Source: a virus (taxonomy: Duplodnaviria > Caudoviricetes). Taken from it: a stretch of 64,000 nucleotides of DNA. The number at the start of each line of letters is the position of its first letter. Within the stretch, counting starts at the first letter, position 1. Under the pieces are notes generated by a model that was not told where the DNA came from, did no database searches, and saw only the letters and a list, made by a program, of their open reading frames with translations. Location: positions 32,001 to 96,000 of the IMG/VR virus record IMGVR_UViG_3300031994_000025. One strand, 5' to 3'. Of this stretch, positions 1-64,000 are shown piece after piece. A program made the translations under genes and the position numbers.

Positions 1-453
1 ACCGACAACGAGGGTAGGGGACTGTTGTGTCTGGGAACGCCCGGCATGGGCAAGTCAACCATCTGCTGCGACGTGCTGCCGCCCATCCTCGGCGGTCCTG
101 ACTGGCGACGGAAAATACCCGTCGTACAGGCTGGAGAACTGCGAAGCCGTCTCGACGAACTGAAGCGTGCCCGCTGTGTGGTCATCGACGATCTGGGCAA
201 GGACGACCGCAAGCACTACGGCAACCAGGACAACTCCTTCTACGAGCTCTGCGAGGCGTCGGTGCATGGAGGCCCGCTGCTCATCATCACCACCAACCTC
301 TCCACCACCACCATCGCGCCACAGTTCCCGACGGCCGTCCTCTATCCCGATAGCATACAGCACCGCTACGGCGACGATGTGCTCAGCCGACTGGCAGCCT
401 GCACCACTGTAGCCCGCTTCGAGGGAGCAAACTTCTGGAAGTCCAAAAACTAA
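1..453 (+). CDS. DnaC/IstB-like AAA+ ATPase (5' end outside window)
   Basis: Walker A GTPGMGKS, Walker B VVIDDLG, IITTNL and RYGxxVxSRL motifs. Confidence 0.75.
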   Translation, partial: TDNEGRGLLCLGTPGMGKSTICCDVLPPILGGPDWRRKIPVVQAGELRSRLDELKRARCVVIDDLGKDDRKHYGNQDNSFYELCEASVHGGPLLIITTNLSTTTIAPQFPTAVLYPDSIQHRYGDDVLSRLAACTTVARFEGANFWKSKN

Positions 454-1070
454 TCCTTGATCCGCTTCGCCCTCCGTTGCCACTCGCGGCGCATCGCATC
501 GACGTAGAGGTCGCTCGTGCCCATGTCGCGGCAGAACGCCTCTATCATATCCACGGCGGCATACTTCTCGCCGTCCATCCTCCTGGCATACTCACGGTCG
601 TACTCCGCCACGCCGCGCCAGAACGCCTCGCGCAGCACCTTCAACAGTGCCGCCGACTGCTGCCGTCCGAAGCACGTGTCGCTGGTCCACGGGCGCAGCA
701 CGCCGTTCTTCGTCAGACACGTCCTCGGACACTCTATCGGTACGAACAGCGCCAGTTCCTCGCGCCCCATGCCGTAGTGCCGCTGCACCGTCTTCGGGTC
801 GAGCGCCAGTCCTGCGTCGATGCAGCCGTAGCGCGTCGCCGACAGCGAGTTCTCCTGCACGTCGGGCTCTTCCGTCTCGTCGTCGCCCGTCACGTCATTG
901 CACGTCTCCATGCGGAGCACGTCGCGCGCACCGTCCAGATGTTGCAAACAAACCACCTTCTTTCCCCCAATTCTCGTCCCGCCTACGAGTTCCTTTTGCA
1001 GCCAGCCGTGCATGTAGTCCGTCACCTTCAGCCACGCCACGACCGGCATCTTGTAACCCTTCTCAGACAT
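450..1070 (-). CDS. hypothetical phage protein
   Basis: 206-aa ORF with ATG start, coding-like composition, promoter-like TAACTTCG just upstream. Confidence 0.65.
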   Translation of the reverse strand: MSEKGYKMPVVAWLKVTDYMHGWLQKELVGGTRIGGKKVVCLQHLDGARDVLRMETCNDVTGDDETEEPDVQENSLSATRYGCIDAGLALDPKTVQRHYGMGREELALFVPIECPRTCLTKNGVLRPWTSDTCFGRQQSAALLKVLREAFWRGVAEYDREYARRMDGEKYAAVDMIEAFCRDMGTSDLYVDAMRREWQRRAKRIKD

Positions 1071-1159
1071 CGTATGTAGTAATAACGGCTGCGAAGTTAC
1101 GAAAAATTTCTGAGACTACGACTACGAATTGCACGAATTTTACGAATTATTTTTTTTCC

Positions 1160-1207
1160 CCGTAGGCATTCCCCGTCCCTTTGAGGGGAGGGGGTGGGGC
1201 GGGGTCT
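1160..1207 (-). repeat. REP-like GC-rich palindromic element
   Basis: reverse complement resembles 39578-39624 (GACCCC...CCCCTCCCC...GGGGAATGCCTACGG). Confidence 0.75.
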
Positions 1208-1269
1208 ACCTCTCAAAGTAAGAATAGTTTACATCGAAATTTATCTGAAATTTTACGTTTTTCCTTGGA

Positions 1270-1870
1270 AATACCCGTTTCTGATAACAGTTTTGCAAAT
1301 TTCTGATAACGCTGATGTTCAGCAAGTTAGGTGCGATTTACCCCGATTTTGCCCGAAAAAGTTATCAGAAGCCCTGATAACTGCAACACCGCTGACACTC
1401 AAATAGTTACCCGCTTTTAGGGGTATTTCCCAGAAATCGCCCTTTTTCGCTGAGACCACTTTTAAAATATATTCTATTTCTATCAGAAATTCTGTACATA
1501 TCTCATCACGACCGCGCGGAAACTCCCTGATACCCACTATATATAAATAGAAATAGGACAATTAGAATAAAACGCTAATAATCAGATAGTTATACTATAT
1601 ATATAGGGAAATAAATTTTTATTTTTCAAATCACTTTTTTATAAAAAACCGCAAAATAACAGCGCAAAACAATATATAAATAACTGATATTCAACACTTT
1701 AGCGCGTTCCATCGGCGCAAAATAAGCGCAAATAACCTGGGAAATCAGCGCAAAATCTTTTCCGGCGCGCGCCTTTTCTGTTCAGATAACTCGCTGAACG
1801 CTTGCGCATTACGCAAGAAATGACTACCTTTGCAGCGCAAAATCAGGCTCTGATAACTCTCAGGCCCGAT
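1270..1870. other. AT-rich non-coding region with several repeated motifs (origin- or att-like)
   Basis: CTGATAAC at 1281, 1303, 1374, 1850 and inverted at 1361; GCGCAAA x5 between 1662 and 1841; ctgaNNNtcaNNNagtta-like motifs at about 1311, 1391, 1573, 1681. Confidence 0.4.
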
Positions 1871-2317
1871 GCGCAAGCAATACTGCGATCACAGCGGCGG
1901 AGTTTTCCCGTCACCATAAAACGCGGGGCCCCGCCCACCACCAACGCCCTGCGTCTCCGCCGCTTTCTTCTTTGACCACATTTAGGTATTTGATGTTATA
2001 ACAATCGCCGCCGCGATGGCGCCACCCACAAAGATTTGTTTTAGTAGATTAGTAGTTTGTTTTCGCCGGGTCACTCCGGCAACCCATCGGGAGGTTCACG
2101 TGTAGCTCCTCTCGTTCCGGCAGCCGCTCCGTTGTAGCATTCTGGGCGGCTGCCCTTGGCTTGCGCCGAGTGCTATCCTCGCCATTCCCGACGTTCCGTC
2201 GCCTACCCGTAGCCTTTCGGCATAACCATCGAGCAAGCTCGTGGATTCTGCGCTCGGCTCGCACTGCCCTTGTTTTAAATGCTTCCAACGGATATTTTGC
2301 CGAAAACATTCAGCGAA

Positions 2318-2926
2318 ATGAACATCCATTACAACCTCATTCTGGCGATTGTAGTCGGAATCCTGCTCGGCTCCTGCGCCACTCCGAAGGCCGTGGAGCG
2401 CACGGAGCACCACCGCGCCGAGGCCGACACGATGGCCATCCAGGCTGCCGTCGATGCCCACATGTCATCATGGCACGAACGCATCGACTCCATCTTCCGC
2501 GAGCGTATCAGCCAGTACAGTGAGCAGCAGTCGTCGCACTCTGAGGAGCGCGAGACGATCCAGGAGACCATCACCACCACCACCGACTCGCTGGGCCGCG
2601 CCGTCCGACAGGAGCAGCGCACCATCAGCCGTGATATCCAGCGCGAGCAGCAGCAGGCCGTTCAGCGTCTGGAGCGCGAGATGGAGAACCGGCTGCAGAC
2701 CGCCCTCGACCGTCAGGACAGCATCTGGCAACAGCGTCTCGATATCGCCCTGAGCCATAGTGAGCAGTCCGACTCCACTCACAACACCGTCACCCCCGTC
2801 GCCCAGGACAGCCGCCCATGGTACCGCCGCTGGGCCGACCGCCTGCAGTGGCTCGCCGTAGGCATCATCCTCGCCGCCGCCGCCTGGATCACCCGCCGCT
2901 GGTGGCGCAGGATAGCAAATCGTTAA
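2318..2926 (+). CDS. putative unimolecular spanin (lipoprotein with C-terminal transmembrane helix)
   Basis: lipobox LLGSC, coiled-coil middle, C-terminal hydrophobic helix followed by RRWWRR. Confidence 0.6.
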   Translation: MNIHYNLILAIVVGILLGSCATPKAVERTEHHRAEADTMAIQAAVDAHMSSWHERIDSIFRERISQYSEQQSSHSEERETIQETITTTTDSLGRAVRQEQRTISRDIQREQQQAVQRLEREMENRLQTALDRQDSIWQQRLDIALSHSEQSDSTHNTVTPVAQDSRPWYRRWADRLQWLAVGIILAAAAWITRRWWRRIANR

Positions 2927-2942
2927 ATAGTAAATTACCTCG

Positions 2943-3119
2943 ATGAGCTTCATTATATCCCACACGCCAACGCGCGCCTACAACCGTCTGCCTCCCGACC
3001 GCAGCGTCGTCAATACCTTCGACGAACTGATGGCTCTGCAGGACGAACTGGAGTGCGACCTCTACATCACCCTGCCCGACGAGTACAATCAGCGACGGGT
3101 GTATCTGTATGACCCATAA
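2943..3119 (+). CDS. small hypothetical protein (58 aa, below ORF-track cutoff)
   Basis: ATG to TAA read manually (MSFIISHTP...YLYDP); fills the gap in the operon. Confidence 0.5.
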   Translation: MSFIISHTPTRAYNRLPPDRSVVNTFDELMALQDELECDLYITLPDEYNQRRVYLYDP

Positions 3120-3146
3120 ACTTAAATTTGTCCAGTACATTTAGCA

Positions 3147-3464
3147 ATGATTAACGATAGTCATCTGAAGACGTTAGCCCTCTCTGAACTGCGCCGCGTG
3201 GCCGAGCGCACAAGGCTGGTGGCCCGCCGCCTGCCCGACAGCAAGGGTGGTTACAAGGTGGAGCAGGTCGTGGAGCGCGTACCGTTCAGAGTATGGTATA
3301 TCGCCGCCTCCAATGGCGACGTGATCCGTGGTGAGGAATGCGTCACCATCTCCGTCGATGTCGCCGCCGGTACCCGCCTCGTGCAGTTCACCGCCAGCGG
3401 CCAGACCCGCCGCCTGAGAGACTGCTGCATCCTGCGGGTAGACGACTTCCGGCTGACGGTGTGA
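3147..3464 (+). CDS. hypothetical protein
   Basis: 105-aa ORF co-oriented with neighbours. Confidence 0.6.
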   Translation: MINDSHLKTLALSELRRVAERTRLVARRLPDSKGGYKVEQVVERVPFRVWYIAASNGDVIRGEECVTISVDVAAGTRLVQFTASGQTRRLRDCCILRVDDFRLTV

Positions 3465-3521
3465 GACGATGGCTGATGACTGAACGGCATCCATCAAAAT
3501 GTCGCACACATTTACAGTAGT

Positions 3522-4802
3522 TTAACTTTGCGGTTTCTTCGGCATTCCCTCATCCTCAGGTGGCTCTTTGCCATATTTCAGCCGGTATGACTCTGGATTG
3601 TGGCGGTGGTAATGGCCGCGAGTCCTATGGCCTCTTCTGATATTTGCCGCAATATTCGACGGAAGCATACCGTAAGCAATTCCGGCATCCTTGATGGACT
3701 TGAAGCTGCCGATGACACTACCGTCGTCGTCCAATATTTCGATAGGCATATTCGACATGCCGCGATAACTTAATCCTGCCTTTGATAGTATATGTATAAC
3801 AGTATTGTATGAACATTCTACATGGTTTGGAATCTCCTTTGGCATCATTCCCTGCTTTGCCAGCTCCACCACTTGCGGTTGAAGATTATTCCTCCTGTAA
3901 CCGCCAATGCCACCTGTTGTAGCCACGTTCAGTATCGTCCATCCCTCTTGCTTGTAACGTTCCAGCCACTCGCCCTCCATGCGCTGCGCCTCCTTTACTG
4001 GCAGAAATCCTGTAAGAGGCTTGAATACAGGCTCTATCCCCGTAGCATTGATGTGTTTTAACACAGCAGAATTACAGTCTTTCATGTGCTGTTTTTCCCG
4101 TTGGTCTGCGTTGCAGGTAAGCCCAACGTATGCCGAGCGGTCATTAAACTCGAATGCGTAAATCATCCTCCTTATCATGTTTCCCCTCGGCTCCATGTGT
4201 CCCAGTGCCTCGTCTATAAAAGCCTTGCCGCGAGTGGTGATAGCGTACAGTATTCTTGGTTCGTGATCCATCAACTCGCCTCTGTCATTATAATGGGATG
4301 CCCTCTCTATCAGGTAGTCTTTGTCGTAAGCCTTTGGTCTGGTGGGTGGGTAGAGCGTCTTCAATATGCCCAGTCTCTTCATGGCCTTAAAGTATGCCGT
4401 ATGGTGTATCCTCAACTGGTCTGCGTCCATGACAGGGTGTTCCCGCTTGAACTGTTCGCAGTCCTCGCGCGTCAGTTTATCAGGGCGGTTCAATCGGTCT
4501 GGATAAAGCTCGTCGATTATTCCCAGGCGCTGCATGGCGGTGTGATATCTATAGTGATGAAATCTCAAGTCTTCCCTCTTCATATCCGGGTGCTCCTGCT
4601 TGAATTGCTCACAGTCCTCGCGTGTCAGGTCGAAACTTCTTTTCTTCTCGTATGGGTACAATTCGTCGAAGATGCCGAGTCGTTTCATTGCTCGCACATA
4701 TCCTTTCTTCTGATGGATGTTCGCCCTGGTAATCTCGGGGTGTTCCCGCTTAAATTGCTCGCAGTCTTCGCGGGTCAGGTTTTTGTGAGTTTTTCTTTTC
4801 AT
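3522..4802 (-). CDS. GIY-YIG-like endonuclease with three N-terminal repeats and C-terminal NUMOD1-like DNA-binding domain
   Basis: MIY...YVGLT...R..QH...E...G..ILN pattern; LTREDCEQFKxEHP x3; FKSIKDAG...SNI; opposite strand and lower GC than neighbours. Confidence 0.7.
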   Translation of the reverse strand: MKRKTHKNLTREDCEQFKREHPEITRANIHQKKGYVRAMKRLGIFDELYPYEKKRSFDLTREDCEQFKQEHPDMKREDLRFHHYRYHTAMQRLGIIDELYPDRLNRPDKLTREDCEQFKREHPVMDADQLRIHHTAYFKAMKRLGILKTLYPPTRPKAYDKDYLIERASHYNDRGELMDHEPRILYAITTRGKAFIDEALGHMEPRGNMIRRMIYAFEFNDRSAYVGLTCNADQREKQHMKDCNSAVLKHINATGIEPVFKPLTGFLPVKEAQRMEGEWLERYKQEGWTILNVATTGGIGGYRRNNLQPQVVELAKQGMMPKEIPNHVECSYNTVIHILSKAGLSYRGMSNMPIEILDDDGSVIGSFKSIKDAGIAYGMLPSNIAANIRRGHRTRGHYHRHNPESYRLKYGKEPPEDEGMPKKPQS

Positions 4803-4804
4803 AT

Positions 4805-4996
4805 CACTGAGTTTTGACAACTATAACAAGAACGACCGCACTACGCGTTGTCAAGTCCTCAGTGCTGACTCCGGGGTGTTTCCACTACCCGACGCGGTTA
4901 CGGTCGATGTATTTAACCGACAATAGTATGGGCACAAAAAATGCCGCTGTTGATGCGGCCTGTTCGTCCGCACTGAGATTTGACAATGCAAAGATA
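4805..4996 (-). ncRNA. C4-antisense-like regulatory leader 1
   Basis: promoter TATCTTTG (4989-4996, minus); direct repeats at 4971-4986 and 4805-4820 with a complementary copy at 4848-4864. Confidence 0.65.
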
Positions 4997-5257
4997 GTAA
5001 TTATTTTCCGACAATGCTAATTTGTCACACGCATTTACGATAAATTAACAGAAAGATGTGTGATGCCTGAAAGGCTACGGGTAGGCGCGACAGCGGGAAT
5101 TGGCTGACGGTGGAAGTCCTTTGGAACGACTTTGCCCTTGTGCAGTCTGCGCCCGCACATTATATTATCCCCGTGAATGGCAGTCTTACCGAAGGCCGCC
5201 GTTCATCGTCACCTGAGAGTGACAATCATTGTTCGGTAACTTACAAAAACAGCGATT

Positions 5258-5806
5258 ATGGCACACAACGTTCGTATTAAGTATTATGCCCGCGAGAATA
5301 CCAAGATGTTCCCGCACTCGTTCTATGCCCAGAGCCTGCCCAACGGCACCTACGGCTTCCAGCAGATCTGCCAGCAGGCCAGCAAGAACACCAGCATCGA
5401 GGCTCACACCATCCGCGCCGCCGTCGAGGAGTACATGAAGGTGGCAATGGAGAAACTGCTGGAGGGCTTCCGCGTGGAGGTGGGCGACCAGTTCCTCACC
5501 CTCGGCCCGGCCCTCAACGCCCGCGTGAAGGACGAACTCAACGACGACAACACCGTGAAGCGTGCTGTCACCGCCGACGACCTGAAGGCCACCGGTGCCA
5601 AGAGCCGCATCACCTGCGTGGTAAACGCAGAGTTCACCCACGAGTTCAACCGCAGCGTCCGTTGGCAGAAGACCGACCGCAAGGGTGATCCTCTGGAGCC
5701 CGAGGAAGACGATGCCACCCAGGATTCCACCGATGACACCACCGACCCGACCACCGACCCGACCAACCCTGACGACACCGGCAACCCCATCGACACCGGC
5801 GAATAA
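5258..5806 (+). CDS. HU-related histone-like DNA-binding protein (Bacteroidetes type)
   Basis: I...AS...I....IRA...Y......L.EGFRVEVG pattern with acidic T/D/P-rich tail. Confidence 0.7.
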   Translation: MAHNVRIKYYARENTKMFPHSFYAQSLPNGTYGFQQICQQASKNTSIEAHTIRAAVEEYMKVAMEKLLEGFRVEVGDQFLTLGPALNARVKDELNDDNTVKRAVTADDLKATGAKSRITCVVNAEFTHEFNRSVRWQKTDRKGDPLEPEEDDATQDSTDDTTDPTTDPTNPDDTGNPIDTGE

Positions 5807-5809
5807 GCG

Positions 5810-6250
5810 ATGAGTCCAGGAAAATACAAAGGCATACTCGTAGCCGCCGTGGTGAAGCGCTCGGGCATCTGCCGCGCCACCGTGGAGCAGGTCTTGTCGG
5901 CCACGTTCGACGAGATCCGCTACCAGATGGCCGAGGGTGCGGGCTGCGTACCAATCGAGTCGTTCGGTACGTTCTACACTATGGATATACCTGAGCGCGA
6001 GCACCTCTATACCTATAAGGGTAAGAGCGAGCTGAAACATCTGCCGCCCACCAAGCGTTTGAAGTTCAAGCCCACGAAGTCGTTTAAGCGCGAGGTCATC
6101 GACGACCAGCGCTTCGACCCCTCGCGCCGCTCCTTCGAGCGCCATCCCGACGACCCGCCCATCAAGGCCCGCATGGCCCTGAAGTACCAGGGTGGCAAGC
6201 ATCAGCCCCCGGCGAAGAGCAAGACCGTATTCGTGAAGACTAAAGAGTGA
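5810..6250 (+). CDS. HU/IHF family DNA-binding protein
   Basis: LVAAVVKRSGI...VEQVL...I, IESFGTF and LKFKPTKSFK match the HU fold. Confidence 0.8.
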   Translation: MSPGKYKGILVAAVVKRSGICRATVEQVLSATFDEIRYQMAEGAGCVPIESFGTFYTMDIPEREHLYTYKGKSELKHLPPTKRLKFKPTKSFKREVIDDQRFDPSRRSFERHPDDPPIKARMALKYQGGKHQPPAKSKTVFVKTKE

Positions 6251-6293
6251 AAGATATCGACCAGTAGTTGTCATAGCCGCGTGCCATTGGCGA

Positions 6294-6331
6294 CGGCCTG
6301 CCCTTCGAGCAAGGGCGGGCTTTTTTTATTT
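6294..6331 (+). terminator. intrinsic terminator
   Basis: GCCTGCCCTT...AAGGGCGGGC hairpin followed by T run. Confidence 0.7.
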
Positions 6332-6464
6332 GTCCCACACTTTTAACAATCTTTATTTTAATAATGTTCGCACCTCCCTGCGCCCTCGCGTGCGAGGCAA
6401 AAATTTTTTCGGGCCGATGCGAAAAATAATCGGCGAAAAATTTGGAGGTTTCAGAAATTTACCC

Positions 6465-6706
6465 TATCTTTGCCAACGCTAACAAGATGATAGTAACTTC
6501 TATCCGTCGGGGTGCGCGTCAGACGCTCAGCAGAAATGCCGGGCATTTTTTATGCCCAGTATGCAACCGATAAATACGGCTGCCTTCTCGTAAGATTAAA
6601 ACGGCTCCTTCGGAGAAGTCATCATCTTGTTAGCAACGGGAAGTGCAGCCGTTTCTCTGTCTCCGCGCCAGTGCGGATCGCTGGCATGCTAACAAGATGA
6701 TGCAAT
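6465..6706 (+). ncRNA. C4-antisense-like regulatory leader 2
   Basis: promoter TATCTTTG at 6465; GCTAACAAGATGAT at 6478 and 6688; exact reverse complement at 6621-6634. Confidence 0.65.
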
Positions 6707-7174
6707 ATGAAAAGAATCAAAACCCCGCAGTCGCAGGGACGCGACTACAAGCAGATGCTGAAGGACTATTTCGGCAAGTTCCTCTATGGCCTTCAGGTGG
6801 AGCAAGACGGAGGCCGCGTGCTGGTGCAAATCGTCTATTACGACTTCAAGCACATCAGCACCGTGCGCCGCGAACTGGCACAGATGATGCCGGAGGTGGA
6901 ATTTACAAAACTGAAGCGCGACTTCACTGAGGATGCCGAATTATGGGCCCTGCGCCAACTCTACAACGGAGAGCGCGAAGACAGCAAGAACACTCCGATC
7001 ATCTACGTGCAGCGGGGCGACGCCCTTGTCAAGTCGTCGCTGCGCAACATCGCCCGCTCAGAACTGAGCCAGCTCGAAATCGAAGACGACGAAATCACTT
7101 ACCCCGACAACAGCCTGTTGCACTGCTTCCGCAAGTTCAGCGACAATCAGTTGGAGGAAAACTCGTGGGATTAA
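6707..7174 (+). CDS. hypothetical protein downstream of the C4-like leader
   Basis: 155-aa ORF starting right after the second repeat. Confidence 0.65.
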   Translation: MKRIKTPQSQGRDYKQMLKDYFGKFLYGLQVEQDGGRVLVQIVYYDFKHISTVRRELAQMMPEVEFTKLKRDFTEDAELWALRQLYNGEREDSKNTPIIYVQRGDALVKSSLRNIARSELSQLEIEDDEITYPDNSLLHCFRKFSDNQLEENSWD

Positions 7175-7191
7175 TGAAGGAGGACTGACGT

Positions 7192-7593
7192 ATGAGCAAG
7201 ACACGTATTTACCGCCTGAAGCTGATGGGCTGGCGGCTCTATCTGACCAACTGCCGCATGAAGAAGATGAACCCCTCTGCCGTCGCCCGCCGCTCGCAGC
7301 GCTACGGAGAGGCCATCACCTGTTTCAAGCATCGGCACTACAAGCAGAACGGCGGCACTTGCGACCTCTGCGGTAAGCCGATTGACTTCGACGAACTGCA
7401 GCTGCACCACGTGCTGCCCTTCGGTGAGTTCCCGCAGTACGGCACCAATCCCGCCAACATGGAGATAGCCTGCGCAGAGTGTCACCATACCCTGCACATG
7501 AACCCCTACGAGAACCTGCACCGCATGGAGCAGAAGGCCCGCGAGCTGGGGTTTGATTTGAGGGAGTATTATCTGAAAGAGAAGAAATGTTAA
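7192..7593 (+). CDS. HNH endonuclease
   Basis: CxxC...HH...N...CxxCH. Confidence 0.85.
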   Translation: MSKTRIYRLKLMGWRLYLTNCRMKKMNPSAVARRSQRYGEAITCFKHRHYKQNGGTCDLCGKPIDFDELQLHHVLPFGEFPQYGTNPANMEIACAECHHTLHMNPYENLHRMEQKARELGFDLREYYLKEKKC

Positions 7594-7605
7594 AAACGAC
7601 AGATG

Positions 7606-7663
7606 AATAGAAACTTTTTCGTTTCTTTTCTTGCAAAATAGAAACATTTTCGTTACCTTTGCA
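7606..7663 (+). promoter_or_regulatory. hicAB promoter with two operator-like direct repeats
   Basis: AATAGAAAC(T/A)TTTTCGTT at 7606 and 7637; TACCTTTG at 7654. Confidence 0.6.
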
Positions 7664-7694
7664 GCGTCTTTTAAGACAAACGTTCTTTATTATT

Positions 7695-7913
7695 ATGCGA
7701 TTCTCTGAGTTCTACAAGTTCATCGAGAGCCATAACTGGCATCTCGAAGGTGGTACAAACCATTACCGGTACGCCCACCCAGACTTCGACTACTCCATCC
7801 CCGTGGGTCGCCACCCGTCACAGGAGATAGGCCCGTGGCTTCTCGACAAGATGCTCCGCGAGACGGGGCTGAAGGAAGCCTACAGGGAGTGGAGGAAGAG
7901 AAAGAAAAAGTAA
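7695..7913 (+). CDS. hicA: HicA family toxin
   Basis: EFYKFIESHNW...GGTNH.R.AHP...IPVGRH..QEIG..LL..ML...GL. Confidence 0.85.
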   Translation: MRFSEFYKFIESHNWHLEGGTNHYRYAHPDFDYSIPVGRHPSQEIGPWLLDKMLRETGLKEAYREWRKRKKK

Positions 7914-7996
7914 CGCGCGTCGGTCGGCCCGCCTTCAAGCGACGGGCTGACTTTAAGACACTGAATGAAAATCGGAAACAACGTCAATGAATGAAT

Positions 7997-8392
7997 ATGA
8001 AAATTAAAGCGATTATCGAAAGAGGATCAGACGGTGGTTACACCGCTTTCTCCGACAGTGTGCCGATGGTGTATGCCAATGGTATGACAGAAGAAGAGGT
8101 AAGGCATGAGTTCCTGCAGATGATGCAGGAGCAGGCAGCGTATGTTGAGCAAAACAGCGGCGAGGCTCCGGCGTGGAAGGATGCCCAGGTAGAGTTCGTC
8201 TATGCCGTGTCGGCGCTGTTTGCTGCCTTCCCGTTTATCAACGTTTCGTCGCTGGCCGAGTGGATGGGCATCAACCCCTCGCTCATGCGAAAGTACAAGG
8301 CGGGGCTGGCCGTGCCGCGTGGCAAGAACCGTGAAATCATTCAGCGTGGCATCAACCTGATGGCAGAACGCCTGAGCCAGGTAAGCATTTAG
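7997..8392 (+). CDS. hicB: HicB-like antitoxin with C-terminal HTH
   Basis: IKAIIERGSDGGY...G.TEEE; INVSSLA..MGINPSLMRKY..G; directly downstream of hicA. Confidence 0.85.
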   Translation: MKIKAIIERGSDGGYTAFSDSVPMVYANGMTEEEVRHEFLQMMQEQAAYVEQNSGEAPAWKDAQVEFVYAVSALFAAFPFINVSSLAEWMGINPSLMRKYKAGLAVPRGKNREIIQRGINLMAERLSQVSI

Positions 8393-8426
8393 TTTAGAAG
8401 AATCGAATAAATTAAAGAACGCTGCG

Positions 8427-8470
8427 AGCCGCCTGTCTGAGAAGATAGGTGGCCCGCTTTATTTTTTTTG
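8427..8470 (+). terminator. intrinsic terminator
   Basis: GCCGCCTGTC...GATAGGTGGC hairpin followed by T tract. Confidence 0.6.
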
Positions 8471-8586
8471 TACCTCAAATGTTAAATTTTAGGGGTCAAT
8501 GAAAAATAATCGGGAAAAGGTTTTGAAGGTAAATAAAAAGTTTGTATCTTTGCCGACGGAAATTAAGTATAAAACTACACGTTAAT

Positions 8587-9102
8587 ATGAATAAAACTAA
8601 GGTAACACAAGACACGCTCTATAAGTATCTGCTGGCCCACGACGTCATCCTGACGCGGCTGGCCGAGTTGAGCCACATCGATCAGAAGGTAGTATTATCA
8701 TGCTTCAAGCATCACAACAACTGGCACGGCAACCCCCGCCGGTTTAATGCCGAGCATATAAGTGCCATCAACCAGGCGCTGCCTCTGCTGGCCGACGAGT
8801 TGCGCAGCAGGCTGCTGATCTTTGGCAGTACGCAGACGTTTACCAACAGGCGGGGCAAGACCTACGACCCGGCGCTGGTGGAACCGATAAAGGAACTGGG
8901 TAAGTATCTGAATGTCATGTCGATGACTAAAAGGCTGCTGGGGTGGTCGATGCTAAAAAAGAATAATGTATTGAGCAACACCGCATCGAACATGTACGGC
9001 AATATCAGCCAGGCCGACACCGTAATCATCAACGCCGAGATACTGTCGGTGGCCGGGGTGCTCGACTGTTATGAGGTGGTGGCCGACGGCGATGTCGAAT
9101 AA
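8587..9102 (+). CDS. hypothetical protein, possibly an HTH regulator
   Basis: ORF with own TATCTTTG promoter at about 8545; LTRLAELSHID is HTH-like. Confidence 0.55.
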   Translation: MNKTKVTQDTLYKYLLAHDVILTRLAELSHIDQKVVLSCFKHHNNWHGNPRRFNAEHISAINQALPLLADELRSRLLIFGSTQTFTNRRGKTYDPALVEPIKELGKYLNVMSMTKRLLGWSMLKKNNVLSNTASNMYGNISQADTVIINAEILSVAGVLDCYEVVADGDVE

Positions 9103-9338
9103 GTATCAGTAGCGTGTTAAGATAGTATCAGTAGCAAGTTAAGGTAATACTACTTTGTTTTATGCTGCGGGCTTTCTTTTTAGAAAGTTCGCAGCATTGT
9201 TTTTTTTTGAAAGTACCATATATCATTTTCCATAATACTTTTTTTTTTGAAAACATGTGCGTGTCACGACGAGCATCCCGCGCCTCGCTGTGGCGGACGG
9301 CTGTCCGCGCCCTGATTGCCGTCTGGCGCAAATATGCT

Positions 9339-9387
9339 GCAAAGGTAGGGTGTAAAGGTAGGGTGCAAAGGTAGGGTGTAAAGGTAG
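9339..9387. repeat. 13-bp tandem repeat (G[CT]AAAGGTAGGGT), about 3.8 copies
   Basis: directly visible; reverse complement contains TACCTTT(G/A). Confidence 0.85.
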
Positions 9388-9459
9388 CCAGCCCATTCTT
9401 TAGATAATGTACGCGAAAGGAATATCACTTTTTCTGAAATCTTTACAAAATTTTCTGCC

Positions 9460-9498
9460 GTTTGTTTTGAAAGTAAATAGAAATTTTGTATCTTTGCA
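9460..9498 (+). promoter_or_regulatory. Bacteroidetes housekeeping-sigma promoter heading the early region
   Basis: TTTG (-33) and TATCTTTG (-7) at 9489. Confidence 0.7.
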
Positions 9499-10121
9499 AT
9501 AGTTCCAAACGAAACGAGAACGGAAACAAACAAACGGAACAAGCGAACTTTGAAATACTTACATATCCAAATAAAAAGCGAACGTATTTTTTAGTACGGC
9601 CGTGTAAAGCATACCAATGGGGTCATGTGCGAACGTGTAAGCGGAAACGAACTGCATGGGCAATAGTCATGGGGTCACGTGTGTGGGCGGCTGAAGTTCC
9701 CGATATACTGGGCAAAGGGCTGACAGATAGTAACTTTTATGTATGGATTATGTAATGGACAACGGCGGCAACGGCAAAGTATTGCTATTGTGCCCAGGTA
9801 GCCCGTAAAACGGCTAAAGCGGTAAAACGCTTGCATGGGTGCAAGGTAGTATCGAGCGGACTATAATGCAGTCGGTAGTAAACGAAAGGAATAGTACCCG
9901 CCACGACCTGACGTGATGTCAGATTAGCAGGGAAGGTCCGGGTAGGCACTATAGGCGCCAGCCTATAGGGACAAGTGTATATTGGAGTGAACTGAACTAC
10001 CGCCAGCAATGGCGGACACTATAACCCATAGAGTAAGTGAGCACTATCGGTGCAGGGGGATCGGCACCCCCCTATGGGCACAATGACGCTTTTGTCAGAA
10101 TCATCAAAATCAATTAAAGTT

Positions 10122-10802
10122 ATGACACAGAATGCAGTGGTCATGGAGCAGACCGTAAACGCTCCCGCTATCAATGTAGAGAACAATGTCGAGAACGTAT
10201 TGGCTAACATGGAGGCTAACACCCCTGCTATCAGTCTCGACCTGTCATTCACCGCTATGAACAAGGCTCTGGGTGCAGTGTTCACCGAGACTATGAAGTT
10301 CAAGCAGGCCCTCCGTGTATTCGACGGCATGGGCTCCCTCATGGTTCCTATCAGCGACAAGAAGAAGATGAAGTTCGCCGACATCCTCGGACAGGTGGAT
10401 GTGAAGTATAAGGCCGGCCGTATCGACGTCGAGAGCCTGAAGAGCGCATGGAAGGTGTTCACCGAGGACGGCTACATGGCTATCTACCGGGGCGTGCCCG
10501 GCTACGAGGCCACCGAGGGCGACGAGAAAGGCCGCAAGGTCTACACATGGGACGAGAAGAAGAGCCAGTACATGGGTGTATCGGTGCAGAAGATTGTGGC
10601 TGTCGAGAAGTGGAATGCCCGCCTTATCCTGACCGGTATCCTGCAGGCTGCCTTCACCGAGAAGTTTGAGAAGATGGCCCAGGAAAGCCTGGAGGCATGG
10701 GACAAGTTCGAGGGCGAGCTCTATGTGTTCGACAAGGTGACCAACAAGGACGGCATCAGCAACAAGGCCAAGGTTATCCGCAAGAGCCAGGTGGAGTTCT
10801 AA
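10122..10802 (+). CDS. hypothetical early protein
   Basis: strong codon bias; AT-rich leader before ATG 10122. Confidence 0.8.
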   Translation: MTQNAVVMEQTVNAPAINVENNVENVLANMEANTPAISLDLSFTAMNKALGAVFTETMKFKQALRVFDGMGSLMVPISDKKKMKFADILGQVDVKYKAGRIDVESLKSAWKVFTEDGYMAIYRGVPGYEATEGDEKGRKVYTWDEKKSQYMGVSVQKIVAVEKWNARLILTGILQAAFTEKFEKMAQESLEAWDKFEGELYVFDKVTNKDGISNKAKVIRKSQVEF

Positions 10803-10828
10803 TCTGGAGCCGGACTATCCGCAAGGTA

Positions 10829-10892
10829 ACAGGGGAGCAGATATGGGCAGCGCCCTCTATGGGCGCAGGCGGGTTCGACTCCCGCCCCTTGT
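10829..10892 (+). ncRNA. tRNA-like structure (not a canonical tRNA)
   Basis: T arm GCGGG-TTCGACT-CCCGC, stem GCGCCC-TCTAT-GGGCGC, closing ACAGGGG/CCCCTTGT; no proper D arm. Confidence 0.4.
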
Positions 10893-10922
10893 GCAAGTAT
10901 TAACATCTAAACGCAAGAAGAC

Positions 10923-11339
10923 ATGACAGAAAAAGCTATTATTGCACGAATGAGACAGATCCGCGAGAGCCGCACGTTTCATCACGTCAAGACCGTGACC
11001 AAACGCCAGGTGGTGGAGTACGAGAGCACTATGGTGGTCCGGGGTGGCCACAAACTGAAGGGAGCCTATCGCACCAGCCTTCAGGTGATGGAGGCCTATG
11101 AGCAGGAGGAGTGGGGCGGACTGGAGAGCCGCCGCCAGATGTTCGAGGCCGGCAAGGGAACGCGCTTCACTAAGCGCACCCATGTGAACACCGGAGCCCA
11201 CTATACGAAGAGCGGCGGTGTGACATCGACTAAGCGCCCGACGGCGCAGGGCGAGGTGTGCAGCGTGGGCAGGGTTATCACGGTGAAGCGGTTCAGCAAC
11301 AGCCGCCTGACATGTGTATGCAAGAGCGTGATGTATTAA
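10923..11339 (+). CDS. hypothetical basic protein
   Basis: 138-aa ORF. Confidence 0.6.
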   Translation: MTEKAIIARMRQIRESRTFHHVKTVTKRQVVEYESTMVVRGGHKLKGAYRTSLQVMEAYEQEEWGGLESRRQMFEAGKGTRFTKRTHVNTGAHYTKSGGVTSTKRPTAQGEVCSVGRVITVKRFSNSRLTCVCKSVMY

Positions 11340-11512
11340 GCGAGAGATAACTATCGGCACTACTGCGAGGAACCGACGGCAACGTCCATACGCAAGCCCA
11401 GACACTTGAAAGCCCACTTCTATAGGACTATCGGGAGGTGGTGAGCGGAGCGTGTAGGCAATCGGGACAAGGCTATCGGCAGGAAATGGTATGGCCGGGA
11501 AAATATATCGTT

Positions 11513-11692
11513 ATGGCAGAACGGGCACTACTGGTAAAGTTGCGCCCCAAGTTCCAGGAACTGCGGGACGCGAGAACGTATGACGAGGCAGGCGTGAAGC
11601 GCATCCTCATGAAGTTTGCACGCAGTATTGGGTGCAAGTGGAGCGACGCGAAGTTGCAGGCATTTATCGATCAATGCTTCAACTTCGACTAA
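11513..11692 (+). CDS. hypothetical protein
   Basis: ORF, likely ATG at 11513. Confidence 0.5.
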   Translation: MAERALLVKLRPKFQELRDARTYDEAGVKRILMKFARSIGCKWSDAKLQAFIDQCFNFD

Positions 11693-11775
11693 CGGACTAT
11701 CGGGCCTGCCCCCACGACGGAGGCGGGTCTTAATTGTGAAATCTATCAAAAAAAATATTTTCGGAGGGCAAACGT

Positions 11776-11994
11776 ATGAAGACTTTCCTGAAAATGATTG
11801 TGGCCGCTATCGTGGCCGTAGGTATGGCGTGTGTGCTGATTATGCACGGCGCGAGTGACAACCTTGTAATCGTGACGCTGTTTGCGACGGGTATCGCCGT
11901 GAGTGCGCTGCTGGGCGTGTATGACATGCCCGCTGAGCGCACGAAACACACGAGCCTGAAGGACGGGGCGCGCTCCTACGACCAGGCAGCGTGA
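11776..11994 (+). CDS. small two-TM membrane protein
   Basis: two hydrophobic helices; ends DQAA. Confidence 0.65.
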   Translation: MKTFLKMIVAAIVAVGMACVLIMHGASDNLVIVTLFATGIAVSALLGVYDMPAERTKHTSLKDGARSYDQAA

Positions 11995-12080
11995 CCCCGC
12001 CCCTATCCCCGCCCCTGAGAGGGGTGGGGAACTATCAAGACAAACAAACATTCAAAATCAATAAAAAGCTACACAAGATT

Positions 12081-12224
12081 ATGGCAAAGATTATGCTGGG
12101 CATCGCCACCCTGTTTATTGGCGAGAAGGCTATCTGCGAGGCTATCGCAGCAGGTATGAACAACGAGGGCGCAAACGTCCGCGTGGAGAGTGTGAACGAG
12201 GGAGATGTGTTTAACGTGATATAA
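12081..12224 (+). CDS. small hypothetical protein
   Basis: ATG 12081 after A-rich leader. Confidence 0.5.
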   Translation: MAKIMLGIATLFIGEKAICEAIAAGMNNEGANVRVESVNEGDVFNVI

Positions 12225-12239
12225 TCAGGAGGACAAGTT

Positions 12240-12443
12240 ATGAAAATCAAGAAGATGGCCAGCGCCGCCAAGAAGAGCGCACGTATCGTGACTATGACCG
12301 CAGCCGTGGCTGCCAGTATGAACACCACTATGACCGCCGAGCAGAAGGCCGCTATGGAGTGCGCCTTTGCGGACATGGCGGAGGAGTACGGGCCCAAGGC
12401 TATCATCGTGGACCTGCACCCGTTCCACGGGTTTATCGCATAA
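12240..12443 (+). CDS. hypothetical protein
   Basis: 67-aa ORF. Confidence 0.6.
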   Translation: MKIKKMASAAKKSARIVTMTAAVAASMNTTMTAEQKAAMECAFADMAEEYGPKAIIVDLHPFHGFIA

Positions 12444-12460
12444 AGGAGGGAGGAGTGACT

Positions 12461-12727
12461 ATGGCAAAGTTTGATTTCGGCGGATTCGTCCGCGAGTGCT
12501 ATCTGCGCTCTGAGCCGAGCGTGGATCTGAACAACGTGACCAGCGACAACCCCGTGAACTGCTCGAAGCACCGGCTGAGCACGGATGAGTATAAGCGCAT
12601 CCTCGTGGAGTACGGCGTGGCCGACGAGAACGAGAACCCTATCGACGGCAACCGAGACCGGCTTATCGGCTGCAATATGTGGATGCTCCAGAGCGGCCCG
12701 CAACTGTATGACCCTAAGGCTGCGTGA
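12461..12727 (+). CDS. hypothetical protein
   Basis: gactATG start; ends PKAA. Confidence 0.65.
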   Translation: MAKFDFGGFVRECYLRSEPSVDLNNVTSDNPVNCSKHRLSTDEYKRILVEYGVADENENPIDGNRDRLIGCNMWMLQSGPQLYDPKAA

Positions 12728-12903
12728 GTATCTATCGGCTTGCAGCCGAGAAATTATCAGACTGCCGCCTGTCGGCGGGAAATTCTAAAATAATGCGCTT
12801 CGCTTGTAAGAAAATTATAAGAAGATTTTTTCAAGCGTAGCGCATTTTCTTACCCCATTTTTTTACAATTTCCACCCGAAAGGGTGCTAAAACAAAATCA
12901 ATT

Positions 12904-13026
12904 ATGGCAAAGACTATCAACATCAACAAGACACGCAAGGCCATCGCCTATGCGTACCGCGTGAGTATCGACAATATCCCCGAGGCTATCGAGGATCAGT
13001 TTATAACCTACAGAAAAGCAGCGTGA
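12904..13026 (+). CDS. 40-aa protein
   Basis: read manually: MAKTININK...YRKAA. Confidence 0.5.
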   Translation: MAKTININKTRKAIAYAYRVSIDNIPEAIEDQFITYRKAA

Positions 13027-13029
13027 CCT

Positions 13030-13750
13030 ATGAAAACAATAACTATCAATCTGTACGAGTTCGGCGAACTGTCGGACGAGGTGCGCAAGGCTGTCGCGGA
13101 GCGTGAGTGCTGGAGCGTGATGAACATCGCTATGGAGTGCCGTGCGAGCGAGTACGAGGCTTCGCTGGATGAGTTCAAGAGTGCTACGGGCTACGGTGCG
13201 CGAGACTGGCGGGTGGGCTATTGTGAGCACGACTTCAGGCGCAAAGACCCTACAGACCCTGTGATGGGCGCGTATGACTATCCCCTTTATGGCGACGACA
13301 TCAAGGGACGGCTGCTGTGGCGGTGGTGTTACCGCTTTGTGCGCGACAACCGCAGGGGCGAGTGGCAGCACAGCAACTGGGACAAGAAGAAGCGTGTGCT
13401 CTACTGCAAACGTGGTGGAGCTGAGCGCAGGTCGCACATCATCATGGAGCCTATCACCGGCGGCTGGACGCCGTGGACGGGAGTGTACGGACTGCGCCCT
13501 GGTGGAGCCTATCGTGGACTTCTATCTGAACTACCACCGTGGCAAGTATCGTGAGGACTATACGCTGGAGGACCTGATAGACGACTGTCTGGAGAAATTC
13601 TTCAGCGAGTGGGAGAGTGAGTACAACGCCTATGGCGACAATGAGAACGGCATCGTGGAAGAGGACATCGAGGCCAATTCGGACGGCGACTGGTTCTATG
13701 CCGACGGCACGCGATTCACGGGAGATATTGACCAACTTGAAGCAGCGTGA
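13030..13750 (+). pseudogene. phage protein split by a frameshift near 13480
   Basis: 13030 frame (MKTITINLYEFGELS...) continues sensibly in the 13274-13750 frame (CTDC...WFYADG). Confidence 0.65.
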
Positions 13751-13754
13751 GACT

Positions 13755-14990
13755 ATGGCAAACGAAGCAATGATGAAGCAATACCGCGACCTGAAGAGCA
13801 AGCATCCCGACGCGATGCTGCTCTTCCGCTGCGGCGACTTCTATGAGACGTATGAGGACGATGCTAAGGAGTGCGCCAAGGTGCTGGGCATCACGCTCAC
13901 TAAGCGTCAGAGCGACGGGGTAGCTATGGCGGGATTTCCCCACCATGCACTCGACACCTATCTGCCCAAGCTGGTACGCACGGGGCATCGTGTCGCTATC
14001 TGCGACCAACTGGACCCACCGCCAGGACCTAAGCGCAAGCGCGGCGAGACTATAGACAAGGCTGCGATTAAGCGAGAGCAGAGTGATGCTTGCATCGACT
14101 CTGCCGAGCGAGAGCAGGCTCAAACGAAGTTTAACAATTCTAACAATCAAAACAATTCGGAGGACAAAGTTATGACTAACGAGACAATGAAGGTGACCGA
14201 CCTTATCGGCAAGAGTGTGTGTAACGGCAATGCCAAGTATGTAATCAAGTCTATCAACGGCGACAAGGTGACTGTCGATTTCGCTATGGGCGACAATGCC
14301 GCCAAGGAAATGAACATGAAGACCGAGCAGATTGAGAAGCTGCTGCAAGGCGGGTGGACTGTGAGCGACGGCACGCAGGAGCCTACCGCCAAGCAGGAGC
14401 AGGCCAAGGCGGAGGAGCCGAAGGCCAAGACGGTGAAGATGGAGAAACCAAAGCAGGAGAATCCCAGGGCAGAGCAGCCGCAGGCTAAGGCTACTGACCC
14501 CACCCCTGGCCCCTCCCCTACAGGGGCGGGGAGTGCTGCCGCCAAGGGCAAGCTGACCTACTCGACCTATACGAACTCGAAGGGCAAGACGTGCGCCAAG
14601 ATCAGCGGGTTCGCCGAGACGGACGCTGCCTATCAGCAAGCAGTCAGCCTGCACGGATCGGCTTCCTACGAGAACACGAAGCAGGGGCGCGTGAACTTCC
14701 TGCTGTTCGGCCCACGCTATGCTGAGGTGGCCAAGACGGTATGCCAGATGCTCAATGAGGGAAAGGGCGTGGATGACTGCCAGGCCGTGGTGGATGCCGC
14801 TACCGAGGAGCGTGCGGCAAAGCGAGAGGAGCGCAAGCAGAAGCGTGAGGGTAGGGCGCAGACAGCCAAGGCGCAGACAGCCAAGCCGCAGGGCAAGACT
14901 TATACCGAGGCGGAGGTGGCCGACCTGATGCGCCGTGTCATCGCCGGCGACAAGGAGGCTATGGCTATCGTCAATGCTATGGCGGCGTAA
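13755..14990 (+). CDS. MutS domain-I protein fused to an unknown C-terminal region
   Basis: [26 protein letters not shown]...A..LGITLT...[25 protein letters not shown]; no ATPase domain. Confidence 0.85.
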
Positions 14991-15080
14991 AGGTCTTAAC
15001 ACGAATTGCCACGAATTATCCATGAATTTTCAAAAATTATTTGTATCTTTGCACTCGTAATCATCTAAAGCGAGTGAATT

Positions 15081-15398
15081 ATGGAACAGAACAAGAGTTT
15101 TAACGAGCATCCGCATCCCTGTGTGGGAGTGATGTACCCCGCTTTCCTAAACGACGTGGATCCTGCCACGGGGCGCGACCTGCCTCCCGACGGCATGACG
15201 CTGGAGGAAATTGAAAGCATGGTGGTGACGGTCAATGAGCCCTTCGATATGTCGAAGGTTATCAACCCCGACGACTATCCACTCCCGAAGGAGGGGACGG
15301 TGGGATATGTGAAAGTAGAAAGAGAACATTATGAAGGACCAGAACTTAAACCACGATTGTTTAAAGTGGACGACTACAGGTTCGAGACTGTCGGCTGA
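15081..15398 (+). CDS. hypothetical protein
   Basis: ORF following TATCTTTG promoter at about 15045. Confidence 0.55.
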   Translation: MEQNKSFNEHPHPCVGVMYPAFLNDVDPATGRDLPPDGMTLEEIESMVVTVNEPFDMSKVINPDDYPLPKEGTVGYVKVEREHYEGPELKPRLFKVDDYRFETVG

Positions 15399-15789
15399 GA
15401 CCTTTGGCAGCTATGCCCGCTCTATCGAGATGGACTGCAACATCTGTGTGATGACGGGCGACCGTGAGTTTACAGGTGTAAAAGCGCGTGGACTCTGGGA
15501 CACGGGTACGTCTGTCACTGTCATTACTCCGGCTATTGCCGCCAAGCTGCACATGGAACCGCTGGGTGGCTACTCTATGAATGGGCTGGGCGGTGTGCAA
15601 CAGTCGTGGCTGACGGTGGGATTCCTGCGGTTCCCTAATGGGGCGGTGTGGGGTCCTATCCACATGGCCGTGCATGATCTGCCCAATACGGACGTGCTGA
15701 TAGGCATGGACGTAATCAGCTGCGGCACGTTCACCATCCGGCGCAAGCCAGACGGCGGCACTCTCTTCACGTTCGACATGAACGTGTAA
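15331..15789 (+). CDS. retropepsin-like aspartyl protease (start uncertain)
   Basis: LWDTGTS and DVLIGMD motifs. Confidence 0.8.
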   Translation: MKDQNLNHDCLKWTTTGSRLSAETFGSYARSIEMDCNICVMTGDREFTGVKARGLWDTGTSVTVITPAIAAKLHMEPLGGYSMNGLGGVQQSWLTVGFLRFPNGAVWGPIHMAVHDLPNTDVLIGMDVISCGTFTIRRKPDGGTLFTFDMNV

Positions 15790-15884
15790 TCTTATCGACT
15801 ATCTATCAGTGCGGATGGCACGGACTTCTACATGAGGTCTGTGCCGTCTGCTTTTAGTATCAACAATTAAAAACAATTCAAGTT

Positions 15885-16958
15885 ATGGCAACAAAGAGAA
15901 ACAACGGAGGCCAGCAGAAGAAGCGTGGCTTCCAGATGAACGACAAGCAGAAGGCGAAGTATGCCGAGTTATTTACTAATGCGCTCGACGCTATGGAGGA
16001 CGCACAGTGGACGAAGCCGTGGGTAGCGCCACGGCACATGGAGCCCGCGAACTATCAGCGCAGGAGCCGACCCTATCGAGGGATGAACAACTTCATCCTG
16101 ACCCTGCTGTGCGCTATCAAGGGGTGGGAGACACCGCTGTTCCTCACCTTTGAGCAACTTACCGACATGGGGCTATCGCTCAATATGATGACGGACGAGG
16201 AGGGCAATGTGGTGCTGAAGGACAACGGGATGCCGCTGTTCGAGGGCAGCTTTCCGGTGGTGAAGATGCTGCCTCACTTCTATAAGGACGGCAAGCGGCT
16301 CACACCAAAGGAGTATGACGAGCTGGACGAGGAGGAGCAGGAGAAGTGCCGCAAGTTCTTCAGCATGAGAGCCTGGCCGGAGTTCAACCTATCGCAGACG
16401 GACTTCAAGGCGAAGTTCCCCGAGAAGTGGGAGGAACTGACCAGTCTGCCTGAGCACGACTATCAGGCAGGCACCAAGGACGAGGTGCTGGAGCGGATGA
16501 TCATGCAGGGCGAGTGGCGCTGCAAGATTCTCTTCGGCGGTCATTCGTCGCACTACAGCCCCTCGGAGGACATCATCCGTCTGCCGGAGCGCAGCCACTT
16601 CCTCGGCGACCAGCTGTTCTATTCGACGGCTATTCACGAGATGGCGCACTCTACGGCGGGCGAACTGAAGCGTGACATGGGCTCTGAGGGCTTCGGCTCT
16701 GAGGGCTATGCCCGTGAGGAGTTCGTGGCTGAACTGACGGCGGCGTGCGTATGCTCGATGCTCGGCATCGGGCGACTGCTGGACGAACAGCATATTGCCT
16801 ACGTGCAGAACTGGCGGCAAGCTATCCGCGACGACAAGGACTTCATCCCGCAGGTCATCGACCATGTGCAGCGGGCCACGAACTACATCCTTCGCCGCTA
16901 CGACGAGGTGAATAAGGCTATGCACCCGCTGATGCTGCCTATGCCGATGGCGGCGTAG
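15885..16958 (+). CDS. ardC: ArdC-like antirestriction protein (ssDNA-binding domain plus zincin-like domain)
   Basis: W.KPW, Y.GMN...L, F.TF.Q, FN..QT, Y.PS.D.I.LP, HEMAH, YA.EE.VAEL, Y...W. Confidence 0.9.
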   Translation: MATKRNNGGQQKKRGFQMNDKQKAKYAELFTNALDAMEDAQWTKPWVAPRHMEPANYQRRSRPYRGMNNFILTLLCAIKGWETPLFLTFEQLTDMGLSLNMMTDEEGNVVLKDNGMPLFEGSFPVVKMLPHFYKDGKRLTPKEYDELDEEEQEKCRKFFSMRAWPEFNLSQTDFKAKFPEKWEELTSLPEHDYQAGTKDEVLERMIMQGEWRCKILFGGHSSHYSPSEDIIRLPERSHFLGDQLFYSTAIHEMAHSTAGELKRDMGSEGFGSEGYAREEFVAELTAACVCSMLGIGRLLDEQHIAYVQNWRQAIRDDKDFIPQVIDHVQRATNYILRRYDEVNKAMHPLMLPMPMAA

Positions 16959-17007
16959 AGACAGAGTAACGGGTTTTTAAGACAGAGTAACAAAATAACA
17001 AACAACT

Positions 17008-17358
17008 ATGGCAAACTATATCGACACGATGGTGCGCAGCATATCGGACAGTTTCAACCGCAGCAAACTAAAGATTATCCGCGACAACCTGGGGCTGAAC
17101 CCTAAAGACGGGAAGTATTGCATAAGCGGGGACTTGGGCTATATTTCTTTAAGGCTCTTCTACTGCGGCGCGGAGGTCAGGCAGTACGACAACGGCAAGG
17201 TGTTCGTGTACTTCGACTACGACGACAGCGTGGGGGCGTGGGGCGGCTATACCCACAAGTACGAGGTGAAAGACCTGGACGTGTTCAAGTCGCCCAGATG
17301 GAAGAGTATCATCAAGAGCGAGGGCGTAAAGGCTTCGCCGGATGTGATAATGATCTAA
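17008..17358 (+). CDS. hypothetical protein
   Basis: ORF in tightly packed operon. Confidence 0.65.
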   Translation: MANYIDTMVRSISDSFNRSKLKIIRDNLGLNPKDGKYCISGDLGYISLRLFYCGAEVRQYDNGKVFVYFDYDDSVGAWGGYTHKYEVKDLDVFKSPRWKSIIKSEGVKASPDVIMI

Positions 17359-17370
17359 AACGAAACGACT

Positions 17371-17640
17371 ATGGACAGTACACATGGAATGAAGGGCTGG
17401 ACTATAGCCCAGATGGAACGGATGCACCGCCGTATGAACCCGCCGCAGACTGGACGCTACAAGGTGGGCGACAAGGTGCTGGTGCGCAGTTCGTATTACG
17501 GATGCGTCATCAGGACTGAGATCATCGCCTGCTACGACAGCGGCAAGTACGACGTGAGGACGCCGCGCAGCAAGTGGAATATGACCGACAGAAGCTCTTT
17601 CGAGCGAATCGGTGAGGACAGAATAATCGAGAAACTATAA
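17371..17640 (+). CDS. hypothetical protein (SH3/KOW-like)
   Basis: YKVGDKVLV; aacgactATG start. Confidence 0.6.
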   Translation: MDSTHGMKGWTIAQMERMHRRMNPPQTGRYKVGDKVLVRSSYYGCVIRTEIIACYDSGKYDVRTPRSKWNMTDRSSFERIGEDRIIEKL

Positions 17641-17654
17641 ACAACGAAACGACT

Positions 17655-18275
17655 ATGGCAGAAGAGCTATTCACAAGGAAACAGATGGAGAACGCGGTGA
17701 TGCTGGCCGCCGACCTCTATCAGCAGATGTATAACAGCCCTGAGACCGACGGCGGTGCGTTGGAGGTGGCGGGGGTTATCATTGAGGAAGCGGTGCAGAT
17801 GGAGACGTGGCTCGTCGGGAAGTATGGAGAGGACGACGAGGAGTATCTGGACCGACTGGAGGAGTATGAGGCAATGGTGGTGCAGAAGTACGACCTGCGG
17901 TTGCCGCAGGTGACGGAGCCGAAGGAGGTGGAGTTCTTCTCTATTGAGGACGACGGACAGGGCGGCAAGCAGATACACGTATGGGGCTACACCTATACCG
18001 AGGGCGACGACCAGGGCGATGGGCCGTGGCGCAACGTGGAGTACACGGGATTCATCGAGCCGCTGCAGGAGTTTATCGACCACCTGAACGCCGAAGAGAA
18101 CTATGTGGACAACTACGCATCGCTACTGACTCAGTACATCGGCGACTACTACGACGACGGCATTGTGGACATCATCAACCACTACTTCAACGGCGAGACG
18201 GCCAACGACGTGCTGCGCTACTCTGATATTACTATCGACACCCCTTGCGGGGACTATATGTTTGAAACCAAATGA
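17655..18275 (+). CDS. acidic hypothetical protein
   Basis: aacgactATG start; D/E rich. Confidence 0.7.
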   Translation: MAEELFTRKQMENAVMLAADLYQQMYNSPETDGGALEVAGVIIEEAVQMETWLVGKYGEDDEEYLDRLEEYEAMVVQKYDLRLPQVTEPKEVEFFSIEDDGQGGKQIHVWGYTYTEGDDQGDGPWRNVEYTGFIEPLQEFIDHLNAEENYVDNYASLLTQYIGDYYDDGIVDIINHYFNGETANDVLRYSDITIDTPCGDYMFETK

Positions 18276-18284
18276 CGAGAGGCT

Positions 18285-18671
18285 ATGGATAAGAAAGATT
18301 TCTATGCAGACATCAAGGAGCTGCACAAGAACATCGTGGCTGAGATGGTGGCTATGATGGTGGAACACGGCGTGAAGGAGGTAGACCTGCTGGGCAGCGA
18401 CTGCGACCATGCCTATGTCGTGGGCTATCCGGGCGACGGGGCCGACGTGATGGAGATGGAGGTGAGCAAGGTGTACTACCGCGACTGTCAGCTGATGCTC
18501 GACGTCATCCTCGACATCGACACCGAGGAACTGGCCGAGCAGAACGAGAACGGCGACATCGGCGATGCCTACCAGTGCTGGGGTGCCAACGACTTCGAGC
18601 ACTTCAAGCCCTGCGCCGGTATCGAGATGGTGTATGAGAGCGTATGGCAGGTGTTGAACAAAAACAAGTAA
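18285..18671 (+). CDS. acidic hypothetical protein
   Basis: ORF; D/E rich. Confidence 0.7.
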   Translation: MDKKDFYADIKELHKNIVAEMVAMMVEHGVKEVDLLGSDCDHAYVVGYPGDGADVMEMEVSKVYYRDCQLMLDVILDIDTEELAEQNENGDIGDAYQCWGANDFEHFKPCAGIEMVYESVWQVLNKNK

Positions 18672-18676
18672 CGACT

Positions 18677-19426
18677 ATGATTATCGAGTACAAGTTTACG
18701 ACCCAAGACGGTCGGGAGATTGAGGGGATGCGGACGGAACTGGACCGCAACTACCCGGACGAGGAACAGGCTCTGGTGCTTATCGCTGACGACGAGAGCG
18801 ACACGGGCGGCTACTTCGAGCTGAACCTGCGCAAAGACGAGGCGGGGCGGCTGACAGGCGGCGGTTACATGGCTGAGTATGACAGCGAGGACGACAGCGA
18901 GCCGGCGTATATCAACACGGATATTATGCTGGACGTGACGGAACACGACTTCGACGAGACGCTGCGCAAGGCCAACGAGACGCTGCGCCCCTTCGGCAAG
19001 CGTATCGTGGCGGACTACGACGGCGAGGGCTACTGGGCTATCGCCAGCACCGACATGGACGGCAGCAACCCGGACTACTATGCGGAGGGCGACTTCGAGC
19101 ATGAGGTGCAGGGCGACATCAACGAGTGCCTGGTGCATGTGCTGGCGAGGGTGAAGAACCCGGAGCAGTGCAAGGAACCTATGGAGAAGTACAAAGTGAC
19201 TATCATCTTCGGAGAGTATGCGGCCAAGGCTTATTGCAATGGCGGCGTGGAGGAAATGGCGGAACACATGAGCGAGGGCCAGCTGACGGTGCGCGAGTTT
19301 GACACCGAGGCAGAGCGACGAGCCTACATCATGGGCATCGACGACAGCGACGGGTGGCTGGGTGCCGCCGTGCTGAGCAAGGAGGATGCAGAGAGTGAGA
19401 CAGTGAAACAACTTTTAGACGAGTAA
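18677..19426 (+). CDS. acidic hypothetical protein
   Basis: aacgactATG start; D/E rich. Confidence 0.7.
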   Translation: MIIEYKFTTQDGREIEGMRTELDRNYPDEEQALVLIADDESDTGGYFELNLRKDEAGRLTGGGYMAEYDSEDDSEPAYINTDIMLDVTEHDFDETLRKANETLRPFGKRIVADYDGEGYWAIASTDMDGSNPDYYAEGDFEHEVQGDINECLVHVLARVKNPEQCKEPMEKYKVTIIFGEYAAKAYCNGGVEEMAEHMSEGQLTVREFDTEAERRAYIMGIDDSDGWLGAAVLSKEDAESETVKQLLDE

Positions 19427-19731
19427 ACATCACAGCCCCGCACGGATTAACCTACCCTTCGATGCGGATGCGGGGCACGAACTTACGATGGATGATGTAA
19501 GATGGAAGATGTCAGAGCACAATCCGCATGGCAACTTCAGCCATCAGCCATCAGACATGAAAAAGCGTTTCATAACTTGTAAATGCCCAAGCCGGGTGCT
19601 CCGGCTGGGCGAATTGATTTTGAATGTTGACTCAAGGCTCGCTTAATCGCAGCCTTGATGGATGCAGCCTGTCGGGATGACACGCTGCATCTTTTTAACT
19701 ACGATTATTTACCCCTAAAAGATATACGACT

Positions 19732-20673
19732 ATGGCATACAAATTTTCAGAACTGAACAAACTGGGCGACAAGTTTATGGCGGTGTTCGGCATCGGCTTC
19801 AAGCCGTTCTACGACGGGCTGATGTCGGTTGTTTCTAAGCAGCTGTGCATCGACACCCTGAAGTTCGACGAGTGGCTGCACGAGAAGCACGGCAACTATG
19901 AGGATGCGGGGCAGAGCATGGAAGACTGCATCCGTGAGCACTATGGCGACGAAGGAGTGAAACTGATAAACGAGGTGATTGGTGCGGACGGCGATGACGT
20001 TCCGCCTGAGCCTGAGCCGGAGAAGCCGAAGAGAAAGCCCAAGGCGAACGTGAAGATTACGGGGAAGACGGTCAACGAGCGGATTGCTATGGCGCTGCTC
20101 ATGCAGTGTGCTATTGTGTGGGAGCACTGCACGAAGCTCGACCGGAATGTGGCGAGCTGTGAACTGGGGTTCGCCGATGTGTGGAACGGCATGGGCGACT
20201 ACAAGATGTGGAAGAAATGTCCTATAGGGCAGATTGAGGTGGACGTGGACGAGTGCGAACATCCGGACGTGCTTATCCGCAGGATGAAGGCGACGGACGG
20301 CGTGGAGGACTTCAGATACGACGGACGCTGGACGATGGTGAAGCTGTTCGTCCAGACCGACGACCGCGACCCCAGGATGGGCTTCGGGTGCGGCTATCCT
20401 CTGGACGGTGTGTTCGGCGTGGCCCGCGACTTCTGTATGATGAATGCCTGCCAGTCGCTGCTGAACAAGACGGTGTTCGGCATGGACGGCAACGGCAAGT
20501 GGGCACGACTGCCGGAGGTGAAGACCGAGGGCAAGAGCAAGGCGGCTACTATTAAGAAAGCAAAGCCCAAGGCGAGGGCTGCTGTGGTACAGCAGCAGAC
20601 GGAACCTGCGGAGCCGACGTTTGCCGAAAGGCTGCGGGAGGCACTTCTGAAGCACTATAAGGCAGCGGCATAA
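19732..20673 (+). CDS. hypothetical protein
   Basis: 313-aa ORF; ends KAAA. Confidence 0.75.
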   Translation: MAYKFSELNKLGDKFMAVFGIGFKPFYDGLMSVVSKQLCIDTLKFDEWLHEKHGNYEDAGQSMEDCIREHYGDEGVKLINEVIGADGDDVPPEPEPEKPKRKPKANVKITGKTVNERIAMALLMQCAIVWEHCTKLDRNVASCELGFADVWNGMGDYKMWKKCPIGQIEVDVDECEHPDVLIRRMKATDGVEDFRYDGRWTMVKLFVQTDDRDPRMGFGCGYPLDGVFGVARDFCMMNACQSLLNKTVFGMDGNGKWARLPEVKTEGKSKAATIKKAKPKARAAVVQQQTEPAEPTFAERLREALLKHYKAAA

Positions 20674-20703
20674 ACTTGAAACTTGAAACTTGAAACTTGA
20701 AAC
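20672..20703. repeat. heptamer tandem repeat (AAACTTG), about 4.5 copies
   Basis: directly visible. Confidence 0.9.
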
Positions 20704-20707
20704 CAAT

Positions 20708-22111
20708 ATGAATTATTTTGCAAACTGTATGACCCACGAGCAGCTGGAGCAGGAGCACCGGCGGCTTGTAATAAAGATGCACCCGGACAGAAACGCTAAC
20801 GACCCGGAGGCAACGGCTAAGTTCCAGGAGATGCAGCAGCAGTATGAGGAACGCAAGGCGGAGCTGAACGGCGACTATACCAAGTCGGCAAGAGGGCGCG
20901 AGCGGAGAGAACGGGAGCGCCGGGAGCGAGAGGAACGGGAGCGCAAGGAGCGCGAACGCAACCGGCTGGCCGAGGTGCTGGAGCAGGCACGGAAGAACAA
21001 GACGAAGAGCCACAAGGCGATTAGCGTAGGCGACTTCATCTATGCACGACGGCTGAATACGCTGAACCTGACGAATGACTCCGGCGATGACGTGCTGCGC
21101 TGTGTGCTGAAGGACGGTGTGCAGGAAGAGACGGTGGTGATGGTGGAGTACATCGTGGAGTGCGACGACTTCTCGCTGATGAACGGCTCGCTGAGCAAGC
21201 TGATAGGCAGCATGGAGTCGGGTATTGTCTATGGTGGATGGGAAACCATACAGCAGGCCGACCCCGCCAGTGGCATCCGCAAGGCGAAGCGCGTGGCAAA
21301 GGTGGTGTTGTTTCGCTCGGATCGCTACTGCATGATGGGCAATCCGAAAGGCGACCCTACCATCCGCGACTATTACGTGATGCCTTACTACGAGGTGATG
21401 TTCAGCGACCAGTTGCACCGCATCAAGGCGCGGCTCGACCACGAGGCAGCGGAGAAGGCACGCATCGAGGCGGAACGCAAGGCGAGGATCGAAGCGGAGC
21501 AAAGGCCGCTGATAGACGAGTGGGCGCCGAAGCTGATCACTATCAGCCGGGGACTGACCGACGCGGAGCAGCAGACGGTGGCCGTGAGCAACCTGAAGGC
21601 GGTGCTGAAGGGGAAGTTCCCTGGGGTGACGTTCACCATCAAGACCAACCGCTACGGCGAGTCATCGGTGACATGGGAAGACGGGCCTACGGTGGAAGAG
21701 GTGGTCGTTGCCGCCGACCTCTTCAACGACTGGCTCCAGCTGACGGAGCCGACTCCCTGGCAGGAGTGCTTTGGACGGGTGACGGTCAACGCTGCCGACT
21801 TCAACCGCAAGATGAACGTGCTGACGAAGGCCCGCATCCTGCAGCAGCTGGGCGGCGTGACGGAGGCGTTCAGCCAGGGCGACATCGACGACGAGGTGAC
21901 AGTCAGCGACGACGACTGGACGATGCTGCACCTGATGGTGGGTGTGAGTGTCGGCGACGAGGGCGCTACGCTATGCCGCTCTACCATGCAGCCCGACGGC
22001 ACACGGCGGGTGCATATCGGCACGGCAGTCCGCTATGTGTTCGAGCGGACAAGCTATGTGAAGGCGAAGGTCACACGGAAATCACAGAAAGTACAGAAGC
22101 AGGCGGCCTGA
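20708..22111 (+). CDS. J-domain protein with C-terminal LPD29-like domain
   Basis: HPD motif with KFQEM...YE; NLK..LK.KFPGV.F.I...V.WEDGPT. Confidence 0.75.
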   Translation: MNYFANCMTHEQLEQEHRRLVIKMHPDRNANDPEATAKFQEMQQQYEERKAELNGDYTKSARGRERRERERREREERERKERERNRLAEVLEQARKNKTKSHKAISVGDFIYARRLNTLNLTNDSGDDVLRCVLKDGVQEETVVMVEYIVECDDFSLMNGSLSKLIGSMESGIVYGGWETIQQADPASGIRKAKRVAKVVLFRSDRYCMMGNPKGDPTIRDYYVMPYYEVMFSDQLHRIKARLDHEAAEKARIEAERKARIEAEQRPLIDEWAPKLITISRGLTDAEQQTVAVSNLKAVLKGKFPGVTFTIKTNRYGESSVTWEDGPTVEEVVVAADLFNDWLQLTEPTPWQECFGRVTVNAADFNRKMNVLTKARILQQLGGVTEAFSQGDIDDEVTVSDDDWTMLHLMVGVSVGDEGATLCRSTMQPDGTRRVHIGTAVRYVFERTSYVKAKVTRKSQKVQKQAA

Positions 22112-22173
22112 GTAATCGGGTCGCCTGTCGGCGAGAAATTAACTAAAAATTTAATTAAAAATTATTCAAGACT

Positions 22174-22566
22174 ATGCGACACATTAAAGACATCTATCCG
22201 CTGGTGAACGAGGTGCGCCAGCGCATCATCGAGAAAATGAGAGCCGAGAACATCGTGCTCGTACAGTTCTGCCCTGTCAACGAGGATGAGTATTTGGAAG
22301 AGCACGAGGGCGAGGAACATGTGGAAAACTACGAGGACTTCCGCGACAACCACTGTCCGTATGTCATCTGGTTCGACAAGTACAACAGCGGCGAGGACTG
22401 CTGTGTATTCTCTGTCAGCTTCATCGACGGCGAACATCCGCGCTTCAAGATGCAGTGCGAAGGTGAGTATGACGGTCGTGAACTGTTCGACGACGACGTG
22501 GCGCAGCTCACGATGCTCAACGTCTATGAGTGTTTGGAGAGGGAGTTGGGAATTGATAACGATTAA
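22174..22566 (+). CDS. acidic hypothetical protein
   Basis: ORF. Confidence 0.65.
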   Translation: MRHIKDIYPLVNEVRQRIIEKMRAENIVLVQFCPVNEDEYLEEHEGEEHVENYEDFRDNHCPYVIWFDKYNSGEDCCVFSVSFIDGEHPRFKMQCEGEYDGRELFDDDVAQLTMLNVYECLERELGIDND

Positions 22567-22578
22567 AACGAAACGACT

Positions 22579-22845
22579 ATGGAACAGAAGAAACTGAACG
22601 TGGTAATCAGCGGGTGCTTCACGGAGAGCGCCATCGGACATTACGGAAGGACGGCAGCGCGTGAGGCCATCGTCGGCATGGGCTGCACGGTGAAGAGCGA
22701 ACTGAACAAATCGACGGACTATCTGGTAGTAGGCACGGCTAACGTACCGGGGCGCGGCGTTGGACCGGCCAAGCTGAAGATGGCCAAGGCACTCGACATT
22801 CCCGTGGTGACGCTCGACGAACTGAAGCGCCGCCTGGCGGCGTGA
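22579..22845 (+). CDS. stand-alone BRCT domain (LigA C-terminal type)
   Basis: VVISG...R..A...I...G......L.KSTDYLVVG...G..KL..A..L.IPVV. Confidence 0.85.
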   Translation: MEQKKLNVVISGCFTESAIGHYGRTAAREAIVGMGCTVKSELNKSTDYLVVGTANVPGRGVGPAKLKMAKALDIPVVTLDELKRRLAA

Positions 22846-22949
22846 GAAAACTTGCTCACGAACAATCTCCAGATTGGGTATAAGCAATCAGGAGATTGTT
22901 CGTGAATGATAGGAAATTGACAACAGACGAAATCAAAACAAGCGAGATT

Positions 22950-25900
22950 ATGAGTAAGTTACAACGGCTACGTGACAATATCGCGGCAATAGAGTATGCG
23001 CTGACTGGGAACGGCGACGCATCGGTGATGGATAAATACACGGGCTTCGGGGGGATGACGTTCGTGCTGAACCCGCTGGATAAGCCATGGAGCAAGAGCG
23101 AACAGATGTATGTGGACGACACCATCGAACTGCATACGCTGCTGAGAGACGCAAGCAATAGCGATAAGGAATATCAGGCATGGGTGGAGAGCCTGAAGGC
23201 GAGCACGCTGACGGCTTATTATACGCCGGAAGTATTGGTGGAAGCCATTATCGGTGCTATCTACGGCGAGGAGAAACATCAGGGCAGGATCAACTACAGC
23301 ACTCACAAGAAGGGCTGGATAAAGCCGAAGACGTTTCTTGACCCTGCGGCTGGCATGGGAGTATTTATGAGAGCCGTGTGCAGTCAGAACATTGCACTGA
23401 CGCAGTTCGGCTATTCGATGACGGCTTTTGAGAAGGACTTGCTGACGGGTATTTTTCTGAATCGCTGGGCTGGTCCACGCACTAATGTTCATGTCGCTGG
23501 CTTCGAGACTATCCCTGCATCTGAGCTGGGCAAGTATGACCTGGTGAGCACGAATGTTCCCTTTGGCGACATCCGCGTGTTTGATCCTGACTATACGAAC
23601 TCGAAGAGCCAGGTGCGCAGGGACGCGGCCCGCATGATCCACCGCTACTATGTGCTGAAAGGACTTGACTGTCTGCGAGAGGGTGGGGTGCTGGCGTATA
23701 TCATCACGAGCAACTACCTGAACCGCGACGGCGAGCAGATAGGTGAGGCACTGAAGCAGGCACGGCTCATCGGAGCGTATCGGTTGGCGAACAACCTGTT
23801 CAAGGAGAGCGGAACGGAGGTGGGCACCGACCTCTTAGTGATGCAGAAGGACTCGAAGCGAGGTGAACTGACGGAGGAAGAGACAATGCTGCTGACGCAA
23901 TATGAGGACGGCGGGTGCCCGACGAATATGTACTTCGACATGTGGCCGGAGCGAGTGATTGCTACGGCGTGGACGGTTGATACGGATGCCTATGGAAAGC
24001 GGGCATTTGTGTATCAGCACCGCGACGGTGTGCAGGGGATTGCACATCAGCTGGGCGAGGTGCTGTCGAAGGACCTGACAGAGAAGCTGAAGGCGACGGA
24101 GGGGGAAGATAGTGACCCCACCCCTGACCCCTCCCCTACAGGGGCGGGGAGCGGCTACCGCAAGAGCGAGCGCAAGGAGGAACGCAAGAGCGAGAAGCAG
24201 GAACAAGGCGGACAGTGGCAGGAGATAGACGCCAGAGCTATGTATTTGGTGGCCATCAACTACCACTATCAGGAGCTTTACAATAGCGAGGCTGCGAAGA
24301 TGGAGGAGAATGTGGATGCCCGCAAGCGGCTGAACGGGGCGTATGATAACTTCAGGGAGAAGTTCGGTCCGCTGAACAAATCCGAAAACTTGAAAGCCGC
24401 GAAGAAGCTGAAACTGAAGGAGCTGCTGACGCTGGAGATACTGGAGGACGGCGAGTGGCGCAAGGCTGACATCTTCAAGAAGCCGGTGGCTTTCTCGACG
24501 GACGAGATGCACAGCGTGACGGACGCTCACGAGGCGCTGGCACAGTCGCTCAATGACTACGGCAAGCCCGACGTGCGCTATATGGCTGCACTGACGGGGA
24601 AGAGCGAGGAAGAGATATGCGACGAGCTGGACGGGGAGATATACTATAACCCCCTGAGCGAGGAGTGGGAGATTAAGGCGCGGTTCGTCAGCGGGAATGT
24701 GATTGAGAAGATTGACGAGATTAAGCGGAAGTACCAGAACCTCGGTGGAACAGAGGCAGAGGAAGCGCGCGGAACGGCAGACGTGGCGAAACGGGGCGAC
24801 AGGACGGAGGCTTATATCCGCCGCTCGCTTGATGCGCTGAAGAAGTCGGTCCCTGAGCCTATCCCATTCGATGACCTGGACTTCAACCTGGGTGAGCGAT
24901 GGGTGGATACGAAGATTTACGAGGACTTTGCCTCAGAGTTCTTCTCGATGGAGGGCGACGAGTGGGGCAGTAAGGTGGAGGTGACGGTGAAGTATGACCG
25001 CAACCTGGACCAGTATGCCTGCGACAGCGACCGTGGCAACGAGAAAATATATACGCAGTATGCCGTGAGCAGCGAGGCGAGCCAGTCGCTCGACGGTATG
25101 GATTTGCTGGTGCATGCACTGCAGAACTCCTGCCCAAAGATGATGAAGTATCGCCGTGACGAGATGGGGCGCAAGATTAAGACCGCCAGCGGTAAGAGCT
25201 ATGAGAAGGACGAGGACCCGGAGGCTACGCAGAAGGCTAACACGCTCATCGAGGAAATCCGACAGGGCTATCAGGACTGGCTGCTCAGACAGCCCAAGGA
25301 GTTGCGCGACGGACTGGCTGATAAATACAACCGACTGTTCAACTGCCATGTGAAGCCGCAGTTCGACGGTTCGCACCAACGATTTCCCGGCATCGACTGG
25401 GCAGGGCTGGAGGCGAAGTACGAAATACCGCAGCCCGTGTATAAGGACGGCAAGAAGGTGAGCGGCGGCCTGTATAAGAGCCAGGAGGACTGTATCTGGA
25501 TGCTGACGATGCAGGGCGGCGGCATCTGCGACCACGAAGTAGGCAGCGGCAAGACGCTCATCATGTGTCTCGCCGCCCACGAGATGAAGCGACTGGGCTT
25601 CTGCCACAAGCCGATGATCATCGGACTGAAGGCTAACGTGGCTGCCATTGCCGAGACGTATATGACGGCTTACCCCAAGGCCCGCGTGCTCTACGCTAAG
25701 CACGCCGACTACTCAGGCAAGGAGCGCGAGAACTTCTTCAACCGCATGAAGAACAACGACTGGGACGTGGTGATCATGTCGCACGACCAGTTCGGCTTTA
25801 TCCCGCAGTCGGACGAGGTACAGGCCGACGTGATACGTGAGGAGCTGAACCACCTGAACGAGAGCCTGAGCGCACTGTATGGCTCGTGGGACAGCGTGTC

Positions 25901-28094
25901 GAGCCGACTGAAGCGCGGTCTGGAGAAGAAGAAGGCCAACCTGGGAGCCAAGCTGCAGGGTCTGTTGCGCTCCATCGAGAAGCGTAAGTCCGACGTGGTG
26001 GACTTCCGCATGATGGGCATCGACCACATCTTCATCGACGAAAGCCACCAGTTCAAGAACCTCGGCTTCACCACCCGCCACGACCGTGTGGCAGGTTTAG
26101 GCAATTCGGAGGGCTCGAAGCGAGCCTACAATCTGCTCATGGCTATACGAACCATTCAGCAGCGCACGGGGCGTGACCTCGGAGCGACGTTCCTGAGTGG
26201 CACGACGATTACGAATAGCCTGACGGAGCTGTATAGTCTGTTCCGCTATCTGCGACCGCAGGCTATGGCCAAGCAGGGCATCACCTGTTTCGATGCCTGG
26301 GCGGCTATCTTCACCCGCAAGACGCAGGAGTATGAGTTCGGACTGACAAACCAGATTGTGCTGAAGGAGCGCTTCCGCTACTTTATCAAGGTGCCGGAGC
26401 TGGCGCAGTTCTACAACGAGATAACCGACTACCGCACGGCAAAGGACGTAGGCATCGAGCGCCCTGAGAAGTACGCACGGCTGATGCACATCGAACCGAC
26501 CCCCGACCAGGCGGAGTTTATCCACACGCTGATGAAGTTTGCCGAGACGGGCAACTTCAAGCTGATAGGCATCGACAACCCCACCAAGCAGCAGGAGATG
26601 GCGAAGATGCTGTATGCAACGGACCTTGCCCGCAAGATGTCGCTCGACATGCGACTGATTGACCCCTCGTATAGTGACCACCCACGGAGCAAGGCCTCGA
26701 TGTGTGCCAAGATGGTGGCCCAGTACTATCACAAGTTCGAGGATGTGAAGGGTACGCAGATGATATTCAGCGACCTCTCGACGTGGCAGAACGACGGGAA
26801 GTTTAACATCTACGAGGAAATCAAGCGCAAGCTGGTGGAAGACTACGGCATACCTGCCTCGGAGATACGCTTCATCCAGGAGGCCCGGTGCGACACGAAG
26901 AAGAAGAAGCTCATCCACGAGGTGAACGACGGCGACGTGCGCATCCTCTTCGGCAGCACCTCTATGCTCGGCACGGGAGTAAACGCCCAGGAGCGAGTCG
27001 TGGCGGTGCATCACCTTGACACCCCCTGGCGCCCCGCCGACCTGGAGCAGCGCGACGGCAGGGCAGTGCGTAAAGGCAACGTGATAGCCCGCGACTATGG
27101 CGACAACAAGGTCGCCGTAATCATCTACGCCGTGAAGCGGTCGTTAGATGCCTACAAGTTCAACCTGTTGCACTGCAAGCAGACCTTCATCCAGCAGTTG
27201 AAGCAGGGACAGTTGGGCAAGCGCACCCTCGACGAGGGCTCGATGGACGAGAAGGGCAATATGAACTTCGCAGAGTATATGGCTATCCTCTCCGGCAACA
27301 CCGACCTGCTGGAAAGGGCCAAGCTCGACAAGAAGATTGCCGCCTTAGAGGTGGAGAAGAAGAACTTCCACCGCGACCAGCGGCAGGCAGAGGAGCGCCG
27401 CGACAGGCTGCAGAAGGACGTGGAGCGGCTGAAGCAGGATGTGAGCGACGCACAGGCCGACCAGCAGCAGTTCGACGCACGGAAGCAGCTGGGCGAGCAG
27501 GGCGAGGTGTTGAACATGCTGGTGCTCGACGGGTTCACCGTGCCAGAGACCGATGCCGACGGCAAGCCTCTCGACTATGCCGGACAGCAGAAGGCTCTCG
27601 GTGAGCGGCTGTGGCGCATCGAGCAGACGGCCCGCACGCAGGGTGTCCGTCTGAAGATAGGCCAGCTATACGGCTTCGACCTGCTGGTGAAGACCAACGA
27701 GCAGATTATTCACGATGCCGATGGCAACGAGTCGATGGAATACACCAACCTCTTCTCGCTGCAGGGCAACCGCATCCTGCACACCGTGAACAACGGCAGG
27801 CTGTCGCACCTCTCACCCCGCCAGGCATCGCTCTACGCCCTGCACTGTCTGCAGGAGCTGCCCCACCGCATCGCCGACTGGCAACGCTGGATAGCCGACA
27901 ACAACGTGACTATCCGCCAACTCGGCGAACTGCTGAAGCAGACGTGGCCCAAGGAGGACGAGCTGCGCCGCGCCAAGGCCGACCTCGCAAAGCTCGACCG
28001 CAAGATCAACGCCGAGATGAACGGGAAGAAGTCTAACGACGGCTCCGAGGGCAACGCCTCCAAGAGCGACGGCGGGCTGAAGCAGGCGGCGTAA
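22950..28094 (+). CDS. DarB-like N6-adenine methyltransferase / SNF2 helicase fusion
   Basis: AYYTP, DPAAGMG, NVPF; HEVGSGKT, DESH, SGT.ITNS, G.G.NAQ.R, W.P.DLEQR.GR..R.GN. Confidence 0.9.
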   Translation: MSKLQRLRDNIAAIEYALTGNGDASVMDKYTGFGGMTFVLNPLDKPWSKSEQMYVDDTIELHTLLRDASNSDKEYQAWVESLKASTLTAYYTPEVLVEAIIGAIYGEEKHQGRINYSTHKKGWIKPKTFLDPAAGMGVFMRAVCSQNIALTQFGYSMTAFEKDLLTGIFLNRWAGPRTNVHVAGFETIPASELGKYDLVSTNVPFGDIRVFDPDYTNSKSQVRRDAARMIHRYYVLKGLDCLREGGVLAYIITSNYLNRDGEQIGEALKQARLIGAYRLANNLFKESGTEVGTDLLVMQKDSKRGELTEEETMLLTQYEDGGCPTNMYFDMWPERVIATAWTVDTDAYGKRAFVYQHRDGVQGIAHQLGEVLSKDLTEKLKATEGEDSDPTPDPSPTGAGSGYRKSERKEERKSEKQEQGGQWQEIDARAMYLVAINYHYQELYNSEAAKMEENVDARKRLNGAYDNFREKFGPLNKSENLKAAKKLKLKELLTLEILEDGEWRKADIFKKPVAFSTDEMHSVTDAHEALAQSLNDYGKPDVRYMAALTGKSEEEICDELDGEIYYNPLSEEWEIKARFVSGNVIEKIDEIKRKYQNLGGTEAEEARGTADVAKRGDRTEAYIRRSLDALKKSVPEPIPFDDLDFNLGERWVDTKIYEDFASEFFSMEGDEWGSKVEVTVKYDRNLDQYACDSDRGNEKIYTQYAVSSEASQSLDGMDLLVHALQNSCPKMMKYRRDEMGRKIKTASGKSYEKDEDPEATQKANTLIEEIRQGYQDWLLRQPKELRDGLADKYNRLFNCHVKPQFDGSHQRFPGIDWAGLEAKYEIPQPVYKDGKKVSGGLYKSQEDCIWMLTMQGGGICDHEVGSGKTLIMCLAAHEMKRLGFCHKPMIIGLKANVAAIAETYMTAYPKARVLYAKHADYSGKERENFFNRMKNNDWDVVIMSHDQFGFIPQSDEVQADVIREELNHLNESLSALYGSWDSVSSRLKRGLEKKKANLGAKLQGLLRSIEKRKSDVVDFRMMGIDHIFIDESHQFKNLGFTTRHDRVAGLGNSEGSKRAYNLLMAIRTIQQRTGRDLGATFLSGTTITNSLTELYSLFRYLRPQAMAKQGITCFDAWAAIFTRKTQEYEFGLTNQIVLKERFRYFIKVPELAQFYNEITDYRTAKDVGIERPEKYARLMHIEPTPDQAEFIHTLMKFAETGNFKLIGIDNPTKQQEMAKMLYATDLARKMSLDMRLIDPSYSDHPRSKASMCAKMVAQYYHKFEDVKGTQMIFSDLSTWQNDGKFNIYEEIKRKLVEDYGIPASEIRFIQEARCDTKKKKLIHEVNDGDVRILFGSTSMLGTGVNAQERVVAVHHLDTPWRPADLEQRDGRAVRKGNVIARDYGDNKVAVIIYAVKRSLDAYKFNLLHCKQTFIQQLKQGQLGKRTLDEGSMDEKGNMNFAEYMAILSGNTDLLERAKLDKKIAALEVEKKNFHRDQRQAEERRDRLQKDVERLKQDVSDAQADQQQFDARKQLGEQGEVLNMLVLDGFTVPETDADGKPLDYAGQQKALGERLWRIEQTARTQGVRLKIGQLYGFDLLVKTNEQIIHDADGNESMEYTNLFSLQGNRILHTVNNGRLSHLSPRQASLYALHCLQELPHRIADWQRWIADNNVTIRQLGELLKQTWPKEDELRRAKADLAKLDRKINAEMNGKKSNDGSEGNASKSDGGLKQAA

Positions 28095-28106
28095 ACACCC
28101 CGATTT

Positions 28107-28169
28107 CGTGAAGTATACTTTCCGCTCGCGGGAAGTATACTTGCCGCACGGCAGAAGTATACTTCACGA
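28107..28169. repeat. three copies of palindrome AAGTATACTT at 21-bp spacing inside CGTGAAG...CTTCACG inverted ends
   Basis: directly visible. Confidence 0.8.
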
Positions 28170-28222
28170 TTTTGCCCTTTATAACGAACACGAATTAAGA
28201 CTAATTAAAACGAATTGGAACT

Positions 28223-28843
28223 ATGACAAAGAAATCATTCACCTACGGCGGCTACACATTCGAGCCGCGAGGATTGTTCGCAGACTTCGGCCTGAACGAC
28301 GACATTCATGAAATCTGCTGCAAACTGGACAGCAGTAACTTCGGCTATGTAGCCGATGGCGACGAGCCTTATAACTATGACGACTTCTACAAGGCTGCGG
28401 GCGAGAAGGTTGACGACGTGTTCCTGTGTAAGGAGAACGGCATCTTGTACGTCCCATGTCAGTCATCGCTGCAGATTTTTACACCCGGCAAACATGAGCC
28501 AGGCAGTGTGTCAGCAGCATATCACCGTCGGCGTGCAGCCATCGAGGAAGCCAGGAGCGAGCGCAAGCGTGAAGAACTGAAACACGTTATGACTCCCACG
28601 GAAGAGCAGAATCAGACTATCATCGCCCTGCGTCATGCCATTGACGAGTGTCGCAAGCAGGGGCTGGACTTCGCCGTGGATGGCACGGACCTGTATGTGT
28701 TCCGTGCTGACCTGCTGGAGAATTTGACAAGCGACATGGCTCCTGCGGACGGGCAAGAAGGAATCGCCGACAACCTCATCTCAGTCATTGACAACGCATG
28801 GGATGTCTGCGAGGGGTTGTACGCTAATCCGAAAAAAGTATAA
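28223..28843 (+). CDS. hypothetical protein
   Basis: 206-aa ORF. Confidence 0.7.
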   Translation: MTKKSFTYGGYTFEPRGLFADFGLNDDIHEICCKLDSSNFGYVADGDEPYNYDDFYKAAGEKVDDVFLCKENGILYVPCQSSLQIFTPGKHEPGSVSAAYHRRRAAIEEARSERKREELKHVMTPTEEQNQTIIALRHAIDECRKQGLDFAVDGTDLYVFRADLLENLTSDMAPADGQEGIADNLISVIDNAWDVCEGLYANPKKV

Positions 28844-28861
28844 CGATTAAACGATACGACT

Positions 28862-29059
28862 ATGGCATACATGAGTTATTGCAGATTTGAAGGCACCGCC
28901 AGCGACTTCGGCGAGTGCATCGAAGACCTGAAGAAAGGTAAAGTGTTGAACCCGTATGAAGAACCCTACCGCCACACGCTCTACAAGATGGCGAAGGAGT
29001 ACATCACGGCATACGAGAACTATACTCCCAAGCCCGACGATGACGAGGACGAGGACTAA
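28862..29059 (+). CDS. small phage protein
   Basis: MSYCRFE.T..D...C motif recalled from small phage proteins. Confidence 0.65.
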   Translation: MAYMSYCRFEGTASDFGECIEDLKKGKVLNPYEEPYRHTLYKMAKEYITAYENYTPKPDDDEDED

Positions 29060-29243
29060 ACACCGACCTTCGCTTGGCCTAAAAACCCGACCGAGGGTCG
29101 GCTTCTGAACGCCTATATCATACCGCTTCAAAACCGATATGATATATCACCTTGCAACTGCATTGAGAGATCACTTTGCAAGTGGATTGAGAGATCACTT
29201 TTCCAATCCCATTTTCCAACCCCAATTAAAACCCAACAAGATT

Positions 29244-30398
29244 ATGACACAGCAAGACTACATCCAGAAAGTAAACGCTGCCAAGCAGCACAGTTATAAC
29301 TACTACGTCCTCTCGGCCCCGACCATCAGCGACGCTGAGTTCGACCGCCTCGTGGACGCTATCGAGCAGACGGAGCGCGAGCACCCCGACTGGACGCTGC
29401 CCGACTCGCCGACGCAGCAGGTGGGCAGCGACCTCGGCGGCAACGGACGGCGCACTATACGCCACCGCACACCGATGCTCTCCTGCCAGAAGGCACAGGC
29501 CACGGAGAAGGTGACGGAATGGCTCGGAAAGATGAAGAAGAAAGTTGGCGGCGGTCTCTCGGCTATGCCCACATGGATGCTCTCATGGAAGGCCGACGGC
29601 ATCTCGTGCTCCCTCGTCTATCAGGACGGTCGGCTCATCGAGGCCAGCACACGAGGCGACGGCCCCACGGGGCAGGACCTGATACAGCACGTCAGGCTGA
29701 TGCACACCGTGCCGCAGACTATCAATGCCAGCGAAATGGCAGGGCGTGTGGAAGTGCGCGGCGAGATAGTATGTCCAAAGGCCAACCTCCAAGGGCTCCG
29801 CGACCAGAACGGCAAACAGTATGCCGACTGCCGAAGCGCAGCCAGCAGTCTGTGCAACCAGGTGACACCGAGCGCCGACATGGCACGGCTGGAGTTCTGG
29901 GCGTGGGACTGCATCGGCGACGACCTGAGCATGAGGTGGCAGGATCACACATGCTACACGCTGCAGAGGATAGGCTTTAAGACCTGCTACCACGAGACTG
30001 ACGACGGCACCCACATAGAGGCTATACTACAGCTGATGGCCGAGAAGCGCGACCTGCTGCTGATTCCCGTCGATGGCATCGTCATACGGCTGAACAGCAA
30101 CAAACAGTTCATCGAGCAGGGCTTCACCGACCACCACCCCAAGGGTTCGATAGCCTATAAGTTCCCGCCGCAGACCACCGTGACCACCGTGCGCCGCATC
30201 GAGATAACCGTGGGAGCCACAGGCCGCCGCACCCCGGTAGCCTGGTTCGACCCCGTGACCATCCTGGGCCGCACCATCGAAAAGGCCAGCCTGGGCAGCG
30301 AGGACACCATGCGCAAGCTCGGCGTCAGTGAAGGCGCAAGGGTGGAGGTGGGCCTGAGCAACGACGTGATACCGAAGGTGTACCGCGTGGTGGCGTAG
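29244..30398 (+). CDS. ligA: NAD-dependent DNA ligase, adenylation and OB domains only
   Basis: YY...P.ISDAEFD, PDSPTQ.VG, H..PMLS, KADG, TRGDG..G.D, EVRGE, DGIV, AYKF, VG.TGR.TPVA, DVIPK. Confidence 0.9.
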   Translation: MTQQDYIQKVNAAKQHSYNYYVLSAPTISDAEFDRLVDAIEQTEREHPDWTLPDSPTQQVGSDLGGNGRRTIRHRTPMLSCQKAQATEKVTEWLGKMKKKVGGGLSAMPTWMLSWKADGISCSLVYQDGRLIEASTRGDGPTGQDLIQHVRLMHTVPQTINASEMAGRVEVRGEIVCPKANLQGLRDQNGKQYADCRSAASSLCNQVTPSADMARLEFWAWDCIGDDLSMRWQDHTCYTLQRIGFKTCYHETDDGTHIEAILQLMAEKRDLLLIPVDGIVIRLNSNKQFIEQGFTDHHPKGSIAYKFPPQTTVTTVRRIEITVGATGRRTPVAWFDPVTILGRTIEKASLGSEDTMRKLGVSEGARVEVGLSNDVIPKVYRVVA

Positions 30399-30440
30399 AA
30401 ACAACGAGAGTATTAACCCAACAAAAAAACAATTCAAGTT

Positions 30441-31241
30441 ATGAGTACAATCATCACCAAAGAAAATCCCAACGGAATGAACGAAATCGTTATCGACATG
30501 ACACCTCGACATGAGCCGCACGACCCACAGCGAGGCTTCGGACGAGAGGTGCTGCGCAACGTGTACTACCGCATAGAAGTGCCATTCTACACCTACACTT
30601 TCGGCTACAGCGACAAGTACGAGAAGGAGCGTCAGCAGGGACGTGAGAACGCTCGCCAGTATTTCGACGAGGTGGTAGCTATACTGCAGGCGGCAGGATG
30701 GGCGCTGGTTGACGAAGCATGGCGCAAAGAGCATTCTGGCTCATGTCCGCAACTGACGAAGGACAATCAGAAACTCTACTGCCATCCGCAGAACATCAGC
30801 GGATGTGTAAAGCCCGACGAGGTGGACGCAGTGGGGCGACTCTTCGCCGGAGCCAAGACCTTCCGCCACTACAAGACAGACGACTACCGCGACGTCATCG
30901 TCACCACCAGCACAGCCGACGAGATGCAACTCTACCACCAGACCTTCGACGCCACCGCCAATCAGGTGCTGCAGGAACTGACCACCACCAAGCGTCGAAA
31001 CCTCTACAAGAACGAGGGCACCGTGTGGCACATCCTGATGAACCGCCTGTCTATCGACACCAAGCGGACTGGAGAAATCTACAACTTCGACAACGTGGAG
31101 CAGACATACGCCAACGACGTTATCCAGAAGGCCAAGGCCGACGGCTGGCTGGTGACGGCAAAGGACTGCCGCGATGCTGACATCATCCGCTGGGTAAACA
31201 AGGCCGAACAGCGAGAGATTGAGAAGAAGATGAAACAATAA
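30441..31241 (+). CDS. hypothetical protein
   Basis: 266-aa ORF with LYCHPQNISG. Confidence 0.7.
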   Translation: MSTIITKENPNGMNEIVIDMTPRHEPHDPQRGFGREVLRNVYYRIEVPFYTYTFGYSDKYEKERQQGRENARQYFDEVVAILQAAGWALVDEAWRKEHSGSCPQLTKDNQKLYCHPQNISGCVKPDEVDAVGRLFAGAKTFRHYKTDDYRDVIVTTSTADEMQLYHQTFDATANQVLQELTTTKRRNLYKNEGTVWHILMNRLSIDTKRTGEIYNFDNVEQTYANDVIQKAKADGWLVTAKDCRDADIIRWVNKAEQREIEKKMKQ

Positions 31242-31266
31242 CCCCGATAAAAACAATTCAAGAAAT

Positions 31267-31854
31267 ATGATTACAACAGCAAACTATCTGCTCCGTGCTA
31301 ACGTGAGCAACAGCGATTTCTATTTTGAGTATGCGGACTGCGGCGACGTGTGGACCGCACTCGAACAGTTCTGGCACGACGACTACCCGGAAGTGCTGCC
31401 AGAGCACGACGGATCACCGTTCCCCATTACCGTGACCGCCCTCGACGGCAACGGTGAAGCCTGCGGACAGCACACGCTGACGTTCAACAGCGCCGCCTTC
31501 CATGCCTTCTACGACCACGGACGCAAGGCCAGTGGCCCCCACACCCTCGACGAGTTCGCCCTCGACGTATGCCACCACTCCGGGCCAGTGGCCAACCCCG
31601 TCCAGCAGGCGAAGGATATCATTACCCTCTGGAGCGACTGGTGTATGGACTACGACGACGAGAACCTGTGGCTCGACTATATGGTGCGCCATCCCAAGGG
31701 TCACTGCAACCGCCAGCACCTGCAGCAGAAGTGGGACTACTGCTACGAGAAGTACGGCAACAAGGCCGCCATGCAGATGTTCTGGCGCGAACTCGACAAC
31801 GACAACCACACCATCCTGACCGAGTACATCACGACCGAGTGGCGCAAAGATTGA
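31267..31854 (+). CDS. hypothetical protein
   Basis: ORF. Confidence 0.7.
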   Translation: MITTANYLLRANVSNSDFYFEYADCGDVWTALEQFWHDDYPEVLPEHDGSPFPITVTALDGNGEACGQHTLTFNSAAFHAFYDHGRKASGPHTLDEFALDVCHHSGPVANPVQQAKDIITLWSDWCMDYDDENLWLDYMVRHPKGHCNRQHLQQKWDYCYEKYGNKAAMQMFWRELDNDNHTILTEYITTEWRKD

Positions 31855-31988
31855 GAAAAGTTTAACCCTTTAAAAACAAAACGAATGATTGAGAATTGGA
31901 TAATGGGCTTCTTCGCATGGCTGTGGTTCATACAGTGGGCCTGCAAGAAGTAAGTATTAACCCCCGAAATTAAAACATCAAGCGAACT

Positions 31989-32243
31989 ATGGCAAAAGAA
32001 CTTAGACTGACAACACGACAGATTCTCGACCTGAAATACAAGGTCGAGAATCCTGTGCTGAAGCAGTGGAGCATGAGGCACGGTATCATCGACTGCATGA
32101 CGAAGATACAAGCCTGTCTGCGCTCCGGCTTCGGCTACTTAGGCAACCAGCGCATCGACCGCAACTTCATCAATCAACTCAGCCACGGCGACCGCTCCAT
32201 CTACAACGGCGTCACGGCATGGTGTAACCCAAGCAAACAGTAA
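31989..32243 (+). CDS. hypothetical protein
   Basis: ORF. Confidence 0.6.
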   Translation: MAKELRLTTRQILDLKYKVENPVLKQWSMRHGIIDCMTKIQACLRSGFGYLGNQRIDRNFINQLSHGDRSIYNGVTAWCNPSKQ

Positions 32244-32249
32244 ACTACT

Positions 32250-32498
32250 ATGCAATTCGGACTCAACTGGAACGACGGCTATGAGGTGGCGGTGCTGATG
32301 CCGGACGAGCGAGGGCTCGTCCGCTGGCACCCGCTGCGGAACTTCGGTCACAGGCAGGGCGACGCCAAGATATTCAAGTACGAAGACTGCCCCCGCCTGA
32401 CCGACACTCAAATACGGATGCTCGTCAAACGCTTCGACCGCAGCGTGAAGTACGAGCGCATCAACAGCAGACATTTCATTAAACAACAAAACAAGTAA
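32250..32498 (+). CDS. hypothetical protein
   Basis: ORF. Confidence 0.6.
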   Translation: MQFGLNWNDGYEVAVLMPDERGLVRWHPLRNFGHRQGDAKIFKYEDCPRLTDTQIRMLVKRFDRSVKYERINSRHFIKQQNK

Positions 32499-32504
32499 GC
32501 GACT

Positions 32505-33047
32505 ATGTTAGTACAGATTTTCGACAAGGCCGACGGACAGTTATCGGCTGTGATTGACATCAGGTTTTCTACCCTGGAGGATGTGAAGCAGTGGTATCTC
32601 AATACTTACACAGGCTGCATTGAGGATATCGAGTATATCAAGGACGTGCGGAGCGGCAATACCTACCGCTTCGGTGACTTGAAACGTGCCAAGGTAGAGC
32701 AGTTGAGGGAGTTGATGGCCGACATCTGGGATGCCCGCGAACACTCCCGTAACCTGGGTAGGCTCTACAATAGCATGTACGACGACGAGGATGGAAAGCT
32801 CGTGGTGGACTTCTGGGTTGATAAGTCGCTCCACGATCTCGACGGATGCCTGGTGGACTGGGGCAGAGTCTATATGACCGAGCGTTGTCAGGCCATGATT
32901 TACGACCCTGACAACGAGCAGATGCCGCTGGCCTTCAAGTTCCGATACTTCTATGACACGCAGCAGCTCTACGTCCGCCCTGATCAACTGAAGGACGAGA
33001 CGCTGCAGGCAATCATCGACTGGATTTACAAGACGATAAACTATTAA
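32505..33047 (+). CDS. hypothetical protein
   Basis: ORF, cgactATG start. Confidence 0.65.
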   Translation: MLVQIFDKADGQLSAVIDIRFSTLEDVKQWYLNTYTGCIEDIEYIKDVRSGNTYRFGDLKRAKVEQLRELMADIWDAREHSRNLGRLYNSMYDDEDGKLVVDFWVDKSLHDLDGCLVDWGRVYMTERCQAMIYDPDNEQMPLAFKFRYFYDTQQLYVRPDQLKDETLQAIIDWIYKTINY

Positions 33048-33062
33048 AACAAGTAAACGACT

Positions 33063-33395
33063 ATGGCAAAGAAAAACGAAGCTGCTGCATTGCTGCAGCA
33101 CTACAAGGAGCGGCGTGAACGTCTGCGTGCCGTCGGCAGTCCATGGGTGGACGCTCCTCTGAAGAATACGAACGGCGCATTTAACATTCCAACAACCGAC
33201 GAGTCCCTGTATTGGGACTATGTGGCTGGCGTTATTGATTTGAACAAGGCGGCTTGTGAATTTCATCGGTGTGGATGGGATAACTTCATCGACGAGAAAG
33301 CGACTATGGAACGCTTTCGGGAATTAGACAAGAAATACCACAAACTTGGTTGTGAAACAGGCTTCACAACCATCTACAAATCCAAAAACAAGTAA
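33063..33395 (+). CDS. hypothetical protein
   Basis: ORF, cgactATG start. Confidence 0.65.
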   Translation: MAKKNEAAALLQHYKERRERLRAVGSPWVDAPLKNTNGAFNIPTTDESLYWDYVAGVIDLNKAACEFHRCGWDNFIDEKATMERFRELDKKYHKLGCETGFTTIYKSKNK

Positions 33396-33398
33396 CGT

Positions 33399-33635
33399 AT
33401 GAACAAAGAAAGACGAAAGCGGCTGGAAGACCTGATCGACCAACTCGGAACAATCAAGGACGACATTGAGGCCCTCATGAACGAAGAGCAAGAAGCCTTT
33501 GACAATATGCCTGAAGGCATTCAGAGCAGCGAGCGCGGCGCAGCCATGCAGGAAAACATCGACAATCTGCAGACGGCCATCGACAGTCTGGAGAGTGAAG
33601 TGATAGACTATATCCAAGGCGTGATAGACGCATAA
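33399..33635 (+). CDS. small helical phage protein
   Basis: MNK.RRK...EEQEAFDNMPE..Q.SERG..M motif recalled from phage proteins. Confidence 0.75.
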   Translation: MNKERRKRLEDLIDQLGTIKDDIEALMNEEQEAFDNMPEGIQSSERGAAMQENIDNLQTAIDSLESEVIDYIQGVIDA

Positions 33636-33648
33636 AACGATACGGACT

Positions 33649-33960
33649 ATGAGAACTATCAAATGCACATTCAAATCAAACGGCGAGGTCGTCAAGGTGA
33701 CGGCCATTGTCAGTGACGATCTGACAACACTCAGTAAGTCGAAGAAGAACCAGGCGACCGACATCGTTGACGAGGAATGGAACGACGGCAAAACGTGGGG
33801 CATTGTCTTCGCGGGAGACGAAGCCGACTATGAGCTTCACTTCAAAATGAAGGGTCACGTCAGGACACTGGAGCCTGACAGAGCCGTGACATGGGTTGGT
33901 GAAGATCGGAGTATAGTTGACGACTCGCAGTATTTTACCGTTGAACAACAAAACAAGTAA
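33649..33960 (+). CDS. hypothetical protein
   Basis: ORF. Confidence 0.6.
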   Translation: MRTIKCTFKSNGEVVKVTAIVSDDLTTLSKSKKNQATDIVDEEWNDGKTWGIVFAGDEADYELHFKMKGHVRTLEPDRAVTWVGEDRSIVDDSQYFTVEQQNK

Positions 33961-33966
33961 ACGACT

Positions 33967-34197
33967 ATGGCACAGAAAATCATACAGAACGGACAAACGG
34001 TGATGAATGCGCCAGGCGAGGGAAATCCCACCTGCGCCATCATCTTCAACAACCTGACAGGAGTGAGCATACAGGGCAAAAGAGAACAACAGGCGTATCT
34101 CGCCATGATGTTCCACGATTTTCCCAAGCTCACATACGGAGAAATAGAACTCTGGGAAGACGGGAAGCTAATAGATAAAGGAAACATAAACAAGTAA
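33967..34197 (+). CDS. hypothetical protein
   Basis: ORF, cgactATG start. Confidence 0.6.
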   Translation: MAQKIIQNGQTVMNAPGEGNPTCAIIFNNLTGVSIQGKREQQAYLAMMFHDFPKLTYGEIELWEDGKLIDKGNINK

Positions 34198-34521
34198 CGG
34201 CTATGGGAAAGTTTGGTTATTGCGACACCTGCAAGCACGATGGCGAGTTCTGCAGCAAGTGCTATCGTGGCAGTTATTATGAACATGACTGGGATAAAGG
34301 AGAAAGGGTAGGGCAGTATGGCCTGTATTAAACATCACCGCCCTATGACCGAGAATGTCTATCCCCTCACCCTCACGGCCCCCGACGGCAGGGAACTGCG
34401 CACGCTGGCGTGGTTCCCCACCGAGGAGTGCCGCCGAGACTTCTACGAGAAGGCCGCCAAGCGTGGCCTGACCGTGACAGAAAATAAATAAATCTTAATG
34501 CGAGCGCAAAGTATCAGGAAT

Positions 34522-34612
34522 TATTTGTATCTTTGACCTGCGGTCGAAGATACTCACGTTCGGAAAATCTCAAATATATTTGGATTTTCGCTCACTTATT
34601 CGTATCTTTGCA
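34522..34612 (+). promoter_or_regulatory. palindromic promoter-carrying element
   Basis: GTATCTTTG at both ends; internal hairpins TATCTTTGAC...GTCGAAGATA and GAAAATC...GATTTTC. Confidence 0.55.
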
Positions 34613-34647
34613 CCGCCACAACGAAACAATTAAATAGCTACACGAAT

Positions 34648-34935
34648 ATGAATCCAAAATTTACTTTCAGCGAATGTGCATGTGAGGCCGACATCGTGGC
34701 CGCCATTGAGAAGAGTCTTGAATACGACACCATCGTCGCCAGTGATGAACAAGCCGAGCAGTGGTTCCGCGACGCAGGCATGGAGGGCGAGGTGACACAC
34801 CGCGTCATCGTCAGCACCAACGTCAGCGTATGGAACGACGAGGCGCATGGCGAGGAAACCTACAACGTCATCGTCAAGGAGCACTTCACCGACCCCGGCT
34901 CTGTCGATTACATCTATTCCTACAGAATCAATTAA
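34648..34935 (+). CDS. hypothetical protein
   Basis: ORF after promoter. Confidence 0.6.
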   Translation: MNPKFTFSECACEADIVAAIEKSLEYDTIVASDEQAEQWFRDAGMEGEVTHRVIVSTNVSVWNDEAHGEETYNVIVKEHFTDPGSVDYIYSYRIN

Positions 34936-35087
34936 AGCTACACGAATTATGACTTTGACATACGAACAGGCTATAAAGATAGCACAGATGATGTTGCAGC
35001 ACTCGAAGAAAGCGGGGCCATCGACGAAATGACTGACGAAGAATATCTCCGGATAGCGCATCTGTATCATTAAACAGAGTACGAACT

Positions 35088-35303
35088 ATGCACACCGACT
35101 TCACGCCCCACAGCCCGCAGGCGGGCTATACGACAACGATTGAAATCACCGGCACGAGGGAAGAACTCTCGGCCCTGTACGACCTGCTGAACCAGGCAGA
35201 ACCCTCTGACGACCGCGAGCGACGCATCAAGGACGACGTGCTCAACGAGCTGCGCTCTGCCAACGGCTGGATAACGGACATGGAGGACATCGCGAACAAG
35301 TAA
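35088..35303 (+). CDS. hypothetical protein
   Basis: ORF. Confidence 0.55.
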   Translation: MHTDFTPHSPQAGYTTTIEITGTREELSALYDLLNQAEPSDDRERRIKDDVLNELRSANGWITDMEDIANK

Positions 35304-35330
35304 CGAATAATTAATAAAACGAAACGAATT

Positions 35331-35585
35331 ATGCAACAGATTCTTAAATTCAAAAGCGGGAGCCAAAGGGTGATTATAGAGCCCAACGAGGACGTGACAG
35401 ACCACGCGGATATAGAAATCATCGTTGAGAACACCAACCCTGACAAACCAGACGACCCCGATGTAACCTATGTGTCTCTAAAGGAGCACGAGGCCGTATA
35501 TCTTGCCAACGCCATCTTGCGCTTTGTGGAGCAGACAGCGCTCTATAATGAGCGCTGGCTGGCTGATGAAGCGAAAAAAGAATGA
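35331..35585 (+). CDS. hypothetical protein
   Basis: ORF. Confidence 0.55.
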   Translation: MQQILKFKSGSQRVIIEPNEDVTDHADIEIIVENTNPDKPDDPDVTYVSLKEHEAVYLANAILRFVEQTALYNERWLADEAKKE

Positions 35586-35669
35586 ATAGTCTTCCACGTT
35601 TTTCAGACGACGACTGGCAGGATACTGACACCGTGGAGTTCTGATTTCTTCCCGGGTGATACACGCAAA

Positions 35670-35700
35670 AGGACCGCTATCCATCACAGACGGCGGTCCT
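35670..35700. terminator. hairpin between convergent transcription units
   Basis: AGGACCGC...GCGGTCCT. Confidence 0.5.
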
Positions 35701-35806
35701 CAGTCCAATAACTAAAAAACTAAATACTACTAACCTATGAAAAGAATCTGTATGAAACTAAAGACCGCTGCATCGGTTCTGTGTATATATAAACGTGTTT
35801 GTGTGG

Positions 35807-36211
35807 CTATGTTTGCTGGTCGCTGTCGCAATCCTCAGCTTCGCCGGGTATCTCCGGCTCGTCAGACGGCATCGGGCTCTCGCCGCTCATGTGGTCGATG
35901 TCCTTGTTGAGCACCATGTTGCCGCGCGTCAGGCGGTCGGGGTTGATATCCTTGTAGCCTCCGGCGACGGTGAACTTGCAGGCGAATACGATGCCGACAC
36001 AGGTGCCGAAGATATATCTGAAGGCTTCGTCCCACCATTCAGAGTGAGTGCCGCCGGCCATGGGTAGTCCAAGATTGATGGCTGCTGCCGTACCGCCGAC
36101 GCCGCAGGCCACGACGACCATCCAGTAGAAGAAGCGCGGCATCTGTTCGTGCCAGCGTTTCGTTATTTCACTTCCCGTGTGTCTCATTCTGCGTCTGAAT
36201 CTGCGTCCCAT
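35807..36211 (-). CDS. two-TM membrane protein (holin-like)
   Basis: basic N-terminus, P.FF motif, two hydrophobic segments. Confidence 0.55.
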   Translation of the reverse strand: MGRRFRRRMRHTGSEITKRWHEQMPRFFYWMVVVACGVGGTAAAINLGLPMAGGTHSEWWDEAFRYIFGTCVGIVFACKFTVAGGYKDINPDRLTRGNMVLNKDIDHMSGESPMPSDEPEIPGEAEDCDSDQQT

Positions 36212-36219
36212 ATCCCAGT

Positions 36220-36519
36220 TTAATCTTTGTTCGGCTCTATAATCGTAAGTGTCGTATTGATCTTCGCGATGTCGATGGCTATCTTACTCAGTTTCTCGTT
36301 CATGTCGGTCTGGATGTTGTTGATGGCCGAGAGTATCTGGTCCTGCTTCTTCGAGTGCCCTTCCACGCGACGCTTCAGTTCCGCCAGTTCCACTTCCACC
36401 ACCGCCATGTCCGTCCGCAATCGGTGTACCCATCCGAAGTACATGCCTATAATGGAGAGCACGCCTGTTATAATCGAGCCCGTGATGACGGGCCATAGAT
36501 CTACAACTACCTGGTTCAT
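36220..36519 (-). CDS. N-terminal TM plus coiled-coil protein (holin/antiholin-like)
   Basis: one TM helix followed by heptad pattern. Confidence 0.55.
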   Translation of the reverse strand: MNQVVVDLWPVITGSIITGVLSIIGMYFGWVHRLRTDMAVVEVELAELKRRVEGHSKKQDQILSAINNIQTDMNEKLSKIAIDIAKINTTLTIIEPNKD

Positions 36520-36605
36520 TGCTTTGAATCTCTTTTTTATGCAATATCGGGATATGGGCGTCTGGAATCAAGGGCAATTTGCGTCAGCACCACATGACGC
36601 CAAGG

Positions 36606-36646
36606 ATGTTTAGCACCCGCGGTGTGACACCGCGGGTGCTAAACAT
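36606..36646. repeat. 41-bp palindrome (20-bp perfect arms, 1-nt centre)
   Basis: ATGTTTAGCACCCGCGGTGT-G-ACACCGCGGGTGCTAAACAT. Confidence 0.9.
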
Positions 36647-36667
36647 TTGAGAAACTCGTCGGTAATA

Positions 36668-37384
36668 TTATTTCGGGTCGGTGGCAATGCCGATAGTCCC
36701 GATATGGCTGTCGTTGATAGTGCCGATGTTCACCTGAAGTCGCTGTGCCAGTTGCTCATATTTCATTTGCAGACTCTCGTATTTCTGTTTCAAATCCTCT
36801 ACAGTCTGGTTGAGCGTTTCGATATCCTGGTGCATCTGCCTCACCTCGGCGTGGAGGGCATCGTCTTGACCGCCCGATGACGTGCGGCGGCTTTTCTTCG
36901 GCTCCGGGTTGGGATCGAGCAGGATGGTGAAGGGAGCGATCTTTAGTGCTTCACAGGCTTCGAGGAACCGGGTGACAGGCGTGCGACGGACGGCCAGCAG
37001 CGAGTTCTTCAGGTTGTCTCGTGACATTCCCGTGGCGACGGCAGCCTTCTGCCATGTGACATCGGGTCGGCTATCCACTATCCTCTGTAGCGCAGCGGCA
37101 TCATATTCGCAGGGCAGGTAGCCGTCGCGGACCACGCAATCCCTGCAGCTCCTGTTCACGTCCAACTTGCTGCCGGTCATGAAGAAGCGGCGCACGGGGA
37201 TGTGCAGGCCGTTGGCGAGGGCTATCAACTGCTGCACGGTGATTTCGTCGGGATGGTCCATCAATCGGTACCATGTGGACTTGTTCCTGACGGTCGATTT
37301 GATCATCTCGCCCGCAGGCAAGAGTTTTTCTTTCTTCAGACTGGCTATAAGCCCGGTGTTCAGTCGTACTTCATTCATAGGCAT
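36668..37384 (-). CDS. putative repressor with two XRE-like HTH domains and coiled coil
   Basis: ITVQQLIALANGL.IPV..FF and V..FLEACEAL.I.P; divergent from the XRE-containing operon. Confidence 0.65.
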   Translation of the reverse strand: MPMNEVRLNTGLIASLKKEKLLPAGEMIKSTVRNKSTWYRLMDHPDEITVQQLIALANGLHIPVRRFFMTGSKLDVNRSCRDCVVRDGYLPCEYDAAALQRIVDSRPDVTWQKAAVATGMSRDNLKNSLLAVRRTPVTRFLEACEALKIAPFTILLDPNPEPKKSRRTSSGGQDDALHAEVRQMHQDIETLNQTVEDLKQKYESLQMKYEQLAQRLQVNIGTINDSHIGTIGIATDPK

Positions 37385-37440
37385 AATAAAAATATTACTA
37401 AAAGTTCAAAAATTATTTTGTTTATATCCTAAAATTGTTG

Positions 37441-37450
37441 TATCTTTGCA
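37441..37450 (+). promoter_or_regulatory. -7 promoter element for the replication operon
   Basis: TATCTTTGCA with upstream TTTG in divergent intergenic region. Confidence 0.6.
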
Positions 37451-37519
37451 CCAAAGTTACAACAATTTTTTCAAAATCCCAATAAAAATGGGAGAAAATA
37501 ACGCAATAATATTGAAGCT

Positions 37520-37912
37520 ATGCAGCAATATATCAGTAACCTATGGATGGCTCTGACGGGCAATAACCCCTACAAAGCAGAACTCGACGACCTGCGCGAG
37601 AAGCAGAAGAAGGCGGCAGAGAATGTCGCCGGGCTGAACGACCTATACTACAAGAGCATCGAGGCTTTCGACAATGTGAAGAAGCAGGTGGATGTGCTGG
37701 AACAGCAGGTGAAGCAGGTCAATGGTGAGAAGCAGAGCCTGCAGCAACTCGTGGAGAACCTGCGTGAGCGCATCCACGACAGGGAGCGGGAACTGGATCA
37801 GCAGGGCAAGGACTTCCGCGAGCGCATGGAGCGCATGAATGCGGACTACCAGAAGCGCATCGGCGAATACAACCGCGAGATCGACCGGCTGAAAAACACG
37901 CGGAAGAAATAA
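37520..37912 (+). CDS. coiled-coil protein
   Basis: heptad-rich ORF. Confidence 0.65.
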   Translation: MQQYISNLWMALTGNNPYKAELDDLREKQKKAAENVAGLNDLYYKSIEAFDNVKKQVDVLEQQVKQVNGEKQSLQQLVENLRERIHDRERELDQQGKDFRERMERMNADYQKRIGEYNREIDRLKNTRKK

Positions 37913-37932
37913 TATATATAAGGTATAAGGCA

Positions 37933-38223
37933 ATGGACGTAGGACAGGCAATAAAAAACCTTCGGATGAAGCAGGGCATGTCGCAGGCGGCGCTGGCCGA
38001 GAAGTGCGGCATGAGCACCAACGGCGTGAACCTGCTGGAGACGGGCAAGCGGTTCCCGCGTAAGAGTACGGTGGAGAAACTGTGCCAGGTATTCGGCATA
38101 CCTCAGTCGTACCTGATGCTGGCGACGATTGAGGAGAGTGACATCCCAGAGGAGAAGCGCGTGCTGTATAGGGTTCTTGTTGAGCCCCTGCGCGACGAAC
38201 TGTTAGAGGCGGGCGAACTGTGA
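37933..38223 (+). CDS. XRE-family HTH regulator
   Basis: IKNLR..QGMSQ..LAEKCGMS...V..LE.GKR.P....VEKLC..FGI. Confidence 0.9.
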   Translation: MDVGQAIKNLRMKQGMSQAALAEKCGMSTNGVNLLETGKRFPRKSTVEKLCQVFGIPQSYLMLATIEESDIPEEKRVLYRVLVEPLRDELLEAGEL

Positions 38224-41200
38224 ACGACAATAATCTGAAGATATTAGACCAGATTCCACTCGTGGACGTACTGGCAGGGTGGAGGCATACGGCGCAGCGG
38301 ACGAATGCGAAGGGCACCGTGGCCTACTACCTGTGTCCGTGGCACGATGACCATGATCCGTCGCTGGTGGTGGAGAGTAAGACACGCGACGGTGCGACGG
38401 CACCGATGTTCAAGTGCTACGTCTGCGGAGCCACGGGCTACGGGGCGGTGCAGTTGGCGGCACGGCTGATGGGCAAGCCTGGCGGGAGGATTCCCGACGA
38501 GGAGATGCCGGAGGTGCTGACCGAACTGGCGACGCGCTGCAGCGTGGAACTGGAGGAAGAGACGGATGCCGAGGGCAGACGCTGGCAGACCAGACTGCGC
38601 TCGGAGATTACGGGATGGAGTGAGTTCCGCAAGACGGAACTGCAGTATGCCGACTGGGACGGCATCACGCCGATACTGGAGCCGGGCGAGTGGACCATCG
38701 AGAGTCTGAAAGCCCTGGGGCTGAAGGTGGAGATGTCGTCCCATAAGGCTGGGAAGGATGAAGTTTCTGCCACTGCCCCCGCCGAAATCAAGACAGGCGA
38801 CGTGATTACCGACTTCGACCCGGACACGGGCGAGGCGCTCTACCGCTGCTCGTTCGGGGCAGGCTTCTACGGCGACCCGAAGAAGGCGGAGGTGAAGACC
38901 GTCAGCGAGTGGGGTAGGGAGGTGGAGCGGCTGTTCCATGTGCAGCCAGTCGCCCGCGTCATCCGCCGCAAGGAGAACAAGGAGCAAGGCGGCTACTTCG
39001 TGCATATCACGAAGGGCAGCAGGACTTACCCCATCTTCATGTTCCAATACGACTTCGGTACAAAGAAGTACGAGCCGAGGGATGTCTACGGCAACAAGTG
39101 GATATGGGTGGGCAAGGACGAGAATGTGGACGCTGGCCACCAGTGGTACGGCGACGCGACGCTGGAGGACTTCCTGAAGGACGGCGTGATGCCCGAGCAG
39201 GACAAGCGTCACCCCTATGTGGAGATTGATGACAAGGAGAAGAAGACCAAGCAGATCCGATTCGGCAAGATTGTATTGTGCTCTGGTCCGAGGGATGCGA
39301 TAGCGGTCTATAGTCACAGCGACGCGCATGTGGTATGGCTCAACTCCGAACAGGCTGGCTTCGATGCCAAGGGCGGTGCGATGCGCCCCAACCGTTGGCT
39401 GCGTGCGCTGCTCCGCAAGTTGCAGAGCGTCTGCGTGGAGGGCGGTCTTTACGTCTGCTACGACGAGGACGAGACGGGGCTGAAGGCCAGCCAGGCCATT
39501 GCACTCAACAATCCGCAGGTGCATTGGCTCAGGCTGCCCAAGGAGTTGGGGCAGGTTATGGCCGGGAAGACGATACAGACCCCACCCCTGACCCCTCCCC
39601 TTGAGGGGCGGGGAATGCCTACGGACGGGGGCACAGCCGATTCGGGCTCCCTTGAGGGGCAGGGAATGCCTACGGACGTGGGCATAGCCGATTCGGGTTC
39701 CCTTGAGGGACGGGGAATACCTACGGACGTGGGCACAGCCGATTCGGGTTCCCTTGAGGGACGTGGAATGCCTACGGACGGGGGCACAGCCGATTCGGGT
39801 TCCCTTGAGGGACAGGGAATGCCTACGGACGGGGGCACAGTCGATTCGGGTTCCCTTGAGGGACGGGGAATGCCTACGGATACCATGGCGGCAGCAACTC
39901 CCCGCCCCTTTGAGGGGAGGGGCAGGGGTGGGGTAAAGGCCCCGAAACCCCTGAAAGACGCCACCGACTTCGTGACCCGTTTTGCCGAGGTGGAGCGGCT
40001 GATGCCCGCCGACCTGCAGCACGACGACCCGGCGGAGTGGTTCGAGAATGCCATGTTCGATACGCCGACGTGTAAGTTCTGGCAGTGGGAGTCAGAGCGC
40101 AAGGAACAGGACGGCAGCAGCCGGGCCCGCTATAAGTTCGACCTGCGAAATACCCCCGTGTTCCTCCGTGCCCGTGGCATCGTCCGCCGCGTCATGCAGT
40201 CGGGCGACGAGTCGTTCAGCCGCTTCTTCATGCTGGGCAATGACCATACCTATTATGAACTGTTCGTCGGACAGAAAGGTTCCAACAAACTGGTGCCGCA
40301 GATTCGCGACATCATGGCCGAATGGCTCCGTGCTCACTCGGAGTTCAACGATAAGAAGGGTGCGCTCTCGCGTGCCATCTACTCCGCCAAACTGGAGACC
40401 GGCATCATGGAGTCGATAGAGACGATGGACTTCGACGAGAAATCGTTCGGCGAGGACTTCGACCATTTCTTCTTCCATAACACCGCCGTCCGTGTGACGA
40501 AGGACGAAATCAAACTGGTGCCTTACTCCACGATGAAACAGTGGACCAACCAGGACGCCATCCTCGAAGGCGACTTCCACATCACCGACCGACTGTGGCA
40601 CGTGGAGGAAATGCCATACTACCAGGCCGAACTGGCGAAGCACGAGGCGATACTCAAAGCGGCGCAGGTGGAAGACGAGATCAAACAGGAGAACATGCGC
40701 TGGGACCAGTACGAGCAGTTGTGGCACTACCGCCTCGTGATGGATCGACCGCTGGAGCAGATGCCGCTGCACTTCCGCTTCCTGTATAACACCTGCCGCA
40801 TCTTCTGGGAGAAGGAGAAAACACAGGAACTCACCAAGACCGAACGGCAGGTACAGGACATGTACTTTATTGCGATGCTCCATGCCATCGGCTCGGCGCT
40901 GGTGCGCTTCCGCTCGGCTAACCGCCAGCAATTCATCCACATCACCGACAACGGAACGCGCCGTGAGGATCTGGCCTCGGGCGGCACGGGCAAGACCGCC
41001 ATATTGGAACTCTTCGCCCTCGTGCGCCGTGTGCTGGGCATCGACGGCAAGGCCCTTGAAGGGTCGAACATCATCCTGGAGCAGGAACTCGGAAAGGTCA
41101 TCCCCGGTCTGCACAACATCGCCTGCATCGACGAACTGCCGCAGGGCTTCTCGCCGAAGAAGCTCTACAACCTGCCGCTCAGCGTCACCTCGCGAGGCAT

Positions 41201-42035
41201 GTACCGCGCCTCAGTGAAACTGACGGGCGACGACGTGCCGAAAATCGTCATCTCCTCGAACGAGCAGATAGACCTCTCCAGCGAATCGACCTCGCGCCGC
41301 GCCTATCAGATACTGGTGGGCGACTGGTACCATCCCCGCTCGATGGACGGTTCGCGGCCTGCCCACACGCCAGCCGACGATTTCCGCAGCGAGGGCGTGA
41401 AGGAGATAGCCCACAACCTGCCGCCGCAGATTCTGAACGACGCGAGAAATCTGCTGCTGCAGTGCTGTCAGTTGTTCCTGCAACTGCCGGAGGTGACGTT
41501 CACGCCGCCGCGTGACAGCCGAGCACTGCTGCGCCAGGCACTGGCAGCAAGCAAGGACGAGCAGTTCACGCGCTGGATAGCGGGCTATCTCTCCGACAAG
41601 CGCCACCTCGGCATCCCTATTGCCGAACGCGAACTGATCATCTCGCTGCTCGACTTCTGCGGCATTGAGGTCGGTGCGAAGACGCTGCTGTCGGGCCGCG
41701 CCCGCATCAAGAACAACCTCGACGAGTATCTGAGGACAAGTCCCTACGTGGCAAATCCCAACATTGTGATGCACTCTAATACGGATCATCAGTGCGGCTA
41801 CCGCCGCTGCGCCACCTGGCAGTACCCGATGAATCCCGACAAGACCATCAAGACCGACAAGGACGGCAACAGGCTCCCCCGCGAACTGGTGAAGAAGGCG
41901 CCGTACCTGAAGACCTACTACTTCTACCGCAAGGGGCAGGTGCCGTTCCACGACTTCGACCCTGCGCATATCGGAGACAAGGACTACGTGCAACCCGCAC
42001 CGGAGACAGACCCGGATGAAGTGAAAAGTGAATAA
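38220..42035 (+). CDS. primase-helicase (CHC2 zinc finger, TOPRIM, C-terminal ATPase) with in-frame repeat insertion
   Basis: CPWHDD..PS...FKCYVCG; CSGPRDA, YDEDETG, KD.TDF; GGTGKT and CIDE. Confidence 0.85.
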   Translation: MNDNNLKILDQIPLVDVLAGWRHTAQRTNAKGTVAYYLCPWHDDHDPSLVVESKTRDGATAPMFKCYVCGATGYGAVQLAARLMGKPGGRIPDEEMPEVLTELATRCSVELEEETDAEGRRWQTRLRSEITGWSEFRKTELQYADWDGITPILEPGEWTIESLKALGLKVEMSSHKAGKDEVSATAPAEIKTGDVITDFDPDTGEALYRCSFGAGFYGDPKKAEVKTVSEWGREVERLFHVQPVARVIRRKENKEQGGYFVHITKGSRTYPIFMFQYDFGTKKYEPRDVYGNKWIWVGKDENVDAGHQWYGDATLEDFLKDGVMPEQDKRHPYVEIDDKEKKTKQIRFGKIVLCSGPRDAIAVYSHSDAHVVWLNSEQAGFDAKGGAMRPNRWLRALLRKLQSVCVEGGLYVCYDEDETGLKASQAIALNNPQVHWLRLPKELGQVMAGKTIQTPPLTPPLEGRGMPTDGGTADSGSLEGQGMPTDVGIADSGSLEGRGIPTDVGTADSGSLEGRGMPTDGGTADSGSLEGQGMPTDGGTVDSGSLEGRGMPTDTMAAATPRPFEGRGRGGVKAPKPLKDATDFVTRFAEVERLMPADLQHDDPAEWFENAMFDTPTCKFWQWESERKEQDGSSRARYKFDLRNTPVFLRARGIVRRVMQSGDESFSRFFMLGNDHTYYELFVGQKGSNKLVPQIRDIMAEWLRAHSEFNDKKGALSRAIYSAKLETGIMESIETMDFDEKSFGEDFDHFFFHNTAVRVTKDEIKLVPYSTMKQWTNQDAILEGDFHITDRLWHVEEMPYYQAELAKHEAILKAAQVEDEIKQENMRWDQYEQLWHYRLVMDRPLEQMPLHFRFLYNTCRIFWEKEKTQELTKTERQVQDMYFIAMLHAIGSALVRFRSANRQQFIHITDNGTRREDLASGGTGKTAILELFALVRRVLGIDGKALEGSNIILEQELGKVIPGLHNIACIDELPQGFSPKKLYNLPLSVTSRGMYRASVKLTGDDVPKIVISSNEQIDLSSESTSRRAYQILVGDWYHPRSMDGSRPAHTPADDFRSEGVKEIAHNLPPQILNDARNLLLQCCQLFLQLPEVTFTPPRDSRALLRQALAASKDEQFTRWIAGYLSDKRHLGIPIAERELIISLLDFCGIEVGAKTLLSGRARIKNNLDEYLRTSPYVANPNIVMHSNTDHQCGYRRCATWQYPMNPDKTIKTDKDGNRLPRELVKKAPYLKTYYFYRKGQVPFHDFDPAHIGDKDYVQPAPETDPDEVKSE
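39578..39935. repeat. REP/BIME-like composite: about 5.5 tandem 51-bp units between inverted REP-like ends, in frame in the primase gene
   Basis: units start at 39598, 39649, 39700, 39751, 39802, 39853; peptide LEGRGMPTDGGTADSGS. Confidence 0.9.
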
Positions 42036-42484
42036 TGCCAGTATATAAGCGCCGACCACCGAAGGTCACCGTCATCAAGTACTCATGCGTCACGGGGCAG
42101 GCCGTATGGCTCTACCGAGGACAGAGCCATGAGGGTATGTACAAGGCATACTCGCGGGCACGGCGCCACGAACTGACGCTGCAGCGCAAATGGCCACGCC
42201 TAATGAAGCGACGCACGGAGAGCATCCTCGGCTTCCTCGACGAGTGCCTGGCTGCGCTTCCAATCATCGGTGAACTGGCCAAGGAACAGCGCGACGCCAT
42301 CAGGACGCTCCGTCAACTGGCTGGCAACGCCCCGAAGTTCTACACCGCCTTCTACAACCACGTGCGCACCGAGCGCCGACGGCGCAAGCGAGACAGCGAG
42401 ATACGCCAGAAGATGCGCGAACGCGAGGCGCAGGAACGAGCCGAAACGGAGGCACAGAAAAAAATAGCAGAATATGAATTATGA
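42035..42484 (+). CDS. basic hypothetical protein
   Basis: TAATG coupling with the primase gene. Confidence 0.65.
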   Translation: MPVYKRRPPKVTVIKYSCVTGQAVWLYRGQSHEGMYKAYSRARRHELTLQRKWPRLMKRRTESILGFLDECLAALPIIGELAKEQRDAIRTLRQLAGNAPKFYTAFYNHVRTERRRRKRDSEIRQKMREREAQERAETEAQKKIAEYEL

Positions 42485-42512
42485 TAAATAACGTATTGGT
42501 ACACAGCAATAT

Positions 42513-42746
42513 ATGAGCAAGAACGACAATATCAAGACCCAAGGCCAGGTGACGGAATCCCTCGGCTACGAGCGCTACCGTGTGACGCTTGACAACGGCG
42601 TCACCATCCTCGCCACACTCTCGGGGCGCATCCGCCAGAATCACATCCGCGTGATGACCGGCGACCGCGTGGAGGTGGAACTCTCGCCCTACGACCTGAC
42701 CCACGGGCGCATCTCATTCAGATACAACAAACCCAAACAACAGTAA
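42513..42746 (+). CDS. infA: translation initiation factor IF-1
   Basis: I...G.V.E.L....YRV.LDNG..ILA.LSGRIR...IRV..GDRVEVELSPYDLT.GRI.FR. Confidence 0.95.
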   Translation: MSKNDNIKTQGQVTESLGYERYRVTLDNGVTILATLSGRIRQNHIRVMTGDRVEVELSPYDLTHGRISFRYNKPKQQ

Positions 42747-42749
42747 GAT

Positions 42750-42893
42750 ATGAGCAGACAAGACTACATCCGACGCACACTGGCGGCCCTCTGCGGCTCG
42801 TCGCCCGCCGACCCCGCCACCTACCACCTCGTCCGTGGCATGGCCGACAGGCTGGAGAGTGTGTTCCGTTTCGACACTAACAGCGACAAATAA
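42750..42893 (+). CDS. 47-aa hypothetical protein
   Basis: read manually: MSRQDYIRR...TNSDK. Confidence 0.45.
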   Translation: MSRQDYIRRTLAALCGSSPADPATYHLVRGMADRLESVFRFDTNSDK

Positions 42894-42925
42894 ATGATTA
42901 ATTTAATCCAAAAACAACAGAAGTT

Positions 42926-43525
42926 ATGCAAGGCATTAAATTCAAGATGACGGGTGTGTGTCCGCTGATGCTGAACAACCCGCAGACGGTGAACCCGATG
43001 AACGAGTATTCAAAGGCGCTGAAGGAGCTGACCTCGAAGCGCTCGAAGACCGATGACGACCAGAACGAGATCTTCCACCTGAAGTTCCTGGCATCGTGCT
43101 ACTACAACACGAAGGGGCAGTACATCCTGCCGGCCAACATGATTGCCAAGAGCTTCGAGGCGGGGGCAAAGGAGAACAAGCTGGGTGCCAAGTTCCAGCG
43201 CTCGGTGTTCGTCTTCAACGACGGCGTGCTGAAGTTCGCAGAGAACGGTTGCTCGCCAGAGGAGCTGTGGACGAACCACAGCGAGAAGTACGTTGACATC
43301 CGGCCCGTGGGCATCATGAAGTCGAAGATTGTCACCGCCCGAATGATCATCCCCGAGTGGAGCCTGGAGGGTGAGCTTTTCTTCGACGAGAGCCAGTTGA
43401 ACAAGAGCGATGTGTGGCTGGCCATGACCAACGCCGGCCTGCGCTACGGCATCGGCACCTACCGCCAGTGCTACGGACGCTACAACATCGAAGAGGTGAA
43501 AGACGATGGGAAGAAAAGGAAATAA
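42926..43525 (+). CDS. stand-alone RAMP/Cas7-like RNA-binding protein
   Basis: first strand IKFKMTGVCPLMLNN, YILPANMIAKSF, W....EL.FD and C-terminal glycine-rich loop AG...GIGTYRQCYGRY. Confidence 0.7.
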   Translation: MQGIKFKMTGVCPLMLNNPQTVNPMNEYSKALKELTSKRSKTDDDQNEIFHLKFLASCYYNTKGQYILPANMIAKSFEAGAKENKLGAKFQRSVFVFNDGVLKFAENGCSPEELWTNHSEKYVDIRPVGIMKSKIVTARMIIPEWSLEGELFFDESQLNKSDVWLAMTNAGLRYGIGTYRQCYGRYNIEEVKDDGKKRK

Positions 43526-43531
43526 CAACAT

Positions 43532-43789
43532 ATCAAAGTACTGTCAAGTGCAGTGGGGTTTAGCTTAGCGCGGAACAGTACAGCGAAGACTGGTTTAGCG
43601 AAGCAAAGCAAAGTTTTATCCTAATCGAGCTTAATTCAGCCAAGAAGTGCGGAGTAAAGCCTTGTATAGCGCAGAGCAGCTTAGTAAAGCATAGCACGGT
43701 TACATCCCGACGTGGCAAAGCGGAGCGAAGCATACTAATGTATAGTTAGGCCCAGATGAGAGCGGTTGAGCGAAGCATAGTAAATTTTA
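43532..43789 (+). ncRNA. array of three 86-nt units with 5-nt periodicity (NN + AGY-like triplet); candidate guide RNAs
   Basis: ATC at 43532, 43618, 43704; 16 pentamers each; 43 of 48 triplets have central G. Confidence 0.8.
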
Positions 43790-43805
43790 AAAACATAGAC
43801 AGATT

Positions 43806-44030
43806 ATGACAAGAAAGAAGATCGATTACCCGAACCCCGTCGAGACCATCGACCGCAAGCCGCCGCAGGTGGCGCTCACCGAGCCCGTAGAGCCCGACAA
43901 GTTCGACCGACACATGCGCAAGGCCCGCCGCGACGACATCAGTTCGCGCCGCAAGGTCTTCGTCAGCCAGAGCCGCGCCGAGGACGAGCGCGACAGCCGC
44001 CGGCAGGACATCAGCCCGTCGGTTTATTAA
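43806..44030 (+). CDS. basic hypothetical protein
   Basis: 74-aa ORF following the array. Confidence 0.55.
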   Translation: MTRKKIDYPNPVETIDRKPPQVALTEPVEPDKFDRHMRKARRDDISSRRKVFVSQSRAEDERDSRRQDISPSVY

Positions 44031-44130
44031 ACACGGCGGTAGCCGCTCGGCATCCCGAAGGGTGACGCTTGCTACCAACGGGACGCAAGAAATTATTCAC
44101 TATTCACTTTTCACTATTCACTTAGAAAGT

Positions 44131-44856
44131 ATGAGACATTTGGATTTTACAATCGACTTTGAGACCTGCGGGTTGACGGCCAATTCCGCCCCGATGCAGG
44201 TGGCCATCGTTCCGTGGCGGCGCGATGCGGAGAGTGACCCGTTCGTGGGCGACGACACGGGCGAGAAGACGGAGGAAGAGGCCAGCCGATGGCCGGAGCC
44301 GCTGGTCAAGTATGTGGATCTGAGAACGTGCGTGGTCGATGGGTTCGACTTCGACCCAGAGACCGTGAAGTGGTGGACCGGGCGCACGGAGGCGGCGAAG
44401 CGCGCCGTGTGCGAGGGACTGGCTGAGCCGGTGGAGGACGTGCTGATCAGCATACTCGACTACCTGCGCGAGACCGTGAAGCAGTACCGGCTGGAGAGCA
44501 TCTGCCTCTGGTGCCAGGGCATGGACGTGGACATCGCCATCCTGCGCAACCTCTGCAAGAAGTACGACGTTGACTTGGAGAACGAAATCCCCCACACCTC
44601 GTTCCGCGACTGTCGCACGGTGATACTGGAGGCAGCGCTGACAGAAGCCGAGCGCAGCATGGCCGGTAAGAGCACGCGGGCCAACGGCATCGCCCTACCC
44701 TATCAGATACAGGCCGACCCGACGCTGGCCTACAAAATCTTCTTATCCCTACCCTCTCACTACGCCGAGGGCCGCGAGGCCCACGACGCCCTCTACGACG
44801 CGCTGCGCTCCACATGGTACACCTGGCAAGCACTGAAATCCCTAAACAATGAATGA
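44131..44856 (+). CDS. DEDDh 3'-5' exonuclease (DUF5051-like)
   Basis: IDFET, T..WW, W.QG...D..IL, RD.RT, HDALYDA. Confidence 0.85.
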   Translation: MRHLDFTIDFETCGLTANSAPMQVAIVPWRRDAESDPFVGDDTGEKTEEEASRWPEPLVKYVDLRTCVVDGFDFDPETVKWWTGRTEAAKRAVCEGLAEPVEDVLISILDYLRETVKQYRLESICLWCQGMDVDIAILRNLCKKYDVDLENEIPHTSFRDCRTVILEAALTEAERSMAGKSTRANGIALPYQIQADPTLAYKIFLSLPSHYAEGREAHDALYDALRSTWYTWQALKSLNNE

Positions 44857-44907
44857 TATGACAACAGACAATATCCCAGAAATCTGGTATTCCTAACAAA
44901 AGAGATT

Positions 44908-45300
44908 ATGATACAAGCATTACAGACAATCGCCTCAATTTTCGCCATGCTCTGCTACGGCGCGATAACGTACTTTGCCGTCAGCGCATGGTTCAAGCTG
45001 CGCCGCATGGAGAAGCAGATGGACGAGGTGAAGTATGCCGCCATGACGGCGATGGCAGTGACGATGGGCGAGCACCTGCGCCAGTCGTTCAACGAGATTA
45101 ACCGCATGCAGGACCAGTTGCGCAGCCTGGTGGAGCAGGAGCGCTACGAGGAAGCCGAGCGCATGAAGTCGTTCATCAGCGACGCCCAACAGTCGGCAAT
45201 GAGGGAGATGAAGAAATTTAAGCAGCACTTCGGCGAAGACATCTGCGACGTGAACGTGATGAACATCCACGTCAACAGCGGAAAGGAGGACGGCGAATGA
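44908..45300 (+). CDS. membrane-anchored protein with UVR-like motif
   Basis: N-terminal TM; L..LVEQERYEEA.R. Confidence 0.6.
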   Translation: MIQALQTIASIFAMLCYGAITYFAVSAWFKLRRMEKQMDEVKYAAMTAMAVTMGEHLRQSFNEINRMQDQLRSLVEQERYEEAERMKSFISDAQQSAMREMKKFKQHFGEDICDVNVMNIHVNSGKEDGE

Positions 45301-45345
45301 AACGATAATTTATTTTTTAACCCAATCAAAAAAAACATTACGACA

Positions 45346-45588
45346 ATGGAAAGAACAGACATTGAGAAAAAAGTGCAGGACATCCTCGTTGACAAGCTCG
45401 GCTTGGATGCCAGCGAAGTGAAACCGGAGGCAAACCTGAAGGACGATCTCGGAGCCGACTCGCTCGACGAGGCGGAATTGATCATGGAGACGGAGAAGGA
45501 GTTCGGCATCGGCATCACCGACGACGAAGCCGAGCAGGTGAAGACCGTCGCCGACCTCTGCGACCTCGTGGAGCGGAAGGTAGGATAA
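45346..45588 (+). CDS. acpP: acyl carrier protein
   Basis: DDLGADSLD..ELIME.EKEFGI.I.D..AE...TV. Confidence 0.95.
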   Translation: MERTDIEKKVQDILVDKLGLDASEVKPEANLKDDLGADSLDEAELIMETEKEFGIGITDDEAEQVKTVADLCDLVERKVG

Positions 45589-45602
45589 TCGAAACAGCGA
45601 TT

Positions 45603-46541
45603 ATGACCCTCAAACAAGCATTCACACAATGGGCGGCGGCACCGCGCAACACGGTGCTGGCAGCCAAGAGCCGCCAGGCCGTGCAGCGCGTGCTGATGCG
45701 GCAGTACGGCGACCTCCATCTGGAAGTATTCACCGAGGCCTTCTGCCGACGGCTGTTCAGCGAGTGCCGCGAGATACAGGAACTGAAGGTCAAGGCAGCC
45801 TCCGTGCTCGTCTATGTCCTACAATGGGGCGGCGACCACGGCCACTGCCAGCGACCGAAGTTCACCTACGAGATAGCCACGGAGGAACACCGCAAGTGCC
45901 AGAGCCAGACCGAGCAGCCAGCCGACAAGCCCGCCGAGCCAAAGCCCGCATCGGGCCAGAATCGGGACAAAATCGGGCCAAAGCCCGACTCCTGCGACGG
46001 CTGCAACAACGTGAAGGGCTGCATCAACTGCACCGACGGCTCGGAGCGGGCAGTCATCACAGAGCCAAAGCCCACATCAAACGAAACATCAAGCGAAACG
46101 ACAATGGAACAACAGACCACCAAGAAGAAGACGCGAAGCAAAGCCCCGCGACCCGTCGTGCAGATAGACCCCGCGACGCTCGAAGCCGTCAAGGAATGGC
46201 CCTCGATGGCAGAAGCCGCCGATGCAGTCGGCAGCCTGCCCAGCAACATCCACCGCGCCGTCACCCAACTGCGCACCGCCGCCGGCTACTACTGGTGCGA
46301 CCCCGAGAACGCTCCGCAGTTCGCCGACACCATGGACCGCAAGAAGACCATCACTGCCACCCGCCGCGCCATCGCCGCCACCATCAACAAGGGCCGCCGG
46401 AAGCAGGTGGGCGACGCCAAGGCTGAGAAGGCCAAGGCCGAGAAGCAGGAGCAGCCCCTCGCCGCCTTCACCGACCGCGACCTCTGCGACGAGCTGCGCC
46501 GCCGTGGATGGAGCATCACCCTCACGATGGCCGCCGACTGA
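45603..46541 (+). CDS. hypothetical protein with NUMOD1-like DNA-binding domain
   Basis: RPVVQID...EW.S..EAA...SNI......RTAAGYYW. Confidence 0.65.
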   Translation: MTLKQAFTQWAAAPRNTVLAAKSRQAVQRVLMRQYGDLHLEVFTEAFCRRLFSECREIQELKVKAASVLVYVLQWGGDHGHCQRPKFTYEIATEEHRKCQSQTEQPADKPAEPKPASGQNRDKIGPKPDSCDGCNNVKGCINCTDGSERAVITEPKPTSNETSSETTMEQQTTKKKTRSKAPRPVVQIDPATLEAVKEWPSMAEAADAVGSLPSNIHRAVTQLRTAAGYYWCDPENAPQFADTMDRKKTITATRRAIAATINKGRRKQVGDAKAEKAKAEKQEQPLAAFTDRDLCDELRRRGWSITLTMAAD

Positions 46542-46606
46542 AATAATTTTTAATCCTAATTTTTAAATAATTTCCCTGCGAAATCAGGCCAAAACAAAAG
46601 AGCGGT

Positions 46607-46936
46607 ATGGAAAGAAACATCACCATCAAAGTGACGCGCCATGAGGCGACCGTCATTTTCGCGGCTCTCGGCACGCTGAAGAACCGCACGGCGCAGAAAG
46701 CACGCTGGCAGAACATCAAGCGGATGCGCACGTTAAGACAGCGGCTGGCCGTGGCCATCACCATCGGCGACGAGAAGGAACAGGCCGACGTCCGCCGCGC
46801 CATCGAGCACAGCGAACATCAGCACCGTAAGTTCAGCGTCCGCGCCGCAGGCATCGGCGGGCTGCAAGAGCACGTCAGGCTGTCGGCTGGCATAGCGAAG
46901 GACGAGAAAATCAACTACGAGAGCGACAACATATAA
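46607..46936 (+). CDS. hypothetical protein
   Basis: aagagcggtATG start. Confidence 0.6.
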   Translation: MERNITIKVTRHEATVIFAALGTLKNRTAQKARWQNIKRMRTLRQRLAVAITIGDEKEQADVRRAIEHSEHQHRKFSVRAAGIGGLQEHVRLSAGIAKDEKINYESDNI

Positions 46937-46961
46937 AGTCCGACTAAATACAAAGAGCGAT

Positions 46962-47141
46962 ATGAAAGTAAAGAAACACTACGAGCAGGATCACGTCATC
47001 CTGTATGTGACGGAGGGCGACCTCCAGACCACCATCACCCTGGAGAGCGACCGCCAGATGAAGCGGCTGGCCGACTGCCTCATAGACCTCTACCGCACCG
47101 ACGGCAGGGAGGTGAGCATCGGGGAAACGAAGGGGGAATAA
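46962..47141 (+). CDS. 59-aa hypothetical protein
   Basis: aagagcgatATG start; read manually. Confidence 0.55.
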   Translation: MKVKKHYEQDHVILYVTEGDLQTTITLESDRQMKRLADCLIDLYRTDGREVSIGETKGE

Positions 47142-47171
47142 TGTAAAACGGATAAAACAAGTAAGAGCGAT

Positions 47172-48017
47172 ATGGACTACGAAGACATAAAACATGCAGC
47201 CTCCGTGCTGAGCGAAGTCAGCCGATGGCGCGACTACGTTACCAAGGAGAGGTTCTGTCTGATAGCCAAGGCCCGATTCGGGATTGAAGACGGTGAACTC
47301 TGCGACGTGATGTACGGACTGATGCAGATGCCGCTGCCCAGACTGATAGCCTGCATGTCCATCGAACACAACGGATCCGACGGCGGCTACCGTATGCCGC
47401 GAGGCTGGAAGCACATGGCGAAGGCCGTGGAAATCATGCAGGCCGCCGACACCCTGCGGCCACGCGACTACTACGACGACACCGACGAGGTGCCAGCCAT
47501 CGACAAGGATCACGGCGGCTACCGCTACGACCGGCGCCGGTACTTCTACACCCGTGGCGGCGACCGGCAGATACACTATGCCGACATCAGCATGGCAAGA
47601 CGTGACGACATCGCCCTGCTCGCCGAACTGCTGTCCGGGGACGGTGTGGCGATAAAGGGCGTGGCCCACTACATCGACTCGCTCGACGGACAGCTGGAGG
47701 GCAACGCCAAGCGCGAGCGATTCGACTACTACGACGGCGACTGCTACCTGCTCTGGGGCGACCCTGCCGACCGCACCTTCTACGACTACTTCTCGCGTGG
47801 CGACTATGCAGGCGTGTATATGGCCACCGACAAGGGATGGCGTAAGCTGCTCTACACCCCCGGTCGCGGCTATCTCGACAAGGAGGGCGAGCCGCAGTTT
47901 GTCGACGACGACCACTTCTACTCTAACTACATGCTCGAAGCCAACGGCAAGGGCTTCCGCTACGTCGGAAACTTCATAGCAAGGCCCGAGGTGCTGAGAG
48001 AAACCAAGGAGGACTGA
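47172..48017 (+). CDS. hypothetical protein
   Basis: aagagcgatATG start. Confidence 0.7.
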   Translation: MDYEDIKHAASVLSEVSRWRDYVTKERFCLIAKARFGIEDGELCDVMYGLMQMPLPRLIACMSIEHNGSDGGYRMPRGWKHMAKAVEIMQAADTLRPRDYYDDTDEVPAIDKDHGGYRYDRRRYFYTRGGDRQIHYADISMARRDDIALLAELLSGDGVAIKGVAHYIDSLDGQLEGNAKRERFDYYDGDCYLLWGDPADRTFYDYFSRGDYAGVYMATDKGWRKLLYTPGRGYLDKEGEPQFVDDDHFYSNYMLEANGKGFRYVGNFIARPEVLRETKED

Positions 48018-48198
48018 GCCATGGGAGAAATGAAATGGAACTTTAACCTGTTCGGCATCCGTATAGGATGGTACAAACACTTTTCAGCCGTTTGTTACGA
48101 CCGCAGGAACCGACTCCTGCAAATCGGCAAACTGGAACTCTGGGTTTATGGATTGAATTAAACGGCAGAAGATAACAACAAAAAAAACAAAGAGCGAT

Positions 48199-48618
48199 AT
48201 GGAACAGATTACACTGACAAGAGAAGAACTGCTGGAGCTGGCGAGGGTGGTGACATTCCACCTCGACGACCGGCTCGTACCCTACAGCCGCGAAGACCTG
48301 CGGGCAATGTCATGGATAGAGGGCTTCATGTTTGCAAAGCGTCATCAACAGAAGACCGAAGACGAGAAAGAGCCTGCACCAGTGCCAGCCCCCTGCTGCA
48401 TACAGAAAATCCTACGCAACGTGGTAAGCAAAATGCTGAACTACTGGCTCCTGTGTACAGACGACTATGGACCCTTCCATAAGGGCGAGCGCTACTGGCT
48501 GGAACTGTTGGAGAGTGGCCGTGTCTGCGGGCGCAGCGACAACATGAAGGGAAAGAAAACCGACATCACCCTCGTCGAGCTACTGAGTTGCTTCGATGTA
48601 ACGGACGACAAGGTTTAA
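48199..48618 (+). CDS. hypothetical protein
   Basis: aagagcgatATG start. Confidence 0.65.
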   Translation: MEQITLTREELLELARVVTFHLDDRLVPYSREDLRAMSWIEGFMFAKRHQQKTEDEKEPAPVPAPCCIQKILRNVVSKMLNYWLLCTDDYGPFHKGERYWLELLESGRVCGRSDNMKGKKTDITLVELLSCFDVTDDKV

Positions 48619-48640
48619 CCTATAAAAACAAAAGAGCGAT

Positions 48641-49177
48641 ATGAACGAGACAAAACAAATCTGGCATTCGCTGGCCGAGGTGCCGGACTTCAGCAGGAGC
48701 AAGGACGGTATTCTGCGGATAATGCTGACCAACGGCAAGGAGATGCACCCGATGGACAACTGCACCGAGGACAACTTCAAGTACATGCACCTCTACTACT
48801 ACGGCGCAAAGGCGTGGGCCTACTACGGCGACCTGCTGCCCGACAAGGTGGCAGAAGAACCGGAAAGGAGTAGTGCCTACGAGTTCGTTGACGACAGCGA
48901 GAAGATCTACAAATGGTTGTTCTCCGACAATCTGAAGCTGATAGGAATAGCCAATTTAAAATTCGGCGACAAGATTACCGAACAGGACAACTTTATCATC
49001 ACCATCGAACAAAGCGCAGGCGGAATCGACAAGGCCGACATCAGCCTGGAGTACCCACGAGACAATGGTAACAACTACGGTGGCAACATCACCGTCGAAG
49101 GCGACCCGCAGGAGTTCGTGAGCCGTCTCGTGGAAGAACGGCACATCAGAGTAATCCCACCGACAAACTTCAAATAA
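48641..49177 (+). CDS. hypothetical protein
   Basis: aagagcgatATG start; WH...E.P and WAY..DLLP motifs. Confidence 0.65.
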   Translation: MNETKQIWHSLAEVPDFSRSKDGILRIMLTNGKEMHPMDNCTEDNFKYMHLYYYGAKAWAYYGDLLPDKVAEEPERSSAYEFVDDSEKIYKWLFSDNLKLIGIANLKFGDKITEQDNFIITIEQSAGGIDKADISLEYPRDNGNNYGGNITVEGDPQEFVSRLVEERHIRVIPPTNFK

Positions 49178-49189
49178 CCCCGCTGAACT

Positions 49190-50203
49190 ATGGCCCTACC
49201 CTCAAAGACCAACGTACTCACTGCGCTGCCCGAAGTACCCCAGTCCTGGAGCGAGCTGTCATGGCAGCAGCTCTGCGGCTGCTGGCAGGCCAAGATGCGC
49301 TACGGCGGCAATGCCGACGTGGCACGCGCCGCCGCCCTGCTGGCCGTCTGCGGGCTGACCGTCGTGGGCCGCGAGCCTGCCGACGCCCGGACGGGCGAAA
49401 CCGTCTACCGCCTGAAGGACCAGGACGGACAGGCGTGGACGGCGACGGCACGCGAACTCGCACACCTCGCACGGCAGACGATGCCGTGGTACGACTATCC
49501 CTACGGCGACCGTGGTGACGAGGCGGTGAAGGACGAGAAGGGCAAGGTGATCCGCGAGGCCCGCGACCCGGTACACGGCTACGTCAACCCCGACTGGCGC
49601 GACGCCATGCGGCTGCCGGAAGAGAACATCACGGTTTGCAACATCACGTTTTCCCTCCCAGGCCTCGCCTGCAACAACCTTACGTGGGAGCAGTATCGCA
49701 GCATCCAGCCCCTCGTGCCCCTGCTGTGGCGCGAGGAAACGGGCGACGAGGAGCGTGCCCAGTTGCAGGCAGAGTTCGTGGCCCACTGCCTCGTGCCCGA
49801 GCAGCAGGCAGCACCAAACACCGCCCATCCCGACCGCTTCCAGCCCCCTCATGACTTCAAGTACGACGCGGCGCGTGCCGAGCAGTCGGTGGCCTTCTGG
49901 CGAGAGCAACTGCAGCAGCAGCCGTGGCTATATCATATCTGCTTCCAGGTGTATCAGACCGCCGTGCAGTACTACGAGACCGTCTATCCACTCCTCTTCA
50001 GCGGCGGCGGCAAGGACGACCCCCTGCGCGACGCCCTCACCGGCGAGGTGGGCACCATCAACGCCGTGATGAAGTACGCGCGCTACCGCAGCCAGCAGGA
50101 GGTCTATGCCTCCTTCCTCCCCTACATCCTCGACATCCTGAACACCATGACCAAGGAGGCCAAGGAAATCGAGAAAATGAACTCACGAATCAGGAAGAAA
50201 TAA
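49190..50203 (+). CDS. hypothetical phage protein
   Basis: 337-aa ORF with P.SW.ELS..QL N-terminus. Confidence 0.7.
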   Translation: MALPSKTNVLTALPEVPQSWSELSWQQLCGCWQAKMRYGGNADVARAAALLAVCGLTVVGREPADARTGETVYRLKDQDGQAWTATARELAHLARQTMPWYDYPYGDRGDEAVKDEKGKVIREARDPVHGYVNPDWRDAMRLPEENITVCNITFSLPGLACNNLTWEQYRSIQPLVPLLWREETGDEERAQLQAEFVAHCLVPEQQAAPNTAHPDRFQPPHDFKYDAARAEQSVAFWREQLQQQPWLYHICFQVYQTAVQYYETVYPLLFSGGGKDDPLRDALTGEVGTINAVMKYARYRSQQEVYASFLPYILDILNTMTKEAKEIEKMNSRIRKK

Positions 50204-50241
50204 CAAGGAAGTTACATTATGAATCCCAAACGCAATACAAT

Positions 50242-51219
50242 ATGAAAATCCTATCAAGACCTAAGAAGAATGCCGAGGAGTACGGCAGATGGGCAGTGAA
50301 CCCGTATGTCGGGTGTAGCAACCAGTGTGAGTACTGCTATTTGCGGAAAGGCCCGTCTGGCAAATACCTCGGGCAAGACCACCCCGTGCTGAAGAAGGGT
50401 GTGGTGAATAAGGAACATGCCTATCACCTGGCGATGACCGAAATCATCGAGCACAAGGACGAGATCATCCGCGACGGCGGGTTGTTCTTCACCTTCACCA
50501 GCGACCCGTGTCTGCCGAATACGCGCAACCTGTCGCTGACCATCGCCCACGATGCAACCTACCAGATGCGCATCCCCGTGATGTTACTTACCAAGGATAC
50601 TACTTTTCTCAACCTCGATTCATTTACCGAGCAATTACTTGGATATGATAAAACAGAACAATGGAGCCGCAGTATTCCCTTCTATCATACAGGCCACGGA
50701 CGGCTCAGCTTCATCGATAACCCGCACTTTACCAGCGACCCCGACCCCATAGCATTCGGATTCACGTTGACGGGACACGACGAACTGGAATCCGGCGCCT
50801 CGCCCAACGCCAAGCGCATTGAGGCTATGAGCCGACTGTCTGCCGCAGGTTTCAAGACCTGGGCCAGCATCGAGCCGGTCATTGACTTCGACTCCAGCTT
50901 CCGCATGATACAGCAGGCGCTCGACGCGGGCTGCCGGCACTTCAAAATCGGACTGATGACCGAGCGCACAAAGGTATGTCGCAGTGGCTTCACGCTGGGC
51001 GGCAGGACATTCGAACCCTACGACCCCGCCCGCTGCCTGGCCTTCGTTCAGGACGTGATGCAGCAGACCCGCGACCGCGCTACGGTCTATTGGAAGCAGT
51101 CGTTCCGCGACTTTATAGGCGGCACCGACAAGCACCGCCTGTTCAGCGACGACGAGCTGCACAAGATCTTCGACGACTATCCCAATGCCGTCGGCAAGGA
51201 CTGGACGATGTTCAAGTGA
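50242..51219 (+). CDS. radical SAM protein (SplB-like)
   Basis: NPYVGCSNQCEYCY, SDP, LTK, E.GA.....RI, W.SIEPV. Confidence 0.85.
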   Translation: MKILSRPKKNAEEYGRWAVNPYVGCSNQCEYCYLRKGPSGKYLGQDHPVLKKGVVNKEHAYHLAMTEIIEHKDEIIRDGGLFFTFTSDPCLPNTRNLSLTIAHDATYQMRIPVMLLTKDTTFLNLDSFTEQLLGYDKTEQWSRSIPFYHTGHGRLSFIDNPHFTSDPDPIAFGFTLTGHDELESGASPNAKRIEAMSRLSAAGFKTWASIEPVIDFDSSFRMIQQALDAGCRHFKIGLMTERTKVCRSGFTLGGRTFEPYDPARCLAFVQDVMQQTRDRATVYWKQSFRDFIGGTDKHRLFSDDELHKIFDDYPNAVGKDWTMFK

Positions 51220-51256
51220 TTTTTAACGACCACGAATTTTACGAATTTAAAGCGAT

Positions 51257-51508
51257 ATGAAAAAACGAGAAGACATCGAACGACTGTTCAAGAACGATCC
51301 GTGGTATGCCTACAAGGAAGGGTATAACGACGGATGGGGCGAGACAGAGCAACGCATCTGGTACAACCTGCGCAATCACGCCGCCATCGCAGCCATGCAA
51401 GGACTGCTCTGTGCGCCCAGCTTCAGAGCCGACAGAGGTAGCATCGACATGCTGACATCCGACGCTGTTGAAATAGCCAACAGGCTTATTGAGAAACTAA
51501 AACAATAA
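51257..51508 (+). CDS. hypothetical phage protein
   Basis: AAIAAMQGLL...AV..A..LI..LK motif. Confidence 0.65.
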   Translation: MKKREDIERLFKNDPWYAYKEGYNDGWGETEQRIWYNLRNHAAIAAMQGLLCAPSFRADRGSIDMLTSDAVEIANRLIEKLKQ

Positions 51509-51514
51509 ACGACT

Positions 51515-51697
51515 ATGGTACATTTCGGAAAAACGCAGCCCGACGAACTGCAGATTATCGTCACTGGCCAGGACATCGAGTCGCTGCGCCGCATGATTGT
51601 TTCATCTTCGCTCATGGAACGTCGCAAGTTCTATAGACTGAAAGAGTATATCGAAACGGAGTTCAAGGGCATTATCATCAAACAGGCAAGCGTATGA
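51515..51697 (+). CDS. hypothetical protein
   Basis: aacgactATG start. Confidence 0.5.
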   Translation: MVHFGKTQPDELQIIVTGQDIESLRRMIVSSSLMERRKFYRLKEYIETEFKGIIIKQASV

Positions 51698-52092
51698 AGA
51701 TTATAGACCGCGAGACATTCAAGCGGATGCCGAAAGGCACTGTGTTCTGCAAGTTCCCAAGGCTGAACAAGCAGACGAACAGCTACGACACCTACATGTT
51801 CGGAATGACCGACCCGATGATTCTCGACGGCCCGTGGGACGTAGACTTCTACTACACACAGCCTGGCTTCATGACTCCCGTCGAGAGCAGCGGCAGTTCA
51901 GAGGGCGACGAAATCATGATGGATATGGAACAACATCTGGGCAAGGAAGTTCCATTCGAGGCTTTCAGTTGTCGCGACGGCATGTACGAGGATAACGACG
52001 AGGTTGGCTTTGCCATCTATTCGCGTCATGAGGTGCAGCAGATGATTGATCTGCTGCAGCAAGCCCTCAAAGACGGCTATCCGGAGGAGTGA
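51694..52092 (+). CDS. hypothetical phage protein
   Basis: MKII.R.TF..MP.GTVF.K...RDG motif. Confidence 0.7.
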   Translation: MKIIDRETFKRMPKGTVFCKFPRLNKQTNSYDTYMFGMTDPMILDGPWDVDFYYTQPGFMTPVESSGSSEGDEIMMDMEQHLGKEVPFEAFSCRDGMYEDNDEVGFAIYSRHEVQQMIDLLQQALKDGYPEE

Positions 52093-52129
52093 AACAATAA
52101 TTACTGATAATTCTTTCAAGACAAAAGTT

Positions 52130-52396
52130 ATGGACAGACTGCCAGAGTGGATGTTCTTCAACGGCACCACTTACTATTTGCACTATCTACCGTGTACTCA
52201 GACGTTAAACGACTGGCACGGCTATTTCTATTCAGCATCGAAAGAAGGTAGTGATATTATACCGCCTTATGTAACAGACGGAAAGTCCTCTTATTATCTC
52301 ATATCATGTGACCCTGTGAAGGAACAGGCTTACGATGATTTGTTAGACAGAGTAAACAGAATGAAACCATGGCTTATCAAACAGACAGAACAATGA
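52130..52396 (+). CDS. hypothetical protein
   Basis: ORF, likely ATG 52130. Confidence 0.5.
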   Translation: MDRLPEWMFFNGTTYYLHYLPCTQTLNDWHGYFYSASKEGSDIIPPYVTDGKSSYYLISCDPVKEQAYDDLLDRVNRMKPWLIKQTEQ

Positions 52397-52701
52397 CAGA
52401 CAAAAAGAGTGACCTCGGCAGTCTGCTAATACAGTTCGCCAAGGCAAATGGTCTGGAGTGGACAAAGAACGATACTGGCGTGGCCTGCCTGATGAACGGC
52501 GGTCAAACGCTAACGATATTCAACAAACCGACAATAATGGCCAGCCGCCCGCAACGAGGTATCATCTACGGAACTATATACTACCCGGATAGGAAATCCT
52601 ACCCGATACGCTTCGTGGACGATATTACAATCGCCTACCTACGCAAGAAAATAACAGAATCTTTACTCGGTCAAACTGCTGGGCAGATGGACGGAGGATG
52701 A
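52393..52701 (+). CDS. hypothetical protein
   Basis: ATGA overlap with previous ORF. Confidence 0.5.
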   Translation: MTDKKSDLGSLLIQFAKANGLEWTKNDTGVACLMNGGQTLTIFNKPTIMASRPQRGIIYGTIYYPDRKSYPIRFVDDITIAYLRKKITESLLGQTAGQMDGG

Positions 52702-52791
52702 CGAGGGCGTCACCTTCAGAGGAAAACCGATAGAGTGAATTTCAAGGGCGAAAGCCCGACCAGTTAATAACCCAATAAAACATTAACAACA

Positions 52792-53253
52792 ATGAGATTA
52801 AGAACAGCAACATGGTTTGAGTGCAAGATCCGTTACGAGAAGACAACGGAAGAAGGTTTGCAGAAGAAAGTGACAGAACAGTATGTCGTGGATGCCCTCA
52901 GTTTCAGCGAGGCCGAGAAGCGTATCATCGAGGAAATGTCCGCCTACATCAGCGGCGAGTTTGAGGTGACCGACGTAAAGAAGGCACAGTACAAGGAGGT
53001 GTTCTTCAGCGACGCGGCGAATGACGACCGCTACTACAAGGCCAAGCTCGCGTTCATCACCATCGATGAGCGCACGGAAAAGGAGAAGCGCAGCAACGTC
53101 ACCTACCTCGTGCAGGCCTCCACACTCGACGGTGCAGTCAAGAACATCAACGAGGTGATGGACGGCACGATGATAGACTACGAGAAGAGCAACATCGCCG
53201 AGACGAAGATTATCGACGTCTTCGAGTACAAGAAAGAGGACAGCGAAGAATAG
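52792..53253 (+). CDS. DUF4494 family protein
   Basis: WFECKIRYEKT.E.G.QKKVTE.Y.VDALSF.EAE.RIIEEM. Confidence 0.9.
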   Translation: MRLRTATWFECKIRYEKTTEEGLQKKVTEQYVVDALSFSEAEKRIIEEMSAYISGEFEVTDVKKAQYKEVFFSDAANDDRYYKAKLAFITIDERTEKEKRSNVTYLVQASTLDGAVKNINEVMDGTMIDYEKSNIAETKIIDVFEYKKEDSEE

Positions 53254-53333
53254 AGAATGAGACACCGCCACTGACCCTCCCCTTGTATGGGAGGGCAGGA
53301 GTGGGGTCAGTAACTTGTAAAAATAAAAGCGTT

Positions 53334-53662
53334 ATGAATGAACAAGTAGACATTCTGAACCTGCTGAAGGACAAGTCGGGACTGCTGAAGTACATCCTCG
53401 ACATGATAGAATCGAGCGACAAGTTCGCGCGAAACCTGCCCGAACTGCGCCAACGCGGCTGGTCGGAGCAGGGAATGCTCGACAAGGTGCTGGAAATCTC
53501 AGCCATCCAGTCGCAGCAGATCAAACACTCGCACTGGTAGCCCTGCTGCTGGTGCAGTCGGACGACTTCAACTCAATGGTGGCAACACTGATGATCAAGA
53601 TGGGGCGCGGCGACGAAGCCCTCCGCGCCATGTTCGATGCCTTACTAAAAGGAAAGGGGTAA
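53334..53662 (+). pseudogene. hypothetical protein with apparent frameshift near 53525
   Basis: one extra A in ATCAAACA would read through as ...TLALVALLLVQSDD...KGKG*. Confidence 0.5.
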
Positions 53663-53665
53663 GTA

Positions 53666-54181
53666 ATGAAACGACAGAAAGTTTATATCTCTGGCCCGAT
53701 GACTTCGAGCGACAGCGAGGAGCAGGTGCGGAACGTGCAGGCGTTTCACGACTGCGCCACGCTGCTGCGGGCCTCGGGCTGCCGACCCGTGAACCCGGCC
53801 AATGCCTGGCCCTGCAAGCACCCGCGCATCTACCGCCTGCTGGAGCGCGTACTGGGCAAAGAGCGTGCCTACCGCACGGTGCTCGTCTACGACCTCTGGC
53901 TGCTGTCCCGCTCGGACACCATCTGCATGATAGACAAATGGCAGGAGTCGAGGGGCGCGAAGATAGAGGAGAACTTTGCCTTCCGCCTGGGCATCGTCCG
54001 CTCGCACACCTACGACCAGAAGCAGCAAAAGCTCATGCCCTTTCTTCCTGGCAAGAAGAAGCGTAAATTAGACGAGCAGCAGCCCGTCAGCGAAGTCGCC
54101 GCTGCCTTCACCGCCCTCGGCAAGGCCATGAGCCGCATGGACGGCAGTAATAAAAAGAATGAACTCAAACGAAACAAATAG
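53666..54181 (+). CDS. DUF4406 family (nucleoside deoxyribosyltransferase-like)
   Basis: KVYISGPMT...F...NPA...D...L...D.I....W..S.GA.IE. Confidence 0.85.
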   Translation: MKRQKVYISGPMTSSDSEEQVRNVQAFHDCATLLRASGCRPVNPANAWPCKHPRIYRLLERVLGKERAYRTVLVYDLWLLSRSDTICMIDKWQESRGAKIEENFAFRLGIVRSHTYDQKQQKLMPFLPGKKKRKLDEQQPVSEVAAAFTALGKAMSRMDGSNKKNELKRNK

Positions 54182-54187
54182 CATTTT

Positions 54188-54610
54188 ATGGATCTTACAG
54201 GTACAATCATTCAAGTGATGCCCGCACAGTCTGGCGTCTCGCAGCGCAGCGGCAATCCGTGGATGTCACAGGAGTATGTAATGGAAATCCCCGGCCAGTG
54301 GCCGCGCCACATCGTCTTCCGTATCTTCGGCGAAGACCGCATCAAGCAGTTCAACATTCAGCAGGGCGAACAGAACGTCACCATACAGTTCGACATTGAC
54401 GCCCACGAGTACAACGGCCGTTGGTTTAATGAAGTCCGCTGCTACAACGTGCTCCGCTCCGTCGGGCAGCAGCCGTATCAGCAGCAGCCACCCAGCGGCT
54501 ATGCACCGAATGCCGCACCGTCCCAGACGGGCGCTGCCCCCTTTCCTCCGCAGGTAAACTCAAACGGTCAGCCAGCAGGACAGCCAGGCACCGACGACCT
54601 TCCGTTCTGA
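54188..54610 (+). CDS. DUF3127 family SSB-like protein
   Basis: G.II.......G.S...G..W..QEYV.E..GQ.P....F..FGED.I, FDIDA.E.NGRWFN, C-terminal DDLPF. Confidence 0.9.
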   Translation: MDLTGTIIQVMPAQSGVSQRSGNPWMSQEYVMEIPGQWPRHIVFRIFGEDRIKQFNIQQGEQNVTIQFDIDAHEYNGRWFNEVRCYNVLRSVGQQPYQQQPPSGYAPNAAPSQTGAAPFPPQVNSNGQPAGQPGTDDLPF

Positions 54611-54631
54611 CAACCAAACATTAAGAGCGAT

Positions 54632-54991
54632 ATGGCAAAGAAAACATCAACACCCGAAGAGCCAAAGCTCTTTGAAAAGTTCTGGAACGAATATGCAATG
54701 AAACTTGATCGCATTGCTGCCGTCAGAGCATGGAACAACCTCGACAAAGACTTGCGCCGAGCAGCTATAGACGGCATCCAGCACTACCGCGAGATTTGTG
54801 AGACTCTGGGCATCAGGAGAATGTGGCCACAAGGCTATCTGAACCACCGCAGGTGGGAGGATGAGGGAGAGGCTCTGGTTTCAAGTTTCAAGTTTCAAGT
54901 TTCAAGTAACGGTGCGCAGCCAACACCTGAAACCTGCAACCTGAAACCTGAAACTCGCGACAGCGACCTCCCCGACATGGCGATATGGTAA
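54632..54991 (+). CDS. replication-organiser-like helical protein with heptamer-repeat insertion
   Basis: FEKFW..Y..K.D...A...W..L and P..YLN..RWEDE. Confidence 0.65.
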   Translation: MAKKTSTPEEPKLFEKFWNEYAMKLDRIAAVRAWNNLDKDLRRAAIDGIQHYREICETLGIRRMWPQGYLNHRRWEDEGEALVSSFKFQVSSNGAQPTPETCNLKPETRDSDLPDMAIW

Positions 54992-55011
54992 CACTCAACG
55001 AAAGTACAATT

Positions 55012-55503
55012 ATGGACACCCGACAGCAACATAATCCCTCTGCATCCACCGACGACTGGTACACGCCACGGTGGCTTATCGGCACACTCGGTCCCTTCGA
55101 CCTCGATCCCTGCGCCGCACCGGAGGACGTGCGCCCGTTCCCCACCGCCACGACCATGCTGACCCGACAGGACGACGGCCTCGCCCACGAGTGGCACGGC
55201 ACGGTATGGATGAACCCGCCCTACAGCCGCGCCCTGCTCCGCCAGTTCTGCGAGCGCATGGCACGCCACGGCGACGGCATCGCCCTGCTCGTCAACCGGC
55301 AGGACAACCTGCTCTGGCAGGAGGTCATCTTCCCCACCGCCGCGTCGATGATCTTCATGCGCCACCGCGTCCGCTTCATCCGACCCGACGGCACCACCGG
55401 CTCGCCCTTCTTCGGCTCCTGCCTCGTGGCCTGGGGCGCGACGTGCGACCGCCGCCTGCGCCAGTCGGGCATCGATGGCAAGTATGTGGTGCTGAATGTT
55501 TAA
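55012..55503 (+). CDS. phage DNA N6-adenine methyltransferase
   Basis: D.W.TP, FDLDPCA, DGL...W.G.VW.NPPYS, R..F. Confidence 0.9.
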   Translation: MDTRQQHNPSASTDDWYTPRWLIGTLGPFDLDPCAAPEDVRPFPTATTMLTRQDDGLAHEWHGTVWMNPPYSRALLRQFCERMARHGDGIALLVNRQDNLLWQEVIFPTAASMIFMRHRVRFIRPDGTTGSPFFGSCLVAWGATCDRRLRQSGIDGKYVVLNV

Positions 55504-55522
55504 CAGAAAAAAAGAAAGCATT

Positions 55523-56143
55523 ATGAGCAAGACTGATTCACTACACTACAACCTCTGCGTGGAGGGAGCCAAGTGGATGCGCCGCCGTCAGGATGTCAGC
55601 CGCTGCCGAAAGGCGATGCGCCCATGCCATAAGCCCGGACTGTGCAGCGGCTGCCGGCTGACATTCAAGTATGTTGCCGTGGAGCTATGCACCTACGGTA
55701 CGGAGAACTGCGACGTGTGGGGCTACGACGGCTACGTGACAGGTGTCATCGAAGTAAAGACGAGCCACGCCGACTTTCTGGCCGACCAGAAGAAGTGGTG
55801 GCGCACGCAGGCTGATCCCGAAATGAGGGCGGGCAACCTGCGCTGGTATCTCTGCCCCACGGGCATCATCAGCCCCGACGAACTGCCCGAAGGCTGGGGG
55901 TTGCTCTACTGGGACGGCAAGCGCATCATCCCGCAGGTGGCTCCCGTGACCCATCTCGCCACGGGCCATGCCGACATGCAGATACTCTACTCAATACTGA
56001 GGCGCGAGGGATTCCCGCAGAAGATATTCAACTATCGCGGCCAGCCCTCCACCATCAAGCCCCGGACCATCAACGGCATACCCGAACGGGAATACCGCAA
56101 GATGCAAAGCAAGAAAGAACAAGACGAACAAACAAAAATTTAG
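55523..56143 (+). CDS. PD-(D/E)XK-like nuclease (MmcB-like)
   Basis: E..D......IEVKTS.ADF.AD.KK...GN.R.Y.CP...I...ELP.GWGLL. Confidence 0.75.
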   Translation: MSKTDSLHYNLCVEGAKWMRRRQDVSRCRKAMRPCHKPGLCSGCRLTFKYVAVELCTYGTENCDVWGYDGYVTGVIEVKTSHADFLADQKKWWRTQADPEMRAGNLRWYLCPTGIISPDELPEGWGLLYWDGKRIIPQVAPVTHLATGHADMQILYSILRREGFPQKIFNYRGQPSTIKPRTINGIPEREYRKMQSKKEQDEQTKI

Positions 56144-56204
56144 AAACAATGACACAGAGAATCATCAATTACATGAGAAAACTTAAAATCTGGAGGGCTG
56201 ACCT

Positions 56205-56582
56205 ATGCTAATCGCCTTGTTTATCCTCATCGTGGTCACAATGGTTGCTGTAATAGCAAGCATCGTTGACAGCAAGCGTCCATCGGCAACTTCTCCAAAA
56301 CAAGAAGAGGTCGCAGAGGATAAGTCGTGTGACTTCTCAGGAACACTGTCAGACCGCAACGTGGCAGCGCTGAACTATATAAGGATGCGCGAAAGCCTTC
56401 GCAAGAACACCAATGACTTCAAGGACTTACCAGACGGTGCAATGAAACAATTCGACTACGTGGCAAGTCACTTGGCTACAATCGGGAACAAAGCCAAGCC
56501 AGAAGAGGTAATCCGAGGTAACGAGGACGGCCTGCCCGCCGGCTGGGGATTTGATAAGTCATCGAAGAAACAAGAAAATTAA
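56205..56582 (+). CDS. membrane-anchored hypothetical protein
   Basis: N-terminal TM. Confidence 0.5.
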   Translation: MLIALFILIVVTMVAVIASIVDSKRPSATSPKQEEVAEDKSCDFSGTLSDRNVAALNYIRMRESLRKNTNDFKDLPDGAMKQFDYVASHLATIGNKAKPEEVIRGNEDGLPAGWGFDKSSKKQEN

Positions 56583-56603
56583 ACAACGAAACCAAACGAA
56601 ACA

Positions 56604-56795
56604 ATGACACAGAAAATCATCTATTACTTAGTCCTGGCGCTGGTGCTCATAGCCGTGCCGATGGCCCTTGCCTGGCTGCTGCCAGTCCGTCTGACGGTGG
56701 GCATCCTCGCCGTTACCCAACTGCTCACGCTCATCATCGTGGGCGCAGTAATCCAAGACCTCAAACCCCGCAATCATGGCAAAGAAGAAAACTAA
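56604..56795 (+). CDS. small two-TM protein
   Basis: hydrophobic ORF. Confidence 0.55.
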   Translation: MTQKIIYYLVLALVLIAVPMALAWLLPVRLTVGILAVTQLLTLIIVGAVIQDLKPRNHGKEEN

Positions 56796-57255
56796 CCTCC
56801 AACCCTGGCTCGACTATTTCAAGATGCTGCAGCGGTACGAACAGAAAGGCTTCCTGGAGATAAAGCCGCAGGAGCACGAGGCATACGTGACCCGCGCCGC
56901 CCTGCTGACACTTGCCGGCATCGACGCTCAGGATGTTCAGTCTGCTGCGGTATCACCGCAGCCCGAAGCCCTCGCCGCCACCCTGTCCCGCCTCCGTGCC
57001 TACGCCGCCTACCGCTGGGCCCCTGCCGTCGGCCAGCAGCACCCCGCCGACATGAACGACCCCGATGCTGAGATACCCGTCATTCCCATCGAGGAGTTGA
57101 CCGCCTACTTCTCGCAGCCCTTCGCCACGCACATGGTCAAGGAAGACTACCCCCACGACCTGCTGCTCACGCTGCTGCTCCAGCAGAAGCGCGCTTGGTA
57201 CGGACGGCGCAAAGAGACCATCGAAGTCATCGACTATACACAAAAGAACAAATGA
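56776..57255 (+). CDS. hypothetical protein
   Basis: ORF. Confidence 0.65.
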   Translation: MAKKKTNLQPWLDYFKMLQRYEQKGFLEIKPQEHEAYVTRAALLTLAGIDAQDVQSAAVSPQPEALAATLSRLRAYAAYRWAPAVGQQHPADMNDPDAEIPVIPIEELTAYFSQPFATHMVKEDYPHDLLLTLLLQQKRAWYGRRKETIEVIDYTQKNK

Positions 57256-57725
57256 CCAAGCCTAAGTTCACATTCGGCGACAAGATACGCCGCAAGGTCG
57301 GGGGCGAAGTGAAAACCATCCGAGACATCGACAGCCAGGCCTACCACTTCACGGACGGCACGTTCGCCCTGCGAGACGACGAGGACTGCTACGTCATGCA
57401 CGAGCAGCATAGCGGCTACTTCCTCGTGGACGGCAACCTCGACCGTGCTCCGATGGACCGCTACGTGGAGCACGGCTACGAGACCCGTGCCGACTTCCGC
57501 ACCGCCCTGCTCCGTCTCATCGACTGGTGGGGAGGACGGACTGGCCTGTACGTCGGTCACAGCCACGGTTTCCTTCGCCTGAAGTTTAAAGATATCCCCG
57601 GCGGCGGCGAGGAAGCATGGATCCCCCTGTATCTCGTCACCCCCGTCCCCATGCCCGACTACCTGAAGGAGCGCGAGCGCGACCCCATCGAGGAAGCCCT
57701 CGACCGCGCCTTCGGGTTCGAATGA
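57252..57725 (+). CDS. hypothetical protein
   Basis: ATGA overlap; PKF..GD.I start motif. Confidence 0.65.
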   Translation: MTKPKFTFGDKIRRKVGGEVKTIRDIDSQAYHFTDGTFALRDDEDCYVMHEQHSGYFLVDGNLDRAPMDRYVEHGYETRADFRTALLRLIDWWGGRTGLYVGHSHGFLRLKFKDIPGGGEEAWIPLYLVTPVPMPDYLKERERDPIEEALDRAFGFE

Positions 57726-57793
57726 AGGCACGGCAATACTCGGTATCTATTGAAAATGCAGAATGTCACGGATTGCATTAAGCAATTCCGTAC

Positions 57794-58306
57794 CTACTCC
57801 ACCAAAAAAATACAAATTAAGCTCCCGAATAAGCTCAGCATACACATCACCTCAGCCACGAATACCCCCTTATGCTCCACAGTCTTGGCCATGCCCCCTT
57901 CCGGCTGTACGTACACGCTGCCCATGATGAAGAGAAACGCCGCCCATGCGAAGAGCCAGTCGGGGCAGAGCATCGCCACGCATACCTGACTCAGCACACC
58001 CGTAGCAATCCCGAGCCACTTGTGCCACATTCTTGTGTCAACATTTACCAAAGGCGTCAGCGCACTGCCAAACAAGCATGCCTCTGTCAGCCAGCCTACC
58101 CATCCGCATCTCTCAGTCAGAGGTGCAAAGAGTAACGCGCCAACAACGCACAGCCATGCGCTCCATATCCACTGCTTCCTATCGGGAAGCCAGTACACTA
58201 TATCGCTGATGCTCTCAGGCAACTCACGTCTTGTCAGCGTCATCAAGCCGATGAATAATACGGCAACAAGGATGAACAATCCTATCAGAAAGACACCCAT
58301 ATTCAC
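57794..58306 (-). CDS. multi-TM membrane protein
   Basis: about five hydrophobic segments; LP.SISD..Y motif. Confidence 0.7.
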   Translation of the reverse strand: MNMGVFLIGLFILVAVLFIGLMTLTRRELPESISDIVYWLPDRKQWIWSAWLCVVGALLFAPLTERCGWVGWLTEACLFGSALTPLVNVDTRMWHKWLGIATGVLSQVCVAMLCPDWLFAWAAFLFIMGSVYVQPEGGMAKTVEHKGVFVAEVMCMLSLFGSLICIFLVE

Positions 58307-58509
58307 ATTCGATTTATCAATGTTATCCTAAACAATCTTTTTACGCTACAAAGATAAGCATTTATTTTGCTTTTACCAAAATTTTGTGCATAAATTTCAT
58401 AAATATGCAAACAAGTTCTTGGTTGTCAAAAATTCAAGGCACAAAAATTGCACTATACAGGTATGTGTCAGCTCATTTTCCGATTATATCACCTAAAAAA
58501 ATCACAACT

Positions 58510-59688
58510 ATGCATAAGAAAATAAGATACAGACTTGTGTTCAATTATGGTGGCAGGCTCAACAAGGACGGGCGTGCGCCAGTTGCCGTGGAGGCACGTC
58601 AAGGCAATAAAAAGATTCACCTTTCGTCGGATGTGGTACTTTTCCCGCACCAGTGGGACAAAGGGAAAGTCGTCGCGCACGACAATGCCGACAAGCTGAC
58701 GGTCTGGCTTGTCAGATGGATGCACCAGATTGAGGACATCGAACTCGACTCACTTCTCAGTGGACGGCCCATGACACTGACCAATCTGAAAAATGCCGTA
58801 AGGTTAGGTACCCATTCATCCGCCACCATCGGGGAGTTTGTCAGCGCCGTCATTGACAACAGCATACGCTCCAATCATACCAAGGCGGCTTATCACACCC
58901 TTGCGCGTGAAGTCGATAAGCATGACAAGGCAGTCAAAATGAATGACATCAATCATGACTGGATAGAACGGTGGCGAGCCTCGATGCACTCCCAGGGTCT
59001 CAGCGACAACACCATTAAGGGACGGCTGAAGCAGCTGCACTGCCTAACGCAGGAGGCCATCAAGCGAGACATTCTGACAAGCGACCCGTTCAAGTGGATC
59101 ACAATCGGAAACATGACGCCCAGACACGAATATCTCACACAGACTGAAATCAGGAAGTTCGAGACGGCTCGGTTAACGGGAAAGGAAGCAAAGGTGCGTG
59201 ACCTGTTCATGTTGTCTGTATATACAGGCCTACGATGGGGCGACCTTATCACGCTGGACGAAGCCGACATTAGCGGCGGCATCTTGAAGAAACAGATGTG
59301 CAAGACTAAGCGTGACGTTATGATTCCTATCAAAACACTTTTCTGGGGAAAAGGTCAAAGAATAATTGACCGCTATCAACCTGTATCAAAACTATGCAAA
59401 TGCGTGAAGTGCAACTCTTCAGCCAACCGTATTATTCAGGACATCGCCCGACGTATAGGCATCAAGAAAAGCGTGCATTTCCATCTGGCGAGAAAAACTT
59501 GCTCGACAATGCTCAGTTCCCTCGGTCTCCCGACAGGAGATATTGCCACCATCCTTGGGCACGCAAAGACAGAAACAACCCAGAAGTATTACATCTTTGG
59601 CAAGGAAGAGTCAATGATTAAGTCTTCAGCGAAATTGTTCCGTCAACCAAACAAGAATCCAGAACATATTAGTGAAGATGATCATTGA
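58510..59688 (+). CDS. tyrosine recombinase (probable invertase for adjacent cassettes)
   Basis: TGLRWGD, HLARKT, LGH...TT..YY; Bacteroidetes-type arm and SAM-like N-terminal domains. Confidence 0.9.
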   Translation: MHKKIRYRLVFNYGGRLNKDGRAPVAVEARQGNKKIHLSSDVVLFPHQWDKGKVVAHDNADKLTVWLVRWMHQIEDIELDSLLSGRPMTLTNLKNAVRLGTHSSATIGEFVSAVIDNSIRSNHTKAAYHTLAREVDKHDKAVKMNDINHDWIERWRASMHSQGLSDNTIKGRLKQLHCLTQEAIKRDILTSDPFKWITIGNMTPRHEYLTQTEIRKFETARLTGKEAKVRDLFMLSVYTGLRWGDLITLDEADISGGILKKQMCKTKRDVMIPIKTLFWGKGQRIIDRYQPVSKLCKCVKCNSSANRIIQDIARRIGIKKSVHFHLARKTCSTMLSSLGLPTGDIATILGHAKTETTQKYYIFGKEESMIKSSAKLFRQPNKNPEHISEDDH

Positions 59689-59690
59689 TT

Positions 59691-59924
59691 CTGGGCGCAG
59701 ATGCAAATCTCAAATGCAAATATGTAGATAGTTTGAACGTGACAGAATCGGGCGCATACGCTATTGCCTGGAACCAAACAGAAGGTCTTTTTAGCGCTTC
59801 TGCATATTTCCTTGTATTTCAATATAACGGTTATGGAGCGCAACTTGCCATAGGGGCTAATGGCGAATTTTTTATTCGAAGAACAGACGGTGACTGGTAT
59901 AAAGTACAAACATCTAAAGTATAA
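59691..59924 (+). other. silent tail-tip cassette A
   Basis: frame opens at CTGGGCGCAG (LGA); no good start; ends W.K motif. Confidence 0.65.
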
Positions 59925-60030
59925 ATACAATATCGTGGGTGCAGGTATAAGTCTGCACCCACGAGTTCCATGCTGATGAGAATCCTGTTTTGTTGTGATT
60001 TGCTAATAAACAAGCATCTTTGCGATAGAA

Positions 60031-60303
60031 CTGGGCGCAGGTAAAAGCATTCCATTAAAATTAGTACCCTCTGGGACAAACTTCGATAACGTGATTGAAG
60101 GCGCATATCAAGTAGGTGCTTCCGATAATGTCAGCGGCCTTCCTATCAGTAATGCAGCATGTCTCGTATTCTGCCCTGTTTACGGGAATGGCTTTTGGAG
60201 GTTTCAGGTGTGTATATGCATGGCAAATAATCAAATCTATTTTCGCGGAGGCTATTCATCGTCATATAATGCATGGCAAAAACTGACAAGTACAGCAGTG
60301 TAA
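60031..60303 (+). other. silent tail-tip cassette B
   Basis: frame open from CTGGGCGCAG (LGAGKSIP...) to WQKLTSTAV*. Confidence 0.65.
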
Positions 60304-60407
60304 AGAGGTGAGATTTTGTTCTCACCCCTTTATAATGCTATCCATAAAGACCAACTTGTATTCTTTTTTATGCAATTATTGTTCCTTCTTCAACCCGCTT
60401 AGGAATA

Positions 60408-60836
60408 CTAAACAGTAGATGAACTTAATTCTTGCCATCCGTCATTTCGCCATGAGCCGGAAGAGTAATATGCATAACAAAAAAAGATCTTGCTACCGCA
60501 AAAAATTAATATATGTTTATAGTTATCTGAGCCGTACAACTTCATCACGATGATTCGGCAAGCGTGTGTTGTGGGCATTGTAGAGGGCTTGTTGGCAAGT
60601 GAGGCAGTAACCGTACCAGATGTTGACTGATAACATCCATGAGAGAGTGATAATACATTAGCCCCAGAAGATAATATCGCACCTTCTGGAATGCTCCCTA
60701 CGCCCAGAACTGATTGAAGATTGGCAATGGAGATGATACCGTTGGTGTTGCCATTCTTGGCATACACGTTTGTTGCTGTTGTCAAAGTGTTTCCGAATAC
60801 TATTGACAGTGCTGCTGTTAAAGTTGATACATTCAT
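60408..60836 (-). CDS. small tail-fibre/receptor-binding protein with switchable C-terminus
   Basis: CTGGGCGTAG (SVLGV) at 60707-60698; C-terminus G.Y...N.P...WQEL resembles cassettes A and B. Confidence 0.65.
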   Translation of the reverse strand: MNVSTLTAALSIVFGNTLTTATNVYAKNGNTNGIISIANLQSVLGVGSIPEGAILSSGANVLSLSHGCYQSTSGTVTASLANKPSTMPTTHACRIIVMKLYGSDNYKHILIFCGSKIFFCYAYYSSGSWRNDGWQELSSSTV

Positions 60837-60871
60837 AATCGTAAAAAAATTAAATGTTAGAAAATCCTAAG

Positions 60872-61150
60872 TTAGAAAATAGCGGTGGCGAGGATGGTTC
60901 CTATGACCACGCCGAGAAGCCCCCAGTCCCTGCTGAAGGGAAGCGGCATTGAGCAGATGCCAAAGAGTGCGTTGACCGTCAGGAGTGACAGTGCGCCTAC
61001 ACTCTGCGCCATGAAGATGGTTGATACCCTCGATGCCCCGCATGCCGCGCATAGCGCAGCCGCGAGCATCGTCATGATGAACGTGATGGCAAAGAGCGTT
61101 ATCGCTCCTCTGTTCGCCAGTAACAGTTGCTTGATTGATTCTTTTGTCAT
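60872..61150 (-). CDS. small membrane protein
   Basis: three hydrophobic segments. Confidence 0.55.
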   Translation of the reverse strand: MTKESIKQLLLANRGAITLFAITFIMTMLAAALCAACGASRVSTIFMAQSVGALSLLTVNALFGICSMPLPFSRDWGLLGVVIGTILATAIF

Positions 61151-61162
61151 ATCTCTTGTTTT

Positions 61163-62581
61163 TTAACTGACATATACTTCCCAGTCTGAGTTGAGCGTCT
61201 GGTTTTGCACCACGTAGCATGTAGTGCCGCTGACCACCTGCGTGACCGCCGATGTGCCCTGGAAGATAAATGGGAACGGCGGTGCCGACGTGTCGGTCTT
61301 GCACCGGTATATCTTGCCGTCTATCTGCATTAACATGCCCGCCGTGAACGTGCTGGCCGACGTGAGGTCGTCCATGTCCACGATGTTCGGTTGCGTTGCG
61401 CTGACGGTAATCGTATAGGATGCCGACGCGCCCGTGTAGTTTGTATTTGCCGCCATTGTCGCCGTGATGGTCGCCGTGCCCGTTCCCTTGATTGTTACTA
61501 CACCAGTCGAGCTGTTGACGGTGGCCACGCTGGTGTTGCTCGACGAGTAGGTGATGGAGCCTGACCCCGCGTAGACGGGCTTGTTGGCTTGGATGGTGGT
61601 GAAGCGCACGTCCATCGGCATGGCGAAATAGCCGCAGTCGGGTATATGGTCTACTGAGCCGTCCTTGCGGTAGACTATCTGCAGGGTGTGCGTACCCGTG
61701 GGGATGGTGATGTCCACGTCCGTCCACTCCGCCGTGATATCTTTGCTCGTATGGATGACGCTCGACGGCACAGTGCTCGACGTGATGTCGGCGGCATCCC
61801 AGTTGGCGATATAGGGGAAATCGAAACTCGATTCCATCGCCTTACCAACCTTGACGGTCATGGGGATGGCCTTGCCGGTGGTATTGGCGAACGTCAGCTT
61901 CATTACGGAGACTGAGCTTTCCACATGGTAGTTGCTGAACGACTTGAATACCTGATAGCCGCTGACGGTCTTCTCTGTGGTCTTCTCCCATCCGCTGTTT
62001 GGAGCAGTGATGACGAGGGCTTCCGTCGTGCCTGCGTCGTAGGCCGCGAGGATTGCGGATATCTGGAAGCTGATGCTGCCCGAAGCCCTGTTGATGACGA
62101 GCGTGCCGGTGTAGTAGGTGACGGAGTAGTTGCCCGATCCCTTGCTGGTGGAGAAGCCTGTCGGAGTGATGGTGCCCGACTGGGTGGCGTTGGTCGTGGA
62201 CTGCGAGAGTTTCACGCCTGTCAGGCTGTCGCCGCTGACAAGTCCGCTGACGGTCACCTGTGACGTGCTCTGGCTGATGGACTGTCCGTAGGTGATGGTC
62301 TGGTTCTTCGCCGTGATGGTAAGACCCTTCCTGCTAATGGTAAATGTACCACTTGCCGTACCTGTATAATCTCCCTTACCTGTAATAGTAATGGTGGCTG
62401 TACCCGCATTGGTGTTGTTGCTGTACGCCACGTCGTAGTCGTCGGTGGTCAGCGTTACGCCGTTCAGCGTGACGGTCGGTGTCGGCGTGTGCGCGCTTCC
62501 GTTGTAGGTCTGGCTGCTCGCCGTCACAACAGCAGTGCTGATGTCCGTCCGAAGGGATTGTAGTAGCGTTCTTCTTCTCAT
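61163..62581 (-). CDS. virion-associated protein with MBG-like and Ig-like (Big_2) domains
   Basis: Y.V.YSNN.NAGTAT.TITGKG.Y.G; LTITA......YG; ITYSSSN.SVATV...TG.VTI.G.GTATITA. Confidence 0.75.
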   Translation of the reverse strand: MRRRTLLQSLRTDISTAVVTASSQTYNGSAHTPTPTVTLNGVTLTTDDYDVAYSNNTNAGTATITITGKGDYTGTASGTFTISRKGLTITAKNQTITYGQSISQSTSQVTVSGLVSGDSLTGVKLSQSTTNATQSGTITPTGFSTSKGSGNYSVTYYTGTLVINRASGSISFQISAILAAYDAGTTEALVITAPNSGWEKTTEKTVSGYQVFKSFSNYHVESSVSVMKLTFANTTGKAIPMTVKVGKAMESSFDFPYIANWDAADITSSTVPSSVIHTSKDITAEWTDVDITIPTGTHTLQIVYRKDGSVDHIPDCGYFAMPMDVRFTTIQANKPVYAGSGSITYSSSNTSVATVNSSTGVVTIKGTGTATITATMAANTNYTGASASYTITVSATQPNIVDMDDLTSASTFTAGMLMQIDGKIYRCKTDTSAPPFPFIFQGTSAVTQVVSGTTCYVVQNQTLNSDWEVYVS

Positions 62582-62585
62582 ATCG

Positions 62586-63209
62586 CTATTCCTCCGTTAT
62601 GACGTTTTCAGAAGATTCCTCCGATGCAGGTGTTTCCACGTTCGGATCTTTCTCCACGTCGGGTGCGTCTTCCGCCCCCTCCTCCACGGTCGGAGTGAAT
62701 TCCAGCTTCTCCGGGTAGTCGGCCGTCACGTCGATGACGGACACCTCTTCCATCGTCGCAGCCGCCATGATGTCGCGCTTGTGACGCTCCGTGACGTTCA
62801 GGCACTCGGAGGCATACACCTCCACTGCCGACAGCAGGGTTTCCCATGTGTCGAGGGGGAAGGTGAACTCCATACCCCCGTAGACCTTCGTCATGTCCGT
62901 TCTTCCGAGACGGCGGTAGGCCGATATGCTGGCGAGGATGCGGGAACGCTCCTCAAAGTAGAGCCACATCGGCTGTCCGTAAAGATAGAATACGTTCACC
63001 TCCGGGGAGTCATTGTATGTCTCCGCCTCCGCCAGCCTTGCGGCCTTGGCCTCCGCCAGCAGCTCTTCCGCCGTCTTCTCAGGCTCCGTCACCTCCGTAT
63101 AGCCGCTGGCCAGCAGCAGTTCTTCAGTAGGGTTCAGTATGGTCTTTCCGTCGGCCACTATAAAGCTGCCGTTCCAAGGCTGGCCGTTGCTGTCAATATA
63201 CTTCTTCAT
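62586..63209 (-). CDS. DUF4376-like tail-associated protein
   Basis: Y..S..VN.F...G..MWL...R; L.A.E.YA..C..VT..H....YP..L. Confidence 0.7.
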   Translation of the reverse strand: MKKYIDSNGQPWNGSFIVADGKTILNPTEELLLASGYTEVTEPEKTAEELLAEAKAARLAEAETYNDSPEVNVFYLYGQPMWLYFEERSRILASISAYRRLGRTDMTKVYGGMEFTFPLDTWETLLSAVEVYASECLNVTERHKRDIMAAATMEEVSVIDVTADYPEKLEFTPTVEEGAEDAPDVEKDPNVETPASEESSENVITEE

Positions 63210-63223
63210 AGTCTCTTCTCATT

Positions 63224-63853
63224 TTACCATTCGTTGATGATTCCGTAGTAAGCCTCCTTTGCACCGTTGTAGATGATTGTCACCTCGTAGTGGTGGCCTG
63301 CCCTTACCGTCGGGATGCCTGCCCAGATGATGCTCTCTGGCAGTACGAGCTGAGTGGCCTGCTGCTCAGGGGAGTCGAAGCTGAACCTGTACTCGTTGGC
63401 AATGCCGTCCTGCGGTGCCGCAAGCGTGATGACAAGCCTCCCCGCATCGCTGAAGTCATAGCGGACGTTCGGCTGTAGCGTGTGCTCCTGCCCCTCCGTC
63501 TGTACCACCTTCGAGTCTGCCAGGCCGAGGTTGGCGATGATCGCCGCACGCTCGTTCTCCGTCAGGTTCTTCGACAGGCTTTCAAGCGTCGGGTCGGGCG
63601 CGGGTTCCGGCGCGAGTTCCGGGTCAGGCCCCTGCTCAGGCTCGTTGAGCGCCATGTTCCACACTTCCTCGATGCTGGCCTCGGGATGCTCCGTGCGGAA
63701 TGCCTTCTGTGCCGTTGTCAGCTTTACCCACTTCCCGTCGAGGTAGTCCTGCCACGTCGTGCCGACGGGATAGTTATCGCTGTTCAGCGCCTTGCCGAGC
63801 GTCACGAACCCGCCGGGGGCACTCTTCTGTATATATACATGCTGTGTTGCCAT
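63224..63853 (-). CDS. tail-region hypothetical protein
   Basis: G.TW.DY..G.WV.L...Q.AF...HP.AS..EV; L.PN..Y.F...EY.F.F. Confidence 0.65.
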   Translation of the reverse strand: MATQHVYIQKSAPGGFVTLGKALNSDNYPVGTTWQDYLDGKWVKLTTAQKAFRTEHPEASIEEVWNMALNEPEQGPDPELAPEPAPDPTLESLSKNLTENERAAIIANLGLADSKVVQTEGQEHTLQPNVRYDFSDAGRLVITLAAPQDGIANEYRFSFDSPEQQATQLVLPESIIWAGIPTVRAGHHYEVTIIYNGAKEAYYGIINEW

Positions 63854-63874
63854 TGCTGTTTCTTCTTTTAAGTG

Positions 63875-64000
63875 ATTAGAGGGCACGGACATATATCTCC
63901 ACCGTGCCGCCTGTGGTCTTGTTGAGGAAGTTCACCTCGCAGTAGCCGCCAGCGGGACAGGTAACCGTGCTGGCGCTGGCGGACGGCAACTTGTAGATGC
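63875..64000 (-). CDS. 3' end of a further tail-region gene (partial)
   Basis: reads ...IYKLPSASASTVTCPAGGYCEVNFLNKTTGGTVEIYVRAL*. Confidence 0.5.

What the first reader, a model, noticed from the sequence alone, without database searches (positions are those of the whole stretch)
42926..43789. Lone Cas7/RAMP-like gene plus three 86-nt pentamer-periodic RNA units: candidate non-CRISPR RNA-guided system with a gapped dinucleotide code
Seen: 6 nt after the stop of a 199-aa gene, the non-coding DNA falls into three units of 86 nt (ATC at 43532, 43618, 43704), each ATC + 16x(NN + triplet) + 3 nt. Of 48 triplets, 43 have a central G; 27 are AGY and 6 are GGY. The NN positions vary freely and differ between units. 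U1: AA AC CA GC GG TT TT GC AC AC GA CT TT GA AA AA. U2: CT CG TT TC CA AG GG AA CT AT GC GC TT AA AT AC. U3: CC GT AA GG GA AT AA AT TA CC TG GC TG GA AT AA. There are no CRISPR direct repeats and no other cas genes. Knowledge: the protein shows RAMP hallmarks (first beta strand with PL, an IP-like motif, C-terminal Gly-rich loop GIG.YR..YGRY), and Cas7 proteins polymerise along RNA with fixed periodicity. Inference: one protomer binds each constant triplet and presents the NN bases for target pairing, so the array encodes three guides. From memory this matches recently reported phage VIPR-type systems (GGY/NN repeats, target read with every third base skipped); I cannot verify that here. This copy would be an AGY-dominated Bacteroidales variant. 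With no nuclease alongside, silencing of competing phages or host genes is the likely output.
Basis: partly seen in the sequence, partly recalled or inferred. Interest (0 to 1): 0.97.

Follow-up and report, generated by a model that had tools for sequence, protein, structure and literature searches.

The report
Phage VIPR system with AGY repeats
This is a real RNA-guided "VIPR" silencing system in a 140-kb sheep-rumen phage, a kind first published in 2026, here with AGY instead of GGY handles, and one of its three guides matches a gene in mobile islands of rumen Prevotella bacteria.

Summary
ORF 42926-43525 is a sequence homologue of the characterised SUSP1 Vipr protein (E 1.3e-30; PDB 36pp E 1.7e-28). 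Its AlphaFold model has a Csm3/Cas7 fold.

The 264 nt after its stop hold three vrRNA units of NN+AGY pentamers. All 17 close relatives and 3 distant ones carry such arrays. Over 844 pentamers, NN carries about 0.1 bit, against A 88%, G 97% and Y 92% at the fixed positions.

The two SUSP1 residues that read G1 are changed here (H17 to N17, D177 to T178). The G2 and Y3 contacts are kept. This fits the GGY to AGY switch.

The 1-nt-skip code holds in this clade. First guides of two relatives match the window's own vipr gene (27/30 and 25/30, skipped base at the wobble position). Guide 3 belongs to a guide family whose gapped pattern hits 99 metagenome and 41 genome stretches. All 120 scored sites lie in one codon block, NGDINI(Y/F)PC.WE. 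The gene sits just upstream of a primase-helicase-like gene in Prevotellaceae islands.

Targets of guides 1 and 2 were not found. There is no structured 3' tail and no vap1 homologue. A conserved 62-74-aa gene follows the array.

VIPR and non-canonical repeat motifs are already published, so this is a new member with variant features.

The parts
42926..43525 (+). vipr gene: 199-aa minimal RAMP protein, homologue of SUSP1 Vipr
   Evidence: SUSP1 genome match E 1.3e-30, 32% identity. PDB 36pp 'SUSP1 Vipr protein' E 1.7e-28. phrog_4652 E 3e-42. AF2 pLDDT 91.3. Foldseek top hits are Csm3/Cmr4/type VII Cas7, E 3e-6. Residue mapping.
43388..43431 (+). Site inside vipr (codons 155-169, ESQLNKSDVWLAMTN) matched by the first guides of relatives L021 and L022 under the 1-nt-skip rule
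   Evidence: 27/30 and 25/30 NN bases match, and the skipped base is the codon's third position. The same guides match their own vipr alleles at only 21/30 and 20/30.
43526..43539 (+). Leader of the array; contains a separator-like ATATCAAAGT
   Evidence: Read directly from the sequence.
43540..43614 (+). vrRNA guide 1: 15 pentamers, NN = AC CA GC GG TT TT GC AC AC GA CT TT GA AA AA
   Evidence: No target found.
43614..43625 (+). Separator 1 (TTTTATCCTAAT); family consensus is TTAYATCCNAAC
   Evidence: Conserved between units in 17 relatives.
43626..43700 (+). vrRNA guide 2: 15 pentamers, NN = CG TT TC CA AG GG AA CT AT GC GC TT AA AT AC
   Evidence: No target found.
43700..43711 (+). Separator 2 (TTACATCCCGAC)
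43712..43784 (+). vrRNA guide 3: about 15 pentamers, NN = GT AA GG GA AT AA AT TA CC TG GC TG GA AT AA. It belongs to a guide family shared with L009, L013, L014, L015, L017 and L022
   Evidence: Family relation. Target is the codon block xNGDINI(Y/F)PC.WE of a roughly 145-aa gene in Prevotellaceae islands. Best matches are 27/30 in metagenome loci and 26/30 in named genomes.
43785..43805 (+). T/A-rich end of the array, running into the start codon of the next gene
   Evidence: Arrays of most relatives end in a T-run just before that ATG.
43806..44030 (+). g74: small basic protein, candidate accessory gene of this clade
   Evidence: It is the only gene besides vipr shared with all 17 relatives. 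Orthologues are 55-74 aa, with the motif LV..DKFDRHM.RAR..D..SRK.IF. The AF2 model shows one long helix at residues 32-68, pLDDT 77.6. No Pfam or PHROG hit.

Best explanation
This is a phage-encoded VIPR (Viral Interference Programmable Repeat) system in a 140,421-bp sheep-rumen phage. The vipr gene makes a minimal RAMP protein. The DNA after it is transcribed into an array of three roughly 86-nt vrRNAs. By homology with SUSP1 (inferred), Vipr protomers polymerise one per pentamer, sequester each A-G-Y triplet and present the NN dinucleotides. The filament then binds double-stranded DNA whose sequence reads NNxNNx..., skipping one target base per repeat, and blocks transcription. Shown here by computation: homology, fold, the family-wide NN/AGY architecture, the validity of the 1-nt-skip code, absence of self-targets, and the identity of one target. 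The handle differs from the published GGY. Position 1 is A, and the two SUSP1 residues that hydrogen-bond G1 are replaced (H17 to N17, D177 to T178), while the G2 and Y3 contacts are kept. Units are joined by an unstructured 12-nt separator instead of a pseudoknot tail, ribozyme or tRNA-like element. Processing is probably by host nucleases cutting the unprotected linker (inferred, weak). Guide 3 has the sequence of the coding strand, so it pairs with the template DNA strand, not the mRNA. It covers codons from about 23-25 to about 38 of a roughly 145-aa gene. That gene's stop overlaps the start of a primase-helicase-like gene in genomic islands of ruminant Prevotella/Xylanibacter. The likely output is silencing of the replication module of a host-resident mobile island during infection (inferred). 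Related phages aim their first guide at rival vipr alleles, including this phage's. Targets of guides 1 and 2 are unknown.
For: Homology to the experimentally characterised protein. Flanks of wV8 gp95, Medea1 and MakoManhole carry NNGGY arrays. RAMP fold. Arrays in all 17 close and 3 distant relatives. Pentamer logo over 844 pentamers: NN 0.12 and 0.06 bit, A 88%, G 97%, Y 92%. Residue mapping, with T178, R139 and R180 invariant and N17 and Y179 nearly invariant in 36 clade members; H17 plus an acidic residue at 177 goes with GGY in SUSP1, wV8, Medea1 and MakoManhole. The SUSP1 contacts are taken from 10.64898/2026.04.26.720927. Skip-rule test on DNA not chosen by pattern: hits at 80% or more of NN for skip 0/1/2/3 are 0/33/3/3, against 1/6/0/0 for shuffled guides. 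Against six phage genomes, skip 0/1/2 gave 0/14/1, against 1/1/4 for shuffles. Anti-vipr guides have the wobble-phase skip and lower matches to their own allele. No self-target in the 140-kb genome. The guide-3 family pattern has 21 specified bases. It gave 0 hits in IMG/VR, 99 stretches in metagenomes and 41 in species genomes. All 80 metagenome stretches fetched and all 40 genome sites scored are in frame in one gene, and the skipped positions vary (mean entropy 0.9 bit). The related guides L013 g3 and L014 g3, which overlap guide 3 with offsets of +9 and -6, hit the same site while shuffles give 0. Target context. A sheep-gut metatranscriptome holds exact contigs over vipr, array units 2-3 and g74.
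Against: No RNA ends, no protein-RNA binding and no repression were measured. The RNA-library contigs could be DNA carry-over. In SUSP1, GGY to AGY was among the handle substitutions tested, and perturbing the GGY motifs abolished silencing. This protein must therefore have a re-specified pocket, which is inferred only from two substitutions. Guide 3's best match is 27/30, and 21 of those positions were fixed by the search pattern. The size of the metagenome collection is not given, so the chance expectation (below 1) is my estimate. Guides 1 and 2 have no target in IMG/VR seeds or in 401 genomes of X. ruminicola's family. No vap1 homologue is present in the genome, and in SUSP1 vap1 enhances protection. 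The primase-helicase call for the downstream gene rests on Atlas look-alikes only. No integrase was seen near the target, so 'mobile island' is inferred from its variable contexts and multiple copies per genome.
Confidence: 0.88

Rival explanations
1. The system is a VIPR, but guide 3 serves as counter-defence. The targeted operon would belong to a host anti-phage island, whose cargo includes restriction-modification and HNH genes, and silencing it would disarm host immunity rather than stop a competing replicon.
For: The target cassette lies beside RM methylases, a MutH-like endonuclease plus Dcm methylase, HNH and ImmA/IrrE-type regulators. The upstream HIRAN protein weakly matches the PADLOC candidate PDC-M03B.
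Against: The three conserved genes (target, primase-helicase-like, DUF5675) match no PADLOC model. The gene directly coupled to the target looks like a replication protein. The cargo genes vary between loci and lie upstream on separate genes.
Confidence: 0.25
2. The array is a set of decoy or 'solo-like' vrRNAs that titrate or redirect the Vipr of rival phages rather than guiding the phage's own protein.
For: Satellites and phages with standalone vrRNAs that redirect VIPR are reported in 10.64898/2026.10.15.759431. Relatives clearly fight over vipr.
Against: The array directly follows an intact vipr gene in all 17 close relatives; in the distant relative L063 it lies directly upstream. Handle motif and pocket residues co-vary within the clade. 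Guide 3 has a coherent non-VIPR target.
Confidence: 0.05
3. The period-5 tract is a non-functional simple repeat, a protein-coding stretch or a DNA-level element (for example a binding-site array) with no RNA role.
For: No direct RNA-end data exist. A 57-aa ORF can be drawn on the minus strand.
Against: A period of 5 is incompatible with coding. The fixed positions are conserved and NN is hypervariable across 100 units in 18 loci. Guides match distant genes only under the gapped code. The protein partner is homologous to a solved RNA-binding filament protein.
Confidence: 0.02

Closest known systems
Type II VIPR of Escherichia phage SUSP1 and Felixounaviruses (bioRxiv 10.64898/2026.04.26.720920; structures in 10.64898/2026.04.26.720927; PDB 36pp)
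   Same: The Vipr protein is homologous (32% identity, E 1e-30), including K33, R39, K82, G87, R138/139 and R179/180. The vrRNA array lies directly downstream and is made of pentamers with a fixed triplet and variable NN. The 1-nt-skip code holds, with skips at wobble positions. Guides target rival vipr genes and a host-resident element. There is no self-targeting.
   Different: The handle is AGY, not GGY. G1-contact residues are N17/T178 instead of H17/D177, and Y179 replaces W178. There is no pseudoknot tail; a 12-nt unstructured separator joins the units and unit length is 5n+1. No upstream vrRNA and no vap1 homologue exist in the genome; a 62-74-aa single-helix protein follows the array instead. 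The likely host is Prevotellaceae, not Enterobacteria.
Non-canonical VIPR arrays: YNNNG/NNNGG/NNNNG repeats and 'staggered arrays' in 10.64898/2026.04.26.720920; GAC, CAC, WGT and TGH/NN clusters in 10.64898/2026.10.21.760802
   Same: Period-5 arrays with a trinucleotide other than GGY lie next to a Vipr-like fold. YNNAG fits the published 'YNNNG' class, and AGT fits 'WGT'.
   Different: The held texts name neither AGY nor Bacteroidota or rumen phages, and their supplements are not held. I therefore cannot tell whether this clade is one of the seven types. The pocket substitutions, separator and targets given here are not in those texts.
Cas7/Csm3 backbone subunits of class 1 CRISPR effectors
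   Same: RRM core, G-loop and thumb (Foldseek E 3e-6, TM about 0.5). Both polymerise along a guide RNA with periodic base flipping.
   Different: There is no CRISPR repeat-spacer array, no Cas5/Cas6/Cas10/large subunit and no adaptation genes. The period is 5 nt of RNA per 3 nt of target, instead of 6 per 6.

Membership tests
VIPR system | Vipr protein: a minimal single-RRM RAMP homologous to the published Vipr | tested here: met
   E 1.3e-30 to the SUSP1 gene. E 1.7e-28 to PDB 36pp. Csm3/Cas7 fold.
VIPR system | vrRNA made of tandem pentamers with a conserved trinucleotide alternating with hypervariable NN (9-16 repeats) | tested here: met
   15 pentamers per unit in the window and 9-20 in relatives. 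NN carries 0.06-0.12 bit against 0.66-1.74 bit for the triplet.
VIPR system | Canonical GGY trinucleotide | tested here: not met
   The triplet is A 88% / G 97% / Y 92%. The papers allow 'a related consensus' such as YNNNG.
VIPR system | Target read by the 1-nt-skip rule (NNx), typically with x at the codon wobble position | tested here: met
   Skip 1 gives 33 hits at 80% or more of NN, against 0-3 for skips 0, 2 and 3. In-frame targets. Computational only.
VIPR system | Structured, invariant 3' tail capping each vrRNA | tested here: not met
   Units fold no better than shuffles (z 0.79 and 0.07 for units 2 and 3; -1.8 for unit 1). Only a 12-nt linear separator is conserved. No Rfam family matches.
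VIPR system | Accessory vap gene next to vipr | tested here: inconclusive
   No vap1 homologue in the 140-kb genome by tblastn or a 4-sequence HMM. A different small gene (g74) is strictly linked in all 17 close relatives. Whether it is one of vap2-6 cannot be checked without the papers' data.
VIPR system | Vipr-vrRNA ribonucleoprotein that represses transcription of the target | not testable with these tools
   Needs pull-down, small-RNA-seq and reporter assays. An RNA library holds matching contigs only.
CRISPR-Cas (class 1) | Repeat-spacer array plus a multi-subunit Cas effector and adaptation genes | tested here: not met
   No cas families in ten flanking ORFs. The array has period 5 and no direct repeats of CRISPR size.

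The most novel reading that the evidence does not exclude
The AGY clade is a distinct VIPR subtype that differs from SUSP1 in four ways. Its handle pocket has been re-specified (N17/T178 reading A1), which would make it orthogonal to GGY systems. It needs no structured tail or ribozyme, because arrays are cut at a bare 12-nt linker. It uses a 62-74-aa single-helix protein in place of vap1. It travels as a three-part cassette between unrelated rumen phages (63-kb and 140-kb genomes). One widely shared guide family switches off the replication operon of a defence-gene-carrying island in Prevotellaceae. That would be RNA-guided silencing of a host-resident element in a major gut and rumen bacterial family.
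Probability: 0.3. Interest if true: 0.7.

Novelty: new member of a known kind. Interest (0 to 1): 0.5.

Why it matters
VIPR was described only in 2026 and has been tested experimentally in Enterobacteria and Pseudomonas systems. This locus adds four things.

- The same code operates in rumen Bacteroidota phages.
- A natural example links a change of handle base (G1 to A) to changes in the two residues that read that base. This is a direct lead for making orthogonal VIPR effectors.
- It gives a concrete, testable natural target: an island replication operon in cultured strains such as Xylanibacter ruminicola KHT3 and Ga6B6 and Prevotella sp. MA2016.
- Array processing differs between lineages: a bare linker here, and tRNA-like minihelices or a true tRNA in relatives.

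It does not open a new category.

Tried and rejected
**Database searches on the protein and its neighbours**
- Pfam on the protein gave nothing.
- A vap1 homologue was sought in the own genome by tblastn and by HMM; none was found.
- The upstream 149-aa ORF is not vap1. It is also unrelated to the ORF of the same size in L061.
- PADLOC on the target cassette gave no system, only a weak HIRAN match.
- Pfam and PHROGs on the target protein gave nothing usable. The Atlas had no hit for it.

**Target searches**
- The window's three guides against the own genome under skips 0-3 gave only null-level scores of 18-20/30. The sole exceptions were the guides matching their own array at skip 3.
- The same guides against five related phage genomes gave nothing at 22/30 or above.
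- IMG/VR exact seeds were run for the guide-3 core, guide-2 NN8-15 and NN1-8, and guide-1 NN1-8 and NN6-13. They gave 0 hits or chance-level extensions, with a maximum of 23/30.
- Guides 1 and 2 with up to 3 mismatches were not found in the 401 genomes searched from the family of X. ruminicola.
- Guides 1 and 2 have no homologous guides in the relatives.

**RNA and structure**
- ARAGORN found no tRNA in the window. Rfam on 42700-44200 gave only a sub-threshold chance hit.
- The sigma-70 and terminator scans were uninformative.
- In the RNA runs, the flanks 42400-42655 and 44128-44300 had no cover while the cassette had some. With contigs only, this is no evidence of a transcript boundary.
- The g74 model is a single helix, so no fold search was made.

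Full report
**1. Observation**

The 199-aa ORF (42926-43525, + strand) ends 6 nt before a tract with strict 5-nt periodicity. G autocorrelation is 0.45 at lag 5. The probability of 43 or more G in 48 at the genome's G content is 2e-19. No other run of at least 5 such pentamers exists on either strand of the 140,421-bp genome. The window is positions 32001-96000 of an IMG/VR virus record that CheckV rates 100% complete.

**2. What the protein is**

Pfam is silent, and PHROGs gives phrog_4652, of unknown function. tblastn against phage genomes finds 130 records, mostly Felixounavirus and relatives, at about 31% identity and E 3e-27.

VIPR systems are described in bioRxiv 10.64898/2026.04.26.720920. 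They consist of a minimal RAMP protein (Vipr), usually an accessory vap gene, and vrRNAs of 9-16 YNNGG repeats. Their NN dinucleotides read DNA while skipping one base per repeat. The model phage is SUSP1.

- The window protein matches the SUSP1 genome at E 1.3e-30.
- It matches PDB entry 36pp, 'SUSP1 Vipr protein', at E 1.7e-28 over residues 4-193.
- The flanks of wV8 gp95 and of the homologues in Pseudomonas phage Medea1 and Gordonia phage MakoManhole carry obvious NNGGY arrays.
- An AlphaFold2 model built on 36 clade members has pLDDT 91.3. Its best PDB matches are Csm3, Cmr4 and type VII Cas7 (E 3e-6, TM 0.4-0.57).

**3. The array across relatives**

Seventeen IMG/VR relatives have proteins 84-89% identical to the window's. 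All carry an NN+AGY array that starts at the vipr stop codon; in L015 one ORF is inserted between the two.

- Units are separated by a conserved 12-nt string, about TTAYATCCNAAC.
- Unit length is almost always 5n+1 (56-111 nt).
- Arrays hold 3 to 9 units and end in a T-run that abuts the ATG of a small gene.
- Over 844 pentamers the two N positions carry 0.12 and 0.06 bit. Positions 3-5 are A 88%, G 97% and Y 92%.
- Some guides are shared between arrays in mosaic fashion.
- The window's units have no fold better than shuffles, no Rfam match and no tRNA. They therefore lack the pseudoknot tail of the SUSP1 clade.

Three more distant members (54-65% identity) also use AGY. In L061 and L062 the units are interspersed with tRNA-like minihelices. 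In L063 the array lies upstream of vipr and begins right after a genuine tRNA-Arg.

**4. Handle and pocket co-vary**

The cryo-EM paper assigns G1 recognition to H17 and D177, G2 to R138 and W178, and the pyrimidine pocket to E71, M72, C173, T175 and R179. Aligning SUSP1 Vipr with the window protein gives the mapping below.

| SUSP1 residue | Role in SUSP1 | Window residue |
|---|---|---|
| H17 | G1 contact | N17 |
| D177 | G1 contact | T178 |
| R138 | G2 contact | R139 |
| W178 | G2 contact | Y179 |
| M72 | Y3 pocket | M72 |
| R179 | Y3 pocket | R180 |
| K33, R39, K82, G87 | DNA-contact residues | unchanged |

In 36 clade members T178, R139 and R180 are invariant, and N17 and Y179 are nearly so. 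The GGY-type homologues SUSP1, wV8, MakoManhole and Medea1 keep H17 and an acidic residue at position 177. So only the base that changed (G1 to A) has changed contacts. The paper tested GGY to AGY among its handle substitutions in SUSP1 and states that perturbing the GGY motifs abolished silencing. The re-specified pocket is an inference from these substitutions, not a measurement.

**5. Does the gapped code apply here?**

I took 81 regular guides from the 18 arrays. I scanned the window's whole genome, and then the relatives' loci with their arrays masked, using 0-3 skipped bases and shuffled NN order as controls.

- Hits at 80% or more of NN were 0/33/3/3 for skips 0/1/2/3 in the loci, against 1/6/0/0 for shuffles.
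- The skip-1 hits come chiefly from the first guides of L021 and L022. These match the vipr gene itself at window 43388-43431 (codons 155-169) with 27/30 and 25/30 bases.
- The skipped base is the third codon position.
- These guides match all 16 other alleles, but their own alleles at only 21/30 and 20/30.
- A further first guide (L017) hits the 3' part of vipr in three genomes.

This test did not use DNA selected by the pattern. It reproduces two published traits: wobble-phase skips and VIPR-against-VIPR targeting.

**6. The window's own guides**

None of the three has a match above null in its own genome (18-20/30), as published for other VIPRs.

Guide 3 belongs to a family also present in L009, L013, L014, L015, L017 and L022. 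A pattern built from the family's shared NN has 21 specified bases. It gave 0 hits in IMG/VR, 99 stretches in JGI and other metagenome contigs, and 41 stretches in GTDB species genomes.

- All 80 metagenome stretches fetched and all 40 genome sites scored lie in one gene, at one place and in frame. The peptide is xNGDINI(Y/F)PC.WE.
- The skipped positions vary, with mean entropy 0.9 bit.
- The window's guide scores up to 27/30. It reaches 24/30 or more in 45 of 80 metagenome loci and 27 of 40 genome loci.
- Guide variants track target alleles: TA, TT or TG at the Y/F codon, and GC or CC at the A/P codon.
- The related guides L013 g3 and L014 g3, offset by +9 and -6 nt, hit the same block in 25 and 32 loci, while shuffles give 0.

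The guide has the sequence of the coding strand, so it can pair with the template DNA strand but not with the mRNA. This fits DNA targeting.

**7. What the target is**

The target is a 140-157-aa protein with no Pfam, PHROG or PADLOC match. The guide site starts at codons 23-25.

- Its stop overlaps the start of a 734-832-aa gene. That gene's Atlas look-alikes are VirE/BT4734-like_N plus DUF3987 proteins of Bacteroidota elements and viruses (feature score 0.99, structural TM 0.5-0.6). I read it as primase-helicase-like.
- A DUF5675 gene follows it.
- Upstream cargo varies between loci. It includes RM methylases, a MutH-like endonuclease plus Dcm methylase, HNH, HIRAN and ImmA/IrrE-type regulators. 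An HU-HIG gene lies at one edge.

Carriers are almost all ruminant Prevotella, Xylanibacter and other Prevotellaceae. They include the isolates X. ruminicola KHT3 and Ga6B6, Prevotella sp. MA2016 (two copies), MN60, HUN156 and P5-50.

I read this as the replication module of a host-resident mobile island, analogous to the satellite targeted by SUSP1. No integrase was seen, so this is an inference. A counter-defence reading is kept as a rival.

**8. Guides 1 and 2**

Neither has a homologous guide in the relatives. IMG/VR seeds gave no target above chance. Neither was found within 3 mismatches in the 401 genomes searched from X. ruminicola's family. Their targets remain unknown.

**9. Cassette and accessory gene**

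Only vipr and the 74-aa gene after the array (43806-44030) are shared with the 17 close relatives; the other flanking genes are not. One relative is a complete 63-kb phage with terminal repeats. The cassette therefore moves between different phages.

- vap1 homologues follow the arrays of L061 and L062, but none exists in the window's genome.
- The small gene's orthologues (55-74 aa) share the motif LV..DKFDRHM.RAR..D..SRK.IF.
- Its model is one long helix.
- Its role as an accessory protein is a guess based on linkage alone.

**10. Expression**

A sheep-gut metatranscriptome holds exact contigs on vipr, on array positions 43590-43797 and on the small gene. These are assembled contigs at low depth, and DNA carry-over is not excluded.

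**11. Novelty**

The kind is published. Non-GGY motifs are mentioned in two papers: YNNNG, and WGT/NN among others. The held texts name neither AGY, nor Bacteroidota, nor tRNA-like separators, and the supplements are not held. I file this as a new member of a known kind with variant features. Those features are the AGY handle with matching pocket changes, the bare 12-nt separator, the absence of vap1 and the Prevotellaceae island target.

Noticed in passing
L061:3838-3890 and 3954-4000; L062:3685-3730; L248 about 1380-1425, 2715-2760 and 2880-2925: tRNA-like minihelices (6-7-bp acceptor-like stem plus T-arm with a UUCGAUU or UUCGACU loop) sit between or after vrRNA units. They occur in two AGT-type relatives and in the GGY-type Gordonia phage MakoManhole. 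ARAGORN and Rfam do not call those in L061 and L062 (L248 was read by eye only). The held VIPR papers do not mention tRNA or RNase. This suggests RNase P/Z processing of those arrays.
   Followed up: partly
L063:2517-2589: A genuine tRNA-Arg(CCU) lies directly in front of an NN/AGC array that sits upstream, not downstream, of vipr in a 65%-identical relative.
   Followed up: partly
window 44044-44124: Depth is very high in sheep-gut DNA and RNA runs (up to about 16,700 against about 12 on the flanks). Positions 44090-44123 are a TTCAC-rich low-complexity run just before the likely ATG (44131) of the DEDD exonuclease gene. The GTG start at 44062 listed for that ORF is probably wrong.
   Followed up: partly
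window 42513-42746: The phage encodes an IF-1-like protein of 77 aa (PF01176 E 7e-23; phrog_30201).
   Followed up: no
window 38220-42035: A 1271-aa protein has only a weak CHC2 zinc-finger/primase match at its N-terminus.
   Followed up: no
L015:4577-4905: In one relative an extra ORF is inserted between vipr and the array. It ends with a duplicated copy of the vipr 3' end (…KIEEIKSK).
   Followed up: no
L176:8446-13124; L246:975-13253; L247:1415-13499: The target island has a conserved core: a 93-aa gene (in L246 and L247; not called in L176), the target gene, a primase-helicase-like gene and a DUF5675-like gene. Its upstream cargo varies and is defence-like (RM, HNH, HIRAN, ImmA/IrrE). It occurs in multiple copies in some Prevotella genomes, and no integrase was seen within 10 kb.
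   Followed up: partly

Follow-up and report, generated by a model that had tools for sequence, protein, structure and literature searches.

At the end of the tail gene cluster of a 140-kb phage, a short gene on the minus strand lies next to two open frames that lack start codons and run in the opposite direction, with a tyrosine recombinase gene beyond them. The question is whether this locus exchanges the C-terminus of a tail protein by DNA inversion and, if so, which enzyme performs the exchange. The window considered here is the whole stretch of phage DNA that was analyzed, 64 kb long, and the locus spans its positions 58510–60836. The likely answer is that the last tail-cluster gene carries a tyrosine-recombinase shufflon, which swaps a receptor-binding knob among three cassettes. 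The host of the phage is probably a rumen Prevotella.

Sites and cassettes of the locus

The tip gene (60836–60408, minus strand) specifies a protein of 142 aa and is composed of 43 constant codons, a Leu-Gly pair encoded by the core CTGGGCG, and cassette A (Table 1). This gene is also contained in sequencing run SRR9006654. The motif F-G...G-x-I-x-x-A-N-L-x-S-V-L-G at the constant N-terminus is kept in four lineages. The start-less frames that the initial annotation had placed at 59691 and 60031, in the same codon phase as this gene, are indeed there as cassettes B and C. Its description of similar domains ending in W.K/E also holds: the three C-terminal domains all begin with LG, align at 20–28% identity, and share a W-x-(E/K)-(L/V) end. 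Cassette C, the spacer, and cassette A together form one invertible segment with two exons. A search of the genome with the cassette HMM yielded no copies beyond the array. The gene upstream of the tip gene has a counterpart of 91–103 aa at the same position in L002, G003, L027, and L029, and the window copy is 43% identical to that of L002.

Table 1. Coordinates of the features at the shufflon locus (positions in the window)
Feature	Position	Strand	Remarks
Tyrosine recombinase gene	58510..59688	+	392 aa; arm-type N-domain, SAM-like core-binding domain, catalytic domain; presumed invertase
Recombination site sB	59686..59697	+	Core 59691–59697, 5-nt left flank before core; begins 3 nt past the stop codon of the recombinase gene
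Silent cassette B	59691..59924	+	77 codons + stop, start-less; runs opposite to the expressed gene; in phase with core, aligns with other cassettes
Hairpin past cassette B	59933..59964		12-bp stem, just past the stop codon of B; looks terminator-like
Recombination site sC	60026..60037	+	Core 60031–60037; left edge of the block inverted in L002
Silent cassette C	60031..60303	+	90 codons + stop, start-less; runs opposite to the expressed gene
C/A spacer	60304..60407		104 nt between convergent cassettes; contains hairpin 60307–60326
Cassette A, in expression site	60408..60707	-	99 codons + stop; predicted knob fold
Recombination site sN, junction of constant part and cassette	60701..60712	-	Core reads CGCCCAG on the + strand at 60701–60707; right edge of the L002-inverted block
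Constant N-terminal part of tip gene	60708..60836	-	129 nt = 43 codons, ends ...ANLQSV before the core-encoded Leu-Gly; aligns collinearly with L002 (76% nucleotide identity)
Small membrane protein gene	60872..61150	-	92 aa; immediately upstream of the tip gene, same orientation; context, outside the switch

The repeat was originally given as CTGGGCGYAG, with copies at 59691 and 60031 on the plus strand and one inside the tip gene on the minus strand. All three were recovered, the last at 60698–60707, and they are exactly the copies present in the 64-kb window. Shuffling predicts 0.29 occurrences, and none of 100 shuffles reaches three. At each of the three sites CTG GGC stands in reading phase. 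The YAG part of the repeat, however, is cassette sequence, and the invariant element is CTGGGCG with a weakly conserved 5' flank. Comparison of the window with L002 indicates that the 5' flank of the core does not move with the cassette but remains in the outside DNA. The base directly 3' of the core (T or C) travels with the cassette, giving GTAG with A and GCAG with C. Thus, the crossover would fall within the 7-mer, which probably serves as the overlap region. A fourth CTGGGCGTAG, found at G000:114684, was set aside as a chance occurrence: it is antisense in another gene and has neither an AT-rich left flank nor a cassette-like frame.

Two features that define a shufflon are observed: (i) at least three short sites in both orientations within one locus and (ii) a constant 5' part with alternative in-frame 3' exons. 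The bare CTGGGCG occurs 38 times in the 140-kb genome, once within the recombinase gene. Therefore, it is the comparative evidence, and not the repeat count, that carries the case for a shufflon.

Rearranged forms in related phages

One such comparison is provided by the metagenome contig L002. Positions 60031–60709 of the window match positions 8127–8802 of L002 with 96.6% identity, in the opposite orientation relative to the collinear N-terminal region, and the block of C, spacer, and A is flipped exactly at the two cores. Accordingly, L002 expresses the constant part fused to C (N+C), and A is silent there. Cassette C has 90% identity with the C-terminus that P0003/L002 expresses, and a silent cassette of L028 resembles it at 88% identity. 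The recombinases of the window and L002 are only 35% identical; thus, the two are not isomers of one phage, and the flip could have arisen by exchange between phages as well as by inversion within one. The inverted isoforms on which the initial annotation had made its reading depend are present, with breakpoints at the sites, but between related phages.

Another line of evidence comes from the combinations of N- and C-termini. Public protein catalogues contain one related N-terminus with at least eight different C-termini, all attached at the same Leu-Gly, and other N-terminal groups with two to four each. The C-termini of the first group sit as silent cassettes in the sister contigs L028 and L029, in varied order and orientation. 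Among the relatives, the number of cassettes ranges from 2 to 31. The proposal that inversion swaps the C-terminus on a constant N-terminus is borne out both by the flipped block in L002 and by these two to eight C-termini per related N-terminus. Contigs often break inside the arrays, and many isoforms are found on contigs of 0.5–3 kb, as is expected when a population contains a mixture of arrangements at a locus.

The differences between genomes might also have arisen by rare past rearrangement or horizontal exchange, the locus being a fossil with B and C as leftover fragments and with no ongoing programmed switching. The databases show the N-terminus of the window phage in the N+A form only, and cassette B in expressed form was found nowhere in the catalogues searched. 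Moreover, the C–A block looks recently transferred, given its 96.6% identity in L002 as against at most 76% in the flanks. Yet B and C, which lie in AT-rich sequence, remain open over 77 and 90 codons and retain the exact in-phase core, their own stop codons, hairpins, and the C-terminal motif of the family. The recombinase is intact, and the same cassettes recur in many arrangements among sister lineages. We consider a fossil highly improbable; programmed inversion has probably continued in the window phage.

Peptide-pattern scans of viral contigs with the tip protein, cassette C, and a 786-aa tail protein found nothing, blastn of the locus against isolated phages gave no match, and no match was obtained in metagenome or viral contigs for exact DNA patterns of the junction between the constant part and the core in the window phage or of the conserved C/A spacer.

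The neighbouring recombinase

The adjacent gene had been called a tyrosine recombinase, and it matches PF00589 (8e-17), PF13102 (3.5e-11), and the arm-type domain PF17293 (8.6e-05). All three domains of integrases such as lambda Int and IntDOT, that is, the arm-binding, core-binding, and catalytic domains, are thereby matched, and the arm domain is clearly matched in L027. Residues R230, K265, H325, R328, H351, and Y361 are invariant across five relatives. This gene gives the single PF00589 match in the 140-kb genome, where a search for serine recombinases (PF00239) produced no match at E <= 0.1.

The position of the gene in many loci points to a role in the switch. All 11 arrays whose far end lies on the contig adjoin a recombinase of the same family (G000, G001, G003, L002, L018–L022, L027, and L028). 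Three of these arrays, as well as two contigs known from gene tables alone, were found via the tip protein and not via the recombinase. In many independent loci the recombinase stop codon is 3–30 nt from the last cassette site. On sequence grounds, the neighbouring recombinase is most likely the shufflon invertase.

The inversions could be real and the neighbouring gene nevertheless an integrase or a Cre-like resolvase that acts elsewhere, the cassettes being flipped by a host-encoded invertase. The succession of arm-type, SAM-like, and catalytic domains is an integrase layout, this recombinase is the only one in the genome, and a c4-2 RNA hints at a temperate, P1-like lifestyle. In G002 a recombinase 72% identical to that of the window has no array beside it. 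The same core adjoins recombinases with identity down to 35%, and a relative at 72% uses CTGGGAG; hence, the core does not track the enzyme. In L002 another tyrosine recombinase lies 4 kb away, which leaves either division of roles conceivable. On the other hand, the spacing of 3–30 nt between stop codon and site is kept despite 35% recombinase divergence and differing genes on the other side, and a recombinase is present at every array with its far end seen. The window contains no tRNA genes, and no host junction was seen near the recombinase or in any long contig. We know of no phage tail-fibre switch that relies on a host invertase. The division of labour with a host enzyme seems rather unlikely to us, and inversion by the neighbouring recombinase is retained as the working explanation.

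The contigs of Prevotella metagenome-assembled genomes (MAGs) end inside arrays. A cluster of the 7-mer in G002 (L016) was rejected as an array, only short random frames following the sites. Hairpin repeats in L018 were likewise rejected as sites; they are terminator-like elements, and the true core there is CTGGGAG.

Predicted knob, switching model, and known systems

The initial annotation had proposed predicting the structures of the three fusions. The expressed N+A form gives a knob fold in the AlphaFold2 model, with pLDDT of about 97 over residues 50–142 of the tip protein. The best PDB match of the predicted cassette A is the knob of the R2 pyocin fibre (Z 10.6, rmsd 2.2, 84 aligned residues). 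Knobs of phage fibres, receptor-binding proteins, or tailspikes take all of the first 13 places among the PDB matches (Z 10.6–6.6), and the next, unrelated match has Z 5.4. Foldseek by itself gave marginal E-values (4e-3), and a second structural aligner separated the knobs clearly. The model agrees with what defines this fold, a compact beta domain of about 85–90 residues that superposes on solved knobs. Hence, the expressed cassette is predicted to be a knob domain of the phage and pyocin tail-fibre type. Residues 49–142 resemble the R-pyocin and phage knobs (PDB 6ct8, 6cl6, 6iab, 5efv) with Z 10.4–10.6 and rmsd 2.2–2.5 over 83–84 residues, but with sequence identity of just 6–19%. Pyocin and phage fibre knobs end a long trimeric shaft, whereas the predicted knob here comes after only 45 residues.

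The reading of the protein as a tail tip agrees with this predicted fold and with the position of the gene at the 3' end of the tail cluster; the genes upstream match PHROG tail families. Assignment to the tail is thus supported by a model and by gene neighbourhood. The protein might instead be a head-fibre knob, another virion decoration, or a mucus or glycan adhesin, the switch itself being as described. Searches of Pfam, PHROGs, and NCBIfam with the tip protein returned no family, and the 472-aa protein encoded upstream matches phrog_215, a structural protein with an Ig domain that is placed in the head and packaging category. The cassette profile matches 312 representative proteins. The best ten of these matches, checked in Pfam, have two to six matched stretches each, and some also carry GDSL esterase, GDPD, or phi29 head-fibre parts, the last in one large protein with the cassette domain. 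Against a role outside the tail are the 13 best structural matches, the tail PHROGs of the neighbouring genes, and the fact that the known phage inversions that swap C-termini all act on tail fibres (PMC6109161; PMC13596623). Such a role is unlikely in our opinion, and the tip protein probably resides on the tail, where it would influence host range.

The switch could operate as follows. The 43 constant residues probably dock the tip protein on the virion and are followed by the core-encoded Leu-Gly and a single knob of about 90 aa. A recombinase, most probably the neighbouring one, whose gene ends 3 nt from the last site, would pair the site within the gene with an inverted site ahead of C or B. 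Strand exchange within the 7-bp CTGGGCG overlap would flip the intervening DNA and bring a different knob into frame. Every cassette brings its own stop codon, and hairpins come after it. Virions assembled after the flip would carry a different receptor-binding tip.

A broader interpretation is offered only tentatively. The locus may represent an undescribed shufflon family of large Prevotella-associated phages, with 2 to at least 31 single-knob cassettes per expression site. In addition, phages that infect the same cell might exchange blocks of cassettes at these sites, much as integrons do, which is suggested by the C–spacer–A block: two phages with recombinases of only 35% identity share it at 96.6% identity, and its edges coincide exactly with the sites. 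One integrase-type enzyme may invert the cassettes and also carry out integration or resolution.

In Bacteroidales, capsule variation arises by inversion, to which a tail-tip switch would be a direct counter-move of the phage. More generally, a shufflon would let a phage hedge against variable host surfaces. The system is also a compact model, as a single well-predicted knob is swapped on a protein of 142 aa, so that specificity could be mapped cassette by cassette. Very few phages of Prevotella have been cultured, and the relatives with about 20–31 mutually divergent knobs amount to a naturally occurring collection of receptor-binding modules directed at Prevotella of the rumen and gut. For enzymology, the question is how an integrase-like recombinase with a 7-bp core and one weak arm is confined to a local array and avoids deletions.

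The likening to R64 and to Mu and P1, made at the outset, is apt. The shufflon of the IncI1 plasmid R64 is likewise served by a tyrosine recombinase, Rci, acting at a 7-bp core with one conserved arm. Its segments with two convergent C-terminal exons correspond to the C–spacer–A block, and its constant PilV N-terminus with alternative C-termini that set partner specificity resembles the constant tip part. Rci also avoids deleting DNA between directly oriented sites. However, R64 is a plasmid pilus adhesin system and not a phage tail, and no sequence relation of the window recombinase to Rci was detected. The Gin, Cin, Pin, and Min systems of Mu, P1, e14, and p15B follow the same logic, with tail-fibre C-termini chosen by inversion and the invertase gene adjacent. 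These enzymes are serine invertases that act with an enhancer and Fis, in contrast to the phage studied here, whose genome has no serine recombinase.

The shufflon of BV01-like phages of Phocaeicola vulgatus (2026 preprint, PMC13596623) shares a Bacteroidales host, three cassettes beside a recombinase, and 10-bp directional motifs, and its array extends over the distal part of a tail-fibre gene. Read data revealed all configurations of that shufflon (PMC13596623). It differs in its motif, TGGGAGAACT as opposed to CTGGGCG, and in its cassettes, which are described as non-homologous and of differing lengths (PMC13596623), whereas those analyzed here encode homologous knob domains. When isolated phages were searched by tblastn with the window recombinase, BV01 was not returned, and the best match was 32% identical.

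The Rin shufflon of Bifidobacterium prophages (Mavrich et al., 2018; PMC6109161) is also phage-encoded and joins a constant N-terminus of a receptor-binding protein to start-less C-terminal cassettes in both orientations. Its tyrosine recombinase gene is at the far end of the array, as here, and the crossover repeats are short and asymmetric in both systems, 11 bp in Rin (PMC6109161) and about 12 bp here. In contrast, the Rin recombinase is armless and XerD-like, and the prophage has a separate integrase (PMC6109161), whereas the window phage has a sole recombinase with the arm-type domain PF17293. The rix site TTCCCTAACCC (PMC6109161) differs from ATYYT-CTGGGCG. Further differences concern host phylum, phage size, and the protein, which here has 142 aa and a single knob. 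Tyrosine-recombinase tail-fibre shufflons are thus already published for Rin and for the BV01-like phages, and what is new here is the phage family.

Sites and cassettes of the tip gene

The locus combines a tip gene, in which a constant N-terminus is joined at Leu-Gly to an expressed cassette (A), with two silent inverted cassettes (B and C) and a tyrosine recombinase gene (see the table). The motif CTGGGCGYAG has three copies in the window, against 0.29 in shuffled sequence, and each copy opens one cassette. The in-phase repeats, the start-less frames and the adjacent recombinase described in the initial annotation all stand. So does the similarity of the C-terminal domains: in an alignment of all three, the C-terminal parts of A, B, and C are 20-28% identical, and all begin with Leu-Gly and share a Trp-x-(Glu/Lys)-(Leu/Val) motif at the C-terminus. 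Within the longer repeat, what is invariant is the 7-mer CTGGGCG (core), a refinement of the original description. With 38 bare copies across the genome, the 7-mer alone does not define a site. One such copy, inside the recombinase gene, has no AT-rich flank on its left and is probably not used. Two inverted matches (17-25 nt, 80-88% complementary) pair a stretch 5' of the recombinase gene with the conserved C/A spacer. They may simply reflect the AT-rich composition, or they may be accessory (arm-type) sites.

Features of the locus and of its phage (window coordinates unless a genome is named)
Feature	Coordinates	Strand	Remark
Tip gene	60836-60408	-	142 aa
Site in tip gene	60698-60707	-	starts at codon 44
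Site of cassette B	59691	+
Cassette B	59691-59924	+	77-codon frame, no start codon, same phase as tip gene
Site of cassette C	60031	+
Cassette C	60031-60303	+	90-codon frame, no start codon, same phase as tip gene
Hairpin	59933-59964		after cassette
Hairpin	60307-60326		after cassette
Recombinase gene	58510-59688	+	stop codon 3 nt before site of B
Bare core copy	59117-59123	-	inside recombinase gene
Inverted matches	58393-58452 / 60353-60387
c4-2 RNA (Rfam RF02944)	4830-4907	-	44.9 bits, above gathering score
Three PHROG-matched genes (as a group)	29139-30398; 15885-16958; whole genome G000:137749-139296	+; +; -

Inversion and isoforms in related phages

Searching with a profile built from cassettes A, B and C yielded P0003 (131 aa), a tip protein encoded on the related contig L002. 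In P0003 a related constant N-terminus is fused through Leu-Gly to a cassette of type C. The order in L002 is the expressed N+C gene, inverted A, a fourth type (D), also inverted, and a convergent tyrosine recombinase. By blastn, window positions 60031-60709 match L002 positions 8127-8802 in the opposite orientation (96.6% identity), whereas the N-terminal region is collinear (76%). The flipped block is bounded by the two cores, and the base that follows a core on its 3' side travels with the cassette (T with A, C with C) and the 5' flank remains with the outside DNA, so the exchange falls within the 7-mer. As far as sequence comparison goes, the flipped block shows that these sites are used, in agreement with the inversion at the cores that had been proposed for the locus. 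The two phages are far more diverged in the flanking genes (recombinases 35%, small membrane protein 43%, tail proteins 39-87% identical). This suggests that the C-spacer-A block was recently transferred between phages. Its boundaries lie exactly at the cores, and cassette blocks may thus be traded through the same sites.

Inverted isoforms, also anticipated in the initial annotation, were found for related N-termini. Among 38 proteins retrieved with a profile of the constant N-terminus, one N-terminus (44 residues, identical but for one or two positions) carries at least eight different C-termini at the same Leu-Gly, and two to four occur in each of three further N-terminal groups. Those same C-termini are silent in contigs L028 (nine sites) and L029 (five or more sites), which differ in cassette order and orientation; among the silent cassettes are some of types A and C that share 88-91% identity with those of the window. 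Many isoform contigs are short (0.5-3 kb) or break off within the array, as expected of a population mixed at the locus. The window's own N-terminus was found only in the N+A form among these proteins, and expressed cassette B was never seen in the cassette profile search.

In the proposed mechanism, the tip gene would be expressed by read-through from the small membrane-protein gene in a late operon. The recombinase would pair the in-gene site with the inverted site of C, flipping the 677-bp C-spacer-A segment; pairing with the B site instead would flip all DNA between. Later inversions between the rearranged sites would yield the remaining permutations, each cassette supplying its own stop codon.

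The recombinase

The recombinase has arm-type, SAM-like, and catalytic domains with an invariant Arg, Lys, His, Arg, His, Tyr set, and the genome contains no other tyrosine recombinase or any serine recombinase. Wherever a contig includes the far end of an array, a recombinase of the same family stands there: in this phage, in G001 (73% identical), L018 (72%), L019 (57%), G003 (50%), L020-L022 (34-36%), and L002 (35%), and in L027 and L028. The distance from its stop codon to the last site is often 3-30 nt. Three of these loci and two contigs known from gene tables only were reached through the tip protein; therefore, recombinase adjacency there is not a by-product of the search.

Three observations weigh against a simple reading. 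The domain layout of the enzyme is of the integrase type. The core does not track the recombinase phylogeny: L018 (72%) has CTGGGAG, and the 35% clade has CTGGGCG. Finally, the 65%-complete record of G002, a 72% relative, lacks both an array and a tip gene. The overlap region of partner sites must match, and the protein does not read it. The 7-mer would fit such a region, because it varies independently of recombinase phylogeny. In a 31-site array the consensus is A-T-Y-Y-T-CTGGGCG, with an unconserved right arm.

The G002 locus (L013:7202-9832) has a nearby reverse transcriptase gene with a YVDD motif. Downstream of the recombinase are a protein homologous to the 170-aa membrane protein of the window, the reverse transcriptase, and a C-terminal fragment rich in Asn. 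The arrangement resembles a diversity-generating retroelement, which varies a target protein by another route.

Role of the protein and comparison with known shufflons

The cassette domain occurs in 312 proteins (profile search of 1.8 billion representative proteins), many with several matched stretches. Three of the ten best-scoring matches checked against Pfam also contain a GDSL esterase, GDPD or phi29 head-fibre part. The structure prediction proposed earlier for the three fusions was run for the 142-aa protein with AlphaFold2, on our own alignment of 61 cassettes and single-domain relatives; pLDDT was about 97 over residues 50-142 and 60-76 over the N-terminus. The 13 top-ranking PDB matches to the model are all knobs of tail fibres, receptor-binding proteins or tailspikes, including R1/R2 pyocin fibres, P68, phi11, phi812, 80alpha, Pa193, NF5, and Acinetobacter tailspikes (Z 10.6 to 6.6 over 73-91 aligned residues); the match ranked after these is an unrelated protein (Z 5.4). 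Hence a receptor-binding role at the tail tip is the best reading, and a role as a head fibre or decoration is less likely.

The tip gene is the last gene of a minus-strand structural block with PHROG tail-family matches and an Ig/MBG-domain protein, in a 140,421-bp virus record rated complete, of which the window covers bases 32001-96000. The host is likely Prevotella, since contigs with recombinase relatives were binned with rumen Prevotella and Prevotellaceae genomes. A c4-2 RNA directly precedes a 432-aa gene of the minus strand. It may point to an antisense immunity element like that of P1, and to a phage that is temperate or lives in a carrier state. By PHROG matches, the phage also encodes an NAD-dependent DNA ligase, an anti-restriction-type protein, and a nicotinamide phosphoribosyltransferase.

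Arrays range from two sites in G003 through three in the window and L002, nine in L028, ten in L027, and about 20 in L018 to 31 in G001. The G001 array (L015:1871-10268; G001:C1:56371-64768) spans 8.4 kb. Each CTGGGCG site opens a 55-105-codon frame (mutual identity at most 38%), and many frames stand head to head around 20-22-nt spacers, with the expressed gene (191 aa) at the far end. In L018:5523-11274 (Prevotellaceae MAG contig CACYKE010000066.1), the core is one base off, and head-to-head sites form near-perfect palindromes, CTCCCAG-N2-5-CTGGGAG. Cassette numbers in the published shufflons compared are far below that of G001, five for Rin (PMC6109161) and three for the BV01-like phages (PMC13596623).

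The locus has the same working logic as the R64 shufflon, the Rin shufflon of bifidobacterial prophages (PMC6109161), and the tail-fibre shufflon of BV01-like Phocaeicola phages (PMC13596623). Its arm domain and its different site place it outside the Rin family, and it does not belong to the serine-invertase systems either. Among isolated phages, the best recombinase match reaches 32% identity. Thus, this is a known kind of system in a phage lineage not yet described.
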